From assembly GCA_043782405.1 (NCBI GenBank), contig JAYWAN010000086.1, positions 4,985-68,984 on the forward strand: DNA of 64,000 bases, read 5' to 3'. Positions 1-64,000 of this stretch are shown here, piece by piece (within the stretch, counting starts at the first letter, position 1; each line of letters begins with the position of its first letter). Made by a program: the position numbers and the translations under genes. This DNA comes from Chitinophagaceae bacterium. Lineage in GTDB: Bacteria; Bacteroidota; Bacteroidia; Chitinophagales; Chitinophagaceae. The notes beneath the pieces were generated by a model, which saw only the letters and a program-made list of their open reading frames with translations, searched no databases and had not been told where the DNA came from.

Positions 1-96
1 CGGTCTTTTTTATTAGCTACACCTGCCTGCTGCATTTTATTGCACAACAACTACCGTCCCTCAATAATTTTATCAAAGTAATTACAAAAACAGATC

Positions 97-1161
97 ATGT
101 TAGATAAACTGGATGCCATAAAAGGAAGATTTGATAACCTTGGTGTTGCGCTCACCAATCCGGAGATCGTGAGCGACAACAAAAAATTTGCTGCCACCAG
201 CAAGGAATACCGCAGCCTGGAAAAAATTGTGAATGGCAGGAATGAGTATGTAAAAATACTGGACGACATCGAGTTCAATAAAGAAGTATTGAATAGCGAT
301 GATGAAGAAATGCGGGAAATGGCAAAACAGGAATTGCCTGTACTGGAAGCAAGAAAGGCCGAACTGGAAGCATCGCTAAGGAATATGCTTATCCCGAAGG
401 ATCCTTATGATGAGAAGAATGCCATCCTGGAAATTCGTGCAGGTACCGGCGGTGATGAAGCTTCACTTTTTGCCGGCGACCTTTTACGTATGTACCTGAA
501 ATACTGTGAAAAGAAAGGGTGGAAGACGGCCCTGCTGAGCGAAAGTGAAGGTACGGTGGGCGGTTATAAGGAAGTACAGGTGGAAGTAGTGGGCGATGAT
601 GTGTACGGCACCCTTAAATTTGAAAGCGGCGTGCACCGTGTACAGCGTGTACCCGACACCGAAAGCAGCGGCCGTGTGCATACCAGTGCAGCCACCGTAG
701 CCGTGATGCCCGAAGCGGAAGAGATAGATTTTGAACTGAAGGAAAGTGATGTAAAAATGGAAACGGCAAGGAGTGGTGGCGCAGGCGGACAAAACGTAAA
801 TAAAGTGGAAACAAAAGTATTCCTCACCCATAAGCCAACAGGCATTGTAGTAGTTTGCCAAACAGAACGCAGCCAGCTCGGCAACAGGGAGAAAGCCATG
901 GATATGCTGCGCACAAAATTATACGATGAAGAAGTGCGTAAGGCCGAAGAAGCCATTTCGCATAAGCGTAAGAGTTTGGTGAGCACCGGCGACAGGAGCG
1001 CTAAAATCAGGACTTATAATTATCCCCAGGGCCGTGTTACCGACCACCGTATCGGCCTCACTGTATATAATTTAGATACAGTGCTGAATGGGGAAGTACA
1101 GGAATTTATTGATGCACTGCAGTTTGCAGAGAATGCGGAGAAGATGACGGCGCAGCAATGA
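97..1161 (+). CDS. prfA: Peptide chain release factor 1
   Basis: GGQ motif ([11 protein letters not shown]), RF1 PxT motif (RVPDTES), [11 protein letters not shown]; 354 aa. Confidence 0.97.
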
Positions 1162-1324
1162 GTGAAGTAAGCATCAATGATCCATTCGGTACGCAATTCA
1201 GGTCGTTTTCGGAACTTGTTATCAGCCCATAGGGCCAAAAGATATTTTAAACTGATAAATGCATCTATACTTACATTTATCCTATCTTCATTTTGTATTT
1301 CCCAATTAATCAAAAAACAAAAAC

Positions 1325-1972
1325 ATGCTTGACAAATTAGTTGATCTGGTCAAAGGCCTTGCCGGGGATGCGGTGGTAAATAACCCCGATGTACCCAATG
1401 AACATAATGATGCCGTAGTGGCAGAAGCCACCAATACTGTTGCAGGTGGCTTACAGAATATGGTCGCAGGCGGCGGTCTGCAAAGTATCTTATCGCTTTT
1501 TGGCGGCGGTGGCAGTGCCGGTCAGCCACAAACCAGCAAGAGTTTATTAAGTAATCCTATTGTAAACATGATGATCGGGCATTTTGCCAGCAAACTAATG
1601 AGTAAATTCGGACTGGGCAGTAGCCAGGCCAGCGGCGTTGCCAATAACCTTATCCCGAATGTACTGAACGGTTTGATCAATAAGACCAATGATCCGAACG
1701 ATAGCAATTTTACCTTAGATAATTTATTACACTCCCTAACCGGCGGACAAAGTACACAGGTTGCCCAGGATCAACAGGCAAGTGGCGATAGCGGCTTTAG
1801 TTTCCAAAACCTGATCAGCAAATTTACCGGCGGTGGCGGACAGCAAACCGCAGGTGGCGGTGGTGGTGGTTTCATGGATATCGTAAAAAAGATCGCCGGG
1901 GGGGCACAAAATCAGCAGCAACAATCTGGTGGCGGGGGTTTCATGGACATGATAAAAGGTTTCCTGAAATAA
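1325..1972 (+). CDS. Gly/Gln-rich hypothetical protein (DUF937/YidB-like)
   Basis: 215-aa ORF with A-rich leader, amphipathic helices separated by GGG runs, followed by a terminator. Confidence 0.7.
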   Translation: MLDKLVDLVKGLAGDAVVNNPDVPNEHNDAVVAEATNTVAGGLQNMVAGGGLQSILSLFGGGGSAGQPQTSKSLLSNPIVNMMIGHFASKLMSKFGLGSSQASGVANNLIPNVLNGLINKTNDPNDSNFTLDNLLHSLTGGQSTQVAQDQQASGDSGFSFQNLISKFTGGGGQQTAGGGGGGFMDIVKKIAGGAQNQQQQSGGGGFMDMIKGFLK

Positions 1973-1992
1973 GGTTTACACAAATAAATGTT

Positions 1993-2024
1993 AAAGCGCC
2001 CCAAAAAACAGGGCGCTTTTTTTT
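1993..2024 (+). terminator. Intrinsic terminator
   Basis: Stem AAAGCGCCC/GGGCGCTTT, 9-nt loop, T8 tail. Confidence 0.85.
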
Positions 2025-2198
2025 ACCATTAAACCCTGGTAATGATCCACGGTCATATATGAAGCCGCTTAAAATGAACTAAAAAAAAGTAGCGGGTTTA
2101 AAATAATAAGTTCTTTTTTTCGTTCTATGTGCAATAAGGCTGGACAAGGCATCTAATATTTAATATTATAAAACCCTTAACAGCAGTAGCAAAACCTT

Positions 2199-2214
2199 TG
2201 GCACCTGTTTTGCG
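2199..2214 (+). promoter_or_regulatory. Sigma-54 (-24/-12) promoter
   Basis: TGGCACCTGTTTTGCG = TGGCAC-N5-TTGC; GG 2200-2201 and GC 2212-2213 exactly 10 nt apart; intergenic. Confidence 0.7.
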
Positions 2215-2224
2215 TTAGTAATAA

Positions 2225-2311
2225 TAGAATAGGCAACCTTTAATTTTCAATTTTCTCATAAGCAGTTAGTTTTGGTAACGGCCCCCGTTTCTACGGGGGC
2301 TTCTCTTTTTT
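2225..2311 (+). ncRNA. Candidate sigma-54-dependent small RNA (~87 nt)
   Basis: Lies between the sigma-54 motif and hairpin GCCCCCGT-TTCT-ACGGGGGC plus T-rich tail; no + strand ATG inside; start inferred from -12 spacing. Confidence 0.5.
2281..2311 (+). terminator. Intrinsic terminator
   Basis: Perfect 8-bp GC-rich stem, 4-nt loop, TTCTCTTTTTT tail. Confidence 0.8.
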
Positions 2312-2436
2312 ACAGGTACCTGGCCACCAGGCAGGTACAGTTTATCGGTTCGGGAGATCATCCCCTTCGTATTTCCTAAATAACAACCCATTAAAAATAA
2401 GATAGCCCTTAAGTGAATTATCTTTACCAGGCGTAT

Positions 2437-5400
2437 ATGGATAAAGGTTCCCAGATATTTCAAACCAGCAATCCCTCCAGGTGGAAAAGGGTAAAATGGA
2501 CAGGACGTATTGTTTTCTTCGTCTCCCTTTTTGTTATTGCCGTAGTGGCACTGGCTATTGCATTGGCACAAAACCCTTCTGCCAACGTTCAGCCCGGCGA
2601 ATACTTTGGCAATAAGGACAGCATGCAACTATCGGCCTACCACAATAAAAAAATAAAGGGCTTCAAAGATTTCCTGGAAAAAAAGGAAAAGGAAGAATTC
2701 CTGAACAGGCAATCCAAAAGCATCAATAAAACTTCAGGACAATTTATACGGGCTGCATTTTATACCCCCTGGTCGGGCAGTAAATCGGTGCCTTCGCTGC
2801 AAAAGTATGGCGACAAGATCAATGTCATATTTCCTGAATGGTTCTTTATTGACCCCGATAATAATGTAAGGCTGCAGACAAGGATCGACTCGGCAGGGCT
2901 TGCACAAATGCGGCAGCAGCATATCCGCATCATGCCCATGCTAACCAATTTCAATTCCTTCAAAAAAAATAAAGAAGGGAAACCCGCCCCTGATTTTGAT
3001 GGCAACCTCTTGCACACCATCCTGAATGATACGGTAAAACAAAAGAAGTTTATCCAGCAGGTCATTGATACCCTCGAATTTTATCAATGCCAGGGTATCA
3101 ACGTAGATTTTGAAGAACTCAACGAAACATCCACAAAACCACTTACCCGTTTTCAAAAAAATCTTTACAATGCAATGCATGCAAAGCACCTGGTGGTTAC
3201 GCAGGATGTGAGTGCAATGAATGATGATTATGATTTTGAGCAACTATCAATATACAACGATTATGTTATCCTGATGGCCTACGACCAATACAGTAATACC
3301 AGCGGTGCCGGACCCATCTGTGATCAAAAATGGGTGGAAGACGCACTTGACCAGGCCGCAAAAAAAATGGACAGTAAAAAAATCATCCTTGGGCTGGCAG
3401 GGTATGGATATGACTGGGCTACCTGGACAAATAAAGACGGCGAAACAGAAACAGAAGTTACAAGCCGCACTTATGCAGAAGCCATCGACCGTGCAACAGC
3501 TTCGCAGGCTGTTATCGATTTTGATAATGATAATTATAACCTTCATTATACCTATACAGAAAAACAATACGATGCTTCCAGCCCTTTGATCAAACACGTG
3601 GTATGGTTTACAGATGCGGCCACCACTTTCAATATCATGCGTTTTGCAGATGAATACGGACTTGCCGGAACATCCCTTTGGCGAATGGGAAGTGAAGACC
3701 CACGCATTTGGAGTTTCTATAACCTCGACCTGGATAATGAATCCCTGCGTAAGAATCCTTTCAACTTTAATTTGCTTGCACAGGTTCCTATTAACCCCAA
3801 TCAAAAACCATCATGGATAGGACAGGAAGGCGGTGAAATACTGAATATACTCGCAAGCCCGCAGGAAGGAAGGATAAAAATGGAGGTTGACAGCGCTGAA
3901 CAATTAATATCCGAACAGAAATTCATACAACTCCCCTCGGGCTATGTTTACGAAAAGTCGGGAGAAGACACTTCAGAAATAGGGCCGGGGCATAAGATAA
4001 TACTCACTTTTGATGATGGTCCCGGTGACGAATACACGCCACAGATCCTCGACATTCTGGAAAGGGAGAAAGTACCCGCAACTTTTTTTATCGTTGGCCT
4101 GGAAGCGGAAAAGAACCTGCCGGTGCTTAAACGCATTTACCGCGATGGTTTCGAGATCGGCAACCATACGTTTACGCACCACAATATTGCCACCATGAGC
4201 CCCGAGCGGGCCGAAATAGAAATGAAAGCCACGCGGCTGCTGATAGAAGCTGTCACCAATCATTCCACGATATTATTCAGGGCGCCATATAATGCGGATA
4301 GTGAGCCGCAAACTTTTGACGAAATTGAACCGCTTGCACGGAGTAAAAAAAACAACTACATCACTGTTGGGGCAAGTATTGACCCCAATGACTGGGAGCC
4401 CAATAATAATGCAGATTCCATCGTTGCCAAAACGATCAGGATCGCCGAAGCCGGCAATGGCAATATCATCCTCTTACATGATGCCGGTGGCGATACCAGG
4501 CAGGCAACTGTAGATGCATTGCCACGGATCATAAAATATTTTAAGGACAAGGGCTGCAGGTTCACTACCGTAGCCGACCTGATGGGAAAGACAAAAGACG
4601 ATGTGATGCCGCCGGTTAAACAGGACTGGGGAAGTTCATTCAATTATATTTTTCTCGAGATCGTTTACTGGGCAGGTAAAATAATCTTCTCCTTATTCCT
4701 TATCGGTATCTTCTTATCCATTGGCCGCATCATTTTTATGGCAATACTGGCAGCCATGCAAAAAGCAAAAGAAAAAAAGCAGGTAGCCATTTCCGTTACT
4801 ACAACTGTTAACCCGCCATTGGTAAGTGTTATCGTTCCGGCATACAATGAAGAAATAAATGCAGTAAGGACCATAGAAAGTTTATTGCAGCAGGACTATA
4901 GCAACCTGCAGGTGATCTTTGTGGATGATGGCAGCAAGGACAATACTTTTGTAAATGTAGGCAACGATTTCAGCGGTAATGATAAAGTAAAAGTATGTAC
5001 AAAACCCAACGGGGGAAAGGCATCGGCCCTCAACTTCGGGATACAGCAGGCCGAAGGTGAATACGTGGTTTGTATCGATGCCGACACACAATTAAGGGCC
5101 GATGCCGTATCGCAGCTGATGAAAAAATTCACCGATGAAAATGTGGGTGCCGTTGCAGGTAATGTAAAAGTGGGCAACGAAATAAATATGATCACCAAAT
5201 GGCAGAGCATTGAATACATCACTTCGCAAAACTTCGACCGCAGGGCATTTGATTACCTTGATTGCATCACTGTTGTACCCGGCGCCATTGGCGGGTTCAA
5301 TAAAAAAGCTGTTATTGCCTCCGGCGGGTTCACCAGCGATACCCTTGCTGAAGACTGCGATATCACCATGCGACTTCACCGTAACGGCTATACGATAAGG

Positions 5401-5913
5401 AACTGCAATGAAGCCATCTCTTTTACAGAAGCACCAGAAAGTATGCGGCAGTTCATGAAACAAAGATTCCGGTGGAGTTTTGGCGTAATGCAGTGCTTTT
5501 GGAAACACCGGGATGCCGTGCTTAATCCGAAGTATAAAAATTTCGGGCTTATTGCATTGCCGCATATTCTCATCTTCCAGATGATACTGCCCTTTCTTGC
5601 CCCACTTGCCGACCTGGTGCTGGTGATCAGTTTAATTGCAGCATCACTTAATATCATCCCCGCAAGCGCAGGGCACATCATCCTGTATTATGCTGTTTTT
5701 TCTGTGGTGGACATGGCCAGTGCCGCACTGGCTTTTGCTTATGAAAAAGAAGATTATAAAAAACTGCTGTGGATGATCCCGCAACGCTTCATCTACCGAC
5801 AGTTGATGTATTATATTTTATTCAAATCATTTAACAGGGCACTTAAAGGCGAACTACAGGGCTGGGGCGCTTTAAAACGTACCGGTAATGTAAAACAGGT
5901 GTCAACAAATTAA
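2437..5913 (+). CDS. GH18-like hydrolase + CE4 polysaccharide deacetylase + GT2 (PgaC/IcaA-like) fusion protein
   Basis: GINVDFEE (GH18); LTFDDGP, NHTFTH, FRAPY, IILLHD (NodB/CE4); VPAYNEE, DDGS, DAD, AED, QRFRW (processive GT2); TM helices. ATG 2437 preferred over GTG 2413. Confidence 0.9.
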   Translation: MDKGSQIFQTSNPSRWKRVKWTGRIVFFVSLFVIAVVALAIALAQNPSANVQPGEYFGNKDSMQLSAYHNKKIKGFKDFLEKKEKEEFLNRQSKSINKTSGQFIRAAFYTPWSGSKSVPSLQKYGDKINVIFPEWFFIDPDNNVRLQTRIDSAGLAQMRQQHIRIMPMLTNFNSFKKNKEGKPAPDFDGNLLHTILNDTVKQKKFIQQVIDTLEFYQCQGINVDFEELNETSTKPLTRFQKNLYNAMHAKHLVVTQDVSAMNDDYDFEQLSIYNDYVILMAYDQYSNTSGAGPICDQKWVEDALDQAAKKMDSKKIILGLAGYGYDWATWTNKDGETETEVTSRTYAEAIDRATASQAVIDFDNDNYNLHYTYTEKQYDASSPLIKHVVWFTDAATTFNIMRFADEYGLAGTSLWRMGSEDPRIWSFYNLDLDNESLRKNPFNFNLLAQVPINPNQKPSWIGQEGGEILNILASPQEGRIKMEVDSAEQLISEQKFIQLPSGYVYEKSGEDTSEIGPGHKIILTFDDGPGDEYTPQILDILEREKVPATFFIVGLEAEKNLPVLKRIYRDGFEIGNHTFTHHNIATMSPERAEIEMKATRLLIEAVTNHSTILFRAPYNADSEPQTFDEIEPLARSKKNNYITVGASIDPNDWEPNNNADSIVAKTIRIAEAGNGNIILLHDAGGDTRQATVDALPRIIKYFKDKGCRFTTVADLMGKTKDDVMPPVKQDWGSSFNYIFLEIVYWAGKIIFSLFLIGIFLSIGRIIFMAILAAMQKAKEKKQVAISVTTTVNPPLVSVIVPAYNEEINAVRTIESLLQQDYSNLQVIFVDDGSKDNTFVNVGNDFSGNDKVKVCTKPNGGKASALNFGIQQAEGEYVVCIDADTQLRADAVSQLMKKFTDENVGAVAGNVKVGNEINMITKWQSIEYITSQNFDRRAFDYLDCITVVPGAIGGFNKKAVIASGGFTSDTLAEDCDITMRLHRNGYTIRNCNEAISFTEAPESMRQFMKQRFRWSFGVMQCFWKHRDAVLNPKYKNFGLIALPHILIFQMILPFLAPLADLVLVISLIAASLNIIPASAGHIILYYAVFSVVDMASAALAFAYEKEDYKKLLWMIPQRFIYRQLMYYILFKSFNRALKGELQGWGALKRTGNVKQVSTN

Positions 5914-5978
5914 CAGACCAAAAGTAAAAACCTGCCTGACGGTAGCCAGGTTTTCACTCTGCCTTAGTATTTACTCTT

Positions 5979-5986
5979 TACCTTTG
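5979..5986 (+). promoter_or_regulatory. Bacteroidota housekeeping -7 promoter element for tatC
   Basis: TACCTTTG matches TAnnTTTG, 18 nt upstream of the start. Confidence 0.6.
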
Positions 5987-6003
5987 CAAACCAAACTATA
6001 CCA

Positions 6004-6888
6004 TTGGCTACAACAGGATCTGATAGAAAATCTTTTTTTAAGCGTTTACGCGGCAAGGATAGTTCCGTGGCCGGCGAGATGACCTTTATGGATCATATCG
6101 ATGCCCTGCGCTGGCACCTGATGCGTGGTGTGATAGCCTGGCTGGCAGCAGCCATTACAATTTTTATCTGTATCGACTGGGTGTACGATAATATCATACT
6201 TGCCCCTTCCAGCGAAAAATTTGTAACCTATGGCAGCCTGTGCAGGTTTGGCCATTGGCTTGGACTTGGTAATAGCCTCTGTATGCCCCCGGTAAAGATC
6301 AGGTTCCTTGTAACAGAAGTTAACGGCACATTTACCTCGGCTTTAAACATTGCCATGATCGGTGGTGTAATCATCGCTTTTCCTTACCTGTTCTATGAAT
6401 TGTGGCGTTTTGTAAAACCCGCTCTTTCACCAAAAGAAGTGAAGTATGCAAAGGGCAGCATATTATGGGTATCGCTTTGTTTTTTTGCAGGCGCTGCATT
6501 CGGATATTATTTATTGGCCCCCTTTACATTTAATTTTCTTGCCAGTTTTACCCTCGGCAAATCGGGCGCCATACAATACCAACCCAGTATCAATGATTAT
6601 GTAGATACACTCAGTAACCTCATTTTAGGTTGTGGTATCGCATTCGAATTACCCATACTGGCTTATGTACTCGCCAAGATCGGTATCATCTCTGCGCAAT
6701 TTTTAAAAAAATACCGTAAGTATGCATTTGTAATCATTTTAATTGTAGCGGCTGTGATTACCCCCTCACCCGACTGGACCAGCCAGACCATTGTAGCATT
6801 GCCCCTTTTATTGTTATACTGGATCAGTGAAAGAATTACTGCCCGGGTAGATAAACAAAAAGCGAAGGCGGAGAAGGAATGGAGTTAG
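6004..6888 (+). CDS. tatC: Twin-arginine translocase subunit TatC
   Basis: EMTFMDHIDALR, ELWRFVKPAL, GIAFELP, AAVITPSPD; multiple TM helices; TTG start. Confidence 0.95.
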   Translation: MATTGSDRKSFFKRLRGKDSSVAGEMTFMDHIDALRWHLMRGVIAWLAAAITIFICIDWVYDNIILAPSSEKFVTYGSLCRFGHWLGLGNSLCMPPVKIRFLVTEVNGTFTSALNIAMIGGVIIAFPYLFYELWRFVKPALSPKEVKYAKGSILWVSLCFFAGAAFGYYLLAPFTFNFLASFTLGKSGAIQYQPSINDYVDTLSNLILGCGIAFELPILAYVLAKIGIISAQFLKKYRKYAFVIILIVAAVITPSPDWTSQTIVALPLLLLYWISERITARVDKQKAKAEKEWS

Positions 6889-6951
6889 TACAATTAAAAA
6901 ATTAAGCTTTTAGAGTTGGCGTTATGCTGTAACTTTATAAACATACATTAC

Positions 6952-7007
6952 AACTCTTAACTCTTAACTCTTAACTCTTAACTCTTAACTCTTAACTCTT
7001 AACTCTT
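6952..7007 (+). repeat. Tandem heptamer repeat (AACTCTT)x8
   Basis: Eight perfect copies ending 4 nt before the rpiB ATG. Confidence 0.97.
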
Positions 7008-7011
7008 AAAA

Positions 7012-7461
7012 ATGTCTCCGTTCAATTTAAAACTCCCCATCGCTATTGGCTGCGATCACGCAGGATTCGATTGCAAAGAAGACCTCATTTCTTTTTTAGA
7101 AGGTGAAGGTGTTGCGTTCAAAGACTTTGGTACTTACAATAAAGACTCTGTTGATTATCCCGATTTTGCACATCCCGTTGCAAGCGCTGTAGAAAAAGGT
7201 GAAGCGGCATTTGGTATTTTACTTTGTGGCAGCGCAAATGGTGTTGCCATAACAGCAAACAAACACCCCGGCATCCGGGCTGCTATTTGCTGGGGAGAAG
7301 AACTTGCCGAACTGGCCCGCAAACACAATGACGCCAATATCATTTGTATACCCGCACGTTTTGTACGAGACGGCGATGCCGAAAAAATGCTGGATGTTTT
7401 TATGAATACTGCATTTGAAGGCGGAAGGCATGCGAACCGGGTTAACAAAATACCCTGCTAG
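7012..7461 (+). CDS. rpiB: Ribose-5-phosphate isomerase B
   Basis: IGCDHAG, SVDYPD, CGSANG, ARKHNDAN, FEGGRH. Confidence 0.95.
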   Translation: MSPFNLKLPIAIGCDHAGFDCKEDLISFLEGEGVAFKDFGTYNKDSVDYPDFAHPVASAVEKGEAAFGILLCGSANGVAITANKHPGIRAAICWGEELAELARKHNDANIICIPARFVRDGDAEKMLDVFMNTAFEGGRHANRVNKIPC

Positions 7462-7656
7462 GTTATAAGAACAATTAGCGAGAGAGAAAACGAGGATAAA
7501 GGGAGAGCATATTCTTTTTCTTTATTCATTTAGCCCCTCTTATATGCCAAGGTATCCCTGCTTTGGCCGCTGCCGCCCAAATTTGTCCCACCGCTCATAT
7601 AAAATCAATTTATCGTATCTACGATTTGATTATTTTGCCCCCTATAAAATTAATCA

Positions 7657-9246
7657 ATGAAAAAACTTTCCCTCCTCTCTACCCTGTTACTGTGTATAAA
7701 CATTGTCTTTGCCCAAACAAATGATGCCGCAAAATACGCCGGTGTTATCACCCAGGCCGATCTTAAAAAACACCTCACTATTATTGCCAGTGATGAATTT
7801 GAAGGAAGGGAAACAGGTACCGAGGGACAGCGCAAAGCCGCAGCATATATCGAATCGCAGTTTAAAGCGCTGGGATTAAAACCCGCTGCAGCATTAAAAG
7901 GATACCAGCAATTGTATCCTTTATACCAGGATAGTTTACAGGAAACCACCTTAACCATAAATGGCAAGACAGCAGAATTTGCAAAAGATTTTATTGCTCC
8001 GCTCAATACCAATGAAACAGGAAAATTCAAAGGAAAGAAAATAATTTTTGCAGGATACGGTATCGATGATCCAAAATACAGTGACTATACCGGGCTTGAT
8101 GTAAAAGGAAAAGTGGTGGTATTATTTTTAGGCGAGCCGAAGAAAGACGGTAAGTATATCATCAGTGGAACAACCCGCAGTTCGGAATGGACATTTCCGG
8201 GTACCAGTAAAAAATTAGCCGCTGCAGCAGCGAAGGGTGCAGTGGGGGTATTCATCATCAACCCAACACAGGAAACATTTAACCAAAGAATGGTTGAGAA
8301 CGGTAAAAAAACAGGTGTTTATTTTCCAAGGCCGGCTGCTGCTGACGTAAAGTCGGTAGATTATGCCCTGCTATCGCATGCTTTTGCAAAAGAATTGATT
8401 GGAAATAATTTTGATACCCTGATAAAAATGATAAGGGCCAGCCAGCTCATCGATAAGCAATGGGCAATAGATAGGAAAACAAAAGTTGCTTTCAATTTTA
8501 CAAAGTACCGCAATGTTATTAATGCCTGTAATGTGCTGGGTTATATAGAGGGCACCGATAAAAAAGATGAATACGTTTTCCTTACCGGCCACTTCGATCA
8601 CCTGGGCAGGGGGCGTGACGGAAAAATATTCTACGGCGCCGATGATGATGGCAGCGGTACCTGCGCCGTTATTGAAATGGCTACGGCATTTGCCAAAGCC
8701 GCCGCCGAAGGGCATGGCCCAAGAAGAACTGTGGTATTCATGACCGTTAGTGGAGAAGAAAAAGGCCTTTGGGGCAGCGAGTACTACACCGATCATCCCG
8801 TTTTTCCATTGGAGAAAACCACGGTTGACCTGAACACCGATATGATCGGAAGGATAGACACCGAACGCCAAACCGGCGATACATTGAATTATGTATACGT
8901 TATCGGGCACGATAAACTCAGCAGCGACCTGCCTGTTATCAATGAAGGCGCCAATAATAAAAACACGCAGCTGGTACTCGATTATAAATTCGACGACCCC
9001 AATGACCCCAACCGCATTTATTTCCGCAGCGACCATTATAATTTTGCCCGCAAAGGCGTTCCCATTTTATTCTTCTACGATGGTATGCTTAAAGCCGATT
9101 ACCATCGTGTAACCGACACCGTTGATAAAATTAGCTGGGAACTTTATGAAAAGAGGACCCGTATGATATTTAATACCGCATGGGAAATGGCGAACAGGGA
9201 TGAGATGCTTAAACGTGATATCCCTTTGGCTGCAGGCGCAAGATAA
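7657..9246 (+). CDS. Secreted M28 family aminopeptidase with PA domain
   Basis: Signal peptide; GHFDHLG, GADDDGSG, GEEKGLWGS, NTDMIGR, RSDHYNF, DYH. Confidence 0.9.
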   Translation: MKKLSLLSTLLLCINIVFAQTNDAAKYAGVITQADLKKHLTIIASDEFEGRETGTEGQRKAAAYIESQFKALGLKPAAALKGYQQLYPLYQDSLQETTLTINGKTAEFAKDFIAPLNTNETGKFKGKKIIFAGYGIDDPKYSDYTGLDVKGKVVVLFLGEPKKDGKYIISGTTRSSEWTFPGTSKKLAAAAAKGAVGVFIINPTQETFNQRMVENGKKTGVYFPRPAAADVKSVDYALLSHAFAKELIGNNFDTLIKMIRASQLIDKQWAIDRKTKVAFNFTKYRNVINACNVLGYIEGTDKKDEYVFLTGHFDHLGRGRDGKIFYGADDDGSGTCAVIEMATAFAKAAAEGHGPRRTVVFMTVSGEEKGLWGSEYYTDHPVFPLEKTTVDLNTDMIGRIDTERQTGDTLNYVYVIGHDKLSSDLPVINEGANNKNTQLVLDYKFDDPNDPNRIYFRSDHYNFARKGVPILFFYDGMLKADYHRVTDTVDKISWELYEKRTRMIFNTAWEMANRDEMLKRDIPLAAGAR

Positions 9247-9252
9247 AATGCC

Positions 9253-9315
9253 AAACCACTAAGGGCATAAGCAACACTAAGAAAACGGTAGTGAACCTGG
9301 TACCCTCAGTGGTTT
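9253..9315. repeat. REP-like imperfect inverted repeat between convergent genes
   Basis: AAACCACTAAGGGCA ... TACCCTCAGTGGTTT (13/15 complementary); internal CACTAAG repeat. Confidence 0.55.
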
Positions 9316-9321
9316 TTAAAA

Positions 9322-10296
9322 TTACCAGCCTAATACCCATGCAAACACCAATGGTGCCACAATGGTGGCATCACTTTCGATTATGTATTTGGGCGTGTGA
9401 ATATCGAGTTTACCCCAAGTGATTTTTTCATTGGGCACAGCGCCGCTGTAAGAACCATAAGAAGTTGTTGAATCACTGATCTGGCAGAAATAACTCCAGA
9501 ACGGTACATCATGCCATTCAAGGTCCTGGTACATCATGGGCACCACGCAGATGGGGAAGTCGCCGGCAATGCCACCGCCTATCTGGAAAAAACCAACTCC
9601 CTTACCTGCAGAATTATTCCTGTACCAATCGGCCAGCCACACCATGTATTCGATACCGCTTTTCATGGTGGTGGCTTTCATTTCATTTTTAATGATGTAG
9701 CTGGCAAAAATATTTCCCATGGTACTGTCTTCCCAGCCGGGCACAACGATGGGAATATTTTTTTGTGCTGCCGCCAGCATCCAGCTGTTCCGGGGGTCTA
9801 TTTCGTAGTATTGTTCCAGCACACCGCTCAATAACATTTTGTACATGTACTCGTGCGGAAAATATCTTTCGCCCTTATCATCGGCATCCTTCCAAATTTT
9901 ATGGATGTGTTGTTGCAACCTGCGGAAAGCTTCTTCTTCCGGTATGCAGGTATCTGTAACGCGGTTATAATGGTTCTCTAACAGGTCCCATTCTTCCTGC
10001 GGGCTAAGATCGCGGTAATTAGGCACACGCTTATAATGGCTATGCGCCACCAGGTTCATGATATCTTCTTCCAGGTTGGCACCGGTGCAACTGATGATGG
10101 TAACTTTATCCTGCCTGATCATTTCGGCAAGGCTAAGCCCGAGCTCGGCCGTACTCATGGCACCCGCAAGGGTAATCATCATTTTGCCACCCTCATCCAG
10201 GTGGGTTACATAACCTTTTGCTGCATCCATCAAAGCTGCGGCGTTAAAGTGACGGTAGTGGTGTTCGATGTAGGTGGAAACGGGTCCTTTGCTCAT
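9322..10296 (-). CDS. Deoxyhypusine synthase-like protein (probably homospermidine/polyamine biosynthesis)
   Basis: TGANLEED, GGGIAGD, GSYSGAVPNEKITWGK with catalytic Lys; ATG 10296 lies downstream of TACTTTTG (10333-10340, - strand). Confidence 0.9.
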   Translation of the reverse strand: MSKGPVSTYIEHHYRHFNAAALMDAAKGYVTHLDEGGKMMITLAGAMSTAELGLSLAEMIRQDKVTIISCTGANLEEDIMNLVAHSHYKRVPNYRDLSPQEEWDLLENHYNRVTDTCIPEEEAFRRLQQHIHKIWKDADDKGERYFPHEYMYKMLLSGVLEQYYEIDPRNSWMLAAAQKNIPIVVPGWEDSTMGNIFASYIIKNEMKATTMKSGIEYMVWLADWYRNNSAGKGVGFFQIGGGIAGDFPICVVPMMYQDLEWHDVPFWSYFCQISDSTTSYGSYSGAVPNEKITWGKLDIHTPKYIIESDATIVAPLVFAWVLGW

Positions 10297-10490
10297 GTCT
10301 TTTGTCGCCCTTAGTTTAGAAAGGCTAGGGTGCAAAAGTAATTTTTTTATGTACTCGACGATTCAATTTCCTTTCAAACATATTATTGCCCCTTTGTAAA
10401 ATATTTCCGGTATTCACAATTATTTAATTCTTTTCAATTCTCAAATACCGTTATTTTACGGACAATTTTATCATCTAAAAATTATATTTT

Positions 10491-10847
10491 ATGACAACAC
10501 AGGATGTTGCAAACCGCTTTAACGAACTTGCCCAAACCGGCCAATGGAACATTATACAGGATGAACTGTATTCGAACGACGCAGTGAGTATTGAACCGGA
10601 TCATTCACCGGGTTTAAAGAGAGCAGAAGGGTTGGAAGCCATCAGGGAAAAAGGAAAAAAGTTTGGAGAAATGGTGGAAGAGATGCACGGCGGGTATTCC
10701 AAAACCCCCGAAGTTGCCGGAACCCATTTTTCATTGGCCATGGGAATGGACGTGACGATGAAAGGCATGGGGCGCATGAAAATGGATGAAATAGCCGTGT
10801 ACGAAGTAAAAGACGGGAAAATTGTAAAAGAGCAATTCTTTTACTGA
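10491..10847 (+). CDS. SnoaL-like / NTF2-fold protein
   Basis: 118 aa; ELYSNDAVSIEP and EIAVYEVKDGKIVKEQFFY. Confidence 0.85.
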   Translation: MTTQDVANRFNELAQTGQWNIIQDELYSNDAVSIEPDHSPGLKRAEGLEAIREKGKKFGEMVEEMHGGYSKTPEVAGTHFSLAMGMDVTMKGMGRMKMDEIAVYEVKDGKIVKEQFFY

Positions 10848-10872
10848 TCTTCGGGTATGTAAACAGGCTAGT

Positions 10873-10903
10873 AAGTCCTGCTGTTGTACAGCGGGGCTTT
10901 TTT
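10873..10903 (+). terminator. Intrinsic terminator
   Basis: AAGTCCTGCTGT/ACAGCGGGGCTT stem followed by T run. Confidence 0.75.
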
Positions 10904-11177
10904 ATTGCGGGGTACTTGCTGTTGTACGTAACCCTAAAACAAAATTCTGTTCACTTTAAAGTAACAAGACATTCAAGGCGAAAATCCTAACAGCTCGCCG
11001 CACAAAGTGAACCTTGCAAAAGAGCTGCAATTGCCAACACGAGGGGCTACTAGTCTTCGGTGCGACAGATTGCACAACCTCTCTACAAACTTTCAAACCA
11101 CTCTAGGGCGGACTCAGAACAATAAGCCCAAATTGGTTTAACAAACCCTACAAAATATTTATCGTAAGTTTACACAA

Positions 11178-11627
11178 GTGAAACAAAAAAGACAGATACA
11201 ATTTAAAGCGGCTTTTCTGCTAATCATATTTAGCCTGAATATGTTTGTTGGTTTTGCTTGTGCTATTGGTTTGGACATGGGTTTTAATTCACACCATCAC
11301 GAAGAAGAGGAAACAGCCGCTTCAGTTCTTGTTCATACAAACGGTACAAAGCATCACCACGAAGAAGAGGAACAAAAGCATAAAGAAAATGATAAAAAAG
11401 ATGATTGCTGCAATGACAATGTATTAAAAATATTACAAACAGATAAAGCAGTTCCGCAATTTTCCAAACTAATAAGCCCAGTATTTGCAACAGCTTTTAT
11501 TCCTGTTTACTACACTATCAATATTTCTTATCCTTCACAGGTTAGCACTTCCACTAAATATTATGTTCGTGGGCATCATCCCCCCATCCCCGACATACGC
11601 GTAGCAATCCAGAGTTTTCAGATATGA
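11178..11627 (+). CDS. His-rich HYC_CC_PP-like protein
   Basis: Hydrophobic N-terminus, two H3-4/E4 tracts, DDCC, C-terminal HHPP; first gene of the metal cluster; GTG start. Confidence 0.75.
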   Translation: MKQKRQIQFKAAFLLIIFSLNMFVGFACAIGLDMGFNSHHHEEEETAASVLVHTNGTKHHHEEEEQKHKENDKKDDCCNDNVLKILQTDKAVPQFSKLISPVFATAFIPVYYTINISYPSQVSTSTKYYVRGHHPPIPDIRVAIQSFQI

Positions 11628-11701
11628 TTTAATGTATAAGAATTTATGCACGGCTTTGTCGTGCCTGTAATTTTTTTATTATACATTAAACATTTTCAAA
11701 A

Positions 11702-12310
11702 ATGACTAACATAATTTTAGGCATTGCAATAGCAGCCCTCTCTTTAACATCATGCAATAACAGTAATAGCAAAATAGCAGAAAATAAAAATGCTAATAAA
11801 GATACTGTACAGGTAAAATCACAAGCTGATACTTCAATAACGCCAACTCCAATAGTTGCAGATGAAAAAGCAACAGTTACAATAAAAGAAATCATAAGCA
11901 CTTACCTGCAAATGAAAAATGCTTTTGCTAAAGACAATACAAACGATGCAGCAACAGCAGGTAAATCTTTACAGGCTGCATTTATAAATTTTGATATTAA
12001 AACATTATCGGCTCAACAGGCAAAAACTTTTGCCGACATAGCAGACGATGCAAAGGAACATGCAGAGCATATAGGTGCAAATGGCGGAAAAATTGCCCAC
12101 CAAAGAGAACATTTTATAATGCTAAGTAAGGATATGGCAGACCTCATAAAAATATTTGGCAATGGCGGACAAACCCTATACAAAGATTTTTGCCCAATGG
12201 CAAACGATGGCAAGGGTGCAACATGGATTAGCGAAACTAAAGACATCAAAAATCCATATTTGGGTAAAGCAATGCCCACTTGCGGATCGGTAAAAGAAAC
12301 CATACAATAA
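11702..12310 (+). CDS. DUF3347-domain lipoprotein (metal-binding)
   Basis: Lipobox LTSC; FCPMA..GATWIS..IKNPYLG..MPTCG. Confidence 0.85.
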   Translation: MTNIILGIAIAALSLTSCNNSNSKIAENKNANKDTVQVKSQADTSITPTPIVADEKATVTIKEIISTYLQMKNAFAKDNTNDAATAGKSLQAAFINFDIKTLSAQQAKTFADIADDAKEHAEHIGANGGKIAHQREHFIMLSKDMADLIKIFGNGGQTLYKDFCPMANDGKGATWISETKDIKNPYLGKAMPTCGSVKETIQ

Positions 12311-12312
12311 AT

Positions 12313-12777
12313 ATGAAGCCAATTAAGAAAATAGTTTTGGCTGTAGGTATTTTATTTATTGCCATTCAGTTCATACAACCTGCCCACAACAAAAGTGGGC
12401 AGGTATTGCCTACCGATTTTGCCAAAATATATTCATTACCTGCAAGCGTGGAGGGGATTTTGCAAAATGCCTGTTACGATTGCCACAGTAACAACACCAA
12501 TTATCCGTGGTATTCAAATATTCAACCAATGGCCTGGATTATGGCAAGCCATATAAAGAATGGAAAAGAAAAACTGAATTTTAGTGACTTTGGCAGCAAT
12601 ATCACCCGAAAGCAAATAAGCAAGTTGAAAGAAATTGTAAACCAAATTAAGGATGATGAAATGCCAATATCTTCTTATAAGGCAATGCACAAAAAAGCAA
12701 GTCTTACCAAAGAAGAAAAAAGTTTAATCACGGATTGGATGAATAAAAAAGCAGAGAGCCTTTCAGTAAGTAATTAA
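12313..12777 (+). CDS. Heme-binding (Haem_bd, c-type cytochrome) protein
   Basis: CYDCH heme motif, YPWYS, LNFS, EMP; ATG 12313. Confidence 0.85.
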   Translation: MKPIKKIVLAVGILFIAIQFIQPAHNKSGQVLPTDFAKIYSLPASVEGILQNACYDCHSNNTNYPWYSNIQPMAWIMASHIKNGKEKLNFSDFGSNITRKQISKLKEIVNQIKDDEMPISSYKAMHKKASLTKEEKSLITDWMNKKAESLSVSN

Positions 12778-12977
12778 AAAATCAAACAAATATTAATCAG
12801 CATTTTTAAAGCAATTTTTATTCGTAAGAAAGATTGTTGAAAATAAAATAAGGATTTAAAAAAAGGGTTGTTGAAAATATGTGAATGATATAACTCCTTT
12901 TATTAATTGTATAACAAATTTTGAAATTAAGAAGTGTACATTATTACTATTGTGAAAATTCTTTCTCAATTAAAAAA

Positions 12978-13775
12978 ATGAAAATGAAAAAATATATAAA
13001 TACAGTTCGTAAAAGGTTAAGTTTTTCTTTCGCCTCACTTATTCTTTTAGGTATTAGTAGCTTTTCAGCATATAGCCAGCAAATGTCAAAAATGAGTATG
13101 GACACTCCAGTCATTAAACAAATGGGCGTGAAGGATATGCAAAATGATGAAATGTTGCCAATGCCATTTTTCACTCACATGGGTATGCCATTAAATGTTG
13201 GCTCTTATAATTTGAGAGCAGCATTTTTACCTACACAAAATGATGGGAAAACAAATGCAGAATATGATATTCAGTTTATGACAGGGCTTTCAAAAGTTGT
13301 CGGATTACATATTGGTGCCAAAGGAACATTTGATAACCCCACTTTAGAGGTTATGACACAATTCTTAGTATGGAAAAGTAAAAATGGAATGAATGGCTTT
13401 TCACCACTAATAGAATTTGAGTTCCCCTTGGGAAAAGATCCTAAGCGGAGAGTTTATACATTGGTTGGCTTTTCAACAACATTTTCAAATTCTCATGTGG
13501 CTTTTAATCAGGTGTTGCATTACAGTCCATTAGAAGATTTGGCAGAAGGAAGCATGTCGGTTGTAGTTAAAGTCTCCAATAGAATATTTCTTGTTTCCGA
13601 AATATTAGGTGTTACTGAAAAAGGAGTTAACCCTATTTTTAACCTGCTTGGGGGTATAAAGATTAAAGTGTACAAAAATTTATTAGTTGGACTTGGTTAT
13701 CAACATCCAATTACTACTAATAGAGACTTTTCATCACAATACATTGTTCAACCTGATTTATTTTGGAAGAGATAA
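12978..13775 (+). CDS. Exported Met-rich protein, putative outer-membrane beta-barrel
   Basis: Signal-like segment, Met-rich N-terminus (MPFFTHMGMP), alternating amphipathic strands; start 12978 or 12984. Confidence 0.6.
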   Translation: MKMKKYINTVRKRLSFSFASLILLGISSFSAYSQQMSKMSMDTPVIKQMGVKDMQNDEMLPMPFFTHMGMPLNVGSYNLRAAFLPTQNDGKTNAEYDIQFMTGLSKVVGLHIGAKGTFDNPTLEVMTQFLVWKSKNGMNGFSPLIEFEFPLGKDPKRRVYTLVGFSTTFSNSHVAFNQVLHYSPLEDLAEGSMSVVVKVSNRIFLVSEILGVTEKGVNPIFNLLGGIKIKVYKNLLVGLGYQHPITTNRDFSSQYIVQPDLFWKR

Positions 13776-13791
13776 AAATAAAATTAAGAAA

Positions 13792-15831
13792 ATGGAACAT
13801 CAACAAAAAGCAAATAAAGAAAATCATGTAGTGCATGACATGAGCAATATGCAGCATGGAGCAAACCCAGCAATGGGCATGGCAGGACATAATCATCATG
13901 CCATGATGATTGCCGATTTTAAAAAACGGTTTTATGTAGTGCTTATTCTTACCATTCCCATCATGTTGCTATCAAGCATGATACAACATTTTATGAAAGT
14001 TAATTGGCAGTTTGCAGGTTCTCAATACATCCTGTTTGCGTTATCAACCATTGTATTTTTTTATGGTGGCTTTCCATTCTTAAAAGGATTGGTTGAAGAA
14101 GTAAAAGCTAAGAACCCCGGCATGATGTTTTTAATTGGCTTCGCCATTACTGTTGCATACATATACAGCGTAGCAATTGTATTTGGTTTGCAAGGAATGG
14201 ATTTTTTTTGGGAATTGGCAACTCTAATCCTCATCATGCTTTTGGGGCATTGGATAGAAATGAAATCCGTTGCAGGGGCATCAAAAGAATTGGAATTATT
14301 GGTACAGTTAATGCCAGCAACTGCACACATGGTAATGCCCAACATGGTACATGACGTAAAGACCGACACATTAAAAGAGAATGATATTATTTTAGTAAAG
14401 CCAGGCGAAAAAGTGGCAGCAGACGGAATAATATTAGAAGGCGAAAGTTACCTTAACGAAAGTATGCTTACAGGTGAAAGCAAACCAGTACAAAAAGTAA
14501 AAGGCGATAAAGTAATTGCAGGTGCTATCAATGGCAATGGTTCAATAAAAGTAACCGTTTCCCATGCAGCTAAAGATTCTTATTTATCACAGGTAATAAA
14601 GTTGGTGGACGATGCTCAAAAATCAAAATCACAAACGCAGTTATTAGCAGACAAAGCAGCAAGATGGCTTACCATTATTGCATTGGTTACAGGTATTGCC
14701 ACATTTTTGTATTGGTATCTCACAGGTCAATCACTTGCCTTTGCAATGGAACGTATGGTAACAGTAATTGTTATTTGTTGCCCTCATGCTTTGGGTTTAG
14801 CAGTTCCGTTGGTGGTTGCAAAGTCGACAGCACTATCAGCAAAAAATGGTTTGCTTATTAAAAACCGTACAGCATTTGAAAATGCAAGAAAAATTACTAC
14901 CATCGTTTTTGACAAAACAGGGACATTAACCGTTGGCAAATTTGAAGTATCAAAAATTGTATCACTTCAAAAAGAATTAACCGAAAATGAAATAATCCGT
15001 CTTGCATCTGCATTAGAGCAAAAATCAGAACATCCCATTGCAACAGGCATTTTACAAAAAATAAAATATTTATCTATCGCCATCCCTGCAACAGAAAATT
15101 TCAATGCCATCACAGGCAAAGGCGTAGAAGCAACTGTGGAAGGCAAAAAAGTATTGGTAGTAAGTCCGGGATATTTAAAAGAAAACAATTTGGTAATTCC
15201 CGAAGGCTCTACTGCCAACGATACGGAAACAGTTGTGTTTCTAATCGTCAATAATCAATTAGCAGGTTACATTGCCTTGTCAGATGAAATCCGTCCTGAA
15301 TCAGCCGAAGCAATAAAAACCTTAAAAGAAAACAATATCAAATCCATTTTACTTACAGGCGATAATAATGAAGTAGCAAAAAGTGTAAGCGATACTTTAG
15401 GCATGGATAGTTTTATAGCCGAAGTATTACCACATCAAAAATTAGAGAAAATAAAAGACCTGCAAAGCAAAGGCGAGTTTGTTGCCATGACAGGCGATGG
15501 AGTAAACGATGCACCAGCTTTGGCAATTGCAGATGTTGGTATTGCAGTTGGTAGCGGCAGCGACATAGCAGCCGAAACCGCAGGTATTATTTTAGTAAAC
15601 AGCAACCCAAAAGATATTGTGAGCCTTATTTTATTTGGCAAAACCACTTACCGTAAAATGATACAGAATTTAATTTGGGCAACAGGTTACAATGTTATTG
15701 CATTGCCTTTGGCAGCAGGTGTTTTGTACAAGCAAGGCATTTTATTAAGCCCAGCCGCAGGTGCAGTTTTAATGACAGTAAGTACAGTTGTAGTTGCAAT
15801 CAATGCAAGTTTTTTAAAAGTAAAAAAATAA
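13792..15831 (+). CDS. copB: Copper-translocating P1B-3 type ATPase
   Basis: His/Met-rich N-terminus, TGES, CPH, DKTGT, SEHP, GDGVND, YN and MTVST motifs; ATG 13792. Confidence 0.92.
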   Translation: MEHQQKANKENHVVHDMSNMQHGANPAMGMAGHNHHAMMIADFKKRFYVVLILTIPIMLLSSMIQHFMKVNWQFAGSQYILFALSTIVFFYGGFPFLKGLVEEVKAKNPGMMFLIGFAITVAYIYSVAIVFGLQGMDFFWELATLILIMLLGHWIEMKSVAGASKELELLVQLMPATAHMVMPNMVHDVKTDTLKENDIILVKPGEKVAADGIILEGESYLNESMLTGESKPVQKVKGDKVIAGAINGNGSIKVTVSHAAKDSYLSQVIKLVDDAQKSKSQTQLLADKAARWLTIIALVTGIATFLYWYLTGQSLAFAMERMVTVIVICCPHALGLAVPLVVAKSTALSAKNGLLIKNRTAFENARKITTIVFDKTGTLTVGKFEVSKIVSLQKELTENEIIRLASALEQKSEHPIATGILQKIKYLSIAIPATENFNAITGKGVEATVEGKKVLVVSPGYLKENNLVIPEGSTANDTETVVFLIVNNQLAGYIALSDEIRPESAEAIKTLKENNIKSILLTGDNNEVAKSVSDTLGMDSFIAEVLPHQKLEKIKDLQSKGEFVAMTGDGVNDAPALAIADVGIAVGSGSDIAAETAGIILVNSNPKDIVSLILFGKTTYRKMIQNLIWATGYNVIALPLAAGVLYKQGILLSPAAGAVLMTVSTVVVAINASFLKVKK

Positions 15832-15843
15832 AAATATTCAGGA

Positions 15844-18375
15844 ATGAAAAAAATAACATTAATAATATTCATCCTTACCATGTACTCTTTTGCACAAGCA
15901 CAAGACATGAAAGGTATGGACATGAATAACAAAGAAATTAAGCAGCAGCCAGTAACATATACTTGTCCAATGCACCCCGAAATTCACGCCACAAAACCAG
16001 GCAACTGCCCCAAGTGTGGAATGAAGCTGATAAAAGAAAAATCTAAATCTGTAAAACAGATAACAGACAAAAAAAATGATAAAATGCAAATGCCCATGAA
16101 AGACACATCAAAAAAGATGGATAACATGGGCAATATGGATATGTCAAAAGAAAAACCACAAATAATAAAAACAATCGTAAACAATATACCACCAAAAACA
16201 GTACGTTACGATTTATACATTACTGATACAATGGTAAATTTTTCGGGCAAATCAAAAAGAGCCATTGCAGTAAATGGACAAATCCCCATGCCTACACTCA
16301 CTTTTACCGAAGGCGACACGGCAGAAATCTATGTACATAACGAACTGAACGAAGAAACATCTTTGCATTGGCATGGCTTGTTTTTGCCCAATCAATACGA
16401 TGGTGTGCCTAATCTTACGCAAATGCCCATCAAAGCACACACAACACATTTATATAAATTTCCCATCATTCAACATGGTACACATTGGTATCACAGCCAT
16501 ACAGGTTTGCAGGAGCAAATTGGTATGTACGGAATGTTCATAATGAATAAAAGAAACGAGTTAGACATACCAACATTACCAGTTGTTTTAAGCGAATGGG
16601 CAGACATGAAGCCCGAAGAAATACACCGCAGTTTGCACAATGCCACAGATTGGTTTGCTATAAAAAAGGGGACAACACAAAGCTATGCCGAAGCCATAAA
16701 GAGCGGGCATCTAAAAATCAAACTCACAAACGAATGGAAGCGGATGAATGCAATGGATGTTAGCGATGTGTTTTACGACAAATTTTTAATCAATGGTAAA
16801 AATAAAAACGAACAACCACAATTTAAAGCAGGTGATAAAGTAAGGTTGCGTATTGCAAACGGTGGAGCATCCTCTTATTTTTGGCTCACTTATTCAGGCG
16901 GAAAAATTACAGTTGTTGCAACTGATGGCAACGATGTTGAACCTGTAGAAGTGGACAGATTAATTATTGCCGTTTCAGAAACCTACGATGTTATTGTAAC
17001 CATTCCCGAAAATATGAATTACGAATTTTTAGTAACCCCCGAAGACCGTACAAAATCTGCATCGCTTTGGTTAGGCAGTGGTATGAAAATGCCAGCCGCA
17101 AAATTACCCAAGCTAAAATATTTTGCAGGTATGAAGATGATGAACCAAATGATGGATATGAACGGAAACTTAATGTCAATGGGTATGGAAATGAGTAACC
17201 AAACAATGGATATGAATACAGTAATGTATCCCGAAGTTACAGGCGAAGAAAATCCTAAGGCAGAAAAGAAAATAGATACAATGCACACTATGCAAATGCC
17301 AAATAATAATAGTATGCAGGGTATGAACATGGACGCTGAAAGTTCAGACATTGTTACTTTAAATTATGGAATGTTAAAGTCTGTTGCAAAAACAACTTTG
17401 CCCAATGCGCCTATAAAAGAATTGAAGTTTGATTTAACAGGAAACATGAACCGTTACGTTTGGACATTGGATAATAAAACAGTTTCCGAAAGCGACAAAA
17501 TTTTAATTAAGAAAGGCGAAAACGTAAGAATTATTTTGTACAATAATTCTATGATGCGGCACCCTATGCACTTGCACGGACACGACTTTAGATTGCTAAA
17601 CGGGCAAGGCGATTATGCACCCATGAAAAACATTATTGACTTAATGCCAATGGAAAGAGATACCATAGAATTTACAGCAACAGAAAGCGGAGATTGGTTT
17701 TTTCATTGCCATATTTTATACCACATGATGAGTGGCATGGGCAGAGTTTTTAGTTACGAAAATTCGCCAGCTAATCCCGAAATTCCTGACCCCAAATTAG
17801 CACAACGAAAATTATTTGCTGATGACAGGATGTTTCATTTTATGGCAAAGGTTGGTATAGAAAGTAACGGCAGCGATGGTATGGCAATGTTCGCAAACAC
17901 CCGATGGAAAGCAAGCACCATGTGGCATTTGGGATACCACGTTATGCTCGGCTACGAAAGTGAAACAATGTTTGGAAGATATTTAGGCAAGATGCAATGG
18001 CTTTATCCATACATAGGTTACGACCGTCATTATAAAATTGATGGAGGTCCAAAAAACGTCTTCGGCAGCGATGAAAAGAATTGGTTCGGGCAAACAAGTA
18101 ATAAAAACAACCGTTCAACAGTTGTAGCAGGTATTGCCTACACCCTACCAATGTTGTTTGTTGCAGATGCAAGAGTGGACGGCGATGGAAGATTTCGTTT
18201 TCAATTAGGCAGAGAAGATATACCAGTTACAAAAAGATTAAGAGCAAGCATGATGATAAACACCGACAAGGAATATATGTTAGGGTTAAGGTATATCGTA
18301 AACAAATACTTTTCACTATCCACACATGAAGATAGCGATATGGGTTTGGGTGTAGGGTTGATATTTACTTATTAA
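15844..18375 (+). CDS. Multicopper oxidase with N-terminal heavy-metal-binding domain and C-terminal PcoB-like barrel
   Basis: YTCPMHPE..CPKCGM; HWHG, WYHSH, HPMHLHGH, HCHILYHMMSGM; Met-rich insert; C-terminal strands ending in Tyr. Confidence 0.9.
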   Translation: MKKITLIIFILTMYSFAQAQDMKGMDMNNKEIKQQPVTYTCPMHPEIHATKPGNCPKCGMKLIKEKSKSVKQITDKKNDKMQMPMKDTSKKMDNMGNMDMSKEKPQIIKTIVNNIPPKTVRYDLYITDTMVNFSGKSKRAIAVNGQIPMPTLTFTEGDTAEIYVHNELNEETSLHWHGLFLPNQYDGVPNLTQMPIKAHTTHLYKFPIIQHGTHWYHSHTGLQEQIGMYGMFIMNKRNELDIPTLPVVLSEWADMKPEEIHRSLHNATDWFAIKKGTTQSYAEAIKSGHLKIKLTNEWKRMNAMDVSDVFYDKFLINGKNKNEQPQFKAGDKVRLRIANGGASSYFWLTYSGGKITVVATDGNDVEPVEVDRLIIAVSETYDVIVTIPENMNYEFLVTPEDRTKSASLWLGSGMKMPAAKLPKLKYFAGMKMMNQMMDMNGNLMSMGMEMSNQTMDMNTVMYPEVTGEENPKAEKKIDTMHTMQMPNNNSMQGMNMDAESSDIVTLNYGMLKSVAKTTLPNAPIKELKFDLTGNMNRYVWTLDNKTVSESDKILIKKGENVRIILYNNSMMRHPMHLHGHDFRLLNGQGDYAPMKNIIDLMPMERDTIEFTATESGDWFFHCHILYHMMSGMGRVFSYENSPANPEIPDPKLAQRKLFADDRMFHFMAKVGIESNGSDGMAMFANTRWKASTMWHLGYHVMLGYESETMFGRYLGKMQWLYPYIGYDRHYKIDGGPKNVFGSDEKNWFGQTSNKNNRSTVVAGIAYTLPMLFVADARVDGDGRFRFQLGREDIPVTKRLRASMMINTDKEYMLGLRYIVNKYFSLSTHEDSDMGLGVGLIFTY

Positions 18376-18494
18376 GCCAACGCAACAAGTGAATTTACTT
18401 AAACGGTAATCTTATTTAATAGTAATTTTAGCTGTGATAAGAGAGCGGTGGTTACGCCATGGTAAGGATTGATAAAGCAATACAATGATAAGCT

Positions 18495-19085
18495 ATGGAT
18501 TTTACCCTTTTATTTTCCAATCTTTCAAAACATATTTCCTTAACTGAAGAAGAAAAGGAATTTTTTAGCTCATTATTACGATCAAGATCATTGGTAAAAG
18601 GGGAGTTTTTGCTCCGTGAAGGAGAAGTATGCAAATACGAAACTTTTATAACCAGGGGTTGCCTGGTATCTTACTACCAGGATGAAAAGGGGCCGGGGCA
18701 TATTATCGATTTCTTAATTGAAGAATGGTGGGCAAATGACCTGTACAGCCTGTTTACCCAAACGGCTTCAAGATCATATATTAAAGCAATAGAAGACACG
18801 GATATTATTCAGATAAGCAAAGTAAATTTAGAAACACTGTATCATAAAATACCAAAATTCGAGCGGTTCTTCCGCATACTTTTTCAAAACGCATACATTA
18901 CACAAAGAGAGCAGATCAACCTCGCTTTTTCTGCTGAAGCTGAAGAAAGATACCTTTTATTCCTGCAAAATAAACCTTATGCCGAAAAAAGATTTTTTCA
19001 AAAAGACATCGCTTCGTACCTGGGCATAACACCGCAATTTTTAAGTGTTTTAAAGAAAAAGATCAGGCAGGTTAATGTAGATTAA
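18495..19085 (+). CDS. Crp/Fnr family transcriptional regulator
   Basis: cNMP-binding-like domain (KGEFLLREGEVC) and HTH (QKDIASYLGITPQFLS). Confidence 0.9.
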   Translation: MDFTLLFSNLSKHISLTEEEKEFFSSLLRSRSLVKGEFLLREGEVCKYETFITRGCLVSYYQDEKGPGHIIDFLIEEWWANDLYSLFTQTASRSYIKAIEDTDIIQISKVNLETLYHKIPKFERFFRILFQNAYITQREQINLAFSAEAEERYLLFLQNKPYAEKRFFQKDIASYLGITPQFLSVLKKKIRQVNVD

Positions 19086-19086
19086 C
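19071..19086. promoter_or_regulatory. FNR-box-like palindrome, putative site for the adjacent regulator
   Basis: GTTAAT-GTAG-ATTAAC overlapping the crp stop codon, upstream of the M24 gene. Confidence 0.5.
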
Positions 19087-19139
19087 TTTTTAGTCATTTT
19101 GTTTTATTTTTTTTGTACTGGGGTTTAAATAAACCAAAA

Positions 19140-19808
19140 ATGAAAAAAGCAAAATTAGATAACGCGGAAAAAACTACGATCCGGCTATTTGAAGCTGTTG
19201 AAAAAGCCGGTTTAATTGTTGCAGGAAGATCAGAAGCACAACTTTCACTAGATGTTTGCAATTTAGCTGCCGAAAAATTTGAAATAAAAGACCATTGGCA
19301 CAAAAAAATTGTACGGGCAGGCAAAAATACCTTATGCGTTTATCCTGATAATCCCCCTGATAATATTATACAGGAAGATGATATTGTGATCTTAGATTTT
19401 GGGCCAATCATAGATGGTTACGAGGCCGATATAGGCAGAACTTATGTGATTGGCATGGATCCAAAAAAAATAAAAATTAAAGCTGATGTTGAAAAAGCAT
19501 GGTATGAAACACAGGCATGGTACAATAAACAAACAACTGTAAAGGCTGCTGACCTGTTTCAATACATCGTTGAAAAAGCAACGGAATACGGCTACACATT
19601 TGGCGGCGAAATTGCCGGCCATATTGTTGGGAAGTTTCCACACGAACAACCTTTAGATCCTAAAAGCCTGGAATTAGATGTGCATCCGGAAAACCATAAC
19701 GACATGTTTTTATTGGATGCCACTGGCAATAAAAGGCACTGGATAGTAGAGATACTTTTTATTGATAAAGAAAATAATATTGGCGGGTATTTTGAGCAAT
19801 TGATATAA
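19140..19808 (+). CDS. M24 family metallopeptidase (single pita-bread domain)
   Basis: LDFGP, EADIGRT, AGHIVG, FEQL metal ligands; ATG 19140. Confidence 0.85.
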   Translation: MKKAKLDNAEKTTIRLFEAVEKAGLIVAGRSEAQLSLDVCNLAAEKFEIKDHWHKKIVRAGKNTLCVYPDNPPDNIIQEDDIVILDFGPIIDGYEADIGRTYVIGMDPKKIKIKADVEKAWYETQAWYNKQTTVKAADLFQYIVEKATEYGYTFGGEIAGHIVGKFPHEQPLDPKSLELDVHPENHNDMFLLDATGNKRHWIVEILFIDKENNIGGYFEQLI

Positions 19809-19865
19809 CCAGATCAATTTGCTGCTAATGCTGGTCATTAACAATCAGCACGTTTATTAACTTCA

Positions 19866-20192
19866 TCACACCCACAACAAAATAAGTGTAAGCGCAATAC
19901 CTGCCAGTGTAAAGTAAAGCCCCTTTTTAAAAATACTTGTCTTTGGCATAAACATCCAGAAAGAAGAGATCACAAAGAACAGCAGTGATGCCGCAAAGAA
20001 AACATTCAAAAAGAACAAAGGCTGTTTGGTGCTGGCCTTGTGCAACTGGGTAAGCTTTTGCAGCATGGTTGGCAAGGTTTTAATAGAATACTGCACGTTA
20101 CCGGATGTTGAATCATAAGTTCCCTGCTTAAAGGATTTTACCGTTCCGTTCACCGCCGTTATTTTCAGGTCCTGTATGCGGATAGCCTTCCC
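19866..20192 (-). pseudogene. 5'-truncated PepSY-associated TM-helix-like membrane protein
   Basis: Frame reads GKAIRIQDLKITAVNGTVKSFKQGTYD...LTQLHKA...SSFWMF; this matches the C-terminal half of a Bacteroidota family as recalled; the N-terminal TM part is missing. Confidence 0.6.
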
Positions 20193-20292
20193 GCAGGAAC
20201 GGTAAAAGGATTTAAAGTTTATTTCAGGATCGGGCCGGGTGGGCTGAATGGAGGAAAATATTTTCTTACCTGATCTGTTTCAACCGTATCCT

Positions 20293-21573
20293 TTATTGTC
20301 CTGGCTTTACTTCTATTCCCGGTTGAACACTATATGCAGAAGGCCCGTTCATCACAGTGAATATTTTATTCAGTTGTGTGGTGATGGCTGTAATAGATGC
20401 CGTGCTTAAATTTTTATACATTGTATTTCCCGGTGGGAAACCAAAAACACTGTTGAAAGAATAAGTAGCATTTCCCCATGTACCTGCAGAAGGTGTGGTA
20501 TAATAAGTGGTAAAATCAAGCAGGTCCTTACTCTGTTTATCGTACTGCACCAATTTGAATCCGGGATTATTATCATGCTGCGGGGTGATGCCGGGTGCGC
20601 TTATCGCTATGGCGGTCATACGCGTTCCCGTTATATCATAGAGCCTTCTCAATTCATCCATGTGCGTGTGCCCGTAAAGGATACCTGCAATGGTATGTTG
20701 ATATTGGTCAACAATGGCGAGAAATCCGTTGAGCCAGGAATTTTGTTTATCAGGCAGCCGGGCCCACATGCCTGCATTATCGGGTGTTTTGGTATATTGG
20801 TATGCATCTATCCCCGGCGGGATATGCATGGCGATATATACTTTATCGCCTTTATCGGCAGCGTCTTTCAATTGGGCGTTTAACCACTTCAGCTGCCTGA
20901 TACCGTCATCTACCGGGTTGGTACCATCCACCGCTGTAAATTTCCTGGAGAATATTACCGTGTTCAATGCAATGATCCTTAACCCATCTATCGGCTTTGC
21001 AGAATAATAACCCATTGTTGGCTGTGTATTGGAAATCATGCAAGGTGCGGTATCGCCGCCTGGATTAATATTTAATGCAGGATAAGGATTTACCGATTCA
21101 GGGATAAGTGACAGCAAAGTATTTTGGCTGGAGTCGGCAAAGGAATAATAATTACCCGCAATGGCATCATTATTACCGGGCACATAAAACAGTGCGGTAT
21201 GATGTTTGGTAACAAGGTCACGTAAACCCGATAAGATGGCTGCCAGGTTAGTGTTATGGGTTTGCCGGGCATTTACCGGCAGGTAACAATTGCCCGAACA
21301 GGAATAATGAGCGGGCAGGTCGCCGGTATATACTACAAATTGAGGAGCATTGGTGCTACCAAGCAATGAATCGGCTTTTGTCAAAAATATTTTCCAAAGC
21401 CCAAGTCCTGTATCATTGCCATAACTGCTGCTGTCGGTGAATGTATCCAGGTGAATATCCGAGAGCAATAAAAAAGTTGGGTTGCCTGTTGTTGTTTGTA
21501 CCGTATGTTTATTTACGGAACAGGAACTGAACAATATTGTGACAGTAATAATAAGTAGGTTGGTTTTTTTCAT
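20293..21573 (-). CDS. Acid-sphingomyelinase/Ppn1-like metallophosphoesterase lipoprotein
   Basis: Lipobox FSSC; SDIHLD, TGD, GNND, HIPPG, GHTHMDE, PGITP..NNPGF. Confidence 0.82.
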   Translation of the reverse strand: MKKTNLLIITVTILFSSCSVNKHTVQTTTGNPTFLLLSDIHLDTFTDSSSYGNDTGLGLWKIFLTKADSLLGSTNAPQFVVYTGDLPAHYSCSGNCYLPVNARQTHNTNLAAILSGLRDLVTKHHTALFYVPGNNDAIAGNYYSFADSSQNTLLSLIPESVNPYPALNINPGGDTAPCMISNTQPTMGYYSAKPIDGLRIIALNTVIFSRKFTAVDGTNPVDDGIRQLKWLNAQLKDAADKGDKVYIAMHIPPGIDAYQYTKTPDNAGMWARLPDKQNSWLNGFLAIVDQYQHTIAGILYGHTHMDELRRLYDITGTRMTAIAISAPGITPQHDNNPGFKLVQYDKQSKDLLDFTTYYTTPSAGTWGNATYSFNSVFGFPPGNTMYKNLSTASITAITTQLNKIFTVMNGPSAYSVQPGIEVKPGQ

Positions 21574-21757
21574 ACCGGTCAGTTCAATTAAAAAATGAAT
21601 TTACAATTATTTCGGGCGATGCACTAATCCCCGGCCATGATCATTATGGAAATAAGGAACAGCATTTGAAAACCAAATGTTAACAGCACTTTGCCTGTTA
21701 TAAATAGCTGTAAGTTGCAGTGTTAATAATTTTATATAACCTATCAAGTATATCGTT

Positions 21758-22327
21758 ATGTCAGACATCAGCGAAACCATCCAGGAGCCCATCGAAGAAG
21801 CGGGTAAGAGTAAGATTAATTCAAGGGTTGCCTTGTTTGTTGCCATCACCGCAACCTTTATGGCGCTATGTAATGTTAAGGACGGGAATATTGTGCAGGC
21901 CATGTCGCAGGCACAGGCAAATGCCCTCAATGCCTGGTCTTATTTTGAAGCAAAGAGCACCAAACAATCCATTGCAGAAAATACACTGGAGTTATTGAAG
22001 CTGCAAAACAATCATGGCAATGACAGCAGTATAGCAAAGTTTGAAGCAACCGTTGCCCGGTATGAAAAAGAAAAAGGGGAGATCAAAGTAAAGGCCGAAG
22101 GGTTTCAAAAAGAATACGACGATATTAATCTTTTTGATGACCAGTTCGACATGACCGAAGCCCTGCTTACCATTTCCATTGCCATGTTTGGTATTACGGC
22201 ACTAACGCAAAAAAGATGGCTGCTTTATTTTGCCACTGTGGTAAGCCTGCTTGGTTTTATATTTGGGTTAACTGCATTTTTAAAGATCAGCCTGCATTCA
22301 GATTTTGTATCAAAGATTTTAGGTTGA
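21758..22327 (+). CDS. DUF4337 family membrane protein
   Basis: VALFVAITATFMA, NAWSYFEAKSTKQ, C-terminal TM pair. Confidence 0.8.
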   Translation: MSDISETIQEPIEEAGKSKINSRVALFVAITATFMALCNVKDGNIVQAMSQAQANALNAWSYFEAKSTKQSIAENTLELLKLQNNHGNDSSIAKFEATVARYEKEKGEIKVKAEGFQKEYDDINLFDDQFDMTEALLTISIAMFGITALTQKRWLLYFATVVSLLGFIFGLTAFLKISLHSDFVSKILG

Positions 22328-22466
22328 TCCGGGGCGTTGGAAAATACCTTTAACACGCTTTAATTGATAAAACATGAAAGTTTTTTCCATGCCTGGGGGA
22401 ATTGAATGGCTGTTGATACTCATGTTACTGTTTTTTGGATGCTGAGGCGAAAATAAAATCATCAAT

Positions 22467-22856
22467 ATGCTGATACCTGTTTTAATATATGCGATCTCAC
22501 TGATGAGTGTAACCGACACCGTTAAGCACCCGATAGACAGCCGGCTGGAGAGTTGCCTGTTAAATTCCTATGCAACTATGCCAAGGGCCCACTGTTACAA
22601 TAACGCTTACAATGCATGGGAAAATGATATTGCCGCAACAGAAAAAGCATTATTGGCAAAAGCGGGTGAAAAACAAAAGGTGGAAATTAAAGCCTGCCAG
22701 GCTGCCTGGGAAAAGCAAAGGGACGTGGCATTCAACAGGATCGCAGATGACTACAATAAAATGCGTGGAACTGCTTATATACCGGTGCGCATAAAATTAC
22801 GCATGGAGGTTCTGCGTAAAAGGGCTTTGCAACTGGAAAAAGAGTTGCTGGAATAG
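22467..22856 (+). CDS. Lysozyme inhibitor LprI (DUF1311) family protein
   Basis: Signal peptide, Cys pair, QAAWEKQRD, RKRALQL. Confidence 0.75.
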   Translation: MLIPVLIYAISLMSVTDTVKHPIDSRLESCLLNSYATMPRAHCYNNAYNAWENDIAATEKALLAKAGEKQKVEIKACQAAWEKQRDVAFNRIADDYNKMRGTAYIPVRIKLRMEVLRKRALQLEKELLE

Positions 22857-22962
22857 GTTTGGCCCGGCCGGTTTGGTCGGCACAAACCTCTACGAAAGGC
22901 AGGATACAGGGGATCTGCGGCTCCCAAATCACAAAAAATAGGGGTATTTTTATTTCCCGGGA

Positions 22963-22989
22963 TGCAACGGTACCCCAGGTACACTTGTC
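22963..22989 (+). promoter_or_regulatory. Putative autoregulatory ECF promoter
   Basis: TGCAAC-N17-TGTC, 17 nt before the ECF ATG. Confidence 0.4.
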
Positions 22990-23006
22990 AACCTAATAAC
23001 CCTTGT

Positions 23007-23564
23007 ATGGATCAGGAACAACTGATAAAGCAATGTTTAAAGAACCACAGGGCATCACAAAAACTATTGTACGATAAGTATAAAATGGTGATGCTTGGGG
23101 TTTGCTATAGGTATACCAAATCAGTTCATGATGCCGAAGATGTACTGCAGGAGGGCTTTATAAAGGTTTTTACCAAGCTGAAACAGTATAAGAATGAGGG
23201 TGAACTGGGCGCCTGGATCCGTCGTATCATGATCAACTCTGCCCTCAATTACCTTAAGAGAAATGCCAGGTTTCGGGAAGAAATTTCCAATAATAGCACA
23301 GATATGCACCCGGTTACCAATGATGATCCGCAGGTGCTGCTCAATGCAAAAGAACTGGCCGTACTTATCAGGCAATTGCCTGCAGGATACCAGACCATTT
23401 TTAACCTGCATGCGGTGGAAGGTTATACCCACCCCGAGATTGGCGAAATGCTGGGTATCACTGACAGCACTTCCCGTTCGCAGTATACAAGGGCAAGGGT
23501 GATGTTACTGAACTGGGTAAAAAATTATTATTTCGATTATAAAATGCAGGCTCATGCAAAATAG
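23007..23564 (+). CDS. ECF RNA polymerase sigma factor
   Basis: DAEDVLQEGFIKVF, AWIRRIMIN, LPAGYQTIFNLHAVEGYTHPEI; ATG 23007. Confidence 0.93.
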   Translation: MDQEQLIKQCLKNHRASQKLLYDKYKMVMLGVCYRYTKSVHDAEDVLQEGFIKVFTKLKQYKNEGELGAWIRRIMINSALNYLKRNARFREEISNNSTDMHPVTNDDPQVLLNAKELAVLIRQLPAGYQTIFNLHAVEGYTHPEIGEMLGITDSTSRSQYTRARVMLLNWVKNYYFDYKMQAHAK

Positions 23565-25086
23565 TAAATTCGAAAAGCAGGTTCAACAAAAAATGGACGA
23601 GCTGAAACTTATGCCATCAACCGGTGTATGGAGTAAAGTGGAAGCCGCATTGCCAAAAGAAAGGAAACGCCGTTGGGTGTTATTCTTTCTTTTATTCGCT
23701 GCTATATCAACAGCTGCCCTGCTATGGCTAAACAAGGATAATAATGCACCGGGAAAAAGCAATGGCCAGTTGGCACAACAAAACAACAATGGGCCAGTTA
23801 ATACCCGTGTTAATAACGATAACGAACAGACGAAAATAAATGAACCAATGAGCAACACGGGCTCAGTTACAGCAGAACCCGCTACTAATACAACCGTTAA
23901 TACTGCTACCCCTGTAGCCACAATTAATACCGCAAAGAGCTATACCCCCGCTGTTGCCAAGGCAAATGATAATGCAATAGCTGTTAGCAAAACGGGGGAT
24001 GATAAAACCGCCCTGGTAAAAAATACAACAGCCGATGCCACCCCTGTCAATCCCGGCAATGAAAAAGATTATATAGCAACTTTCCTGAAACAGCCAACTG
24101 TTGTGGAAACGGTAGCAAAAATGAAAACAACCGTGCAATCACCGGGTGTGGATGAAAATGAAAGAATAAACCCTTTAAGAAAAAATGACAGCAGGGAAAA
24201 CAGTAAAACGGATATCACCATAACGTCTCCTGTTGCAAATACCCTTTTAAATACATCGAAAGAAAAGGCAAATACACCGGAAGAGAAAACGAAGGCGAAG
24301 GAACTGGTCCTTGCAAAAGACAAGGCAGACAGTGCAAAGAATGGAGCCATTGCAAAAACACAAAACAATAAGAAAAAACAGCTTTGGCAATATAGCCTTC
24401 AGTTTGGCTTTGGTATACCTTATACCAAGAACGGGATCAATGATATTGCATTTACCACCAATACCTCCCCTTTGCTGCAAGCAGCCACGGTCAGCAATAT
24501 TACCTATAACCAGCCGGCTAAGCCTTCACCGGGCATGGTATTTCAAACGGGTATTACCATAGAAAAAAATATTGTAGGCAGGCTGGATATTAAAACCGGG
24601 CTTAGTTATACTTATCTTTCCAACCACATCAGGATCGGTAATAAGATCGATTCATTATCGGGCAATGGGGTGAGCACTTACAGTAACGACAATGCAATTA
24701 TCCCTATTAACAATACTGCCGTTAATCTTTACAACAATCATTTTCATTTTATCCAGTTGCCGCTGGCCTTGCAATACGCCGTTGTAAAAAAAGAACAATT
24801 TTCGCTATTCCTGGAAGGAGGTGCTTCACTTGATTACATGGCCAATTCCAACGCATTACTTTTTGATGGGGCTACCAACACTTATTCTACCAGTAAAAAT
24901 ATTTTTAACCGGATGCTCTATACCGGGCTTGGAGGAATAGGTGCAAAACTGGCGCAGCAAACAAGGATCCCCGTTACCATCGGATACCAGTTCAGTTATG
25001 GGCTTAACCCTTTCTTCAAGAATGCCGATACGCAGCAGCACCTGCCGGTGTCGCTTGTTTACTTTAGGTTTTATTTGGGCAGGTAA
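23554..25086 (+). CDS. Putative anti-sigma factor with C-terminal outer-membrane beta-barrel (PorT-like)
   Basis: Overlaps the ECF stop; N-terminal FEKQVQQKM..PSTGVWSKV, one TM helix, long T/N/K-rich linker, C-terminal amphipathic strands. Confidence 0.7.
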   Translation: MQNSKFEKQVQQKMDELKLMPSTGVWSKVEAALPKERKRRWVLFFLLFAAISTAALLWLNKDNNAPGKSNGQLAQQNNNGPVNTRVNNDNEQTKINEPMSNTGSVTAEPATNTTVNTATPVATINTAKSYTPAVAKANDNAIAVSKTGDDKTALVKNTTADATPVNPGNEKDYIATFLKQPTVVETVAKMKTTVQSPGVDENERINPLRKNDSRENSKTDITITSPVANTLLNTSKEKANTPEEKTKAKELVLAKDKADSAKNGAIAKTQNNKKKQLWQYSLQFGFGIPYTKNGINDIAFTTNTSPLLQAATVSNITYNQPAKPSPGMVFQTGITIEKNIVGRLDIKTGLSYTYLSNHIRIGNKIDSLSGNGVSTYSNDNAIIPINNTAVNLYNNHFHFIQLPLALQYAVVKKEQFSLFLEGGASLDYMANSNALLFDGATNTYSTSKNIFNRMLYTGLGGIGAKLAQQTRIPVTIGYQFSYGLNPFFKNADTQQHLPVSLVYFRFYLGR

Positions 25087-25165
25087 TATCTGGATCAACC
25101 GGAAGTTTAAATAATTAAATATTTTATCCGGCTTCCAGCGAAGGATAATTTAATTTACAGCTGTT

Positions 25166-25198
25166 ATAAAAAGGCCTGCCTATACAAAGGCAGGCCTT
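25166..25198 (-). terminator. Intrinsic terminator (minus strand)
   Basis: Perfect 11-bp stem AAGGCCTGCCT/AGGCAGGCCTT with an A-run on the left. Confidence 0.7.
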
Positions 25199-25208
25199 AC
25201 TGCTATAG

Positions 25209-25433
25209 CTAGGCTACAAGTTTTTTGGCAACAACCACTTTTTCATTCGAGTCCTGTTTTTGCGTATGGAAGCCCCAGTTACCATTGCGCCTTACACCAA
25301 TCAATATTGCACGAAAACCAATATAATCCGATGCACCATATACTCTTTTCCCTTCGTTAGCAAGCCTGTTACGCAATGCAATCCCGGTTTCACCACCTTT
25401 GGGTGGCTGCAGGTGAAAGGTTGTTTTAGCAGT
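25209..25433 (-). pseudogene. Start-less 74-codon frame / gene remnant
   Basis: Open frame TAKTTFHLQPPKGGETG...KKLVA* ends 10 nt before the terminator; ATG at 25443 is out of frame. Confidence 0.35.
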
Positions 25434-25520
25434 TCAATTTCATAAATATAAAAAAGTCATTTTTCACCAAGCAGTTTATGATCTTTGGAGGGATATTGCA
25501 GTAACATAAAATATAAGTCT

Positions 25521-26447
25521 ATGAAAAGAATAAAAGCAATCTCACTTTTATTGCTGTTATTAATTCTTGTTCTTGTAACTGGGGCGCAAAATGGTTCTGC
25601 CGCTACCAAAACAGCCGATTCATTATTCATGGCAGGCAATTGGGTAATGGCAAAGCAGGCATACGAGTCAATATTAAAAGATACTACCCAAAACAGCCTT
25701 GCCTGGAACCGCCTTGGTTTTACCAATTATAATCTTAAAAATTATAGCGCAGCCATAAAGTATTATCAAAAGTCTCTTTCACAAAACCCGCCCATCGGCC
25801 TTAAGGCCATTGTATATGCAAGAATGGCCAGGGTACATGCATTGCAGCGTAATAAAGAAACTGCATTTATGGAACTGGACAGTGCGGTAAGCCTTGGATA
25901 CAGTAATGTGAACGAATTGGATACCCTCGCAGATTATAGCAGCATAAGAAGTGAAAGTTATTTTAAACATATAAGAGACCAGGTGTATATTAATGCCAAT
26001 CCCTGTATGGCAAATGCACATGCAAGGGAATTTGATTTTTGGTTAGGGGAATGGGATGTGTATGCCGCCGGAACAAAACAGGTGGTGGGGCATAGCCTTA
26101 TTCAGTTGATCGCTGGCGGTTGTGCGCTTTTAGAAAACTGGGAGAGCCCGGGCAGCAATGGAAAGAGTATCAATTTTATTGACCCGGTAACCAATAAATG
26201 GAAACAGTCCTGGGCCGGTAATTATGCAAACGGGATACAGGAATTTGTAAATGGCGAATACAGGGACGGTGCTATGCGTTTTAGTTTTGAAACAAAAGAT
26301 GCAAAAGGGAATAAACTGATGGGGCACTTTGCTTTTTTTAATGAAGCACCCGGCCAGGTAAGGCAATTCAATGAAACTTCCGCTGATGGTGGAAAAACAT
26401 GGACCACCAATTACAATTTTACTTACTTAAAGAAAAAATATAATTAA
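25521..26447 (+). CDS. Secreted TPR protein with C-terminal DUF1579-like beta domain
   Basis: Signal peptide, TPR (AWNRLGFTNYNLK), REFDFWLGEWDV, SADGGKTW. Confidence 0.75.
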   Translation: MKRIKAISLLLLLLILVLVTGAQNGSAATKTADSLFMAGNWVMAKQAYESILKDTTQNSLAWNRLGFTNYNLKNYSAAIKYYQKSLSQNPPIGLKAIVYARMARVHALQRNKETAFMELDSAVSLGYSNVNELDTLADYSSIRSESYFKHIRDQVYINANPCMANAHAREFDFWLGEWDVYAAGTKQVVGHSLIQLIAGGCALLENWESPGSNGKSINFIDPVTNKWKQSWAGNYANGIQEFVNGEYRDGAMRFSFETKDAKGNKLMGHFAFFNEAPGQVRQFNETSADGGKTWTTNYNFTYLKKKYN

Positions 26448-26485
26448 GTAGAGGACTTATTTAGCGGGAGATCACCGGATCGTCA

Positions 26486-27433
26486 CTATACTATAGTAAC
26501 AGCAGGGCCCTTTTTAATAAAGGATTGCTGGTATTTTTCGGGGGAATACTTATTATGTTTTTTAAACAGCCTGCTGAAAGAAGAAAGGTCGCTGTAACCA
26601 ACCTGTATGCAGATATCGGAAACGGATTGATCACTCTTTTTTTCAAGCAATCGCCTTGCTGCCTCCATCCTTTTTACAATAATATACTGACCGGGGGTTA
26701 TTTTGAAATATTTTTTAAATTGCCGTAACAAATAAGACTTGTTCAACAAACATACATTCGCCAGGTCCTGCAAGCTAATTTCTTTTGTGTAGCAGGAATC
26801 AATAAAATCTTTCGCCCGGTGAAGCCTTTTATACAATTCCAGCCGGGTGGCATGTTTTATTGCCTGCACATTTTTTATCTCCTCCTTGCAGGTTATTTGC
26901 TTAAAGGCCAGGCGTTCAAAAAGTAAAAAATAAAGTTCTTCGATCTGGTTTATATTTTCATCGAAACCGTCTTTGGTAAGCGCTAACAGCTGAAAGATCA
27001 CCGGGCTTACTGCATTGTCATGCGCATATAATTTTTCAATAAATTCTATATTATTCCGGTTACTGAAATTGTTGAAATTAGTGAGCAATGTTTCATCGGG
27101 TTCAATAATACTTTCCATCAGCTCTTTTACAAAGAGGGGAGAAAAATTAATGGTAAAGGATTCAACTGAGGAGTCGGCATCTATAAAACTGCTGTAGTTA
27201 TTCCCATCATTGATCACAAGATAATTTTCATCATTAACCGCATACAGGCAATTATTGAGTCCATAAAATTCACTGCCTGTAAAAGCACATTTAACAGACA
27301 AGGGCCCCCAGTGCACGGGATAACTAACATTACTGGACCTGGCATGAATGATCACATTGGCCGATTTGAATTGACGGTTGTATGATTCCATATCAAATCC
27401 TTTCCCGAAAAAATCCGGGAAAGCGTTGATCAT
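26486..27433 (-). CDS. AraC family transcriptional regulator
   Basis: C-terminal double HTH (SLQDLANVC..YLLRQFKK; SVSDICIQVGYSDLSSFSRLFKK); start 27433 or 27457. Confidence 0.9.
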   Translation of the reverse strand: MINAFPDFFGKGFDMESYNRQFKSANVIIHARSSNVSYPVHWGPLSVKCAFTGSEFYGLNNCLYAVNDENYLVINDGNNYSSFIDADSSVESFTINFSPLFVKELMESIIEPDETLLTNFNNFSNRNNIEFIEKLYAHDNAVSPVIFQLLALTKDGFDENINQIEELYFLLFERLAFKQITCKEEIKNVQAIKHATRLELYKRLHRAKDFIDSCYTKEISLQDLANVCLLNKSYLLRQFKKYFKITPGQYIIVKRMEAARRLLEKKSDQSVSDICIQVGYSDLSSFSRLFKKHNKYSPEKYQQSFIKKGPAVTIV

Positions 27434-27729
27434 ATTATAATTTCTGTCGAAACTCATAACGTCTGCAAGGTTGGGGTAAACCGCTTGTTTACAAAGTTTA
27501 GGCTTTAGGATGGATATGGGTATGCAATAATGATAAACGGTTAGCAGGAAATATTTACCCCTGTTTTTGTCAGATGCCATTTGTATACTTTCTTCCTCCA
27601 GGGAAAATAAAGATATGTTCTATCGGGGTTACCCGTTGCTTTTCGGCTGGTTTGGTTTACTAGTTTATTACTCGAATTATCTGTAACTTTCCTGTCAGTA
27701 AAACCACTGTGAATATTCTTCTTTAAACA

Positions 27730-28437
27730 ATGATGGAGCATTTACCCATATACATTCCCGTTATTTTTGGGCTTACCACGCTCGCCACCCTACTATTGTT
27801 CTTTGCCGTAGTTAAAAATTCTCCTGCAGGCTCCAAAGCAAATAATATCCTGATCGGCCTGATTGTATGGCTCATTATACAGGCTGTTTTAACATTGCAG
27901 CATGTGTACAGCTCCAATACCCATTCCTTCCCGCCCAAAATTTTTCTTTTGGGAGTTTTGCCGGCAATACTCACCATAGTTTTTTTATTTGTCACCAAAG
28001 GGGGAAGAAATTTTATCGATCATTTGCCTTTACTGCAACTCACGTGGTTAAATGTCATTCGTATACCGGTGGAGCTTGTTCTGTATTGTTTGTTTTTAAA
28101 TAAAGCGGTTCCGGAACTAATGACTTTTGCGGGACGAAACTTTGATATCCTTGCGGGGATTACAGCCCCATTCATTGCTTATTTCGGTTTTACCAGGCAA
28201 AACTTGGGCAGGGGCCTGGTATTAGTATGGCATTTTATTGCGTTAGCGCTGCTGGCGAATATCGTAATCATTGCTTTATTGTCGGCTCCATTCTCTATTC
28301 AGCAATTTGCTTTCAACCAGCCAAATATTGCCATCCTCTATTTCCCGGTGAGCTGGTTGCCCACTTTTATTGTACCCATTGTTTTAGTGGGACATCTTGT
28401 ATGCATACGGCAGTTACTAAAAAGTAAAAAATCCTGA
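27730..28437 (+). CDS. Multi-pass membrane protein of unknown function
   Basis: About 7 hydrophobic segments; RIPVE, GRNFDILAG, WLPTFIVP..H. Confidence 0.8.
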   Translation: MMEHLPIYIPVIFGLTTLATLLLFFAVVKNSPAGSKANNILIGLIVWLIIQAVLTLQHVYSSNTHSFPPKIFLLGVLPAILTIVFLFVTKGGRNFIDHLPLLQLTWLNVIRIPVELVLYCLFLNKAVPELMTFAGRNFDILAGITAPFIAYFGFTRQNLGRGLVLVWHFIALALLANIVIIALLSAPFSIQQFAFNQPNIAILYFPVSWLPTFIVPIVLVGHLVCIRQLLKSKKS

Positions 28438-28608
28438 CATTCCGCAAGGGTTTAAATTTTTAAGGGTACGTCATGGTTCAGGTTTGCGAACCGTTTATCA
28501 AAACAATTTTTTCGGGGTCTTTTCCAATACACACGGCTTTTATCAACGGTAATGACCGGGTCGGCAGGTGTTGGAGTTTCTTTGTATATTTAATTTCAAC
28601 TTATAGAT

Positions 28609-29958
28609 ATGAAGCAGTTAATTTTTTTCGCCTTTATTTTTTCTGCCTTTACCGCATTCCCTCAAAACACTGTACAGCGTGATCCGCAAATAGAGCAAAT
28701 GGTGAAAGAGGTATCGGCCGATTCCCTTCAATCTTATATAAAAACCCTGGTGGCTTTTGGCACACGCAATACTTTAAGCACGCAAACCAATACGCAACGT
28801 GGCATCGGTGCTGCCCGCAACTGGGTATTGGGCAGGTTCAACGAAATGGCAAAACAATCCGGCGGCAGGCTTTCTGCCATGATAGATACCACCATGCTGC
28901 AACCCGATGGCAAGCGGGTGGACCGGTCATTGATACTGGGTAATGTGGTAGCCACGTTGAAAGGAACCGACCCGGCGGATACCCGTATCTTCATCATCAG
29001 TGGGCATCTTGATAATATGCGTACAAGCCCAACCGATAGTATCGGTGACGCCCCGGGTGCCGATGATGATGGCAGCGGCACGGCAGCCGTGATGGAATGT
29101 GCAAGGATCATGAGCAACCATAATTTTCCTTCTACGATCATCTTTGTTGCAGTAAGCGGCGAAGAGCAGGGATTACTGGGATCAACATTCATGAGTGAAA
29201 AGGCAAAAAGGGAGGGCTGGAATATTGAAGCTGTACTCAACAACGATATAATGGGCAGCAATAACAGCAATGAAACCAATATTACCGATAATAGCAAAGT
29301 GCGGGTGTTCAGCGAGGGTCTGCCCGCATATGAAACAGAGAAAAATGCTGTCAATATCCGTAACCTTGGATTGGAGAATGACGGAAAAGCACGTCAGCTT
29401 GCCCGTTATGTAAAAGAGATCGGTGAAAGATATATCGACAACCTGCAGGTGGTATTGATCTACCGTAACGACCGTTTTTTACGTGGTGGTGATCATACTC
29501 CTTATGTGCAGCGGGGCTTTGCAGCAGTACGCATTACCGAGATGAATGAGAATTACACCCGCCAGCACCAGAATGTAAGAACAGAAAATGGTATCAACTA
29601 TGGCGACCTGCCGGAACATATCGATTATGAGTACCTGCGGAAGAATACAGGAATGAATCTCTGTAACCTGGCAAGCCTGGCCAAGGCTCCCACTGTGCCC
29701 GACTCCGTAAAGATGGAAGTAAGGAAACTAACTAACTCTACTTACCTCACCTGGAGGGCACCAGGGTTTGGTAAAGTAAAAGGTTACTATGTTTTGATAA
29801 GAGAGACCACCAGCGCTTTCTGGCAAAAAAAAATATTCACCACCGAAACAGCAATGCACCTGCCTTATTCCAAAGACAATTATTTCTTTGCTGTACAGTC
29901 GGTAAACGAAACGGGCAATGAAAGCCTGCCGGTTGTGCCCATACCGGGAGGTAGATAA
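28609..29958 (+). CDS. Secreted M28 family peptidase with C-terminal Fn3-like domain
   Basis: SGHLD, GADDDGSG, GEEQGLLGS, NNDIMG, GGDH; YFFAVQSVNETGNES. Confidence 0.9.
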   Translation: MKQLIFFAFIFSAFTAFPQNTVQRDPQIEQMVKEVSADSLQSYIKTLVAFGTRNTLSTQTNTQRGIGAARNWVLGRFNEMAKQSGGRLSAMIDTTMLQPDGKRVDRSLILGNVVATLKGTDPADTRIFIISGHLDNMRTSPTDSIGDAPGADDDGSGTAAVMECARIMSNHNFPSTIIFVAVSGEEQGLLGSTFMSEKAKREGWNIEAVLNNDIMGSNNSNETNITDNSKVRVFSEGLPAYETEKNAVNIRNLGLENDGKARQLARYVKEIGERYIDNLQVVLIYRNDRFLRGGDHTPYVQRGFAAVRITEMNENYTRQHQNVRTENGINYGDLPEHIDYEYLRKNTGMNLCNLASLAKAPTVPDSVKMEVRKLTNSTYLTWRAPGFGKVKGYYVLIRETTSAFWQKKIFTTETAMHLPYSKDNYFFAVQSVNETGNESLPVVPIPGGR

Positions 29959-29972
29959 AACTTTACCAAAAC

Positions 29973-30686
29973 TTAGTCCTTATACAACACATAACCTTTG
30001 AGTTGGTAATGCGACAGTACCGTTTGTGCGGTGATGGAAACTTTCATCACCGGGAGGAGGTTTTCTTTTTTGATATCCTCGTAGGCCATTGCCTGTCCGC
30101 ATCCAATAAATTTTCCGCCTATGTTTTTTATCTCCTCAATGAGCTTCAGATTGGGATTATCTAGTTTGTATTTTTCTTTGTAAAAGGTATTTGTAGTAAA
30201 AGCAAGTAAAGCGCCGGCATGTATCACAATAACAGGAATTATTTTCTTCAGCGGAACACCCGAAGCCACATGCAGGTTGATGACCCTGGCTATTTCTACA
30301 AGACCGTTATTGACCTCCTTTGCCAACGAATCGGGATTATTTGCTGTCAACTCAAACAGCAACTTATACTCTATATTAGGATCTGGTATCTCGGTAGGGT
30401 CTTTCACCGGTACAACGCCGGCCCCATCGTAACCCTTAAATACCGGGTAAAGTGCAACGGCCTTGATCTTTTCCCATTTTTCCCAATTTTCAAATTGCTT
30501 ATTGATCTTTATCGTATCTGCATGCATGAGGGCATGATAAGTACTATCACGCTGCCCCCTGAACGCATTCAGCGTACTGTCTTTTTTAAACTTAAGGGAA
30601 GCCAGTGAACTATCGATATTGTAGGTCTGTGAGAATCCCGTAAAGTATAACATACAGGCAAGAACAAGGGTTGATATCTTTCTCAT
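29973..30686 (-). CDS. Exported DsrE/DsrF-like protein
   Basis: Signal peptide; ARVINLH, VIHAGA, FIGCGQAM, YQLKGY. Confidence 0.8.
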   Translation of the reverse strand: MRKISTLVLACMLYFTGFSQTYNIDSSLASLKFKKDSTLNAFRGQRDSTYHALMHADTIKINKQFENWEKWEKIKAVALYPVFKGYDGAGVVPVKDPTEIPDPNIEYKLLFELTANNPDSLAKEVNNGLVEIARVINLHVASGVPLKKIIPVIVIHAGALLAFTTNTFYKEKYKLDNPNLKLIEEIKNIGGKFIGCGQAMAYEDIKKENLLPVMKVSITAQTVLSHYQLKGYVLYKD

Positions 30687-30847
30687 AATAGTTGGTTTGC
30701 CGGTAAGATATATTATTATTTTGAATTATTAATAACTGTGGTGCCTAACGCGAATCCTTAACAATCCGTTAATTGTTGCATTTGGTTTTATGGGAACCGA
30801 ACCCGAACTAAAATATATTTTGAACATTATTTGCAAAATTCAATTAT

Positions 30848-30869
30848 TATTTAGACATTTGTCTAAATA
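30848..30869. promoter_or_regulatory. ArsR/SdpR operator palindrome
   Basis: Perfect TATTTAGACA-TT-TGTCTAAATA, 15 nt upstream of the repressor ATG. Confidence 0.75.
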
Positions 30870-30884
30870 TACAAATATCTAAGT

Positions 30885-31145
30885 ATGAATCTGCTCTTTA
30901 AAGCACTTAACGATACCACAAGGCGGGAAATACTGGAGCTGCTGAAAAAAAAGGACCTCACTGCAGGGGAGATTGCCGACAAATTCAGTATCAGCAAGCC
31001 CAGCATCTCTCATCACCTCGACCTGTTGAAGCAGGCCGGGCTGGTGGAATCGGTCAAGGAGGGGCAATACATTTATTATTCACTCAACACCACTGTGATG
31101 GATGAGATGGTGAAATGGTTGATACAATTTAAAACAAAAAGATAA
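30885..31145 (+). CDS. sdpR: SdpR-like ArsR family autorepressor
   Basis: FKALNDTTRREILELL, LTAGEIAD, SISHHLDLLKQAGLV, YSLNTT. Confidence 0.85.
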   Translation: MNLLFKALNDTTRREILELLKKKDLTAGEIADKFSISKPSISHHLDLLKQAGLVESVKEGQYIYYSLNTTVMDEMVKWLIQFKTKR

Positions 31146-31157
31146 AACATATCCAAC

Positions 31158-31826
31158 ATGAAACAGTCGAAATTATTTCATTTGCTATTCCCCTTTATCA
31201 TAATGGCTATCCCCTGGATATATCTGGCTTTCATCTGGAGCGACCTGCCGCAAACCATTCCCACCCATTTTGGCATCAAGGGAACACCCGATGCCTTCGG
31301 GCCAAAAAGCGATGTCTTTCTGCTGCCGGTATTATTTTCACTTATCGCCATACCGATGTATTTTTTGCTGAGAAATATTTATAAGATCGATCCGAAGAGG
31401 AAATATTCAGCAACAACATCTGCTGTATTATCGAAGATCGCCGTGGTAATGGTTATATTATTATGTGCCGTGGCCCTTTTCGTTTTATACTGGACCTTAC
31501 ATGGCAAAGTAGAGGGCATGCCCATTTTCTTCTGTGGCATAAGTTTATTCCTGGCGTATATGGGTAACCTGATGCACAGCATTAAACCCAATTATTTTGC
31601 AGGTTTCCGGTTGCCATGGACGTTGGAGAATGAAGACAACTGGAGAAAAACACACCAACTGGCCAGCAAGTTATGGTTCATTGGTGGGTTGGTACTGGCT
31701 GTTATTTCGTTGATACTGCCATTGCAGGCACTCATCATTGTTTTTATCGGCAGTGTATCGGTCATGGTCGTTATACCTGCCATTTATTCGTATAACCTGT
31801 ACCGTGAATCATTAAAAAATGGATAA
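31158..31826 (+). CDS. sdpI: SdpI family immunity membrane protein (DUF1648 + SdpI)
   Basis: LPQTIPTHFG..G.PD; KPNYFAGFRLPWTLENEDNWRKTH. Confidence 0.88.
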   Translation: MKQSKLFHLLFPFIIMAIPWIYLAFIWSDLPQTIPTHFGIKGTPDAFGPKSDVFLLPVLFSLIAIPMYFLLRNIYKIDPKRKYSATTSAVLSKIAVVMVILLCAVALFVLYWTLHGKVEGMPIFFCGISLFLAYMGNLMHSIKPNYFAGFRLPWTLENEDNWRKTHQLASKLWFIGGLVLAVISLILPLQALIIVFIGSVSVMVVIPAIYSYNLYRESLKNG

Positions 31827-31860
31827 AAAAAAGCCCCCGTTAAATTTAACGGGGGCTTTA
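31825..31860. terminator. Bidirectional intrinsic terminator
   Basis: AAAGCCCCCGTTAA-AT-TTAACGGGGGCTTT between convergent genes. Confidence 0.85.
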
Positions 31861-31863
31861 ACC

Positions 31864-32325
31864 TTAACTCTTCACCTGTTCCTTTTTAATTTTACTTTCC
31901 ACATCTATGTCCCCATTACTGTAGCATTTCAGCTTTAAAACCTGTTTGCTGTTTTCTACAGTAAGGTAATAGGAGGTTTGCCCTTCGTAGTTTAATTCAA
32001 ACGCCTGTGCCGAAACGGTGTACTCACTAAATTTTTTGGCGAGTTCCAGTGTAACATTCAATGGCAGTTGTGCCGAAGCAATTTTCCTGGAAACCCCTAC
32101 CAGTTCGCCATCTTCATTGTAAGCAGCATCAACAGTAATATTGTTGAACTGGAAGGTGGCGAAATAAAAATTACTTGTCTTCTCCCAGCTTACATTGTTT
32201 ACCTGAGAGAAATCTGTTTTGAATGCTGCCGCTACCTTGGCTGTTACATTGTCGCCATCCTTGGCAAATGCGCTGGTGGCAAACAGCATTACGATTGCTG
32301 TTAAAACGGTTGTTAATTTTTTCAT
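31864..32325 (-). CDS. Secreted PepSY/DUF2874-like protein
   Basis: Signal peptide; AFKTDF..VSW..AAYNEDGELVG..QLPLNV. Confidence 0.7.
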   Translation of the reverse strand: MKKLTTVLTAIVMLFATSAFAKDGDNVTAKVAAAFKTDFSQVNNVSWEKTSNFYFATFQFNNITVDAAYNEDGELVGVSRKIASAQLPLNVTLELAKKFSEYTVSAQAFELNYEGQTSYYLTVENSKQVLKLKCYSNGDIDVESKIKKEQVKS

Positions 32326-32597
32326 GACTATACTTTTTAGTGTTTAAAATTACTGCCCATGGCAGGCAGCTGATTACAACACAAATGTAAACAGGCGCAT
32401 TGAGGGGCAGTAACACAATGGTACCGGTAACGTTAAGGAAAGTTAATGCATAGATGAGTGGTAAGATAAATTACCGGGATAACACTATTTTGTTTCCTGA
32501 AACGCCCTGCAGTAAAGGGTTTTCTTTTCTTTCTTAAAAAAATACTAAAATATGAGTTGGTAATGTTAAAAAGTGAAGTTGGTTTTTTAGCGTTAAT

Positions 32598-32635
32598 AAG
32601 TTTTGGAAAGTTTGCAAAGTTTTGGAAGGTTTGCA
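32598..32635 (+). repeat. 19-bp tandem duplication
   Basis: AAGTTTTGGAAAGTTTGCA followed by AAGTTTTGGAAGGTTTGCA (1 mismatch). Confidence 0.85.
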
Positions 32636-32637
32636 GT

Positions 32638-33234
32638 ATGAATTATCTTGCTCATGCATACCTGTCCTTTCATCAGCCCGAAATACTGGTGGGTAATATG
32701 ATCAGTGATTTTATAAAGGGGAAAAAGCAATTTGATCAACCTGCCATGGTACAAAAGGGTATCAGGCTCCACCGTGCCATTGATACATTTACTGATGCGC
32801 ATCCCGTTACTGCAGAACTAAAATCCTTCTTCAGGCCCCAATACCGGCTTTACTCGGGCGCTTTTGCAGATGTAGTGTACGATCATTTTTTAGCCATTGA
32901 TACCAATGAGTTCGTTACAGAGAATATGCTAAAGGGATTTGCAGCAACCACCTATCAGGTACTGGAAGATAATATCATTCGCTTACCTCCACCCTTTCAA
33001 AAAATGTTACCTCATATGAAAGCTTATGACTGGCTGTATAGTTACCGTTATACAGATGGTATTGAAAAAAGTTTTGGCGGAGTGGTCAGGCGGTCGGCCT
33101 ATCTCACAGAAAGTAAGATAGCCTTTGATATTTTCACCGGGAATTATACAGCTATGCAGTCCTGTTATGCACGCTTCTTCCCCGAATTAAAAAGTTTTAC
33201 CACACATCAATTTCATCAGCTGATAAACAGTTGA
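32638..33234 (+). CDS. acpH: ACP phosphodiesterase (DUF479)
   Basis: MNYLAHAYLS, GNMISDFIKG, LHRAIDTFTDAHP, DVVYDHFLA. Confidence 0.88.
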   Translation: MNYLAHAYLSFHQPEILVGNMISDFIKGKKQFDQPAMVQKGIRLHRAIDTFTDAHPVTAELKSFFRPQYRLYSGAFADVVYDHFLAIDTNEFVTENMLKGFAATTYQVLEDNIIRLPPPFQKMLPHMKAYDWLYSYRYTDGIEKSFGGVVRRSAYLTESKIAFDIFTGNYTAMQSCYARFFPELKSFTTHQFHQLINS

Positions 33235-33260
33235 TTCATTTATCTTTGAAAAAAATCAGT

Positions 33261-33824
33261 ATGAAAAAAGTTTGCTTAGCATTAATGGCCATTTGTTTTT
33301 CAGCCGCCGCTGCGTTTGCCCAGGGTAAGCTGCCGCCAATAGACAAATCGCCAATGGACATGAGTTATTGTCCCGACAAGTACCCTGTATTGAAGATACA
33401 GGATAAAATAACAGACCCATTGACAGCAAGGGTGATCTACAGCCGTCCGCAAAAGAACGGGAGGGTAATCTTTGGCGAACTGGTGGAGTACGGAAAAGTT
33501 TGGCGCCTGGGTGCCAATGAAGCAACCGAGCTTGATATTTATCAAACGGTAAGGATCAATGATAAAAAAGTGAAGAAGGGCCGGTATACCATGTACTGCA
33601 TTCCCTATGCAGATAAGTGGACCCTTATCATTAATAAAGAATCTGATACCTGGGGCTCTTTTAAATATGAGGAAAAAAAGGATCTCTTGCGTGTAGACGT
33701 ACCCGTATCAAAACAAACCGATATCCTTGATGCCTTTGTAATGGCCTTTGAGAAAACGAATACAGGATCTAACCTTGTCATCGCATGGGATGATGTAAAA
33801 GTCAGTCTTCCCATAACCTACTAG
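33261..33824 (+). CDS. DUF2911 domain protein
   Basis: Signal peptide; YSRPQKNGRVIFG, VWRLGANEAT; TATCTTTG promoter at 33241-33248. Confidence 0.88.
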   Translation: MKKVCLALMAICFSAAAAFAQGKLPPIDKSPMDMSYCPDKYPVLKIQDKITDPLTARVIYSRPQKNGRVIFGELVEYGKVWRLGANEATELDIYQTVRINDKKVKKGRYTMYCIPYADKWTLIINKESDTWGSFKYEEKKDLLRVDVPVSKQTDILDAFVMAFEKTNTGSNLVIAWDDVKVSLPITY

Positions 33825-33832
33825 CTACCAGG

Positions 33833-33870
33833 GCGGGGATTTTTTTTGAGTCCCTGCACTCGTTTTTTTT
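33833..33870 (+). terminator. Probable intrinsic terminator
   Basis: GCGGGGATT/AGTCCCTGC stem followed by a T8 run. Confidence 0.5.
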
Positions 33871-33885
33871 GTTGATATTTACACT

Positions 33886-35796
33886 ATGTGTGGAATTGCC
33901 GGCATCCTCATCAACAGCCAGTCATCCGAAATATTAAGATCTTCCGGTGGATTGCAGCATTTGAAAAAAATGACTGCTGCCATTTCACACCGCGGCCCCG
34001 ATGGTGAAGGGCTTTGGGCCAATACCACGGGGAATGTTTTTTTAGGCCACCGACGCCTTGCCGTGATCGATCTTTCTCCCATTGCGGCACAACCGATGCA
34101 TTTCAACCCGGACAAGGCAACTAACGGAGAAGAAAAAAATCCCCGTTACAGTATCATTCACAATGGGGAGATCTATAACTACCTTGAATTAAGAATTATT
34201 TTACAGCAAAAGGGTTATGTCTTCCGTTCGCAATCAGATACAGAAGTTATTTTAGCTGCTTATGATTACTGGAAAGAGAATTGTCTGCAACAATTCGATG
34301 GCATGTTTGCCTTTGCCATCTGGGACGAAAAAGAACAGGTACTCTTTGCAGCAAGGGACCGTTTTGGGGAAAAGCCCTTTTATTATTTTGAAGATGAAAA
34401 GCATTTTATTTTTGCCAGCGAAATGAAAGCGCTCTGGGCTGCCGGTGTGCCCAAAGATATTGACGATAAGATGTTGCTGAACTATCTTACCCTTGGCCAT
34501 GTACAGAATTCAATGGATAAGGAGCAATGTTTTTTTCAAAATATTTTTTCCCTTCCCCCCTCGCATTATTTACAGGTGAGCATGACTGACCTTAAATCTA
34601 GGATCCATAAATACTGGGGTATCAATAAAGAAATAAAAATTGATATCTCCCCTTCGGATGCTGTTGAAAAATTCAATGAACTCTTCAGTTCATCCATAAA
34701 AAAAAGATTAAGAAGCGATGTAACGGTCGGAAGCAGTCTTAGTGGAGGTTTAGACAGTTCTTCCATTATCGCTTTTATCAGCCAGCAAAGAGCAGCACCT
34801 GCCGGGCCACAACTTAAAACCTTCTCTGCCGTTTTCCCTGGTTTCGAAAAAGATGAATCAGCCTATATTGATGCCGTTGCAGATAAGTTTGGTACCGAAA
34901 GTTTCCGCATCTCCCCTACACCGGAAAGCCTTATAAAAGATTTTGAACAACTTTGTTTTCACCAGGAAGAACCTTTTTCTTCTTCGGGTATTTATGCGCA
35001 ATACAAAATATTTGAGCTGGCCAAACAACAGGGTGTAAAAGTTTTACTCGATGGACAGGGTGCAGATGAAATACTGGCGGGTTATCCAAGATATATTCAC
35101 TGGTACCTGCAGGAAGTGCTGAGCAGGCATAAGTTGGGTTCAACGCAAAAAGAAAGAAAGGCCATGGTGAAGAACGGGCAACCCTTTGGCTGGGATATAA
35201 AAAATATACTGGCCGCTTTTCTTCCTGCACATGCTGCCATACAACTGGAAAAAAAAGAATACCATAAAACCATTAAACATCCCGATATCGACACGGGGTT
35301 TCTTAAATCACTTACTGGCAGGGAATGGGAAGGTATCCATAAGCCTATCGTCACCAAACTGAATGATATCCTTTATTTCAACACTATGGAAATGGGACTG
35401 GAAGAATTACTCCGTTTTGCCGACCGCAACAGCATGGCCCATGGCAGGGAAACAAGGTTACCTTTTTTAGACCACCAGCTGGTACAATTCATTTTTTCTC
35501 TCCCCGCGCAATTGAAGATCCATGATGGCTGGACAAAATGCCTGTTAAGGTATGCGATGGACAAAAAATTACCGGATGAAATAGTTTGGCGAAAAGAAAA
35601 AATTGGTTTCGAAACCCCGCAGCTGCAGTGGATGCAAAATAAACTGATGCAGGATTATATGCAGGAAGCCCGGAGAAAACTGGTAACACATGGCATATTG
35701 AAACAATCGGTACTCAATAAAAAAATCCAGCCCAGGGACGCTTATGCCGCGGATAATTACGATTGGCGGTATTTGTGTGCCGCACATATAATATGA
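33886..35796 (+). CDS. asnB: Asparagine synthase (glutamine-hydrolysing) family
   Basis: MCGIAG, HRGPDG, NGEIYN, SDTEV, SLSGGLDSS, GQGADE, ETRLPFLD. Confidence 0.92.
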   Translation: MCGIAGILINSQSSEILRSSGGLQHLKKMTAAISHRGPDGEGLWANTTGNVFLGHRRLAVIDLSPIAAQPMHFNPDKATNGEEKNPRYSIIHNGEIYNYLELRIILQQKGYVFRSQSDTEVILAAYDYWKENCLQQFDGMFAFAIWDEKEQVLFAARDRFGEKPFYYFEDEKHFIFASEMKALWAAGVPKDIDDKMLLNYLTLGHVQNSMDKEQCFFQNIFSLPPSHYLQVSMTDLKSRIHKYWGINKEIKIDISPSDAVEKFNELFSSSIKKRLRSDVTVGSSLSGGLDSSSIIAFISQQRAAPAGPQLKTFSAVFPGFEKDESAYIDAVADKFGTESFRISPTPESLIKDFEQLCFHQEEPFSSSGIYAQYKIFELAKQQGVKVLLDGQGADEILAGYPRYIHWYLQEVLSRHKLGSTQKERKAMVKNGQPFGWDIKNILAAFLPAHAAIQLEKKEYHKTIKHPDIDTGFLKSLTGREWEGIHKPIVTKLNDILYFNTMEMGLEELLRFADRNSMAHGRETRLPFLDHQLVQFIFSLPAQLKIHDGWTKCLLRYAMDKKLPDEIVWRKEKIGFETPQLQWMQNKLMQDYMQEARRKLVTHGILKQSVLNKKIQPRDAYAADNYDWRYLCAAHII

Positions 35797-35864
35797 GTTG
35801 GTATTAAATTTTATTTACTCACCTTTGCCCAATATTCTATCGGTAAATTAAATATTCAACAGCA

Positions 35865-37004
35865 ATGAAACCCGCTACAAAATTTATACACGCCGGTGCC
35901 GAGCCCGATGCCAGTACAGGCGCTATCATGACACCCATTTTTCAAACCAGTACTTATGTGCAGGAAGCCCCGGGTAAAAACAAAGGTTATGAATACGCCC
36001 GTTCTCAAAATCCTACACGTAAAGCATTGGAAGATGCACTGGCCATTATTGAAAACGGAAAATACGGGCTTGCATTTGGAAGCGGGGTAGCCGCCACCGA
36101 TAGTGTGATAAAATTATTGAATCCCGGCGATGAAGTGATTGCGGCCAATGACATGTACGGGGGCAGTTACCGCCTCTTCACCAAAGTATGGGAACGCTAT
36201 GGCATAAAATTCATTTATGTAAACACTTCCGATGCTGCCAATGTAAAAGCGGAGGTTACAGCAAATACAAAATTAATATGGGTAGAAACACCTACCAATC
36301 CCCTGATGAATATCACCGATATCGCCGCAATCGCCGCAATCGCAAAAGCTGCAAATGCATTGCTTTGTGTTGATAACACGTTTGCATCACCCTGTTTACA
36401 AAATCCGCTCGACCTGGGTGCGGATATCGTGATGCATTCTTCTACAAAATACCTTGGCGGGCATAGTGATGTTATACAGGGTGCGTTGATCATGAATGAT
36501 CCAACGCTCAGGGAAAAATTATATTTCATTCAAAAGAGTTGCGGCGCCGTACCCGGACCGATGGATTGCTTTTTGGTATTACGCGGAATAAAAACCCTGC
36601 ACGTACGCATGAAACAACACTGTGAGAACGGAGAAAAAATTGCACACTGGTTACGTAAGCACCCCAAGGTAGCGAAAGTGTACTGGCCTGGTTTTGAAGA
36701 CAGCGCTGGTTATGCCGTTGCGAAAAAACAGATGCTTGGCTTTGGTGGTATGATCAGTTTTGAATTAAAGAATGACAGCGAAGCGGAAGTGAAAAGGGTT
36801 TTATCTTCCACACATCTTTTTTCTTTGGCAGAAAGTCTGGGTGGCGTGGAGAGCCTGATCAATCACCCGGCAAGCATGACACATGCAAGTATCCCCAAAG
36901 AAGAAAGAATTAAAAACGGCTTAAGCGAAGGATTGATACGATTAAGCGTTGGTATCGAAGATGCCGATGACCTTATTGCCGACCTCGATAATGCAATAGG
37001 TTAA
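35865..37004 (+). CDS. Cystathionine gamma-synthase/gamma-lyase (PLP trans-sulfuration enzyme)
   Basis: YARSQNPT, ETPTNP, VDNTFA, HSSTKYLGGHSD, AESLGGVESL; MetB vs MccB not separable by eye. Confidence 0.92.
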   Translation: MKPATKFIHAGAEPDASTGAIMTPIFQTSTYVQEAPGKNKGYEYARSQNPTRKALEDALAIIENGKYGLAFGSGVAATDSVIKLLNPGDEVIAANDMYGGSYRLFTKVWERYGIKFIYVNTSDAANVKAEVTANTKLIWVETPTNPLMNITDIAAIAAIAKAANALLCVDNTFASPCLQNPLDLGADIVMHSSTKYLGGHSDVIQGALIMNDPTLREKLYFIQKSCGAVPGPMDCFLVLRGIKTLHVRMKQHCENGEKIAHWLRKHPKVAKVYWPGFEDSAGYAVAKKQMLGFGGMISFELKNDSEAEVKRVLSSTHLFSLAESLGGVESLINHPASMTHASIPKEERIKNGLSEGLIRLSVGIEDADDLIADLDNAIG

Positions 37005-37008
37005 TACC

Positions 37009-37248
37009 ATGAATTATTTTATTGAAATCATCGGGTGGAACGGTGCTGTATTGATCGTTGGGTCTTATTTCTTCAATATCAACGGGAAACTGAAAAGCAC
37101 TTCGCCGGTATATATCATCTGCAATTTATTGGGAGGGATATTTTTTACGGTCAATACCCTGGTACACGGGGCTTATCCTTCCATGATCGTAAATATCATC
37201 TGGGTTATTATTGCTGTTGCCGCTTTGCTTAAAAAAGATAAAACATAA
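37009..37248 (+). CDS. CBU_0592 family small membrane protein
   Basis: IGWNGA..SY..Y..NLLGG..AYPS..VNIIW; three TM helices. Confidence 0.75.
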   Translation: MNYFIEIIGWNGAVLIVGSYFFNINGKLKSTSPVYIICNLLGGIFFTVNTLVHGAYPSMIVNIIWVIIAVAALLKKDKT

Positions 37249-37250
37249 TT

Positions 37251-38036
37251 ATGAATGCGGTACAAAAGGTCAAAAAAGAATTTGACGCGAAAGTTGATCT
37301 TTATAACCGGCCGGCTTTCATTAAAGATGACCCTATTTCCATACCGCATCTTTTTTCAAAAAAACAGGATATCGAGATCGCTGGTTTTTTTGCCGCTATC
37401 TTTTCCTGGGGCAACCGTACCACTATTATCAATAAGAGCAAAGAACTGCTGCAATTGATGGATAATACCCCCTATCTTTTTTGTATGCATGCGGATAAAG
37501 CGCAATTAAAAAGATTGCTTCATTTTAAGCACCGCACTTTTAATGCAACCGACCTCCTGTATTTTATTGAGTTCTTTAAATTTCATTATTCCCATACCGA
37601 TTCGCTGGAAACGGCTTTTACCAGGGGAATGAATAAAAAAGATAAAACTGTTGAAAATGGATTAGCGGGTTTTTATCATTATTTTTTTTCTTTACCGGAT
37701 ATACCGCAGAGAACAAGAAAGCATATTGCTTCTCCCGAAAAGAACTCTTCCTGTAAAAGATTAAATATGTTTTTACGCTGGATGGTGCGCAGGGATAATA
37801 AAGGGGTAGACCTTGGTATCTGGAAAAAAATATCTCCTGCTCAATTGATCTGCCCCTTGGATGTACACGTGGTAAGGGTTGCAAAAAGATACGGTATGCT
37901 GCAAAGGGAGCAAACCGATTGGCGTGCTGCACTTGAACTAACGGATCATTTGCGTACTTTGGACAAGGCAGACCCGGTAAAATATGATTTCGCTTTGTTT
38001 GGAACAGGGGTGATGGAAAATAAACTGCATATTTAA
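37251..38036 (+). CDS. TIGR02757/DUF2400 family protein (HhH-GPD-like)
   Basis: FIKDDPISIPH, CKRLNMFLRWMVR, PLDVHV, DPVKYDFALFG. Confidence 0.9.
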   Translation: MNAVQKVKKEFDAKVDLYNRPAFIKDDPISIPHLFSKKQDIEIAGFFAAIFSWGNRTTIINKSKELLQLMDNTPYLFCMHADKAQLKRLLHFKHRTFNATDLLYFIEFFKFHYSHTDSLETAFTRGMNKKDKTVENGLAGFYHYFFSLPDIPQRTRKHIASPEKNSSCKRLNMFLRWMVRRDNKGVDLGIWKKISPAQLICPLDVHVVRVAKRYGMLQREQTDWRAALELTDHLRTLDKADPVKYDFALFGTGVMENKLHI

Positions 38037-38056
38037 AAAGCTTAATTGATTTGCTG

Positions 38057-38377
38057 ATGGAGAATGATGAATTGATACAGTCGCTTAACAAAGAACTGGC
38101 AGTTGGCTTGCCCGAACAGGTGGCATATGATGAGCTGCATCCGCTGTTAGCCACTTACATCAATGGGCTTATTAAAAATGATTTTGAAAAACTGATCAGG
38201 TACCTTTATCGCATTGATGTAAGCGAAGCAAAATTAAAATCCCTTTTACAACAAAACCCGCAGGAAGATGCAGGTAATATCATTGCTGCATTGATCATTG
38301 AAAGGCAGGAGCAGAAAATAAAAACCCGTCGGCAATTCAACCAACGGGATAATGATATTGAAGCGGAAAAATGGTGA
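38057..38377 (+). CDS. Conserved hypothetical protein
   Basis: LIRYLYRIDVSE..IIERQEQKIKTR; continues the operon. Confidence 0.75.
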   Translation: MENDELIQSLNKELAVGLPEQVAYDELHPLLATYINGLIKNDFEKLIRYLYRIDVSEAKLKSLLQQNPQEDAGNIIAALIIERQEQKIKTRRQFNQRDNDIEAEKW

Positions 38378-39082
38378 TCAGGATACCAGGTCCCGCTTGG
38401 CAGGATTAGCATTGAACATCAGTTCCTGCACTTTCTCTTTGTCGTCTTTTTCTTTTTTTAGGTCGAACATTGTACCAAAAATATGGTCCCATAAAGTGGA
38501 ACTAACGCCAAAGCCCAGCTCTGTATTTTTATAATGATGCAAATGATGGTTGCGCCACAATGGTTTCATCCATTTGAAAGGTGGATTCCATGCATGGATA
38601 GCATAGTGCATTGAACCATAAATCAGGTAACCCAGGATGAATCCGGGAAAAAATGCAAATACATAACTGCTGGCGCCAAATAATCCTGCTGTCAGGTACA
38701 ACAACATAAAAATAGTGGAGGAAAGAATTAAACTCGGTACCGGTGGCATAAATAGTCTCTCTTTGTCCCTTGGATACTCATGGTGATTACCATGTATCAC
38801 ATAAACTATCTTTTTCGCTCTTTCACTTTCTGCAAAGAAGTGAAACGCAAAACGATGGATCATATATTCAAACAAAGACCAAAAAAACATACCGGCTAAA
38901 AAAGTGATCCCAATATTCAAAAAATCAAATTGAAACCTGCTATTGCTGTAATAAAGCATAAAGCCGATGATGGGCAGGTACAAACCCCATATCACCAGCG
39001 GATGAGTTTTGGTAAGGTATTCCAGGTACTGGTTCTTAAATAACTGCGCCTGGCCCTTATTATGTATCTTTTCGAACTTCAT
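38378..39082 (-). CDS. Fatty acid hydroxylase / sterol desaturase family (FA2H/Scs7-like)
   Basis: His boxes HRFAFH, HGNHH, HYAIH, HHLHH; GFGVSS.LWD; TAAATTTG promoter at 39100-39107 (- strand). Confidence 0.88.
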   Translation of the reverse strand: MKFEKIHNKGQAQLFKNQYLEYLTKTHPLVIWGLYLPIIGFMLYYSNSRFQFDFLNIGITFLAGMFFWSLFEYMIHRFAFHFFAESERAKKIVYVIHGNHHEYPRDKERLFMPPVPSLILSSTIFMLLYLTAGLFGASSYVFAFFPGFILGYLIYGSMHYAIHAWNPPFKWMKPLWRNHHLHHYKNTELGFGVSSTLWDHIFGTMFDLKKEKDDKEKVQELMFNANPAKRDLVS

Positions 39083-39190
39083 GATTCAGTATTGTTAAGC
39101 AAATTTAATAATTCAAATGAAAATGCAGCATTCCAACGGTAAAATTTCGGCAATATTTAATTAGCTATTTTTGGGTGCAAATTACAACTT

Positions 39191-40207
39191 ATGAAATTAG
39201 TTACCTATTTAAAAGATGGTCACGACCAGTTGGCTATGCTGGTAGACGGCAATTTATACGATACTGATGCCCTTCACCCCGACCTGCCCATCAGTATGTC
39301 GATGTTCCTGAACTACTGGGATGATGTAATGCCGATGGCCAGGGCGGTTGAACACCGGATAAAAGAAGGCGGGGTAAGGGCTACCATGGCAATTCCTGCC
39401 GATAGTGTTGATTTTTTGGCTCCCGTGCCTCACCCTACCAGCTGCCGCGATGGTTATGCCTTTCGCCAGCATGTGGCTGCAGCAAGGCGTAACCGTAAAG
39501 TTGACATGATCCCCGAGTTTGATCAATACCCCATATTTTATTTCACCAATCATAACAGTATACAAGGCCCGGGCGACATCATTTGCATGCCTGATCATTT
39601 TGAGAAGCTGGATTTTGAGTTGGAAGCAGCGATCGTTATCTGTAAACCCGGAAGGAATATTCCCGCTGCCGAGGCTGATGAATATATTGGTGGCCTGATG
39701 ATCATGAATGATATGAGTGCAAGAAAACTGCAGATGGAAGAAATGCTGCTGAACCTTGGCCCGGCCAAAGGAAAAGATTTTTCAACTGTAATTGGCCCAA
39801 TGCTGGTTACACTTGATGAACTGGAAGAGTATGAAGTGCCTTGCAAAGAAAATCATACCGGTAAAGCATGGAATTTAGCCATGAAGTGTTGGGTAAACGG
39901 CGTGCAGGTAAGCCAGGGAAATATTAGTGATATGGACTGGACCTTTGCAGAGATCATTGAGCGCTGTAGTTATGGTGTAAACCTGATGCCTGGCGATGTT
40001 ATTGGCAGCGGTACAGTTGGTACCGGTTGCTTTTTGGAATTGAACGGCACCGGAAAATTGAATGATCCAAATTATACCGAGCAATGGTTAAAGGAAGGCG
40101 ATGTTGTGGAAATGGAAATAGATGCGTTGGGTAAATTGAGTAATACGATTGTAAGTGATGAAAGTGATTTTTCTATCTTAGCTTTGAAAAAGAATTTATC
40201 TGCTTAA
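39191..40207 (+). CDS. Fumarylacetoacetate hydrolase family protein
   Basis: RDGYAFRQH, LDFELE, NDMSAR, AKGKDF, PGDVIGSGT; TATTTTTG promoter at 39166-39173. Confidence 0.9.
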   Translation: MKLVTYLKDGHDQLAMLVDGNLYDTDALHPDLPISMSMFLNYWDDVMPMARAVEHRIKEGGVRATMAIPADSVDFLAPVPHPTSCRDGYAFRQHVAAARRNRKVDMIPEFDQYPIFYFTNHNSIQGPGDIICMPDHFEKLDFELEAAIVICKPGRNIPAAEADEYIGGLMIMNDMSARKLQMEEMLLNLGPAKGKDFSTVIGPMLVTLDELEEYEVPCKENHTGKAWNLAMKCWVNGVQVSQGNISDMDWTFAEIIERCSYGVNLMPGDVIGSGTVGTGCFLELNGTGKLNDPNYTEQWLKEGDVVEMEIDALGKLSNTIVSDESDFSILALKKNLSA

Positions 40208-40671
40208 CCGCAAAGGCGCAAGGGCGCTATGTACCGCTATGAAGAAAGAGCAGTTTGAATATTTTGCCAATCAAATATTTATTGGTAGCCTGGAGGTACA
40301 CAAACATCTTGGGCCGGGGTTGCTTGAATCAGTATATGAATATGCTTTAATAAAAGAGTTTGAAATAAGAAATATTTTTTTTCAAAGACAGGTAAAAGTT
40401 CCATTGTTTTATAAAGGGCTGGTAACCGGTAAAGAATTTTTCATCGATATCCTGGTTGAAAATGAAATTATTCTTGAATTAAAAGCAATAGAAGGAATAT
40501 TACCAGTGCAAGAGGCACAACTGATCTCATATCTTAAACTTGCAGACAAACGAATGGGATTTTTAATAAATTTTAATGTGCCGTTACTAAAGAGTGGATT
40601 TAAAAGGTTCGTAAATAACTACTAGATGTCTCAACATTGCGGCCTTTGCGTCTTTCTGCCTTAGCGGTGAA
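40204..40671. mobile_element. Putative REP-flanked GxxExxY insertion element
   Basis: Inverted degenerate CGCAAAGG arrays (40204-40241 and 40635-40671) flank a nuclease-like gene. Confidence 0.5.
40239..40625 (+). CDS. GxxExxY protein (PD-(D/E)XK nuclease-like)
   Basis: VHKHLGPGLLESVYE, FIDILVE, LELKA, QLISYLK, GFLINFN. Confidence 0.92.
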   Translation: MKKEQFEYFANQIFIGSLEVHKHLGPGLLESVYEYALIKEFEIRNIFFQRQVKVPLFYKGLVTGKEFFIDILVENEIILELKAIEGILPVQEAQLISYLKLADKRMGFLINFNVPLLKSGFKRFVNNY

Positions 40672-40680
40672 AATAAAAAC

Positions 40681-41562
40681 ATGCTAATAAACCTCAAAGA
40701 TCTCAAACCGGCTGATGTTCAAAACTACCTGCAACATGCTATTGCGCCCCGGCCCATTTGCTTTGCATCAACGATTGATAAAAGCGGCAATGTAAACCTT
40801 AGCCCTTTCAGTTTTTTTAATTTGTTTTCTTCCAATCCTCCTGTTATTGTTTTTTCCCCTGCCCGAAGAGTAAGGGATAACACCACCAAACATACTTTAC
40901 AAAATATTTTGGAAGTGCCCGAAGTGGTGATCAATATTGTCGATTACGATATGGTGCAACAGGTAAGCCTCAGCAGCTGCGAATTTCCAAAAGAAGTGAA
41001 TGAATTTACCAAAGCAGGCTTTACTGAGCAAAGACCATCAATGGTAAAGCCACCAATGGTGATGGAAAGTAAAATAAAATTGGAATGTAAGGTTATAGAG
41101 GTAAAACCATTGGGTACACAAGGAGGTGCAGGCAATTTAATTATCTGTGAAATATTGTGCATGCATATTGATGAAAGCATCCTTAATGAGCACAATATGA
41201 TTGATCAAACCAAACTGCACCATGTGGCCAGGCTGGGTGGCGACTGGTATTGTAAAGTAGATGAATCAAATTTATTCAAAGTGGCAAAACCAAATACACA
41301 GTTAGGCATTGGTGTTGATGCCCTGCCCGACAGCATCCGTAACAGCCCGGTGCTCACCGGTAATAACCTAGGTGAATTGGCTAATGTAAATGAAATGCCA
41401 GCGGTTGACCCAACATTCGATGATGACAAGCTTAGGAATATCATTCAATACTATTCCATTAATCCCAATGAAATGGATATTGAACTGCACCGTTATGCAA
41501 AGGAATTACTTGATGCAGGAAAAGTGAATGAAGCCTGGCAGATATTGCTCGCGGATTATTAA
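40681..41562 (+). CDS. Flavin reductase family protein (DIM6/NTAB)
   Basis: IAPRPICFAST, NLSPFSFFN, KHTLQN, ARLGGDWY. Confidence 0.9.
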   Translation: MLINLKDLKPADVQNYLQHAIAPRPICFASTIDKSGNVNLSPFSFFNLFSSNPPVIVFSPARRVRDNTTKHTLQNILEVPEVVINIVDYDMVQQVSLSSCEFPKEVNEFTKAGFTEQRPSMVKPPMVMESKIKLECKVIEVKPLGTQGGAGNLIICEILCMHIDESILNEHNMIDQTKLHHVARLGGDWYCKVDESNLFKVAKPNTQLGIGVDALPDSIRNSPVLTGNNLGELANVNEMPAVDPTFDDDKLRNIIQYYSINPNEMDIELHRYAKELLDAGKVNEAWQILLADY

Positions 41563-42258
41563 TTACCACTTCTGTCCAAATACTTTCTTCAGCAGGTCTG
41601 TTGTTCTTGCAACAATATTTTGCCTGATATTTAATTCTTCTTTCGCCACAAGGTCAAATAACGCATCTGTTGCTTTACCGGTAACAAAACCAGGAAGATC
41701 AGGGTTTATTTTTTTAAACGTGGTAGGAAAATTATTGTACCTCGTAACTACATCACCGTAATATTTAGTGGCTTCCACTTTATCCAATGATGTTTTGATA
41801 ACCGGCATAAATGCGGCGATCAGTTTATCAGTTGTTTTCACCCGGAAGAAATGTGTAGCACTGGTATCGCCGTTTCTTACCAAACCAATAGCATCACTCA
41901 GGGTCATGCTTTTTATGGCATCCACAAAAATGGGTTTAGCATAACCGGCAGCATCTTCGGCACCACGATTAATTTGTAATATGGCTTTATCCACCATTTT
42001 GCCCAATCCCAGGTCACGCAGTGTGTTTTCGATCTTCTTTGCATCTGGTGGCATCAGTATTTTATAAAAGGCGTCTTTAAAGAATCCATCTTCTTTGTTT
42101 AATTGCAGTACGGCTTTCACCAATCCCTGCCCAAGGGCTTCTTTAATACCTTCACCGGCCTCACCTTCTGTAAGGCCGCCAACCTGGGGTAAAGATTTTA
42201 ATACATCACATCCGCAGAAAAGCGAAAGAAGCATCAGGGCAAATAAAAAATTTTTCAT
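41563..42258 (-). CDS. DUF4197 domain lipoprotein
   Basis: Lipobox-like CGC; GIKEAL, INRGAEDAA, EELNIRQN..ARTTDLLKKVFG. Confidence 0.88.
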   Translation of the reverse strand: MKNFLFALMLLSLFCGCDVLKSLPQVGGLTEGEAGEGIKEALGQGLVKAVLQLNKEDGFFKDAFYKILMPPDAKKIENTLRDLGLGKMVDKAILQINRGAEDAAGYAKPIFVDAIKSMTLSDAIGLVRNGDTSATHFFRVKTTDKLIAAFMPVIKTSLDKVEATKYYGDVVTRYNNFPTTFKKINPDLPGFVTGKATDALFDLVAKEELNIRQNIVARTTDLLKKVFGQKW

Positions 42259-42286
42259 TGTAAGAATTTTATTGGAATAAATATAG

Positions 42287-42301
42287 GCAAGTTTCCTGCC
42301 A
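42287..42301 (-). promoter_or_regulatory. Sigma-54 (-24/-12) promoter for the DUF4197 gene
   Basis: Minus strand TGGCAGGAAACTTGC, GG-N10-GC, about 29 nt upstream of the ATG. Confidence 0.6.
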
Positions 42302-42345
42302 AACTAAACTTCTGGCCAGGAAATCTAAAAATGGGATGCATAAAG

Positions 42346-42353
42346 TATCTTTG
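42346..42353 (+). promoter_or_regulatory. Housekeeping -7 element for lysS
   Basis: TATCTTTG = TAnnTTTG. Confidence 0.6.
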
Positions 42354-42371
42354 CAGTAATTTTAACAACAC

Positions 42372-43898
42372 ATGAGCATAGCACATTTATCCGAACAGGA
42401 GATCATCAGGAGAGAAAAATTGACCGAACTGAATAAACTGGGTATTGATGTATACCCGGCGGCGCTTTACCCGGTGAATACCAATTCGGTTTTCATAAAA
42501 GAAAATTATACCGGTGACGAGAATAAAGACCAGTTTGCTGATGTATGTATTGCAGGGCGTATCATGAGCGTACGTGATATGGGCAAGGCGAACTTTGCCG
42601 TGTTGCAGGACAGTGTTGGAAAGATTCAATTCTACATTAAGCAGGATGATATTTGTGCGGGCGAAGACAAAACAATGTACCAGACAGTTTGGAAAAAATT
42701 ATTGGACATCGGTGATATAATCGGCATCAAAGGTTTTGTATTCACCACCAAAACCGGCGAAACGTCTATCCATGTGCGTGAGTTTACCATTCTGGCCAAG
42801 TCATTACACCCTTTACCCATTGTCAAAGAAAAAGACGGCGAAGCATTTGATGAAGTGACCGATCCGGAATTCCGTTACCGCCAGCGCTATGCCGACCTCA
42901 TCGTAAACCCTGCTGTAAAAGAAGTATTCATCAAGCGTACAAAAATGGTGAATGCCATCCGCGAATTTTTAAATGAACGGGGCGCATTGGAAGTAGATAC
43001 ACCCGTTTTGCAGTCTATTCCCGGCGGTGCAGCAGCAAGGCCTTTCACTACGCACCACAATGCCCTCGATATACCCATGTACCTGCGCATAGCCAATGAA
43101 CTTTATTTAAAAAGGCTGATCGTGGGTGGTTTTGAATGGGTATATGAATTCAGCCGTAACTTCCGCAATGAAGGAATGGACAGGACACATAATCCCGAGT
43201 TTACCGTATTGGAATTCTATGTTGCCTATAAAGATTACGAGTGGATGATGGAAACCACCGAACAGTTATTGGAAAAAGCCGCCATTGCAACCAATGGGGT
43301 TTCCAAAGTTATTGCAGGTGATAAGGAAATTGATTTTAAAGCGCCCTACAAAAGGATAACCATGTATGATGCGATAAAAGAACATACAGGCTTTGACATA
43401 TCAGTAATGGATGAAGCGGGGATAAGGGATGTGTGTAAGCAATTAAAAATTCATGCGGATGAAAAATGGGGCAAAGGGAAACTGATCGATGAGATCTTTG
43501 GCAGCAAGTGCGAGAACAATTATATACAACCAACCTTCATCACCGATTACCCGGTGGAAATGAGTCCGCTCACCAAGAAGCACCGCAGCAAACCCGGATT
43601 GGTTGAACGTTTTGAGCTGATGTGTAATGGAAAAGAAATTGCCAATGCATATAGTGAGTTAAATGATCCTATAGAACAAAGGGAACGTTTTGAAGAACAG
43701 GTAAAACTGATGGAGCGTGGTGATGATGAAGCCATGTTCATTGACCATGATTTTTTACGTGCGCTGGAATATGGTATGCCTCCCACCAGTGGTATTGGAT
43801 TCGGTATTGACAGGATCGCCATGCTGCTTACCAATCAGCATTCCATACAAGATGTGCTTTTCTTCCCGATGATGAGGCCGGAGAACAGGCCCGAATGA
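42372..43898 (+). CDS. lysS: Lysine--tRNA ligase (class II)
   Basis: [54 protein letters not shown]. Confidence 0.98.
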
Positions 43899-43928
43899 TA
43901 AAACTTATGCTTACAATAGAAAAATGAG

Positions 43929-44065
43929 GTAGTGGTACTGTTTGAAAATTAATTTAGAAAGAAGCATGTCAGCCTGAGCTTGTCGAAGGCGGATTAATAG
44001 AAAGACCATTATCCTAAATCGGTTTCGACAAGCTCAACCTGACAATTTTTAAACTATACCACTAC
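43929..44065. repeat. Nested MITE/REP-like element
   Basis: Outer 22-bp inverted repeats (19/22); inner 21-bp inverted repeat TGTCAGCCTGAGCTTGTCGAA / TTCGACAAGCTCAACCTGACA (19/21). Confidence 0.8.
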
Positions 44066-44070
44066 TAAAA

Positions 44071-44646
44071 ATGAAAAGAATTTTTTTATCGCTTCTTTTA
44101 TCTGCGGGTGTTGCAGGCCTATATGCACAGGAAAAGGTTAGCTGCCTGATTAAAACAGCGCTGGGCGATATCGCTATCGAATTATACCCGGCACAAGCAC
44201 CTGTTACCGTGGCAAATTTTTTAAAGTATGTTGACGCACATTTATATGACAGCAGTTCTTTCTTTCGTGCTGTTACTTTAAATAATCAGCCCAACAATGC
44301 AATAAAAATTGAAGTGGTACAGGGTGGTGATATAGATTCAACAAAAGGGTTTGCGCCCATCCCGATGGAAACAACACAGCAAACTCGTTTATTACACAAA
44401 GACGGAACAATATCGATGGCAAGAGGTAAGCCTGCTTCGGCAACCAGCAGTTTTTTTATTTGTATCAACGATCAGCCTTCATTGGACTATGGCGGTAAAA
44501 GAAATCCCGACGGACAGGGTTTTGCCGCTTTCGGAAAAGTAACCCGGGGAATGGGGCTGGTAAAAAAAATTCAACAACTCTATCCCGAGCAGGGCCAGTA
44601 TTTTAAACCACCTGTAAAAATCATTTCCATCACACGAACGCATTGA
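44071..44646 (+). CDS. Cyclophilin-type peptidyl-prolyl isomerase
   Basis: Signal peptide; APVTVANFLKYV, VVQGG, GTISMAR, ATSSFFI, FAAFGKV. Confidence 0.92.
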   Translation: MKRIFLSLLLSAGVAGLYAQEKVSCLIKTALGDIAIELYPAQAPVTVANFLKYVDAHLYDSSSFFRAVTLNNQPNNAIKIEVVQGGDIDSTKGFAPIPMETTQQTRLLHKDGTISMARGKPASATSSFFICINDQPSLDYGGKRNPDGQGFAAFGKVTRGMGLVKKIQQLYPEQGQYFKPPVKIISITRTH

Positions 44647-44791
44647 AACACGCAATAGGATAATAAAAAAATAAGTGTAAACCGGCAGGCACTTATTAAG
44701 CTGTCTTCACATCTTACCAACAACAATAAATAACTGTTGCATAATTCAGGTTTAAACATTAATTTTTCATCCTAAATCAAAACCAACAAAC

Positions 44792-45148
44792 ATGAAATCA
44801 ATTATTCCTACAAGAGTTGCCGAAATGTTTTTTGCTTTGGCAATGGGTACTTTTGGGGTCTTACATTTTATGCACGCAGATATGATGGGTGGCGCGGTTC
44901 CCGATTATATGCCTGCTGATGGAAAGATCTGGATCTATGTTACCGGGGGCGGTCTCGTCCTTGCTGCAATAGCTATATTGATCAATAAGTTTAAAAGGCT
45001 GGCGTGTTATTTATTGGCCCTGATGTTACTTATTTTTGTTTTTACATTACACCTTAAGCCTGCAATGGACGGCAATATGGGTGCGCTGTTAAAAGATACC
45101 GCACTGGCTATGGCTGCTATCATAATAGGAAATAATTCTTCTGAATAA
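44792..45148 (+). CDS. DoxX-like membrane protein
   Basis: FGVLHF..VPDYMP..WIYVTG..LLKDTALA; four TM helices. Confidence 0.78.
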   Translation: MKSIIPTRVAEMFFALAMGTFGVLHFMHADMMGGAVPDYMPADGKIWIYVTGGGLVLAAIAILINKFKRLACYLLALMLLIFVFTLHLKPAMDGNMGALLKDTALAMAAIIIGNNSSE

Positions 45149-45184
45149 AAATAAGCCCCCGATAAAATATCAGGGGCTTATTTT
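45147..45184. terminator. Bidirectional intrinsic terminator
   Basis: AAAATAAGCCCC..GGGGCTTATTTT between convergent genes. Confidence 0.85.
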
Positions 45185-45192
45185 AGGGTCAT

Positions 45193-47685
45193 CTATTTCT
45201 TTCTCCTGTTCTTTATTGTCAGGTAATCCAGGAAATAGATCACTCTTAAAGACAGGCTGTTAAACTGCGGGCCATTCACTGTTTTATCCAGGTTACGGAT
45301 ATAGTTCTTTTCAAAATCGCGGTTAAAACTCTCCGCTATATCCTTCCATACAATACTGAAAAAACTCCCCTGGGCAAATTGCCAGTTGTATATCATATCC
45401 ACGCTCATGTAATTATAATTTTGTTTTGCATCCTGTGTAAATGGATAGGTAAGGGTTTGAGTTTTTCCATAGGTATCCAGTTCATAAAATTGTAACGGGT
45501 TCACTTTGCTCCAGTAATGCCTTGCCCTTAAAGTAATTCCCATCCGGTTTGTAAAATTATATTTTATGTTCACCACGTTTTCCACGTTTTTCACATCACG
45601 CCTGGAGAAATAGATGATCTCATTACTTGCAACAGTTGAATCGCCCGCCCAGCCAGCCTGGTTTTTTTGATTAGAAACATTTACCGAATACTGTACTGAG
45701 AATTTACTGTTAAATCGTGCTTTACCCGAAAGGCTGTATTCGAGGCTTGTACGCTTAAACACACCGCCTGTTCCGGTAAACACGCTACCGCTCCAGGACA
45801 ATTTTTTAGCGGAATTGCTTTCCCACCACGCATTGATACCAACTCTGCCCTTGTTTTGAAACACCCTGCCATATACCCTAGGTTCATAAAAATCATTGTA
45901 CGAGGGGCCGCCATTGATATTAATACCCACCCTCCAGAGTTTTTTCGTTTGTGCGTTAGCGTTAAAATTAATCCCTGCGTTCTGGTACATCATGGATTTC
46001 CGGCGCAGGTCATCTATCGGTGAAACCAGCCTGCTGTACCATACATTACCATTGATGCGTAACTGGTTGTACCACCCGTGAGGTTTGGTCCAGCTATATC
46101 CTGCCCAGATACCCTGGTCCATAGTATTGTTGTTGGTAAAATAGCCAAGATCGCTTTTATCATATTTGGCATTATAAAGGTCCTGCCAGATATTAAAATT
46201 AAAATGCCCGCTGGTTTTACCAAAGTAGATGCTGTGGGCATAACCCGTAGTGTTCTTTCCGTTCTTACCCATTAAATTACTGAAGCTCACGTTTCCACCA
46301 ACATTCCAGGTATTCTTTTTATCATTCAGGTCAAACAATAAGGAACTTACATCAGCATCATAATCATTTCCACTGCGCCACACATTTGTATTAACGAAAG
46401 ATATGCTGCTGTTATGTTTCATTGTTTGATCCAGTACAAATACATTGTAGTTGGTCAGCGGATCCGTTTCATATTTACGTTGTTGCTTCGCCTTGTCTTC
46501 AATATAGGCGTACTGCGGTTTGGTTATGGCATTAAGTACACCGATGCCCAACCCACTTTGTGTGCGCCCGCTTATTTTGGTGGCATTTAACAATGTGCTT
46601 TGAGCGGGATTTTTAGCAACAACTTCTGTTCCTGATAACTGGTTATAGGCATCGTAATAATGTATAGGCTGCCCACCTATACGCCTGCTGTAAAACAGGT
46701 TTCCTTTATTGAACAGGTCGGTACCCTCTGTAAAAAAGGCCCTGTTTTCACTGAATTTTTGTTCAAAGGGCGTAAGGTTGAGCACACGGTTATCGGATTG
46801 TACCTGGCCAAAATCGGGTATCAAAGTCATATCTAACGTAAACGCCTGGTTGATGCCGTATTTTACATCCATACCGCCATTGAATGTATTTTTATTTTTA
46901 CTATCGCCGTTCGTTATTGTACCATCATGATTTACATAAGACGAAAAATATGGAGAGAATTGTAAGCGCAATGGTGGCTTTATATCTTCCAGGCCTTTGA
47001 AAGACCCTTCTTGTGTAAGAAAGCCATTGGCATTGGGATCGATCGCCTGCCAGAACAATTGTTCACCGCTTTTTTGCCTCCGCCTTACAATATTCAAACC
47101 CCAGTCCTGCACTTTCTTTTTGCCAAAGCGGATGGCAGAATAAGGAATGAACATTTCAAAACTCCAACCATCACTCTGTATTTTTGCAGCACTTTGCCAT
47201 ACGGCATTCCAGCTAAAATCTTCATTGTTGCCATTTGTATTGGGAGCAACCTTGGCATCCATCTGTTCACCGAGGGGTGTAACAAAATATTCAAACCCAT
47301 TTAACTTATCATCATAGGTATCGAATATCACTCCTAAAAAATCATTGTTACCAAAACCATCACGGCCGGTCAATTCAGCAGCAATACTGTCTTTGCTTTT
47401 TTCATGTAAATACCCGCCAACATAGATACCTTCATCATTATACAGGAAATGAACCTCTGTGGCGTTATCATCACTTTCCGCTTTAAAAGGCGTTGGCCGC
47501 AAAGCGATAAACTTGTTTGCTTCGGGGGCGTCCTTCCAAAGGGCTTCGTCCAATACACCATCGATCTTGAGTGAAGTGTTGATCTTTTTTGCGGCTAATT
47601 GTCTTTTGGGAGATTGGCTAAACGCCGTGACGGCGAGGAGCAGGCATATGCATACGCATACCCCTTGGGTTTTGAAAGAATTCAT
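45193..47685 (-). CDS. CBM9-like + DUF5916 outer-membrane protein
   Basis: Signal peptide; IDGVLDEALW, GWSFEMFIPYSAIRF, PDFGQVQSD, ENRAFFTEG, LFYSRRIG. Confidence 0.85.
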   Translation of the reverse strand: MNSFKTQGVCVCICLLLAVTAFSQSPKRQLAAKKINTSLKIDGVLDEALWKDAPEANKFIALRPTPFKAESDDNATEVHFLYNDEGIYVGGYLHEKSKDSIAAELTGRDGFGNNDFLGVIFDTYDDKLNGFEYFVTPLGEQMDAKVAPNTNGNNEDFSWNAVWQSAAKIQSDGWSFEMFIPYSAIRFGKKKVQDWGLNIVRRRQKSGEQLFWQAIDPNANGFLTQEGSFKGLEDIKPPLRLQFSPYFSSYVNHDGTITNGDSKNKNTFNGGMDVKYGINQAFTLDMTLIPDFGQVQSDNRVLNLTPFEQKFSENRAFFTEGTDLFNKGNLFYSRRIGGQPIHYYDAYNQLSGTEVVAKNPAQSTLLNATKISGRTQSGLGIGVLNAITKPQYAYIEDKAKQQRKYETDPLTNYNVFVLDQTMKHNSSISFVNTNVWRSGNDYDADVSSLLFDLNDKKNTWNVGGNVSFSNLMGKNGKNTTGYAHSIYFGKTSGHFNFNIWQDLYNAKYDKSDLGYFTNNNTMDQGIWAGYSWTKPHGWYNQLRINGNVWYSRLVSPIDDLRRKSMMYQNAGINFNANAQTKKLWRVGININGGPSYNDFYEPRVYGRVFQNKGRVGINAWWESNSAKKLSWSGSVFTGTGGVFKRTSLEYSLSGKARFNSKFSVQYSVNVSNQKNQAGWAGDSTVASNEIIYFSRRDVKNVENVVNIKYNFTNRMGITLRARHYWSKVNPLQFYELDTYGKTQTLTYPFTQDAKQNYNYMSVDMIYNWQFAQGSFFSIVWKDIAESFNRDFEKNYIRNLDKTVNGPQFNSLSLRVIYFLDYLTIKNRRKK

Positions 47686-47820
47686 GGCTATACTTTTTTG
47701 GTTGAGTTAAATCATCATTCATGGCGTAATGATGACCATACGAAATTAAACGTACATGACTCAATAAATGTTACCACTCATCAAACAAAAATGCTTTTAG
47801 GTTTTTTTTAACAGCCGGGG

Positions 47821-48639
47821 TTAAACGAACAGGTCGTTATACAATTTAGCACCGGGAACCACCGAATATTTATCCAGATCGGTTATGCCTTCGGCAGCAA
47901 GTACGTCTTCATCAATAAACGTGTTACCGGTACAGTTAGTTGACGCCCTGGAAAGGATATAATATGCGGCGTCGGCAATGATAGCTGGTGTGCGACTCAT
48001 TTTCATCAGCATTTCGCCGCCTAATAAATTTTGTACAGCGGCTGTAGCGATAGTGGTACGGGGCCAAAGTGTATTGGCAGCAATATTGTATTTTTTCAAT
48101 TCTGCCGATAAGCCCAGTGCGATCATGCTCATATCGTATTTACTGATGGTATAGGCAAGGTGATTGGCAAACCATTTCAGGTCCATATTAATCGGCGGGG
48201 AAAGGTTAAGTATATGCGCATTGGTCCCTTTTTTCAAATAAGGGATGCAGGCCCTGCTCACCATGAATGTTCCCCTTACATTGATATCATACATGAGGTC
48301 GAAACGCTTTGGCTCTGTTTGTTCTGTAGGGCTAAGGTTAATGGCAGACGCGTTATTAATCAGGATATCTATCCCACCGAATGTTTCAACCGCTTTATCA
48401 ACCACCTGCTGCACCTGGTCTTCAAAACGGATATCACATTGTACGGCCAATGCTTTGCCGCCCACCTGTTCCATTTCCGCTGCTGCAGAAAAAATGGTAC
48501 CGCCCAGTTTCGGATTTTCTTCCACACTTTTGGAAGCGATAACAATATTAGCGCCTTCCGCTGCCAATTTTAACCCTATTGCTTTTCCGATGCCGCGGCT
48601 GGCGCCTGTGATGATCACCGTTCTGTTTTTAAATGACAT
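47821..48639 (-). CDS. SDR family NAD(P)-dependent oxidoreductase (HSDL2-like)
   Basis: TGASRGIG, NNASA, YTISK, LWPRTTIAT. Confidence 0.9.
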   Translation of the reverse strand: MSFKNRTVIITGASRGIGKAIGLKLAAEGANIVIASKSVEENPKLGGTIFSAAAEMEQVGGKALAVQCDIRFEDQVQQVVDKAVETFGGIDILINNASAINLSPTEQTEPKRFDLMYDINVRGTFMVSRACIPYLKKGTNAHILNLSPPINMDLKWFANHLAYTISKYDMSMIALGLSAELKKYNIAANTLWPRTTIATAAVQNLLGGEMLMKMSRTPAIIADAAYYILSRASTNCTGNTFIDEDVLAAEGITDLDKYSVVPGAKLYNDLFV

Positions 48640-48682
48640 ATGGTTTGTTTTTTCAAATCTAGTACAAAACAGCCATGCAAAA

Positions 48683-48729
48683 AAAACTAAACAAATGTTT
48701 GATTAATATTAAACATTTGTTTAGTTTTG
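48683..48729. promoter_or_regulatory. TetR double operator overlapping the -7 promoter element
   Basis: Perfect 18-bp inverted repeat AAAACTAAACAAATGTTT-N10-AAACATTTGTTTAGTTTT; TAGTTTTG at 48722-48729. Confidence 0.8.
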
Positions 48730-48747
48730 CCCTTCAATTCAATTTTT

Positions 48748-49377
48748 ATGGGTCTTAACGATAAGCAATTACAGATAATCGAGACGGCAGAGCGCCAGTT
48801 TGCCGACAAGGGCTTTGATGGAACATCCGTAAGGGATATTGCAGATGAAGCAGGCATCAATGTAGCCATGATCTCTTATTATTTTGGATCGAAAGAGAAG
48901 TTACTCGAAGCGCTTTTCAGTTACCGTGCCGAAGGTACCGTACAGAAACTGGAGGGTATGTTGCAGGATAAGGAATTAACCCCCCTTGAAAAAGTGAACA
49001 TCATGATCGATTACTATATCGATAAATTCCAGACCCAGCAGTGCTTTTTCAGGATCATGATGAGGGAGCAGGTAGCCAGTCAGCGTGGCGTTACCTCAGG
49101 ACTGATCCAGCATTTTAAAAAACGCAATCAGCAATTGGTAAAACAATTGATTCATGAAGGACAGAAGACCGGAGAATTCAATAAAAATATCGATGTTCCG
49201 ATACTGATGGCTACATTGATAGGCACAACCGGGCACATGATCGCTACACAGCATTTTTACCGCGAGATCAATAACCTGCAGGACATGCCGGACGAACAAT
49301 TTCAAAAACTGATAAAGAAAAAATTAAGCAGTCACTTAAAATTTCTTTTTAAAACAACATTAACCCATGAGGTATAG
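48748..49377 (+). CDS. TetR/AcrR family regulator
   Basis: FADKGFDGTSVRDIADEAGINVAMISYYFGSKEKL; ATG 48748. Confidence 0.93.
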   Translation: MGLNDKQLQIIETAERQFADKGFDGTSVRDIADEAGINVAMISYYFGSKEKLLEALFSYRAEGTVQKLEGMLQDKELTPLEKVNIMIDYYIDKFQTQQCFFRIMMREQVASQRGVTSGLIQHFKKRNQQLVKQLIHEGQKTGEFNKNIDVPILMATLIGTTGHMIATQHFYREINNLQDMPDEQFQKLIKKKLSSHLKFLFKTTLTHEV

Positions 49378-50680
49378 ACCAATAAAAACAACCGTTTTAT
49401 TAATTGCACTGGGGTTTTCTTTCCCGGTAACACTGCATGCACAGGCAAAGAACCTCACCCTGCAGGAAGCCATTGACCTAAGCCTTAAGAACAGCAAGCA
49501 ATTAAAAAACAATGAGGCAAAGATTCTGGAAGCGGCTGCTTTGGTGAAAGAGGCAGATGAACGGCGTTTACCCGAAGCCGGTATAAGTGGTTCTTACCTG
49601 TTCTTACCGGTAAAACCTAATATTGACCTTAAATCCGGTTCTGGCGGAAACAACATGCCAACGGTAAACCAGGCAATATACGGCACCGTTAATGTTGCTG
49701 TTCCGTTATATGCTGCCGGCAAAGGGAGATATGGTATCGAATCGGCGAAATGCCTGGAACAGGCGGTTAAACTTGACGCTGACAAGGACCGTGAGATGGT
49801 AATATTAAATACCACCAATGCCTGTATCAATTTATACAAGGCCAAAACAGCCATCACACTTGTAAAAGAAAATCTTGCACAGTCGCAACAACGGGTAAAA
49901 GATCTTACCAACCTTGAAAAAAATGGTTTGCTGGCAAGAAATGACCTGTTGAAAGCCGAACTGCAAACCTCCAATATCGAACTTACATTACTTGATGCAG
50001 AAAGTAATTACAAACTGGCCTGTGTTAATATGAACCTGATGATAGGCTGGCCTGAGCAAACGGAAATAATTCCCGACAGGGCCGGCATCACACTGCCCGC
50101 CAGTATTAAAACACTTGAAGAATACGAAAATGATGCGCTGCAAAAACGTAAGGATGTTGAAGCATTGTCTTTTCGTAAAAAAGCAGCGAATACAGGCATT
50201 CAAATGGCAAGAACCGATTACTATCCAAGTGTTGCGCTTACGGGAGGCTATATAGTTGCTGACATCCCCAAATTTTTCAGCGTCACTAATGCTGTAAATA
50301 TTGGTATCGGGGTAAAATATAATATCGCTTCTTTATGGAAGACCAAAACAAAGATACAAGAGGCCAAGATAAAAGTGCAACAACTGGCTATCAGTGAAGA
50401 TATATTGAGCGATAATATCCGCCTGCAGATTAACCAGGCCTACCAGGCTTACCTGGTAAGTGAAAAAAAGATACAGGTATATGAAAAAGCAGTGCTGCAG
50501 GCCACGGAGAATTACAGGATAACAAAAAATAAATATGATAACTCCCTGGCAACCGTTACAGAACTATTGGATGCGGACGTAGCCTTACTCCAAACCAACC
50601 TGAGTGTTACCAACGCAAAAGCAGATTCGTTTTTGGCCTATAATAAATTATTACAGGTAGCAGGACTTTTAAATAACTAA
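49367..50680 (+). CDS. TolC family outer-membrane efflux protein
   Basis: Signal peptide; LTLQEAIDLSL; two OEP repeats; operon context. Confidence 0.9.
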   Translation: MRYRPIKTTVLLIALGFSFPVTLHAQAKNLTLQEAIDLSLKNSKQLKNNEAKILEAAALVKEADERRLPEAGISGSYLFLPVKPNIDLKSGSGGNNMPTVNQAIYGTVNVAVPLYAAGKGRYGIESAKCLEQAVKLDADKDREMVILNTTNACINLYKAKTAITLVKENLAQSQQRVKDLTNLEKNGLLARNDLLKAELQTSNIELTLLDAESNYKLACVNMNLMIGWPEQTEIIPDRAGITLPASIKTLEEYENDALQKRKDVEALSFRKKAANTGIQMARTDYYPSVALTGGYIVADIPKFFSVTNAVNIGIGVKYNIASLWKTKTKIQEAKIKVQQLAISEDILSDNIRLQINQAYQAYLVSEKKIQVYEKAVLQATENYRITKNKYDNSLATVTELLDADVALLQTNLSVTNAKADSFLAYNKLLQVAGLLNN

Positions 50681-50705
50681 TAAATACATTAAAAGATAGA
50701 TCGTT

Positions 50706-51827
50706 ATGGAACAAAATGAAACAAAACTCGCGACGGCCAATAAAATAGAGGAGGCCCCTAAAAAAAGAAGCAAGGTTTTTTTGATCGTACTGATAGCTAT
50801 GCTGGTAGCAGGCGGCTGGTTTGGTATATCAAAATATTTACACAGCCAACAGCATGAAGAAACAGATGATGCACAGGTTGAAGCCAATATCAGCCCCGTT
50901 ATTCCGCGTATAGGCGGTTACGTTAAAGAAGTCCGTGTAAAAGACAACCAGCTGGTAAAGAAAGGCGATACCCTTTTGATACTGGATGACAGGGACCTGG
51001 CATTGAGGGTGCAGCAGGCCGAAGCGGCGCTGGCAACTGCAAAAAGTAATCTAGGTTCGGCAGAGGCAGTGACGAATGCTTCCAGGGCCAACATTTCGAG
51101 CACACAGGCCGGAATTGCAACAATAGATGCGCAGATAGAAGCTGCTAAAGTGAATATATGGAGAACAGCACAGGATTATGAACGTTATAATAACCTAATC
51201 AAAGATCATTCTATAACACAGGTACAATATGAACAGGCCCTGGCGGCAAAGCAAATAGCCGAACACCAGTTGCAGGTACTTGAACAACAAAAGAACCAGG
51301 TGGCTCAGCAAACCAACGCAGTGGCTTCGCAAAGTAATGCCACTTCATCGCAGATTGGAGTGGCCGGTTCTGTTATCAAACAAAGGGAAGTAGATGTTGC
51401 AGATGCAAAGCTTAATCTTTCTTATGCGGTGATTGTTGCTGCCGAGGGGGGATTGGTGTCAAAAGTAAATGTACAGGAAGGCCAGTTTTTGCAACCGGGG
51501 CAGGCGGTGTTCAGTATCGTAATAAGCCAGGATGTATGGGTGGTGGCCAATTTCAAGGAAACCCAATTTGAAAAAATGAGGATCGGGCAAAAAGTTACCG
51601 TGCATGCAGATGCTTTTTCTGGCCATTCATTTGAAGCAACACTTACTTCTTTTTCACCCGCAACAGGCTCACGCTTTGCTTTGTTGCCGCCAGATAATGC
51701 CAGCGGTAATTTTGTAAAAGTGGTGCAACGCTTACCGGTAAAAATAGAATTCAGCAACCCGGCTGACTCATTGATAAAACAATTGAGGCCCGGTATGAAC
51801 GTAGCAGTGGATGTGCATTTGAAATAA
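50706..51827 (+). CDS. emrA: EmrA-like membrane fusion protein
   Basis: ETDDAQV, VVANFKETQ, LLPPDNASGNFVKVVQRLPVKI. Confidence 0.92.
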   Translation: MEQNETKLATANKIEEAPKKRSKVFLIVLIAMLVAGGWFGISKYLHSQQHEETDDAQVEANISPVIPRIGGYVKEVRVKDNQLVKKGDTLLILDDRDLALRVQQAEAALATAKSNLGSAEAVTNASRANISSTQAGIATIDAQIEAAKVNIWRTAQDYERYNNLIKDHSITQVQYEQALAAKQIAEHQLQVLEQQKNQVAQQTNAVASQSNATSSQIGVAGSVIKQREVDVADAKLNLSYAVIVAAEGGLVSKVNVQEGQFLQPGQAVFSIVISQDVWVVANFKETQFEKMRIGQKVTVHADAFSGHSFEATLTSFSPATGSRFALLPPDNASGNFVKVVQRLPVKIEFSNPADSLIKQLRPGMNVAVDVHLK

Positions 51828-51855
51828 TAAACAGTTTACGCCACAAGAATATTTT

Positions 51856-53436
51856 ATGCAGCAAATGGAATCTTTGGTAGAATACGGTTCAAGGCGTGTA
51901 ATTATAACGATAACGGCTATACTATGTGCTTTACTGGAGATCGTTGATACCACTATTGTGAATGTCGCTATCAATGATATGCGTGGTTCGCTTGGCACTA
52001 CTTTGACAGAAGTAAGCTGGGTAATCACCGCTTATGCCATCGGTAACGTGATCATTGTACCCATGACAAGCTGGTTATCGCAGCAGTTTGGCCGGCGCAA
52101 TTATTTTGCAGCTTCTGTTATCCTGTTCACCATTTGTTCATTCTTGTGTGGTAACGCTACCGGTATCTGGGAATTGGTCCTTTTCCGTTTTTTGCAGGGT
52201 GTTGGTGGTGGCGCCTTGTTGGTTACTTCTCAAACTATTATTACAGAAAGTTACCCGCCCGAAAAGAGAAGCATGGCCCAGGCTATTTACGGATTAGGTG
52301 TTATTGTTGGCCCAACATTGGGGCCGCCGCTCGGTGGTTATATCGTTGAACATTTTTCATGGCCCCTTATATTCTATATCAATATCCCCATCGGTATTGT
52401 TGCCGCATTACTAACGTTACAGTTTGTACGCAGTCCGAAATACGGGGAGAAAAGCGCTACAAGGGATATCGACTGGCTGGGAGTGGCCCTACTGATCATT
52501 ACAGTTGGCTCCCTGCAGTATGTGCTTGAAAAAGGGCAGGATGATGATTGGTTCAACAGCAGTAACATCATATACCTTGTGGCAGCAGCAATATTAGGGT
52601 TGTTCTTTTTTATCTGGAGAGAGACAACTTACCGCAACCCCATCGTTGAGCTTCGTGTTTTAAAGAATGGTAATCTCCGAGTGGGTACCATCCTCTCCTT
52701 TATTATGGGTTTTGGTCTGTATGGGTCTACATTTATCATCCCCTTATATACGCAGTCGGTCCTTGGCTGGACCGCACAACAGGCCGGTATGCTCATGGTG
52801 CCCGCTGCGTTAACCACGGCCGTTATGATGCCGATAATTGCTAAATTGTTACAGCGGGGTATTCCCCAGCAATTTCTCGTAGCTGGTGGTATGGTTTTAT
52901 TTTCGATATTTACTTTTTGGGGATATTTTATTACTACACCCGACACCAGTTCAGGAGATTTTTTCTGGATGCTCATTTTCAGAGGGCTTGCGCTTGGCTT
53001 GCTGTTCATCCCTATTACTGCGCTTTCTTTATCAATGCTAAAGGGCCAGCAAATTGGCCAGGGTGCAGCTTTTACGGGTATGATGCGGCAATTGGGCGGA
53101 TCCTTTGGTGTGGCACTCATCAGCACATTCATGGTAAGGCAAAACATGGTACATCGCAACGACCTTGTGAGCAAACTGGATAGGACCAATCCTGCCGTAA
53201 TGCAAAAAGTGCAGGCATTACAACATGGTTTTATGAGCAAGGGTATGCCGGCAGATGTTGCGCTTAAAAGCAGTTATGCTGCGCTTGATCATATGGTAAC
53301 CAAACAGGCCGCGGTACTTTCTTATATGGATGTATTCATGTACCTCGGTATCATGTTCCTTGTCTGTGTACCATTTGTATTGATCGTAAGAGGAAATAAA
53401 GCAAAGAAGGCAGACCTGTCCGAATCTATGCATTAA
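51856..53436 (+). CDS. emrB: DHA2 family MFS efflux permease (EmrB-like)
   Basis: LEIVDTTIVNVA, SWVITAY, FGRR, GPTLGPPLGG, FYINIPIG, RQLGGSFG. Confidence 0.93.
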   Translation: MQQMESLVEYGSRRVIITITAILCALLEIVDTTIVNVAINDMRGSLGTTLTEVSWVITAYAIGNVIIVPMTSWLSQQFGRRNYFAASVILFTICSFLCGNATGIWELVLFRFLQGVGGGALLVTSQTIITESYPPEKRSMAQAIYGLGVIVGPTLGPPLGGYIVEHFSWPLIFYINIPIGIVAALLTLQFVRSPKYGEKSATRDIDWLGVALLIITVGSLQYVLEKGQDDDWFNSSNIIYLVAAAILGLFFFIWRETTYRNPIVELRVLKNGNLRVGTILSFIMGFGLYGSTFIIPLYTQSVLGWTAQQAGMLMVPAALTTAVMMPIIAKLLQRGIPQQFLVAGGMVLFSIFTFWGYFITTPDTSSGDFFWMLIFRGLALGLLFIPITALSLSMLKGQQIGQGAAFTGMMRQLGGSFGVALISTFMVRQNMVHRNDLVSKLDRTNPAVMQKVQALQHGFMSKGMPADVALKSSYAALDHMVTKQAAVLSYMDVFMYLGIMFLVCVPFVLIVRGNKAKKADLSESMH

Positions 53437-53459
53437 TAAATGTAATGCCATTCCGGAAT

Positions 53460-53488
53460 AAAAATTCCCTTCCGCCAGGGAAGGGAAT
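53460..53488 (-). terminator. Intrinsic terminator
   Basis: ATTCCCTTCC-GCCAG-GGAAGGGAAT with an A-run on the left, between convergent emrB and osmC. Confidence 0.7.
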
Positions 53489-53508
53489 AACAGATCATCC
53501 AAAAAAAG

Positions 53509-53919
53509 TTAAGCCAATACCGCTTCATGGGTAATATTGGTATTGTACAATTTTGAAATGGGGCAATTAGCTTTCGCATCTGAAACTGCTGCATCAAACT
53601 GCTCCTGACTGATCGCCGGAACTTTAGCCCTTACGCTCAGGTGCGATTCGGTGATGGCGCCGTCTGCTAAAGTAATATCGCACCTGGTTTCAATTTCATC
53701 TGCAGTAAATCCCGCTGCATTTAATACAAAACTCAGTTTCATGGTAAAACAGCCTGCGTGTGCAGCTGCGGCCAGTTCTTCCGGATTGGTACCAACACCA
53801 TCTGCAAAACGGGAATTAAAAGAATACTGTGTCTTGTTCAATGTGGTACTTTGCGTGGTGAGGTGACCGTTACCTTCTTTTCCTGTGCCGTTCCAAACTG
53901 CTGTTGCATTACGTTTCAT
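53509..53919 (-). CDS. osmC: OsmC peroxiredoxin
   Basis: YSFNSRF, GTNPEELAAAAHAGCFTM, AKANCPIS. Confidence 0.95.
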   Translation of the reverse strand: MKRNATAVWNGTGKEGNGHLTTQSTTLNKTQYSFNSRFADGVGTNPEELAAAAHAGCFTMKLSFVLNAAGFTADEIETRCDITLADGAITESHLSVRAKVPAISQEQFDAAVSDAKANCPISKLYNTNITHEAVLA

Positions 53920-53924
53920 GATTT

Positions 53925-54278
53925 TTATTTTAGTTGTTTATTATATTGTTCTTCATCAAAGCCAACGATCATTTTACTGCCGTATTCAACAATCGGGCGT
54001 TTTATTATACTGTTGCTCTTTAACATCAGCTCTATTGCCGAAGCCGGGTTAGTGATCTTATTTTGTTCGGCTGCGGTCAACTCCCTCCAGGTAGTGCTTC
54101 GCCTGTTAAATACCGTTTCCCAACCGGCCTGGGCAAACCATTGCTCTAATTTTTGTTTGCTTATCCCCTGCTGTTTATAATCGTGAAACAAAAAATTGAT
54201 CTTGTTGTTGTTAAGCCATGTCATGGCTTTTTTTGTTGCGTCACAATTAGGGATACCATAAATGATCATTTTACTCAT
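53925..54278 (-). CDS. ArsC/Spx family (YffB-like) protein
   Basis: IYGIPNCDATKKA, FHDYKQQG, NRRSTTWR, IKRP. Confidence 0.88.
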   Translation of the reverse strand: MSKMIIYGIPNCDATKKAMTWLNNNKINFLFHDYKQQGISKQKLEQWFAQAGWETVFNRRSTTWRELTAAEQNKITNPASAIELMLKSNSIIKRPIVEYGSKMIVGFDEEQYNKQLK

Positions 54279-54279
54279 A

Positions 54280-55269
54280 TCAAAAATCGGGCAGGGTTGG
54301 TTTCGTTTTCATAATGGTCTCTATTTTTTCCATTACTTCGGGCGTAAGTTTTGCAACTACTTCCAATGCTTTTAAATTATCCAGCAACTGCGTTTTTTTT
54401 GTAGCACCTAAAATAGCCGTACTCACATGCGGATTTTTAATGCACCATGCAATGCTTAATGCGGCTGTACTTACGCCAAGTTTAGTTGCCAGTTCGCTCA
54501 GCTTTCTCACTTTTTTCAATTTATCGTCCATCACCCACCGTTCTTTAAGCCAATCAAACCCTTCCAATGCAAAACGGCTCCCCTTTGGAACACCATCATT
54601 GTACTTACCCGTTAAAAGCCCCGATGCCAGCGGGCTCCATATTGTTGTGCCCAGGCCAACGGTTTTAAAGATCTGCAGAAATTCATTTTCCATTTTATCC
54701 CGTTCAAACAAATTGTATTGCGGTTGCTCCATCGTTGGGCCGATCAGCCTGTACTGCTGCGCAACCTTATGCGCTTCCATTATTTCCACGCCGCTCCATT
54801 CGCTGGTGCCCCAGTACAATACTTTTCCCTGTTGAATAAGATGATTCATCGCCCATACTGTTTCTTGAACAGGGGTATTTTTATCGGGGCGGTGACAGAA
54901 GAACATATCCAGGTAATCCACCTGCAATCTTTGCAGTGCTTCGTTGCAGGCTTCCATTAAATGTTTACGGCTACACCCGGTCTGGTTGGGCTTATTATCT
55001 TTCCCCCTCCATCCCCAGAATGCTTTGGAGGAAACGGTATAGGAGGTACGGTCCCATTTTTTCTTTTTCAGTACGCGGCCCATCATTTTTTCGCTTTCAC
55101 CAAGCGCATACACTTCAGCGTTATCAAAAAAATTAATCCCCTTATCATAGGCGATACCCATGAGCTCATCAGCAGTTTTATCATTGATCTGTTTGCTGAA
55201 GCTTACCCAGCTGCCAAAGGAGAGTACGCTAACCTGTAAACCTGATTTTCCAAGACGGCGATATTCCAT
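54280..55269 (-). CDS. Aldo/keto reductase (Kv-beta-like)
   Basis: MEYRRLGKSGLQVS, FDNAEVY, CHRPD, YWGTSEW, WSPLASGLLTGKY; ATG 55269. Confidence 0.92.
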   Translation of the reverse strand: MEYRRLGKSGLQVSVLSFGSWVSFSKQINDKTADELMGIAYDKGINFFDNAEVYALGESEKMMGRVLKKKKWDRTSYTVSSKAFWGWRGKDNKPNQTGCSRKHLMEACNEALQRLQVDYLDMFFCHRPDKNTPVQETVWAMNHLIQQGKVLYWGTSEWSGVEIMEAHKVAQQYRLIGPTMEQPQYNLFERDKMENEFLQIFKTVGLGTTIWSPLASGLLTGKYNDGVPKGSRFALEGFDWLKERWVMDDKLKKVRKLSELATKLGVSTAALSIAWCIKNPHVSTAILGATKKTQLLDNLKALEVVAKLTPEVMEKIETIMKTKPTLPDF

Positions 55270-55361
55270 ACTATGCAGACGTTTAAAATTTTGAATCCCG
55301 AAGTTAAGACAACAAAAGGGAAACAAATTTATTCAGGTAACGGACTACCAGGAATTTAATA

Positions 55362-55952
55362 TTAATTTGAAGGGAATTGTGATGAAGGCACATTGATAAA
55401 TCCGACAGGATGTATGATATGCCAGTTATTAAAATCCTGGGCAGATTCCATCCCGATACCATCAAGTATCTGTGTTTTGGTCCTTATCTTAACCGGCTTA
55501 TCGGTGTAGAACTCATTGCCGATCTTAGTCCGGTCCCACCAAAGTTCATTACAATAAAGCGTATCTCCCTTGGTATTGATAATTTTTACGCTGTCGCGCA
55601 GGAACACCCTGCTCTGTGTTTCATAATATTTACCATAAAGCGCATCCAGGCGACTGTCGATCCCGGCGGTATCATTATAAAAATTAACGTGTAATTTTTT
55701 GGGGAATTCTACATATTGTGCGGTATCCTGCACCCTTAACATTAAGGGAGATAAGAGTTTTGCTTTTGCTTTTCCTGCAAGTGTATAATTGATGTCTACA
55801 TTTGTGGCTTCTTCCACGCCCAGCCTTCTGCTGTTGAGGTCTTTCAGTTCTTTATTGGTGTTTTCGCAGGCATATAATGCAATGGCAGAGATAAGCCCTA
55901 TAACGGTATAGCGTAATAGCAGGGAATACTTCAATGTAGCAATAGAAACCAT
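55362..55952 (-). CDS. lptC: LPS export ABC transporter periplasmic protein LptC
   Basis: N-terminal TM/lipobox; EFPKKLHVNFY, GDTLYCNELWWD, FYTDKPV. Confidence 0.8.
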   Translation of the reverse strand: MVSIATLKYSLLLRYTVIGLISAIALYACENTNKELKDLNSRRLGVEEATNVDINYTLAGKAKAKLLSPLMLRVQDTAQYVEFPKKLHVNFYNDTAGIDSRLDALYGKYYETQSRVFLRDSVKIINTKGDTLYCNELWWDRTKIGNEFYTDKPVKIRTKTQILDGIGMESAQDFNNWHIIHPVGFINVPSSQFPSN

Positions 55953-55999
55953 TACAGGTGATAAAATGATGGGGCGAATTTTCCCCGCTATCAGATCTT

Positions 56000-57334
56000 C
56001 TAGTCGTATTTACGCTTTTGGAACCAACGGGCATTCATGGAAACACCGATACTAAACCGCAATACATTTTCCCGGAGGTTGGTATTTTTATCACCTCTTC
56101 CGCCAATTTCCACTGCAGTATTAAGCAGCACGTATTCGCCACCGTAACTAAGGCGTTGAAGTGAAGTCAATGGCATACCAGTACCTAATGTAACCCCGTA
56201 TGCAGGCCTGTTATTATTCAGTTTAACGTAATCCGGACCATAAAATACACCGGCACGGTATCTTACAAAACTGAAATATTTTTTTGCGGGCGTTTTTTCA
56301 TTCGCAGGAAAATACTGCGCTCCCGCCCTCACTGTCCAGCTGTTTTGTAACTGGTCTGATACCTGATAGAATTTATAATTGATCCAGTCGGAAGTTTCAT
56401 AGTCCATACCATATAACCAATGTTTTCCCTGGTACGTGAAGCCAAGCCCGATAGTTGAAGGAAGGTTGATGGTTCCTTTGATATCTTTTTGATCATATAT
56501 ACTGTCAACCCGGTAAGTATTACCCGCAGCATCATAAGAAAAAGTTTCCCTTGTAACATCCTGGCTGGCATTTAATTCCTGTTGCAGGTTGCCATAAATA
56601 CCAAGACTCAATAACCCAGATCCGAAACTGGTTTGATATTGCATACCCCCATTAAAATATAATCCGCTGAAATGAGTTTTATTAGCTGAGTTTGACCGGT
56701 AGTAATCAATCGTATCATTTATGAAGGTAAGCCTGGCACTATAGTCTTTGGTGCCAAACTGGTAACCAATGTTAAGACCGGCTGCAAATCTTTTAACATG
56801 CTTATCGTCAGTACTTAAGTCGATCATCATTCCCGATCCAACAAAAGCCTGGTTAAGGCCGCCACTACCTTCATATAAAGTATGCAGGCTATCAACACCG
56901 CTAAGGCGTTCATTTTTTTCAATTTTATAATCTATCCTGGAAACGGGGCGAAGGCCAAAACTCATTCCCCAGTTCACTTTTCTTTTTAATAATTTTTTTG
57001 GGGTAACGGGGAAGGCAAACTGCAGGTAAGAAAAAAGCGAATTGGTTGAAGTGAACTTTTTTGCGGGGTTGGTGCTCTTTAATGCCCTGATATCTGTTTC
57101 GGCACCAATCTCGAAAATGGTATTGGTAACGCCACCCAATGATGCCGGGTTTACAAAGTTTATACTCTGGTAATCCATTACTGCGGCGGAAATGCCACCC
57201 ATACCTCTGGACAAAATATTATGATTGGGGGTAAGATCGCCTAAGCCATAACGGGAGTAAGGGGAGTTTTCCTGAGCATTTGCTACCAGTTGCAAGCCAC
57301 AAGCCACAAAAAGTACGAGTAAAAATTTAGCCAT
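56000..57334 (-). CDS. Outer-membrane beta-barrel protein (FadL/PorV-like)
   Basis: Signal peptide, SPYSRYGLG, NPAS, GSGGLN, C-terminal WF; start 57334 (or 57355). Confidence 0.75.
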   Translation of the reverse strand: MAKFLLVLFVACGLQLVANAQENSPYSRYGLGDLTPNHNILSRGMGGISAAVMDYQSINFVNPASLGGVTNTIFEIGAETDIRALKSTNPAKKFTSTNSLFSYLQFAFPVTPKKLLKRKVNWGMSFGLRPVSRIDYKIEKNERLSGVDSLHTLYEGSGGLNQAFVGSGMMIDLSTDDKHVKRFAAGLNIGYQFGTKDYSARLTFINDTIDYYRSNSANKTHFSGLYFNGGMQYQTSFGSGLLSLGIYGNLQQELNASQDVTRETFSYDAAGNTYRVDSIYDQKDIKGTINLPSTIGLGFTYQGKHWLYGMDYETSDWINYKFYQVSDQLQNSWTVRAGAQYFPANEKTPAKKYFSFVRYRAGVFYGPDYVKLNNNRPAYGVTLGTGMPLTSLQRLSYGGEYVLLNTAVEIGGRGDKNTNLRENVLRFSIGVSMNARWFQKRKYD

Positions 57335-58052
57335 TGTTAGTTTCACTAAGTGCATATAAGCCTTTGAATAAAAAATTCGAGTCCGCAAATATCCTGTTTT
57401 TAAGTTGATGGGCAAAATAGGGGGTATCACCCCCGGTTAAAACCACGTTAAAGTTGTCGTACTTATTCGCGTAGGACTCAATAAAGCCGGCCATTTCAAA
57501 GGAAATGCCTGCAATCACACCGCTTTGTAAATTTGTTTTAGTATCGTATCCTAAAAGGGGAAAATTCCATTCAGCCTGCACTAATGGCAGCTTTGAGGTA
57601 AAGACCTGCATGGCTTTAAAACGCATTTCCATACCCGGTGAAATACTACCTCCAATGAATTGGTGATATTGATTAATAAAATTATATGTGATGCAGGTAC
57701 CCATCCCGATAACGAGATTATTCTTGCCGGGAAAATAATAGACTGCCGCGGCTGAAAGGGCCAGCCTATCGGCACCAATACTTTCGGGTTTGCCCACCGG
57801 GGTGGTGAAATTTGCTTTTGTAAGATGAGAAAGCTTATGAAATTTTGTTTTGGCGGCCAGCAAATTTTCAATTGCAGGGTTATGATTGATCACAGAAGAT
57901 AAAATTGTTTTTTGGGGCTGATGAACTGCCAATAATCTATCTATGGTAAATACTTCATCATTGGGTAATACGATCTCTTCTTGGAAATCATCATTTTCAA
58001 ATACTGCCGCTTTTAAACGGGTGTTACCAAAATCGAAGCAAAGGGTTTTCAT
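57327..58052 (-). CDS. coaX: Type III pantothenate kinase
   Basis: DFGNTRLK, SSV, IGADR, GTCIT, GGSISPG, LTGGD. Confidence 0.92.
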   Translation of the reverse strand: MKTLCFDFGNTRLKAAVFENDDFQEEIVLPNDEVFTIDRLLAVHQPQKTILSSVINHNPAIENLLAAKTKFHKLSHLTKANFTTPVGKPESIGADRLALSAAAVYYFPGKNNLVIGMGTCITYNFINQYHQFIGGSISPGMEMRFKAMQVFTSKLPLVQAEWNFPLLGYDTKTNLQSGVIAGISFEMAGFIESYANKYDNFNVVLTGGDTPYFAHQLKNRIFADSNFLFKGLYALSETNNG

Positions 58053-58164
58053 GATGCAGGTTTAATATATTACTGATGAATGGCCAATTGTTATGAATTT
58101 AAATGCTAAGCTGATCAATGATTTGCTGATGAGCTGTTTTAACCTTCCTTTCAATCATTCACTG

Positions 58165-58800
58165 TTATAATTCTACCCCTCCCAGGTTCTTAAAATGCCC
58201 GTTCAGGTTCACTCTTTCCCTTAGTGTTTCCATTTCTATCATTACTGGTAACACCCTGGTGAGATGGCGTTTTAAATATTCCTGCCGTTGCAATTCGTAC
58301 AATAATTCCAGTAATTCGTATTCCTCCGATAAAGAGAGTCCTGCATGGTGTGCCACATCATAACTCCATAATTCCTCATCGGGCTTTTTAAACTCCTTAT
58401 TTATTTTTAAAAGGCGATGCAGTTCTCTTATACTGTTAATGATGGCCTGCATTAAAACCCGGTTACCCTTTTGGTGGTTATCAGGATAATTCACAATTGC
58501 ACCGCTGTATAATTTATCCGGTAATGTTTTGATCATTTCAAGGATCCTGAAAATCTTGTCCCCCTCGGTTTTAACATCCATCTTACCGTCTTCATATACT
58601 TTAGTTATTTCCACCACTTGTACCAGGGTACCCATTTCGCATAGCTTATCATCAATAACTGCGGGTATGCCAAAGGGTTTTTTACTGTGGAAACATTCGG
58701 TAATAAGCTGTTTGTACCTGGGCTCAAAGATATGCAGGTTAAGCGCTTCCCCGGGATAAACTACAATGCCAAGCGGAAATAAAGGGATGAAATTGGTCAC
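58165..58800 (-). CDS. LON peptidase substrate-binding (N-domain-only) protein
   Basis: IPLFPL..VYPGE.LNLHIFEPRY; GTG start. Confidence 0.88.
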   Translation of the reverse strand: MTNFIPLFPLGIVVYPGEALNLHIFEPRYKQLITECFHSKKPFGIPAVIDDKLCEMGTLVQVVEITKVYEDGKMDVKTEGDKIFRILEMIKTLPDKLYSGAIVNYPDNHQKGNRVLMQAIINSIRELHRLLKINKEFKKPDEELWSYDVAHHAGLSLSEEYELLELLYELQRQEYLKRHLTRVLPVMIEMETLRERVNLNGHFKNLGGVEL

Positions 58801-58819
58801 AGTACGAGGTTTGATAATA

Positions 58820-59578
58820 TTAATGATTGGCCTGCTTGATCATTTGATTAAGGTAGGCGTATTTTAAAAAAGTATAACGGGCAGTGGTCTTAGCGATCAG
58901 GAAGCCTGCGGCACCATCCAAAAAACCCAGGCGGAAAAAATAATTATGCAGGAAAGAAAAAACGGGGGATAAATATTGTTTGACCAGGTTTTTCTTTTTC
59001 CCCTCTTCAAAATATTTCTGCGCATTCAATTTTGCATAATTGATGGTCTTTTGTTCGTATTCCGCCAACGACTGGACGGTATAATGCAGTATATGTCCTT
59101 TCAACAGCGAGATCGTTGTATCGGCATTGATAGTAAGGTTTTCATGTACGGCAGCTTCATTCCATCTTATCATGTTGCGGTTAAAGAGGCGAACATGTTT
59201 ATCGGTACCCCATTCGCCGTGCCTGATCCATTTGCCAATGAAAAAATTTTTATACTGTAACTCAAACACTTCGTTATCGTTTGCCGGTGACAGAGCCAGT
59301 AAAGATTGCCTGGCTGTTTCATCGATCACTTCATCAGCATCCAGGTTAAGTATCCAGTCATGTTTGGCTGCATCAATACCCTTGTTCTTATTGGGGCCAT
59401 AACCATTCCAGCCGGGTTTAAGAACAGTTGCATTGAATTGCCTGCATATTTCCAGTGTATTATCCGTGCTGCCGCTATCAACAATAATGATATCATCCGT
59501 TACCCCCTGCAGGCTTTGCAGTGTTTTACCAATGATATGCCCTTCATTCTTTGTGATGATAACAACAGATACAACCAT
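58820..59578 (-). CDS. GT2 glycosyltransferase (WaaE/KdtX-like)
   Basis: IITKNE, VDSGSTD, LDADE, RLF, VHE, GFLDG; ATG 59578. Confidence 0.9.
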   Translation of the reverse strand: MVVSVVIITKNEGHIIGKTLQSLQGVTDDIIIVDSGSTDNTLEICRQFNATVLKPGWNGYGPNKNKGIDAAKHDWILNLDADEVIDETARQSLLALSPANDNEVFELQYKNFFIGKWIRHGEWGTDKHVRLFNRNMIRWNEAAVHENLTINADTTISLLKGHILHYTVQSLAEYEQKTINYAKLNAQKYFEEGKKKNLVKQYLSPVFSFLHNYFFRLGFLDGAAGFLIAKTTARYTFLKYAYLNQMIKQANH

Positions 59579-59632
59579 TCTGCAAAGAAACAATTTTTTG
59601 GAAGATGAAGTTTTTCCAGTCAACTTTGTTTT

Positions 59633-60526
59633 ATGTGGGCAGAACAGTTACATGAAATAGAACAGGGCAATGATAAAACGCTGGCCCGTTGTATATCCTA
59701 TATTGAAAATGAAGTACCGGGCTATGAAGAGCTGCTGCAGCAGTTGCCCCCTTCGCTCACCCCTGTAACAGGCATCACCGGCCCGCCCGGTGCCGGTAAA
59801 AGCACTCTCACTGATGCATTGATCGGATCATTGGTTGCACAGGGAAAAAGGGTTGCGGTATTATGTGTCGACCCATCTTCCCCCTTTAATTTGGGTGCCT
59901 TACTGGGCGACAGGATACGCATGAGTGAATGGTACAATGATCCCAATGTTTTTATCCGTTCTTTGGCTACAAGAGGCTCTTTAGGTGGCTTACACCCCAA
60001 GATCATTGAGATCAGCGACCTGGTGAAAGCTGCCCCGTTTGATCATATCATTATTGAAACCGTTGGGGTAGGGCAAAGTGAGATAGAGATTGCGGGGCTT
60101 GCCGATACCACCGTAGTAGTAGTGGTTCCCGAAGCAGGAGATGAAGTGCAAACCATGAAAGCCGGCCTGATGGAAATTGCCGATGTTTTTGTGGTAAATA
60201 AAGCCGATCGTCCCGGTGCCGACCTCTTTGTAAAGAATTTACGCCTGATGCTGGCACCTGCTTTTCATAATCATACTATACCCGTTCCCGTTATAAAGAC
60301 CGTCGCTTCGCAAAAAAAGGGTATTGATGAATTGCTGGCAGCCATCAACAGTAATCTCCAGCAAAAAAAAGACAACGGTAAACGCTCCTGGCTACTTGCA
60401 GAGAAGGCCTATTATCTTATCCAGCAAAAGAAAATGAATACACTTACCAAGGCCGGGCTGAAACAAAAAATTGAAGCAGCCGGCAGTGATTTTAACCTCT
60501 ACAATTTTATAAAAAATTATTATTGA
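59633..60526 (+). CDS. meaB: Methylmalonyl-CoA mutase-associated GTPase MeaB
   Basis: GITGPPGAGKST, VDPSSP, LLGDRIRM, ETVGVGQSE, KAGLMEIAD, VNKAD. Confidence 0.93.
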   Translation: MWAEQLHEIEQGNDKTLARCISYIENEVPGYEELLQQLPPSLTPVTGITGPPGAGKSTLTDALIGSLVAQGKRVAVLCVDPSSPFNLGALLGDRIRMSEWYNDPNVFIRSLATRGSLGGLHPKIIEISDLVKAAPFDHIIIETVGVGQSEIEIAGLADTTVVVVVPEAGDEVQTMKAGLMEIADVFVVNKADRPGADLFVKNLRLMLAPAFHNHTIPVPVIKTVASQKKGIDELLAAINSNLQQKKDNGKRSWLLAEKAYYLIQQKKMNTLTKAGLKQKIEAAGSDFNLYNFIKNYY

Positions 60527-60608
60527 CCACCGTTGCGTTGAAGTAAGTCTTAATGATGCAACAACTTAATGGGTGATGACAAAGAAAGAATGAAAACAGT
60601 ATGAGGTG

Positions 60609-60833
60609 TTAAGCGTCAGTTCCTTTATTGCTTTTCCACCATCTGTAGCCTAGAACGCCTATGATGGCAAATGGTGCCAGCATTAAATAGATAATAGCTG
60701 TGTTCAATGCCCTGGCAGGTTTTTCGCCCATTTGCAATGCCGTTTTGGAGCATACAGAACATTGCGCCATAACCGGAGAACTAAAAATAGCTATCAAAAG
60801 AATCACCGCTAATATGGTTACACATTTTTTCAC
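60609..60833 (-). CDS. Small exported membrane protein with CxxC
   Basis: Signal peptide, AQCSVC, LNTAIIYLM..P TM helix; GTG start. Confidence 0.7.
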   Translation of the reverse strand: MKKCVTILAVILLIAIFSSPVMAQCSVCSKTALQMGEKPARALNTAIIYLMLAPFAIIGVLGYRWWKSNKGTDA

Positions 60834-60951
60834 CTGCGCCGCAAAGTTAAGGCGGAATAAGCTACCGGAAACAATTGTTTAACAGATTTTGCGCAGGTAA
60901 ATTATTGTATTATTCAATTTTGCTGTCTATTTTGTGACAAAATTTATATTT

Positions 60952-62154
60952 ATGCTTAAACAAGTATTGTTTTCACTAATTGGACTGTCCTTAATCAATG
61001 GCGCTGCAGCTCAAAAGAGCAAACCAGTGGAGGCTTCAACCGGAGGTAACAGTAAAGTGGTGAGCGCTACACCAACCCAGCCCGGCAAAAATGCTGAAGC
61101 TTTTTATAATGAGGGTATAAAATTAAAAGACCAGAAGAATTATACTGCTGCCATTGTTTCTTTTAAACAGGCCATTGCAAAAAACAGTAATTATAAAGAG
61201 GCCTATTACCAGGCCGGCTGGTGCTGCAACGAACTGGATAAATTCGCGGATGCACTTATTTACCTGAGAAGGGCCAAAACACTTTGGCCCGAGGAGGCAA
61301 AGGTTTACCTGGAGTTGGGCTATGCCAACCAACAATCAGGCAATACAAGTGAGGCTAAAGATAATTATGATAAATGCATTTCATTAAAAGACGACTATGC
61401 CCTGGCCTATGAATACCTGGGCAATCTTTTTTTTACTGATAAGAAATATGAAAAAGCATTGGAAAATTATGAAAGCTACAGCCGTTATGAACCAGACATT
61501 ACGAGTGGGACAATCTATTACAAGATGGGGTATTGCCAGAATGAAAAGGAAAAATATGATGATGCCGTTAAATCTTTAAAAAAAGCTGTTTCACTAAAAG
61601 CCGATTATACCGAAGCATATAATGAACTAGGGTATGCTTATACTAAACTGGAGAACAGCGAAGATGCCCTTAGCAGTTATAATGAAGCATTACGAACTAA
61701 TCCAAAATCAGATATTGCCTATAATGGTATTGGAGATGTGTATAAAAGCATAAAAAAAGACATGGACGAAGCCGTGAAGAATTATTTGAAGGCGCTGGCG
61801 ATAAATCCAAAAAATAAAAAATCCAACTACCTCATTGGCTGGTGTTATAACGACAAAGCAAAGTATAATGATGCCGTTCCTTACCTTAAAAAAGCCCTCG
61901 AAATAGACAAGGATTATGTTTCGGCCATAACAGAACTGGGTTATTGTGATTATGCCCTGGAGAATTATGATGATGCATTAAAGTTGTTTAACAGGGCGAT
62001 GGCCATCGACAAGAGCGAGCTTTCCGTGTATTATGCGGGGCTTTGTTATATTGGTAAGAAAGATAAGGGCAATGCGACAAAAATGTACAATGACCTGGTA
62101 GATATGAACTCTTCTTATGCAGATAAGCTAAAGCAGAGAATTGATAAGCTTTGA
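60952..62154 (+). CDS. Secreted tetratricopeptide repeat protein
   Basis: Signal peptide; about 10 TPR repeats (e.g. AYNELGYAY); ATG 60952. Confidence 0.9.
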   Translation: MLKQVLFSLIGLSLINGAAAQKSKPVEASTGGNSKVVSATPTQPGKNAEAFYNEGIKLKDQKNYTAAIVSFKQAIAKNSNYKEAYYQAGWCCNELDKFADALIYLRRAKTLWPEEAKVYLELGYANQQSGNTSEAKDNYDKCISLKDDYALAYEYLGNLFFTDKKYEKALENYESYSRYEPDITSGTIYYKMGYCQNEKEKYDDAVKSLKKAVSLKADYTEAYNELGYAYTKLENSEDALSSYNEALRTNPKSDIAYNGIGDVYKSIKKDMDEAVKNYLKALAINPKNKKSNYLIGWCYNDKAKYNDAVPYLKKALEIDKDYVSAITELGYCDYALENYDDALKLFNRAMAIDKSELSVYYAGLCYIGKKDKGNATKMYNDLVDMNSSYADKLKQRIDKL

Positions 62155-62164
62155 TGCAATGGCT

Positions 62165-62938
62165 TCAGGTCTTTATTTCTGAACTTATTGCAGTATTGTG
62201 AAAAATTTCCTGGTCAAAGAATTTTGGTTCGGTGATGTATGCATTTAATTCCCCTTTCATAATAGTGGAAGATAAAAGATCATCGGCACGGTACACTACC
62301 GGTGTTTGCGCAGCCAGTAATTTTTCAGCAGCCTCCTTTGTGATCGCATAAGCATGTGTGCAATCATGAAAACCTGCTTTTTTTAAATGTGTACTGTAAG
62401 GCCTTGGTAAAAGATTATTCACCATTTTGTAATTCCACCGCATCAAACCAAGGCTGCTGAATATTTTGTAAAAGAATTGCTTGGCTTTTAAACCTAGTGT
62501 TACTTTTTCATGCTTTAAATAACCAAAATAAACCAGTTCCCAATTGACAGGCAATTCCTGTAACACTTCGGGCAATGCAACAAGGTTATCACACAAAGGC
62601 AATACATCATCTTCCAGTATCAAAATTCTTTTCCAGTTATTTTCTATCATTGCAGCATAAACATTCCTGTGCGAAAGCGAGCAGGCGATCTCTCCAAGGT
62701 TAAGCGCTTTACCCTGTCGCTGCATTTTTTTTGCCTGTTGTTCATCATAAGTACCATCCGCTTTTACCCTGTCGTGATCCAGTTGCAGTTTATCGGCTCC
62801 CCAAAAATATTCAAATTGTAATCCCTGCAAATGCTGTTCTACACGCCGGTGCCTTTCCGTAAAACGCGGAACGGATACGACCAATATCTTATCAAAATAC
62901 TGTCGAAGAAGATTATTTGTACCCGGTGAAATAGCCAA
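62165..62938 (-). CDS. GT25 glycosyltransferase (LPS biosynthesis)
   Basis: GEIACSLSH, LILEDD, THAYAIT..AA.KLL; TTG start. Confidence 0.88.
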   Translation of the reverse strand: MAISPGTNNLLRQYFDKILVVSVPRFTERHRRVEQHLQGLQFEYFWGADKLQLDHDRVKADGTYDEQQAKKMQRQGKALNLGEIACSLSHRNVYAAMIENNWKRILILEDDVLPLCDNLVALPEVLQELPVNWELVYFGYLKHEKVTLGLKAKQFFYKIFSSLGLMRWNYKMVNNLLPRPYSTHLKKAGFHDCTHAYAITKEAAEKLLAAQTPVVYRADDLLSSTIMKGELNAYITEPKFFDQEIFHNTAISSEIKT

Positions 62939-63059
62939 ATGGAAAAATTTATTATTCCTGCAAAAATAGTTGTTTTAGGTTTGCCCAACATTGATCAAAC
63001 TGATTGCCATGACTGAACAATAGTTTATTTTTAAGGCAGGATTATATTAACAGCTATTA

Positions 63060-64000
63060 ATGATGAACGCTCCCTTTATTTCAATATGCATACCTACTTA
63101 CAAAAGGGCCGATCTTTTAAAGCAATTGCTGGATTCTATCGGGGTACAATCTTTCAAAAATTATGAGGTGCTGATCAATGATAACAGTCCTGATGATTCG
63201 GTAAAAGACCTGGTGGATGCTTATACCGGCCGGTTGGTTATTGCCTATGAAAAAAATCAACCGGCGGTAAGTGCTGTTGAAAACTGCAGAAGGGTGATGA
63301 GGCGTGCAAATGCACCATGGATAAAAGTAATACACGATGATGATTGGTTGGCAACACCCGATGCATTACAGAAATTTGCAACAGCTGCTGAACAATCGGG
63401 TAAAGATTTTATTTTTTGCGCCAGTAACCAGGTTTACCTCGAAACAAATAAGACTGAACCTGCATATTTAAGTGATGCAAACAGGAAAATGCTCGATGAT
63501 TCCGTTTTCAGCCTCATCTATTTGAATATGATCGGCCACCCCAGCGTGGTGATGCACAAAAAAGATAACAGCATTGAATATGACCCTGCATTCAACTGGG
63601 TGCTTGACATTGATTATTATACCCGCTACATCAATGCGCACCAGGGATATCATTATATTCCGGAAACACTTGTGAATATCGGCAAGGGTTCGGGACAGGA
63701 ATCCAGTAAATATTATAAAAACCCATTGGTGGAAATACCGGAATATTTTACGCTGCTGGCAAAATATGATAGTGGTCTTCTTTTAAAGAATGAATACGTT
63801 TTTCACCTGGTTTGGAATATGCTTAAACGTTACCACATAAAAAATACTGGAGAAGTGAAAGCTTTGGGTTATTACGGAGTAATGCCCGACAGGCTGGAAG
63901 AGATCATTAATTACCAGAAAAATATCCCCGCCATCATCCTTAAGCAAACGCCCTGGTCAAAAGCGCTGATGAAACGCTGTTATAAAAAAATATCTCCCGG
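63060..64000 (+). CDS. GT2 glycosyltransferase (runs off the window end)
   Basis: My translation: MMNAPFISICIPTYKRADLL..NDNSPDD..HDDDW; frame appears open to 64000, hence absent from the ORF track; start 63060 or 63063. Confidence 0.85.
   Translation, partial: MMNAPFISICIPTYKRADLLKQLLDSIGVQSFKNYEVLINDNSPDDSVKDLVDAYTGRLVIAYEKNQPAVSAVENCRRVMRRANAPWIKVIHDDDWLATPDALQKFATAAEQSGKDFIFCASNQVYLETNKTEPAYLSDANRKMLDDSVFSLIYLNMIGHPSVVMHKKDNSIEYDPAFNWVLDIDYYTRYINAHQGYHYIPETLVNIGKGSGQESSKYYKNPLVEIPEYFTLLAKYDSGLLLKNEYVFHLVWNMLKRYHIKNTGEVKALGYYGVMPDRLEEIINYQKNIPAIILKQTPWSKALMKRCYKKISP

Follow-up and report, generated by a model that had tools for sequence, protein, structure and literature searches.

A putative multicopy small RNA family of the Chitinophagaceae with an invariant core, mostly preceded by sigma-54-type promoters

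Results

Anatomy of the locus

The window, i.e., the whole 64-kb stretch of DNA that was analysed, carries near its start prfA, the gene of an uncharacterised 215-aa protein and a gene for a 1,158-aa fusion protein, and the intergenic region between the latter two holds a predicted small RNA (sRNA) gene composed of a sigma-54-type promoter, a leader, a core and an intrinsic terminator (Table 1). The preliminary description of this DNA had named TGGCAC-N5-TTGC, about 55 nt of U-rich sequence without ATG and a strong terminator, all of which lie where it had placed them: the 55 nt of 2225-2279 (40% U, 71% A+U) contain no ATG on the + strand, and the terminator stem has nine pairs, seven of them G-C, with a loop of four. 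The core is also, as described there, the reverse complement of ...ACCAAAACUAACUGCUU-AUG-AGAAAA. The transcript would start near 2225, judging from the geometry of the sigma-54 promoter, and its single-sequence fold is unremarkable (z = -1.8) except for the terminator.

Table 1. Coordinates (in the window) of the sRNA gene, its promoter elements and the neighbouring genes.
Feature	Position	Strand	Remarks
prfA (release factor 1)	97-1161	+	Pfam PCRF and RF-1
Uncharacterised 215-aa protein	1325-1972	+	no Pfam family
Intergenic region holding the sRNA	1973-2436		between the 215-aa gene and the 1,158-aa gene
Own terminator of the 215-aa gene	1993-2019		
AGTTCTTTTTTTCGTTCT box	2109-2126	+	~75-90 nt upstream of the -24 element
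TTAACA box	2177-2182	+	candidate site for a DNA-binding factor
sRNA promoter, sigma-54 type, TGGCAC (-24) N5 TTGC (-12), TGGCACctgttTTGC	2199-2213	+	exact consensus
Predicted mature sRNA, ~87 nt	2225-2311	+	from promoter-to-terminator distance
Variable A-rich 5' leader of the sRNA	2225-2251	+	not conserved between copies
Invariant 27-nt core UUUCUCAUAAGCAGUUAGUUUUGGUAA	2252-2278	+	presumed seed or binding region; modules UCUCAUAAGCAG and UUAGUUUUGG
Intrinsic terminator of the sRNA	2280-2311	+	stem-loop 2280-2301, U-run TCTCTTTTTT 2302-2311
Gene for 1,158-aa GH18 + polysaccharide deacetylase + GT2 fusion	2437-5913	+	downstream of the sRNA

TGGCACctgttTTGC is the sole exact TGGCAC-N5-TTGC in the window, where 0.28 would be expected; 24 of 100 shuffled windows had at least one exact motif, and with one mismatch permitted the window contained five motifs against 6.3 expected. 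By itself, the exact promoter motif is weak evidence and could have arisen by chance, and the significance of the sRNA gene derives from the joint conservation of promoter, core and hairpin in other genomes.

Conservation, covariation and distribution

A BLAST search with positions 2130-2440 found matches in all 24 same-genus genomes, in one to five places each, some of them in tandem. The core TTTCTCATAAGCAGTTAGTTTTGGTAA was identical in all 22 same-genus BLAST copies that were aligned, and the order of elements in these copies was TTAACA box, TGGCA(C/T)-N5-TTGC, a variable leader of 25-35 nt, core, hairpin and T-run, the stem differing among copies in a compensatory manner (CCCCCG, CCCCTG, CCCCGG, CCCCGA, CCCTTG and CCTTTG). 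Exact matches to the first 24 nt of the core occurred in at least 120 genome contigs. The 80 matches listed all belonged to Chitinophagaceae-type genera or metagenome bins (labels are broad, and two are discordant), and the genera among them included Ferruginibacter, Sediminibacterium, Chitinophaga, Niabella, Niastella, Terrimonas, Flavihumibacter, Puia, Dinghuibacter, Flavisolibacter and Hanamia. Cultured strains with an exact core include Terrimonas ferruginea DSM 30193, Sediminibacterium salmoneum NBRC 103935, Niabella drilacis DSM 25811 and Flavihumibacter petaseus NBRC 106054. Across 80 copies, 97% of the hairpin cells were paired and all eight pairs showed compensatory double changes, a degree of covariation reached by none of 500 shuffles.

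A covariance model built from the copies matched by the core scan detected the sRNA in nine of 11 sampled Chitinophagaceae genomes, and in 140 genomes from 25 other families of the order it gave weak matches only (E about 1e-4), in two genomes. Copy number ranged from one to 11 per genome, including tandem arrays, and the predicted length of the 84 sigma-54-type copies had a median of 86 nt (5th-95th percentile, 78-101 nt). Promoter, core and hairpin are thus co-conserved among Chitinophagaceae homologues, which had been proposed as a check in the preliminary description. No named family had been recognised there, in agreement with a covariance scan of Rfam 15 (E up to 10), in which no family reached its gathering threshold: the best match was to PrrF (23.1 bits versus a threshold of 90, E 0.15), aligned mostly via the terminator, and Qrr, FopS and GibS gave no match. 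Full-text literature searches found no paper on this sRNA. Judging from these sequence comparisons, the family is uncatalogued, multicopy and specific to the Chitinophagaceae, and the locus in the window is very probably a real gene for a regulatory RNA of ~86 nt.

Two features vary among the copies. A second AAGCAGUCAAU (AAGCAGU) motif adjoins the core, within the leader, in about a quarter of them (35/137), and divergent siblings retain one core module, either UCUCAUAAGCAG or UUAGUUUUGG. The AGTTCTTTTTTTCGTTCT box (up to four mismatches) was present in 17 of 142 copies, 102-244 nt and mostly 120-143 nt upstream of the core; it is possibly an upstream regulatory site, or reflects mere conservation between orthologous copies.

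At three further loci (L204, L198 and L205; genomes G130 and G093), UUUUUUCAUAUAGCAAGCAAUCGUUAGAUCG is followed by a terminator, with weak model scores of 29-33 bits. This combination is possibly a related, second type of sRNA.

Independence from neighbouring genes

Upstream of the sRNA, matches to prfA in 64 loci and to the 215-aa protein in 36 provide anchors of the orthologous locus. Downstream, the next ORF was convergent in 72 of 115 evaluable copies, and the glycosyltransferase gene that follows the sRNA in the window did so in only seven of about 140 loci. The variable downstream gene and its frequently convergent orientation argue that the sRNA is not a leader, and for the same reasons we rejected the case that the preliminary description had named as refuting its proposal, namely that the element is the 5' UTR of the glycosyltransferase gene. 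Its claim of an independent sRNA gene is sustained, since promoter, accessible invariant core and covarying terminator are kept together; the predicted sRNA would be transcribed independently, between a promoter and a terminator of its own, and is tied to no single neighbouring gene.

Promoter types, sigma-54 and activators

A TGGCAC-N5-TTGC-like element (up to two mismatches) was found in 90 of 137 copies (66%), mostly 45-69 nt upstream of the core. When 84 copies were aligned on the -24 element, the family consensus read cTTTaaa..tt..TTAACA-N16-TGGCA(Y)-N5-TTTGCgTTAT, with high information content at TGGCA, TTTGC and TTAACA. The TTAACA box lies at a fixed distance, 22 nt upstream of the T of TGGCA, and is centred near -46. 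In 75 of 137 copies, the sRNA is directly preceded by prfA or the 215-aa gene in the same orientation, and the sigma-54 element is present in 58 of these 75.

About a third of the copies lack the -24 element, so that sigma-54 is not a defining feature of the sRNA family; several of these copies show a sigma-A box (TAnnTTTG) at the homologous position. The TTAACA box also precedes sigma-A-type copies, often repeated, and its distance is 28-29 nt in both promoter types alike. Some copies have both types, overlapping, e.g., TGGCAGTAAATTTGCG. Among homologous sRNA genes (L025, L022, L042, L065, L125, L032, L072, L061 and other loci), one promoter type, sigma-54 or sigma-A, seems to have been exchanged for the other, and the exchange seems to have been made easier by the -12 TTTGC, which overlaps the sigma-A box TAnnTTTG.

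The genome of the window encodes rpoN (Sigma54_DBD, 179 bits, in a 502-aa open frame) and an NtrC-type activator, a 391-aa REC-AAA+ protein, plus fragments of others. Neither an activator nor an rpoN gene was found beside the sRNA copies in the 8-kb loci. In the same genome, TGGCA-N6-TTGC promoters lie upstream of groES (TGGCAGTACCTTTGC, G000:C175) and lon (TGGCATCTTTATTGC, G000:C87), and clpB has a TGGATT-N5-TTGC variant. These promoters fit sigma-54 acting as the sigma factor of the heat-shock response in Bacteroidota. The -24/-12 motif of Flavobacterium psychrophilum is located upstream of groESL, lon, dnaK, grpE-dnaJ, htpG, skp, clpB and genes of exported proteins (PMC9723704), and a cross-phylum analysis predicts the same enrichment in Bacteroidota (PMC12316311); sigma-54 of this phylum drives chaperone, protease and envelope genes (PMC9723704, PMC12316311). 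No TTAACA box was found at other sigma-54 promoters of the window's genome, including those of groES and lon; as the box is specific to the sRNA promoters, their activator and signal may differ from those of the chaperone genes. For the copy in the window, we consider dependence on sigma-54 likely.

The 391-aa REC-AAA+ protein (L143:918-2093; G000:C11), the clearest sigma-54 activator of this genome, ends right past the AAA lid and has neither an HTH nor any other recognisable DNA-binding domain, and may activate from solution without an upstream binding site.

Siblings in hsp20 3' UTRs and in phages

In three genera (L182, L183 and L184), hsp20 genes (Pfam HSP20) are followed, 10-27 nt past their stop codons, by the beginning of a sibling core. 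These hsp20 genes have a TGGTAY-N5-TTGA promoter upstream, whereas the siblings lack one of their own and are probably sRNAs that derive from the 3' UTR of a heat-shock gene. Together with the groES and lon promoters, they place the sRNA near the response to protein-quality and envelope stress. The hsp20-linked cores carry one A-to-G change and share their terminator with hsp20.

Exact matches to the first 24 nt of the core were also found in 14 IMG/VR viral contigs, in all of which a co-directional phage ORF ends and the core starts within ~30 nt of its stop codon. In three related phage contigs (L330, L333 and L337), core and terminator are flanked by the portal gene (phrog_21) on one side and the major head-protease gene (phrog_4523) on the other, and in one of the 14, a prophage of Flavihumibacter petaseus (L335), the core follows a tail-fibre-like gene.

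Accessibility of the core and RNA-binding proteins

The mean unpaired probability predicted for the core is 0.54, versus 0.49 with shuffled leaders. Hfq (PF17209) was not found in five genomes of the family, four of them 100% complete, and control genomes gave matches, which agrees with the earlier statement that Bacteroidota largely lack Hfq. Small RRM_1 proteins were present in all five genomes examined; in Bacteroides, a protein of this kind, RbpB, binds the sRNAs FopS and GibS via their 5' parts (PMC11697453).

Searches for target mRNAs

The preliminary description had regarded the core as a general blocker of start codons, and this was not upheld: in-register anti-ATG matches at 4,735 ORF starts were not enriched over 300 composition-matched shuffles, and RNAduplex energies at 4,725 ORF starts were no better than those of 15 shuffled cores, again matched in composition. 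The commonest start context in the window's genome is ATGAAAAAA, not ATGAGAAAA. None of the 12-nt anti-core pieces was conserved elsewhere in 100 genera, where one 12-mer pattern had 30 matches versus 10 in controls (some at starts of signal-peptide genes, none conserved) and a second had 37 versus about 110. A search for a long antisense partner of the core in the window's genome, with up to seven mismatches in 27, found none.

The top single candidates encode exported proteins, viz. type IX secretion cargo in two cases and TonB-dependent receptors in three. Foremost among the candidates is a receptor of 915 aa (G000:C27:8385-11129), whose start ATGAGAAAA is invariant in 19 same-genus sequences (its own and 18 orthologs), with ACCAAAAC frequent in its short leader; orthologs from other genera often read CCAAAA...CUGCC-AUU-AUGAGAA. 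Among about 40 receptor orthologs, median duplex energies were -19.1 (genus) and -17.9 (family) kcal/mol, versus -10.4 for all starts. Most of this signal reflects the MRK start, because the 16 starts of the own genome with AUGAGAAA reach a median of -18.2 kcal/mol; pairing upstream of the start only is modest, yet exceeds that of all 40 shuffled cores. The receptor mRNA is a weak lead, to be regarded as a candidate target.

Two other candidates were rejected: C101, a small type IX secretion protein with a 15-nt match, has orthologs in three same-genus genomes only and the site only in the closest of them, and C89 (455 aa) has no orthologs in 45 genera. The starts of prfA, the 215-aa neighbour, the glycosyltransferase gene, rpoN, the activator gene, groES and lon showed background pairing only. 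Within the window, the start of a gene for a 237-aa exported protein (MRKISTLVLACMLYF, 29973-30686, - strand) is among the 10 best pairings with the core that were predicted in the whole genome (-21.4 kcal/mol), a value indistinguishable from chance.

Discussion

Proposed mode of action

We propose that window positions 2225-2311 encode a trans-acting regulatory RNA of ~86 nt, which would be transcribed from a sigma-54 promoter needing an enhancer-binding ATPase and would end at the intrinsic terminator. On the strength of its conservation and covariation, we have little doubt that this is a real, expressed sRNA gene. The largely unpaired, invariant 27-nt core would be its working part and would pair, independently of Hfq, with several mRNAs at their short, A-rich regions of translation initiation and block their translation, the left module (UUUCUCAU) covering the AUG and the AGA-AAA codons and the right module (GUUUUGGU) covering ACCAAAAC-like leader sequence. 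Pairing of a seed at initiation regions is favoured because the core is the sole invariant part of the RNA, is modular and is somewhat more accessible than with shuffled leaders; we lean slightly towards this mode of action, and the explanation, taken together from its first step through to the pairing mechanism, appears to us somewhat probable. The targets may be mRNAs of exported or outer-membrane proteins, e.g., the conserved TonB-dependent receptor, which we suggest only tentatively. Since sigma-54 drives a stress regulon and siblings occur in hsp20 3' UTRs, the sRNA is probably a stress-induced repressor, and it is plausible that it constitutes a repressive arm of sigma-54.

Comparison with known sRNAs

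The predicted RNA is of a known kind, the sigma-54-driven, multicopy sRNAs consisting of seed plus terminator, and its closest working analogues are FopS (same phylum) and Qrr (promoter logic), although Rfam places it in neither family. FopS and GibS of Bacteroides thetaiotaomicron likewise belong to a phylum member without Hfq, occur in many paralogous copies of 65-100 nt, have a single-stranded conserved seed directly before an intrinsic terminator, and include intergenic as well as 3'-UTR members (PMC11697453). FopS is induced by bile salts, binds the RRM protein and represses mRNAs of susC-type outer-membrane transporters at the start codon (PMC11697453). However, no similarity in sequence or model to these sRNAs was detectable; FopS has canonical sigma-A promoters, whereas most copies here have sigma-54 promoters, and its seed is at the 5' end, whereas the presumed seed here is internal, past a variable leader, in a family confined to the Chitinophagaceae.

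The Qrr1-5 sRNAs of Vibrio (RF00378) are sigma-54- and activator-dependent, as the sRNA in the window would be, and resemble the present family in being multicopy and ~100 nt long, with a conserved unpaired stretch and a terminator. The absolutely conserved unpaired stretch of Qrr comprises 32 nt. One of them, Qrr2, can be made independently of sigma-54 (bioRxiv 10.1101/2021.07.01.450815). In contrast to Qrr, the sRNA described here belongs to another phylum, has no Rfam match, occurs in genomes in which no Hfq was found, has no activator gene beside any copy in the 8-kb loci, and shows no link to quorum sensing. In different species of Enterobacteriaceae, the sigma-54 promoters of GlmY and GlmZ overlap with promoters of the housekeeping sigma factor or alternate with them (PMC3045617), similar to the overlap of the -12 TTTGC with TAnnTTTG here and to the loss of the -24 element in some homologous copies. 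Nevertheless, these two sRNAs differ in structure and sequence, GlmY is a protein decoy in amino-sugar control, and nothing here points toward glmS. The sigma-E-dependent sRNAs MicA, RybB and MicL of enterobacteria are an example of how a repressive arm, by which outer-membrane protein synthesis is shut down, is conferred on a stress sigma factor that by itself is capable of activation only. They depend, however, on another sigma factor and on Hfq and are unrelated in sequence, and for the present family the repressive role is one that we infer.

Alternative explanations

The main alternative to pairing is that the RNA is real but binds and titrates a protein (CsrB- or GlmY-like), maybe a small RRM-domain protein, the core then being a protein site that is sometimes accompanied by the second AAGCAGU motif. 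An invariant stretch of 27 nt exceeds most seeds and the length that a seed requires, and could just as well be a site for a protein; the AAGCAGUCAAU motif beside the core in 35 of 137 copies, the mRNA searches, which gave no statistically supported target, the presence of RRM_1 proteins in five of five genomes with Hfq in none of them, and the binding of RbpB to the 5' parts of FopS and GibS (PMC11697453) point in the same direction. Yet known sponges have many motif copies, whereas at most two are present here, divergent siblings retain single modules as would be expected of a seed, and the protein-bound sRNAs of Bacteroides still act via base pairing, and we regard titration of a protein as rather unlikely.

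Alternatively, core and hairpin might represent a cis-acting 3'-end module, i.e., a specialised terminator or an element for stability or processing that is attached to many transcripts, with the sigma-54 unit as its minimal carrier. The hsp20 loci and all 14 viral contigs, in which a core within ~30 nt of a co-directional stop codon supplies the terminator, would agree with such a module, as would its position between portal and major head genes in three phage contigs. However, most chromosomal copies stand alone with their own promoter and a non-conserved leader of ~26 nt, which implies a product without cargo; an ordinary terminator needs no invariant 27-mer upstream; and 3'-UTR-derived sRNAs are a well-known route to trans-acting RNAs, FopS-14 being one of them (PMC11697453). 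We therefore consider a 3'-end module distinctly unlikely.

Very improbable, in our opinion, is a function as 5' leader or attenuator of the GH18-deacetylase-GT2 gene (2437-5913) with the hairpin as a regulated terminator: the gene is on the same strand, 126 nt past the U-run, with no obvious TAnnTTTG promoter in between, but it follows the sRNA in only seven of about 140 loci, 72 of 115 copies are followed by a convergent ORF, the predicted fold offers no alternative antiterminator, and no Rfam riboswitch matched. The same low probability is assigned to a site acting at the DNA level, e.g., a phage attachment site (attB/attP) within an RNA gene; although the exact core occurs in 14 viral contigs, one of them a Flavihumibacter petaseus prophage, the element lies inside the head module (portal/capsid) of three phage contigs rather than at an integrase, phage genes are lacking in the vicinity of many chromosomal copies, and the hairpins differ and covary between copies, which suggests selection on RNA structure. 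A tiny minus-strand ORF (MRKLKIKGCLFYYY), whose ATG is complementary to 2257-2259, has a frame of 14 codons in the window's copy, but its probability is close to nil, as length and sequence of the frame differ among copies, only its would-be 5' UTR is conserved, and the U-run of the hairpin exists on the + strand only.

Implications

To our knowledge, nearly everything known of riboregulation in Bacteroidota comes from Bacteroides of the gut, and we found no paper describing an sRNA in the Chitinophagaceae, a large family of soil and freshwater bacteria. The predicted sRNA, being short and multicopy, with a conserved 27-nt core, clear promoter types, no Hfq and copies in phage structural operons, provides an entry point. 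It would allow a post-transcriptional repressive arm of sigma-54 to be tested in Bacteroidota, it could show sRNAs working with RRM proteins in place of Hfq, and the homologous sRNA genes that appear to have exchanged a sigma-54 for a sigma-A promoter, or the reverse, provide a neat example of rewired regulation. The sRNA could also show why phages borrow the seed of a host sRNA. A far-reaching version of the pairing model would have the sRNA act as a sigma-54-controlled, stress-dependent and Hfq-free master repressor of the synthesis of outer-membrane receptors and exported proteins, of which phages captured core plus terminator into their late structural operons, either to turn off receptors on the surface of the host (superinfection exclusion) or to redirect its stress response, one and the same seed having changed its input repeatedly (sigma-54, sigma-A, hsp20 3' UTR and phage late mRNA). 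We mention it as a speculation that is unlikely to hold in full.

The 215-aa protein (1325-1972), whose gene separates the sRNA from prfA in 36 or more loci of the family, combines a conserved N-terminal part with a Gly/Gln-rich tail repeating GGGGFMD(I/M)(V/I)K. The 1,158-aa protein (2437-5913, + strand) unites a GH18 chitinase-like domain, a polysaccharide deacetylase and a family-2 glycosyltransferase in a single chain and looks like a one-chain machine that makes and modifies a polymer of the poly-N-acetylglucosamine type; in the window's genome, its gene may be partly transcribed via read-through from the sRNA promoter.
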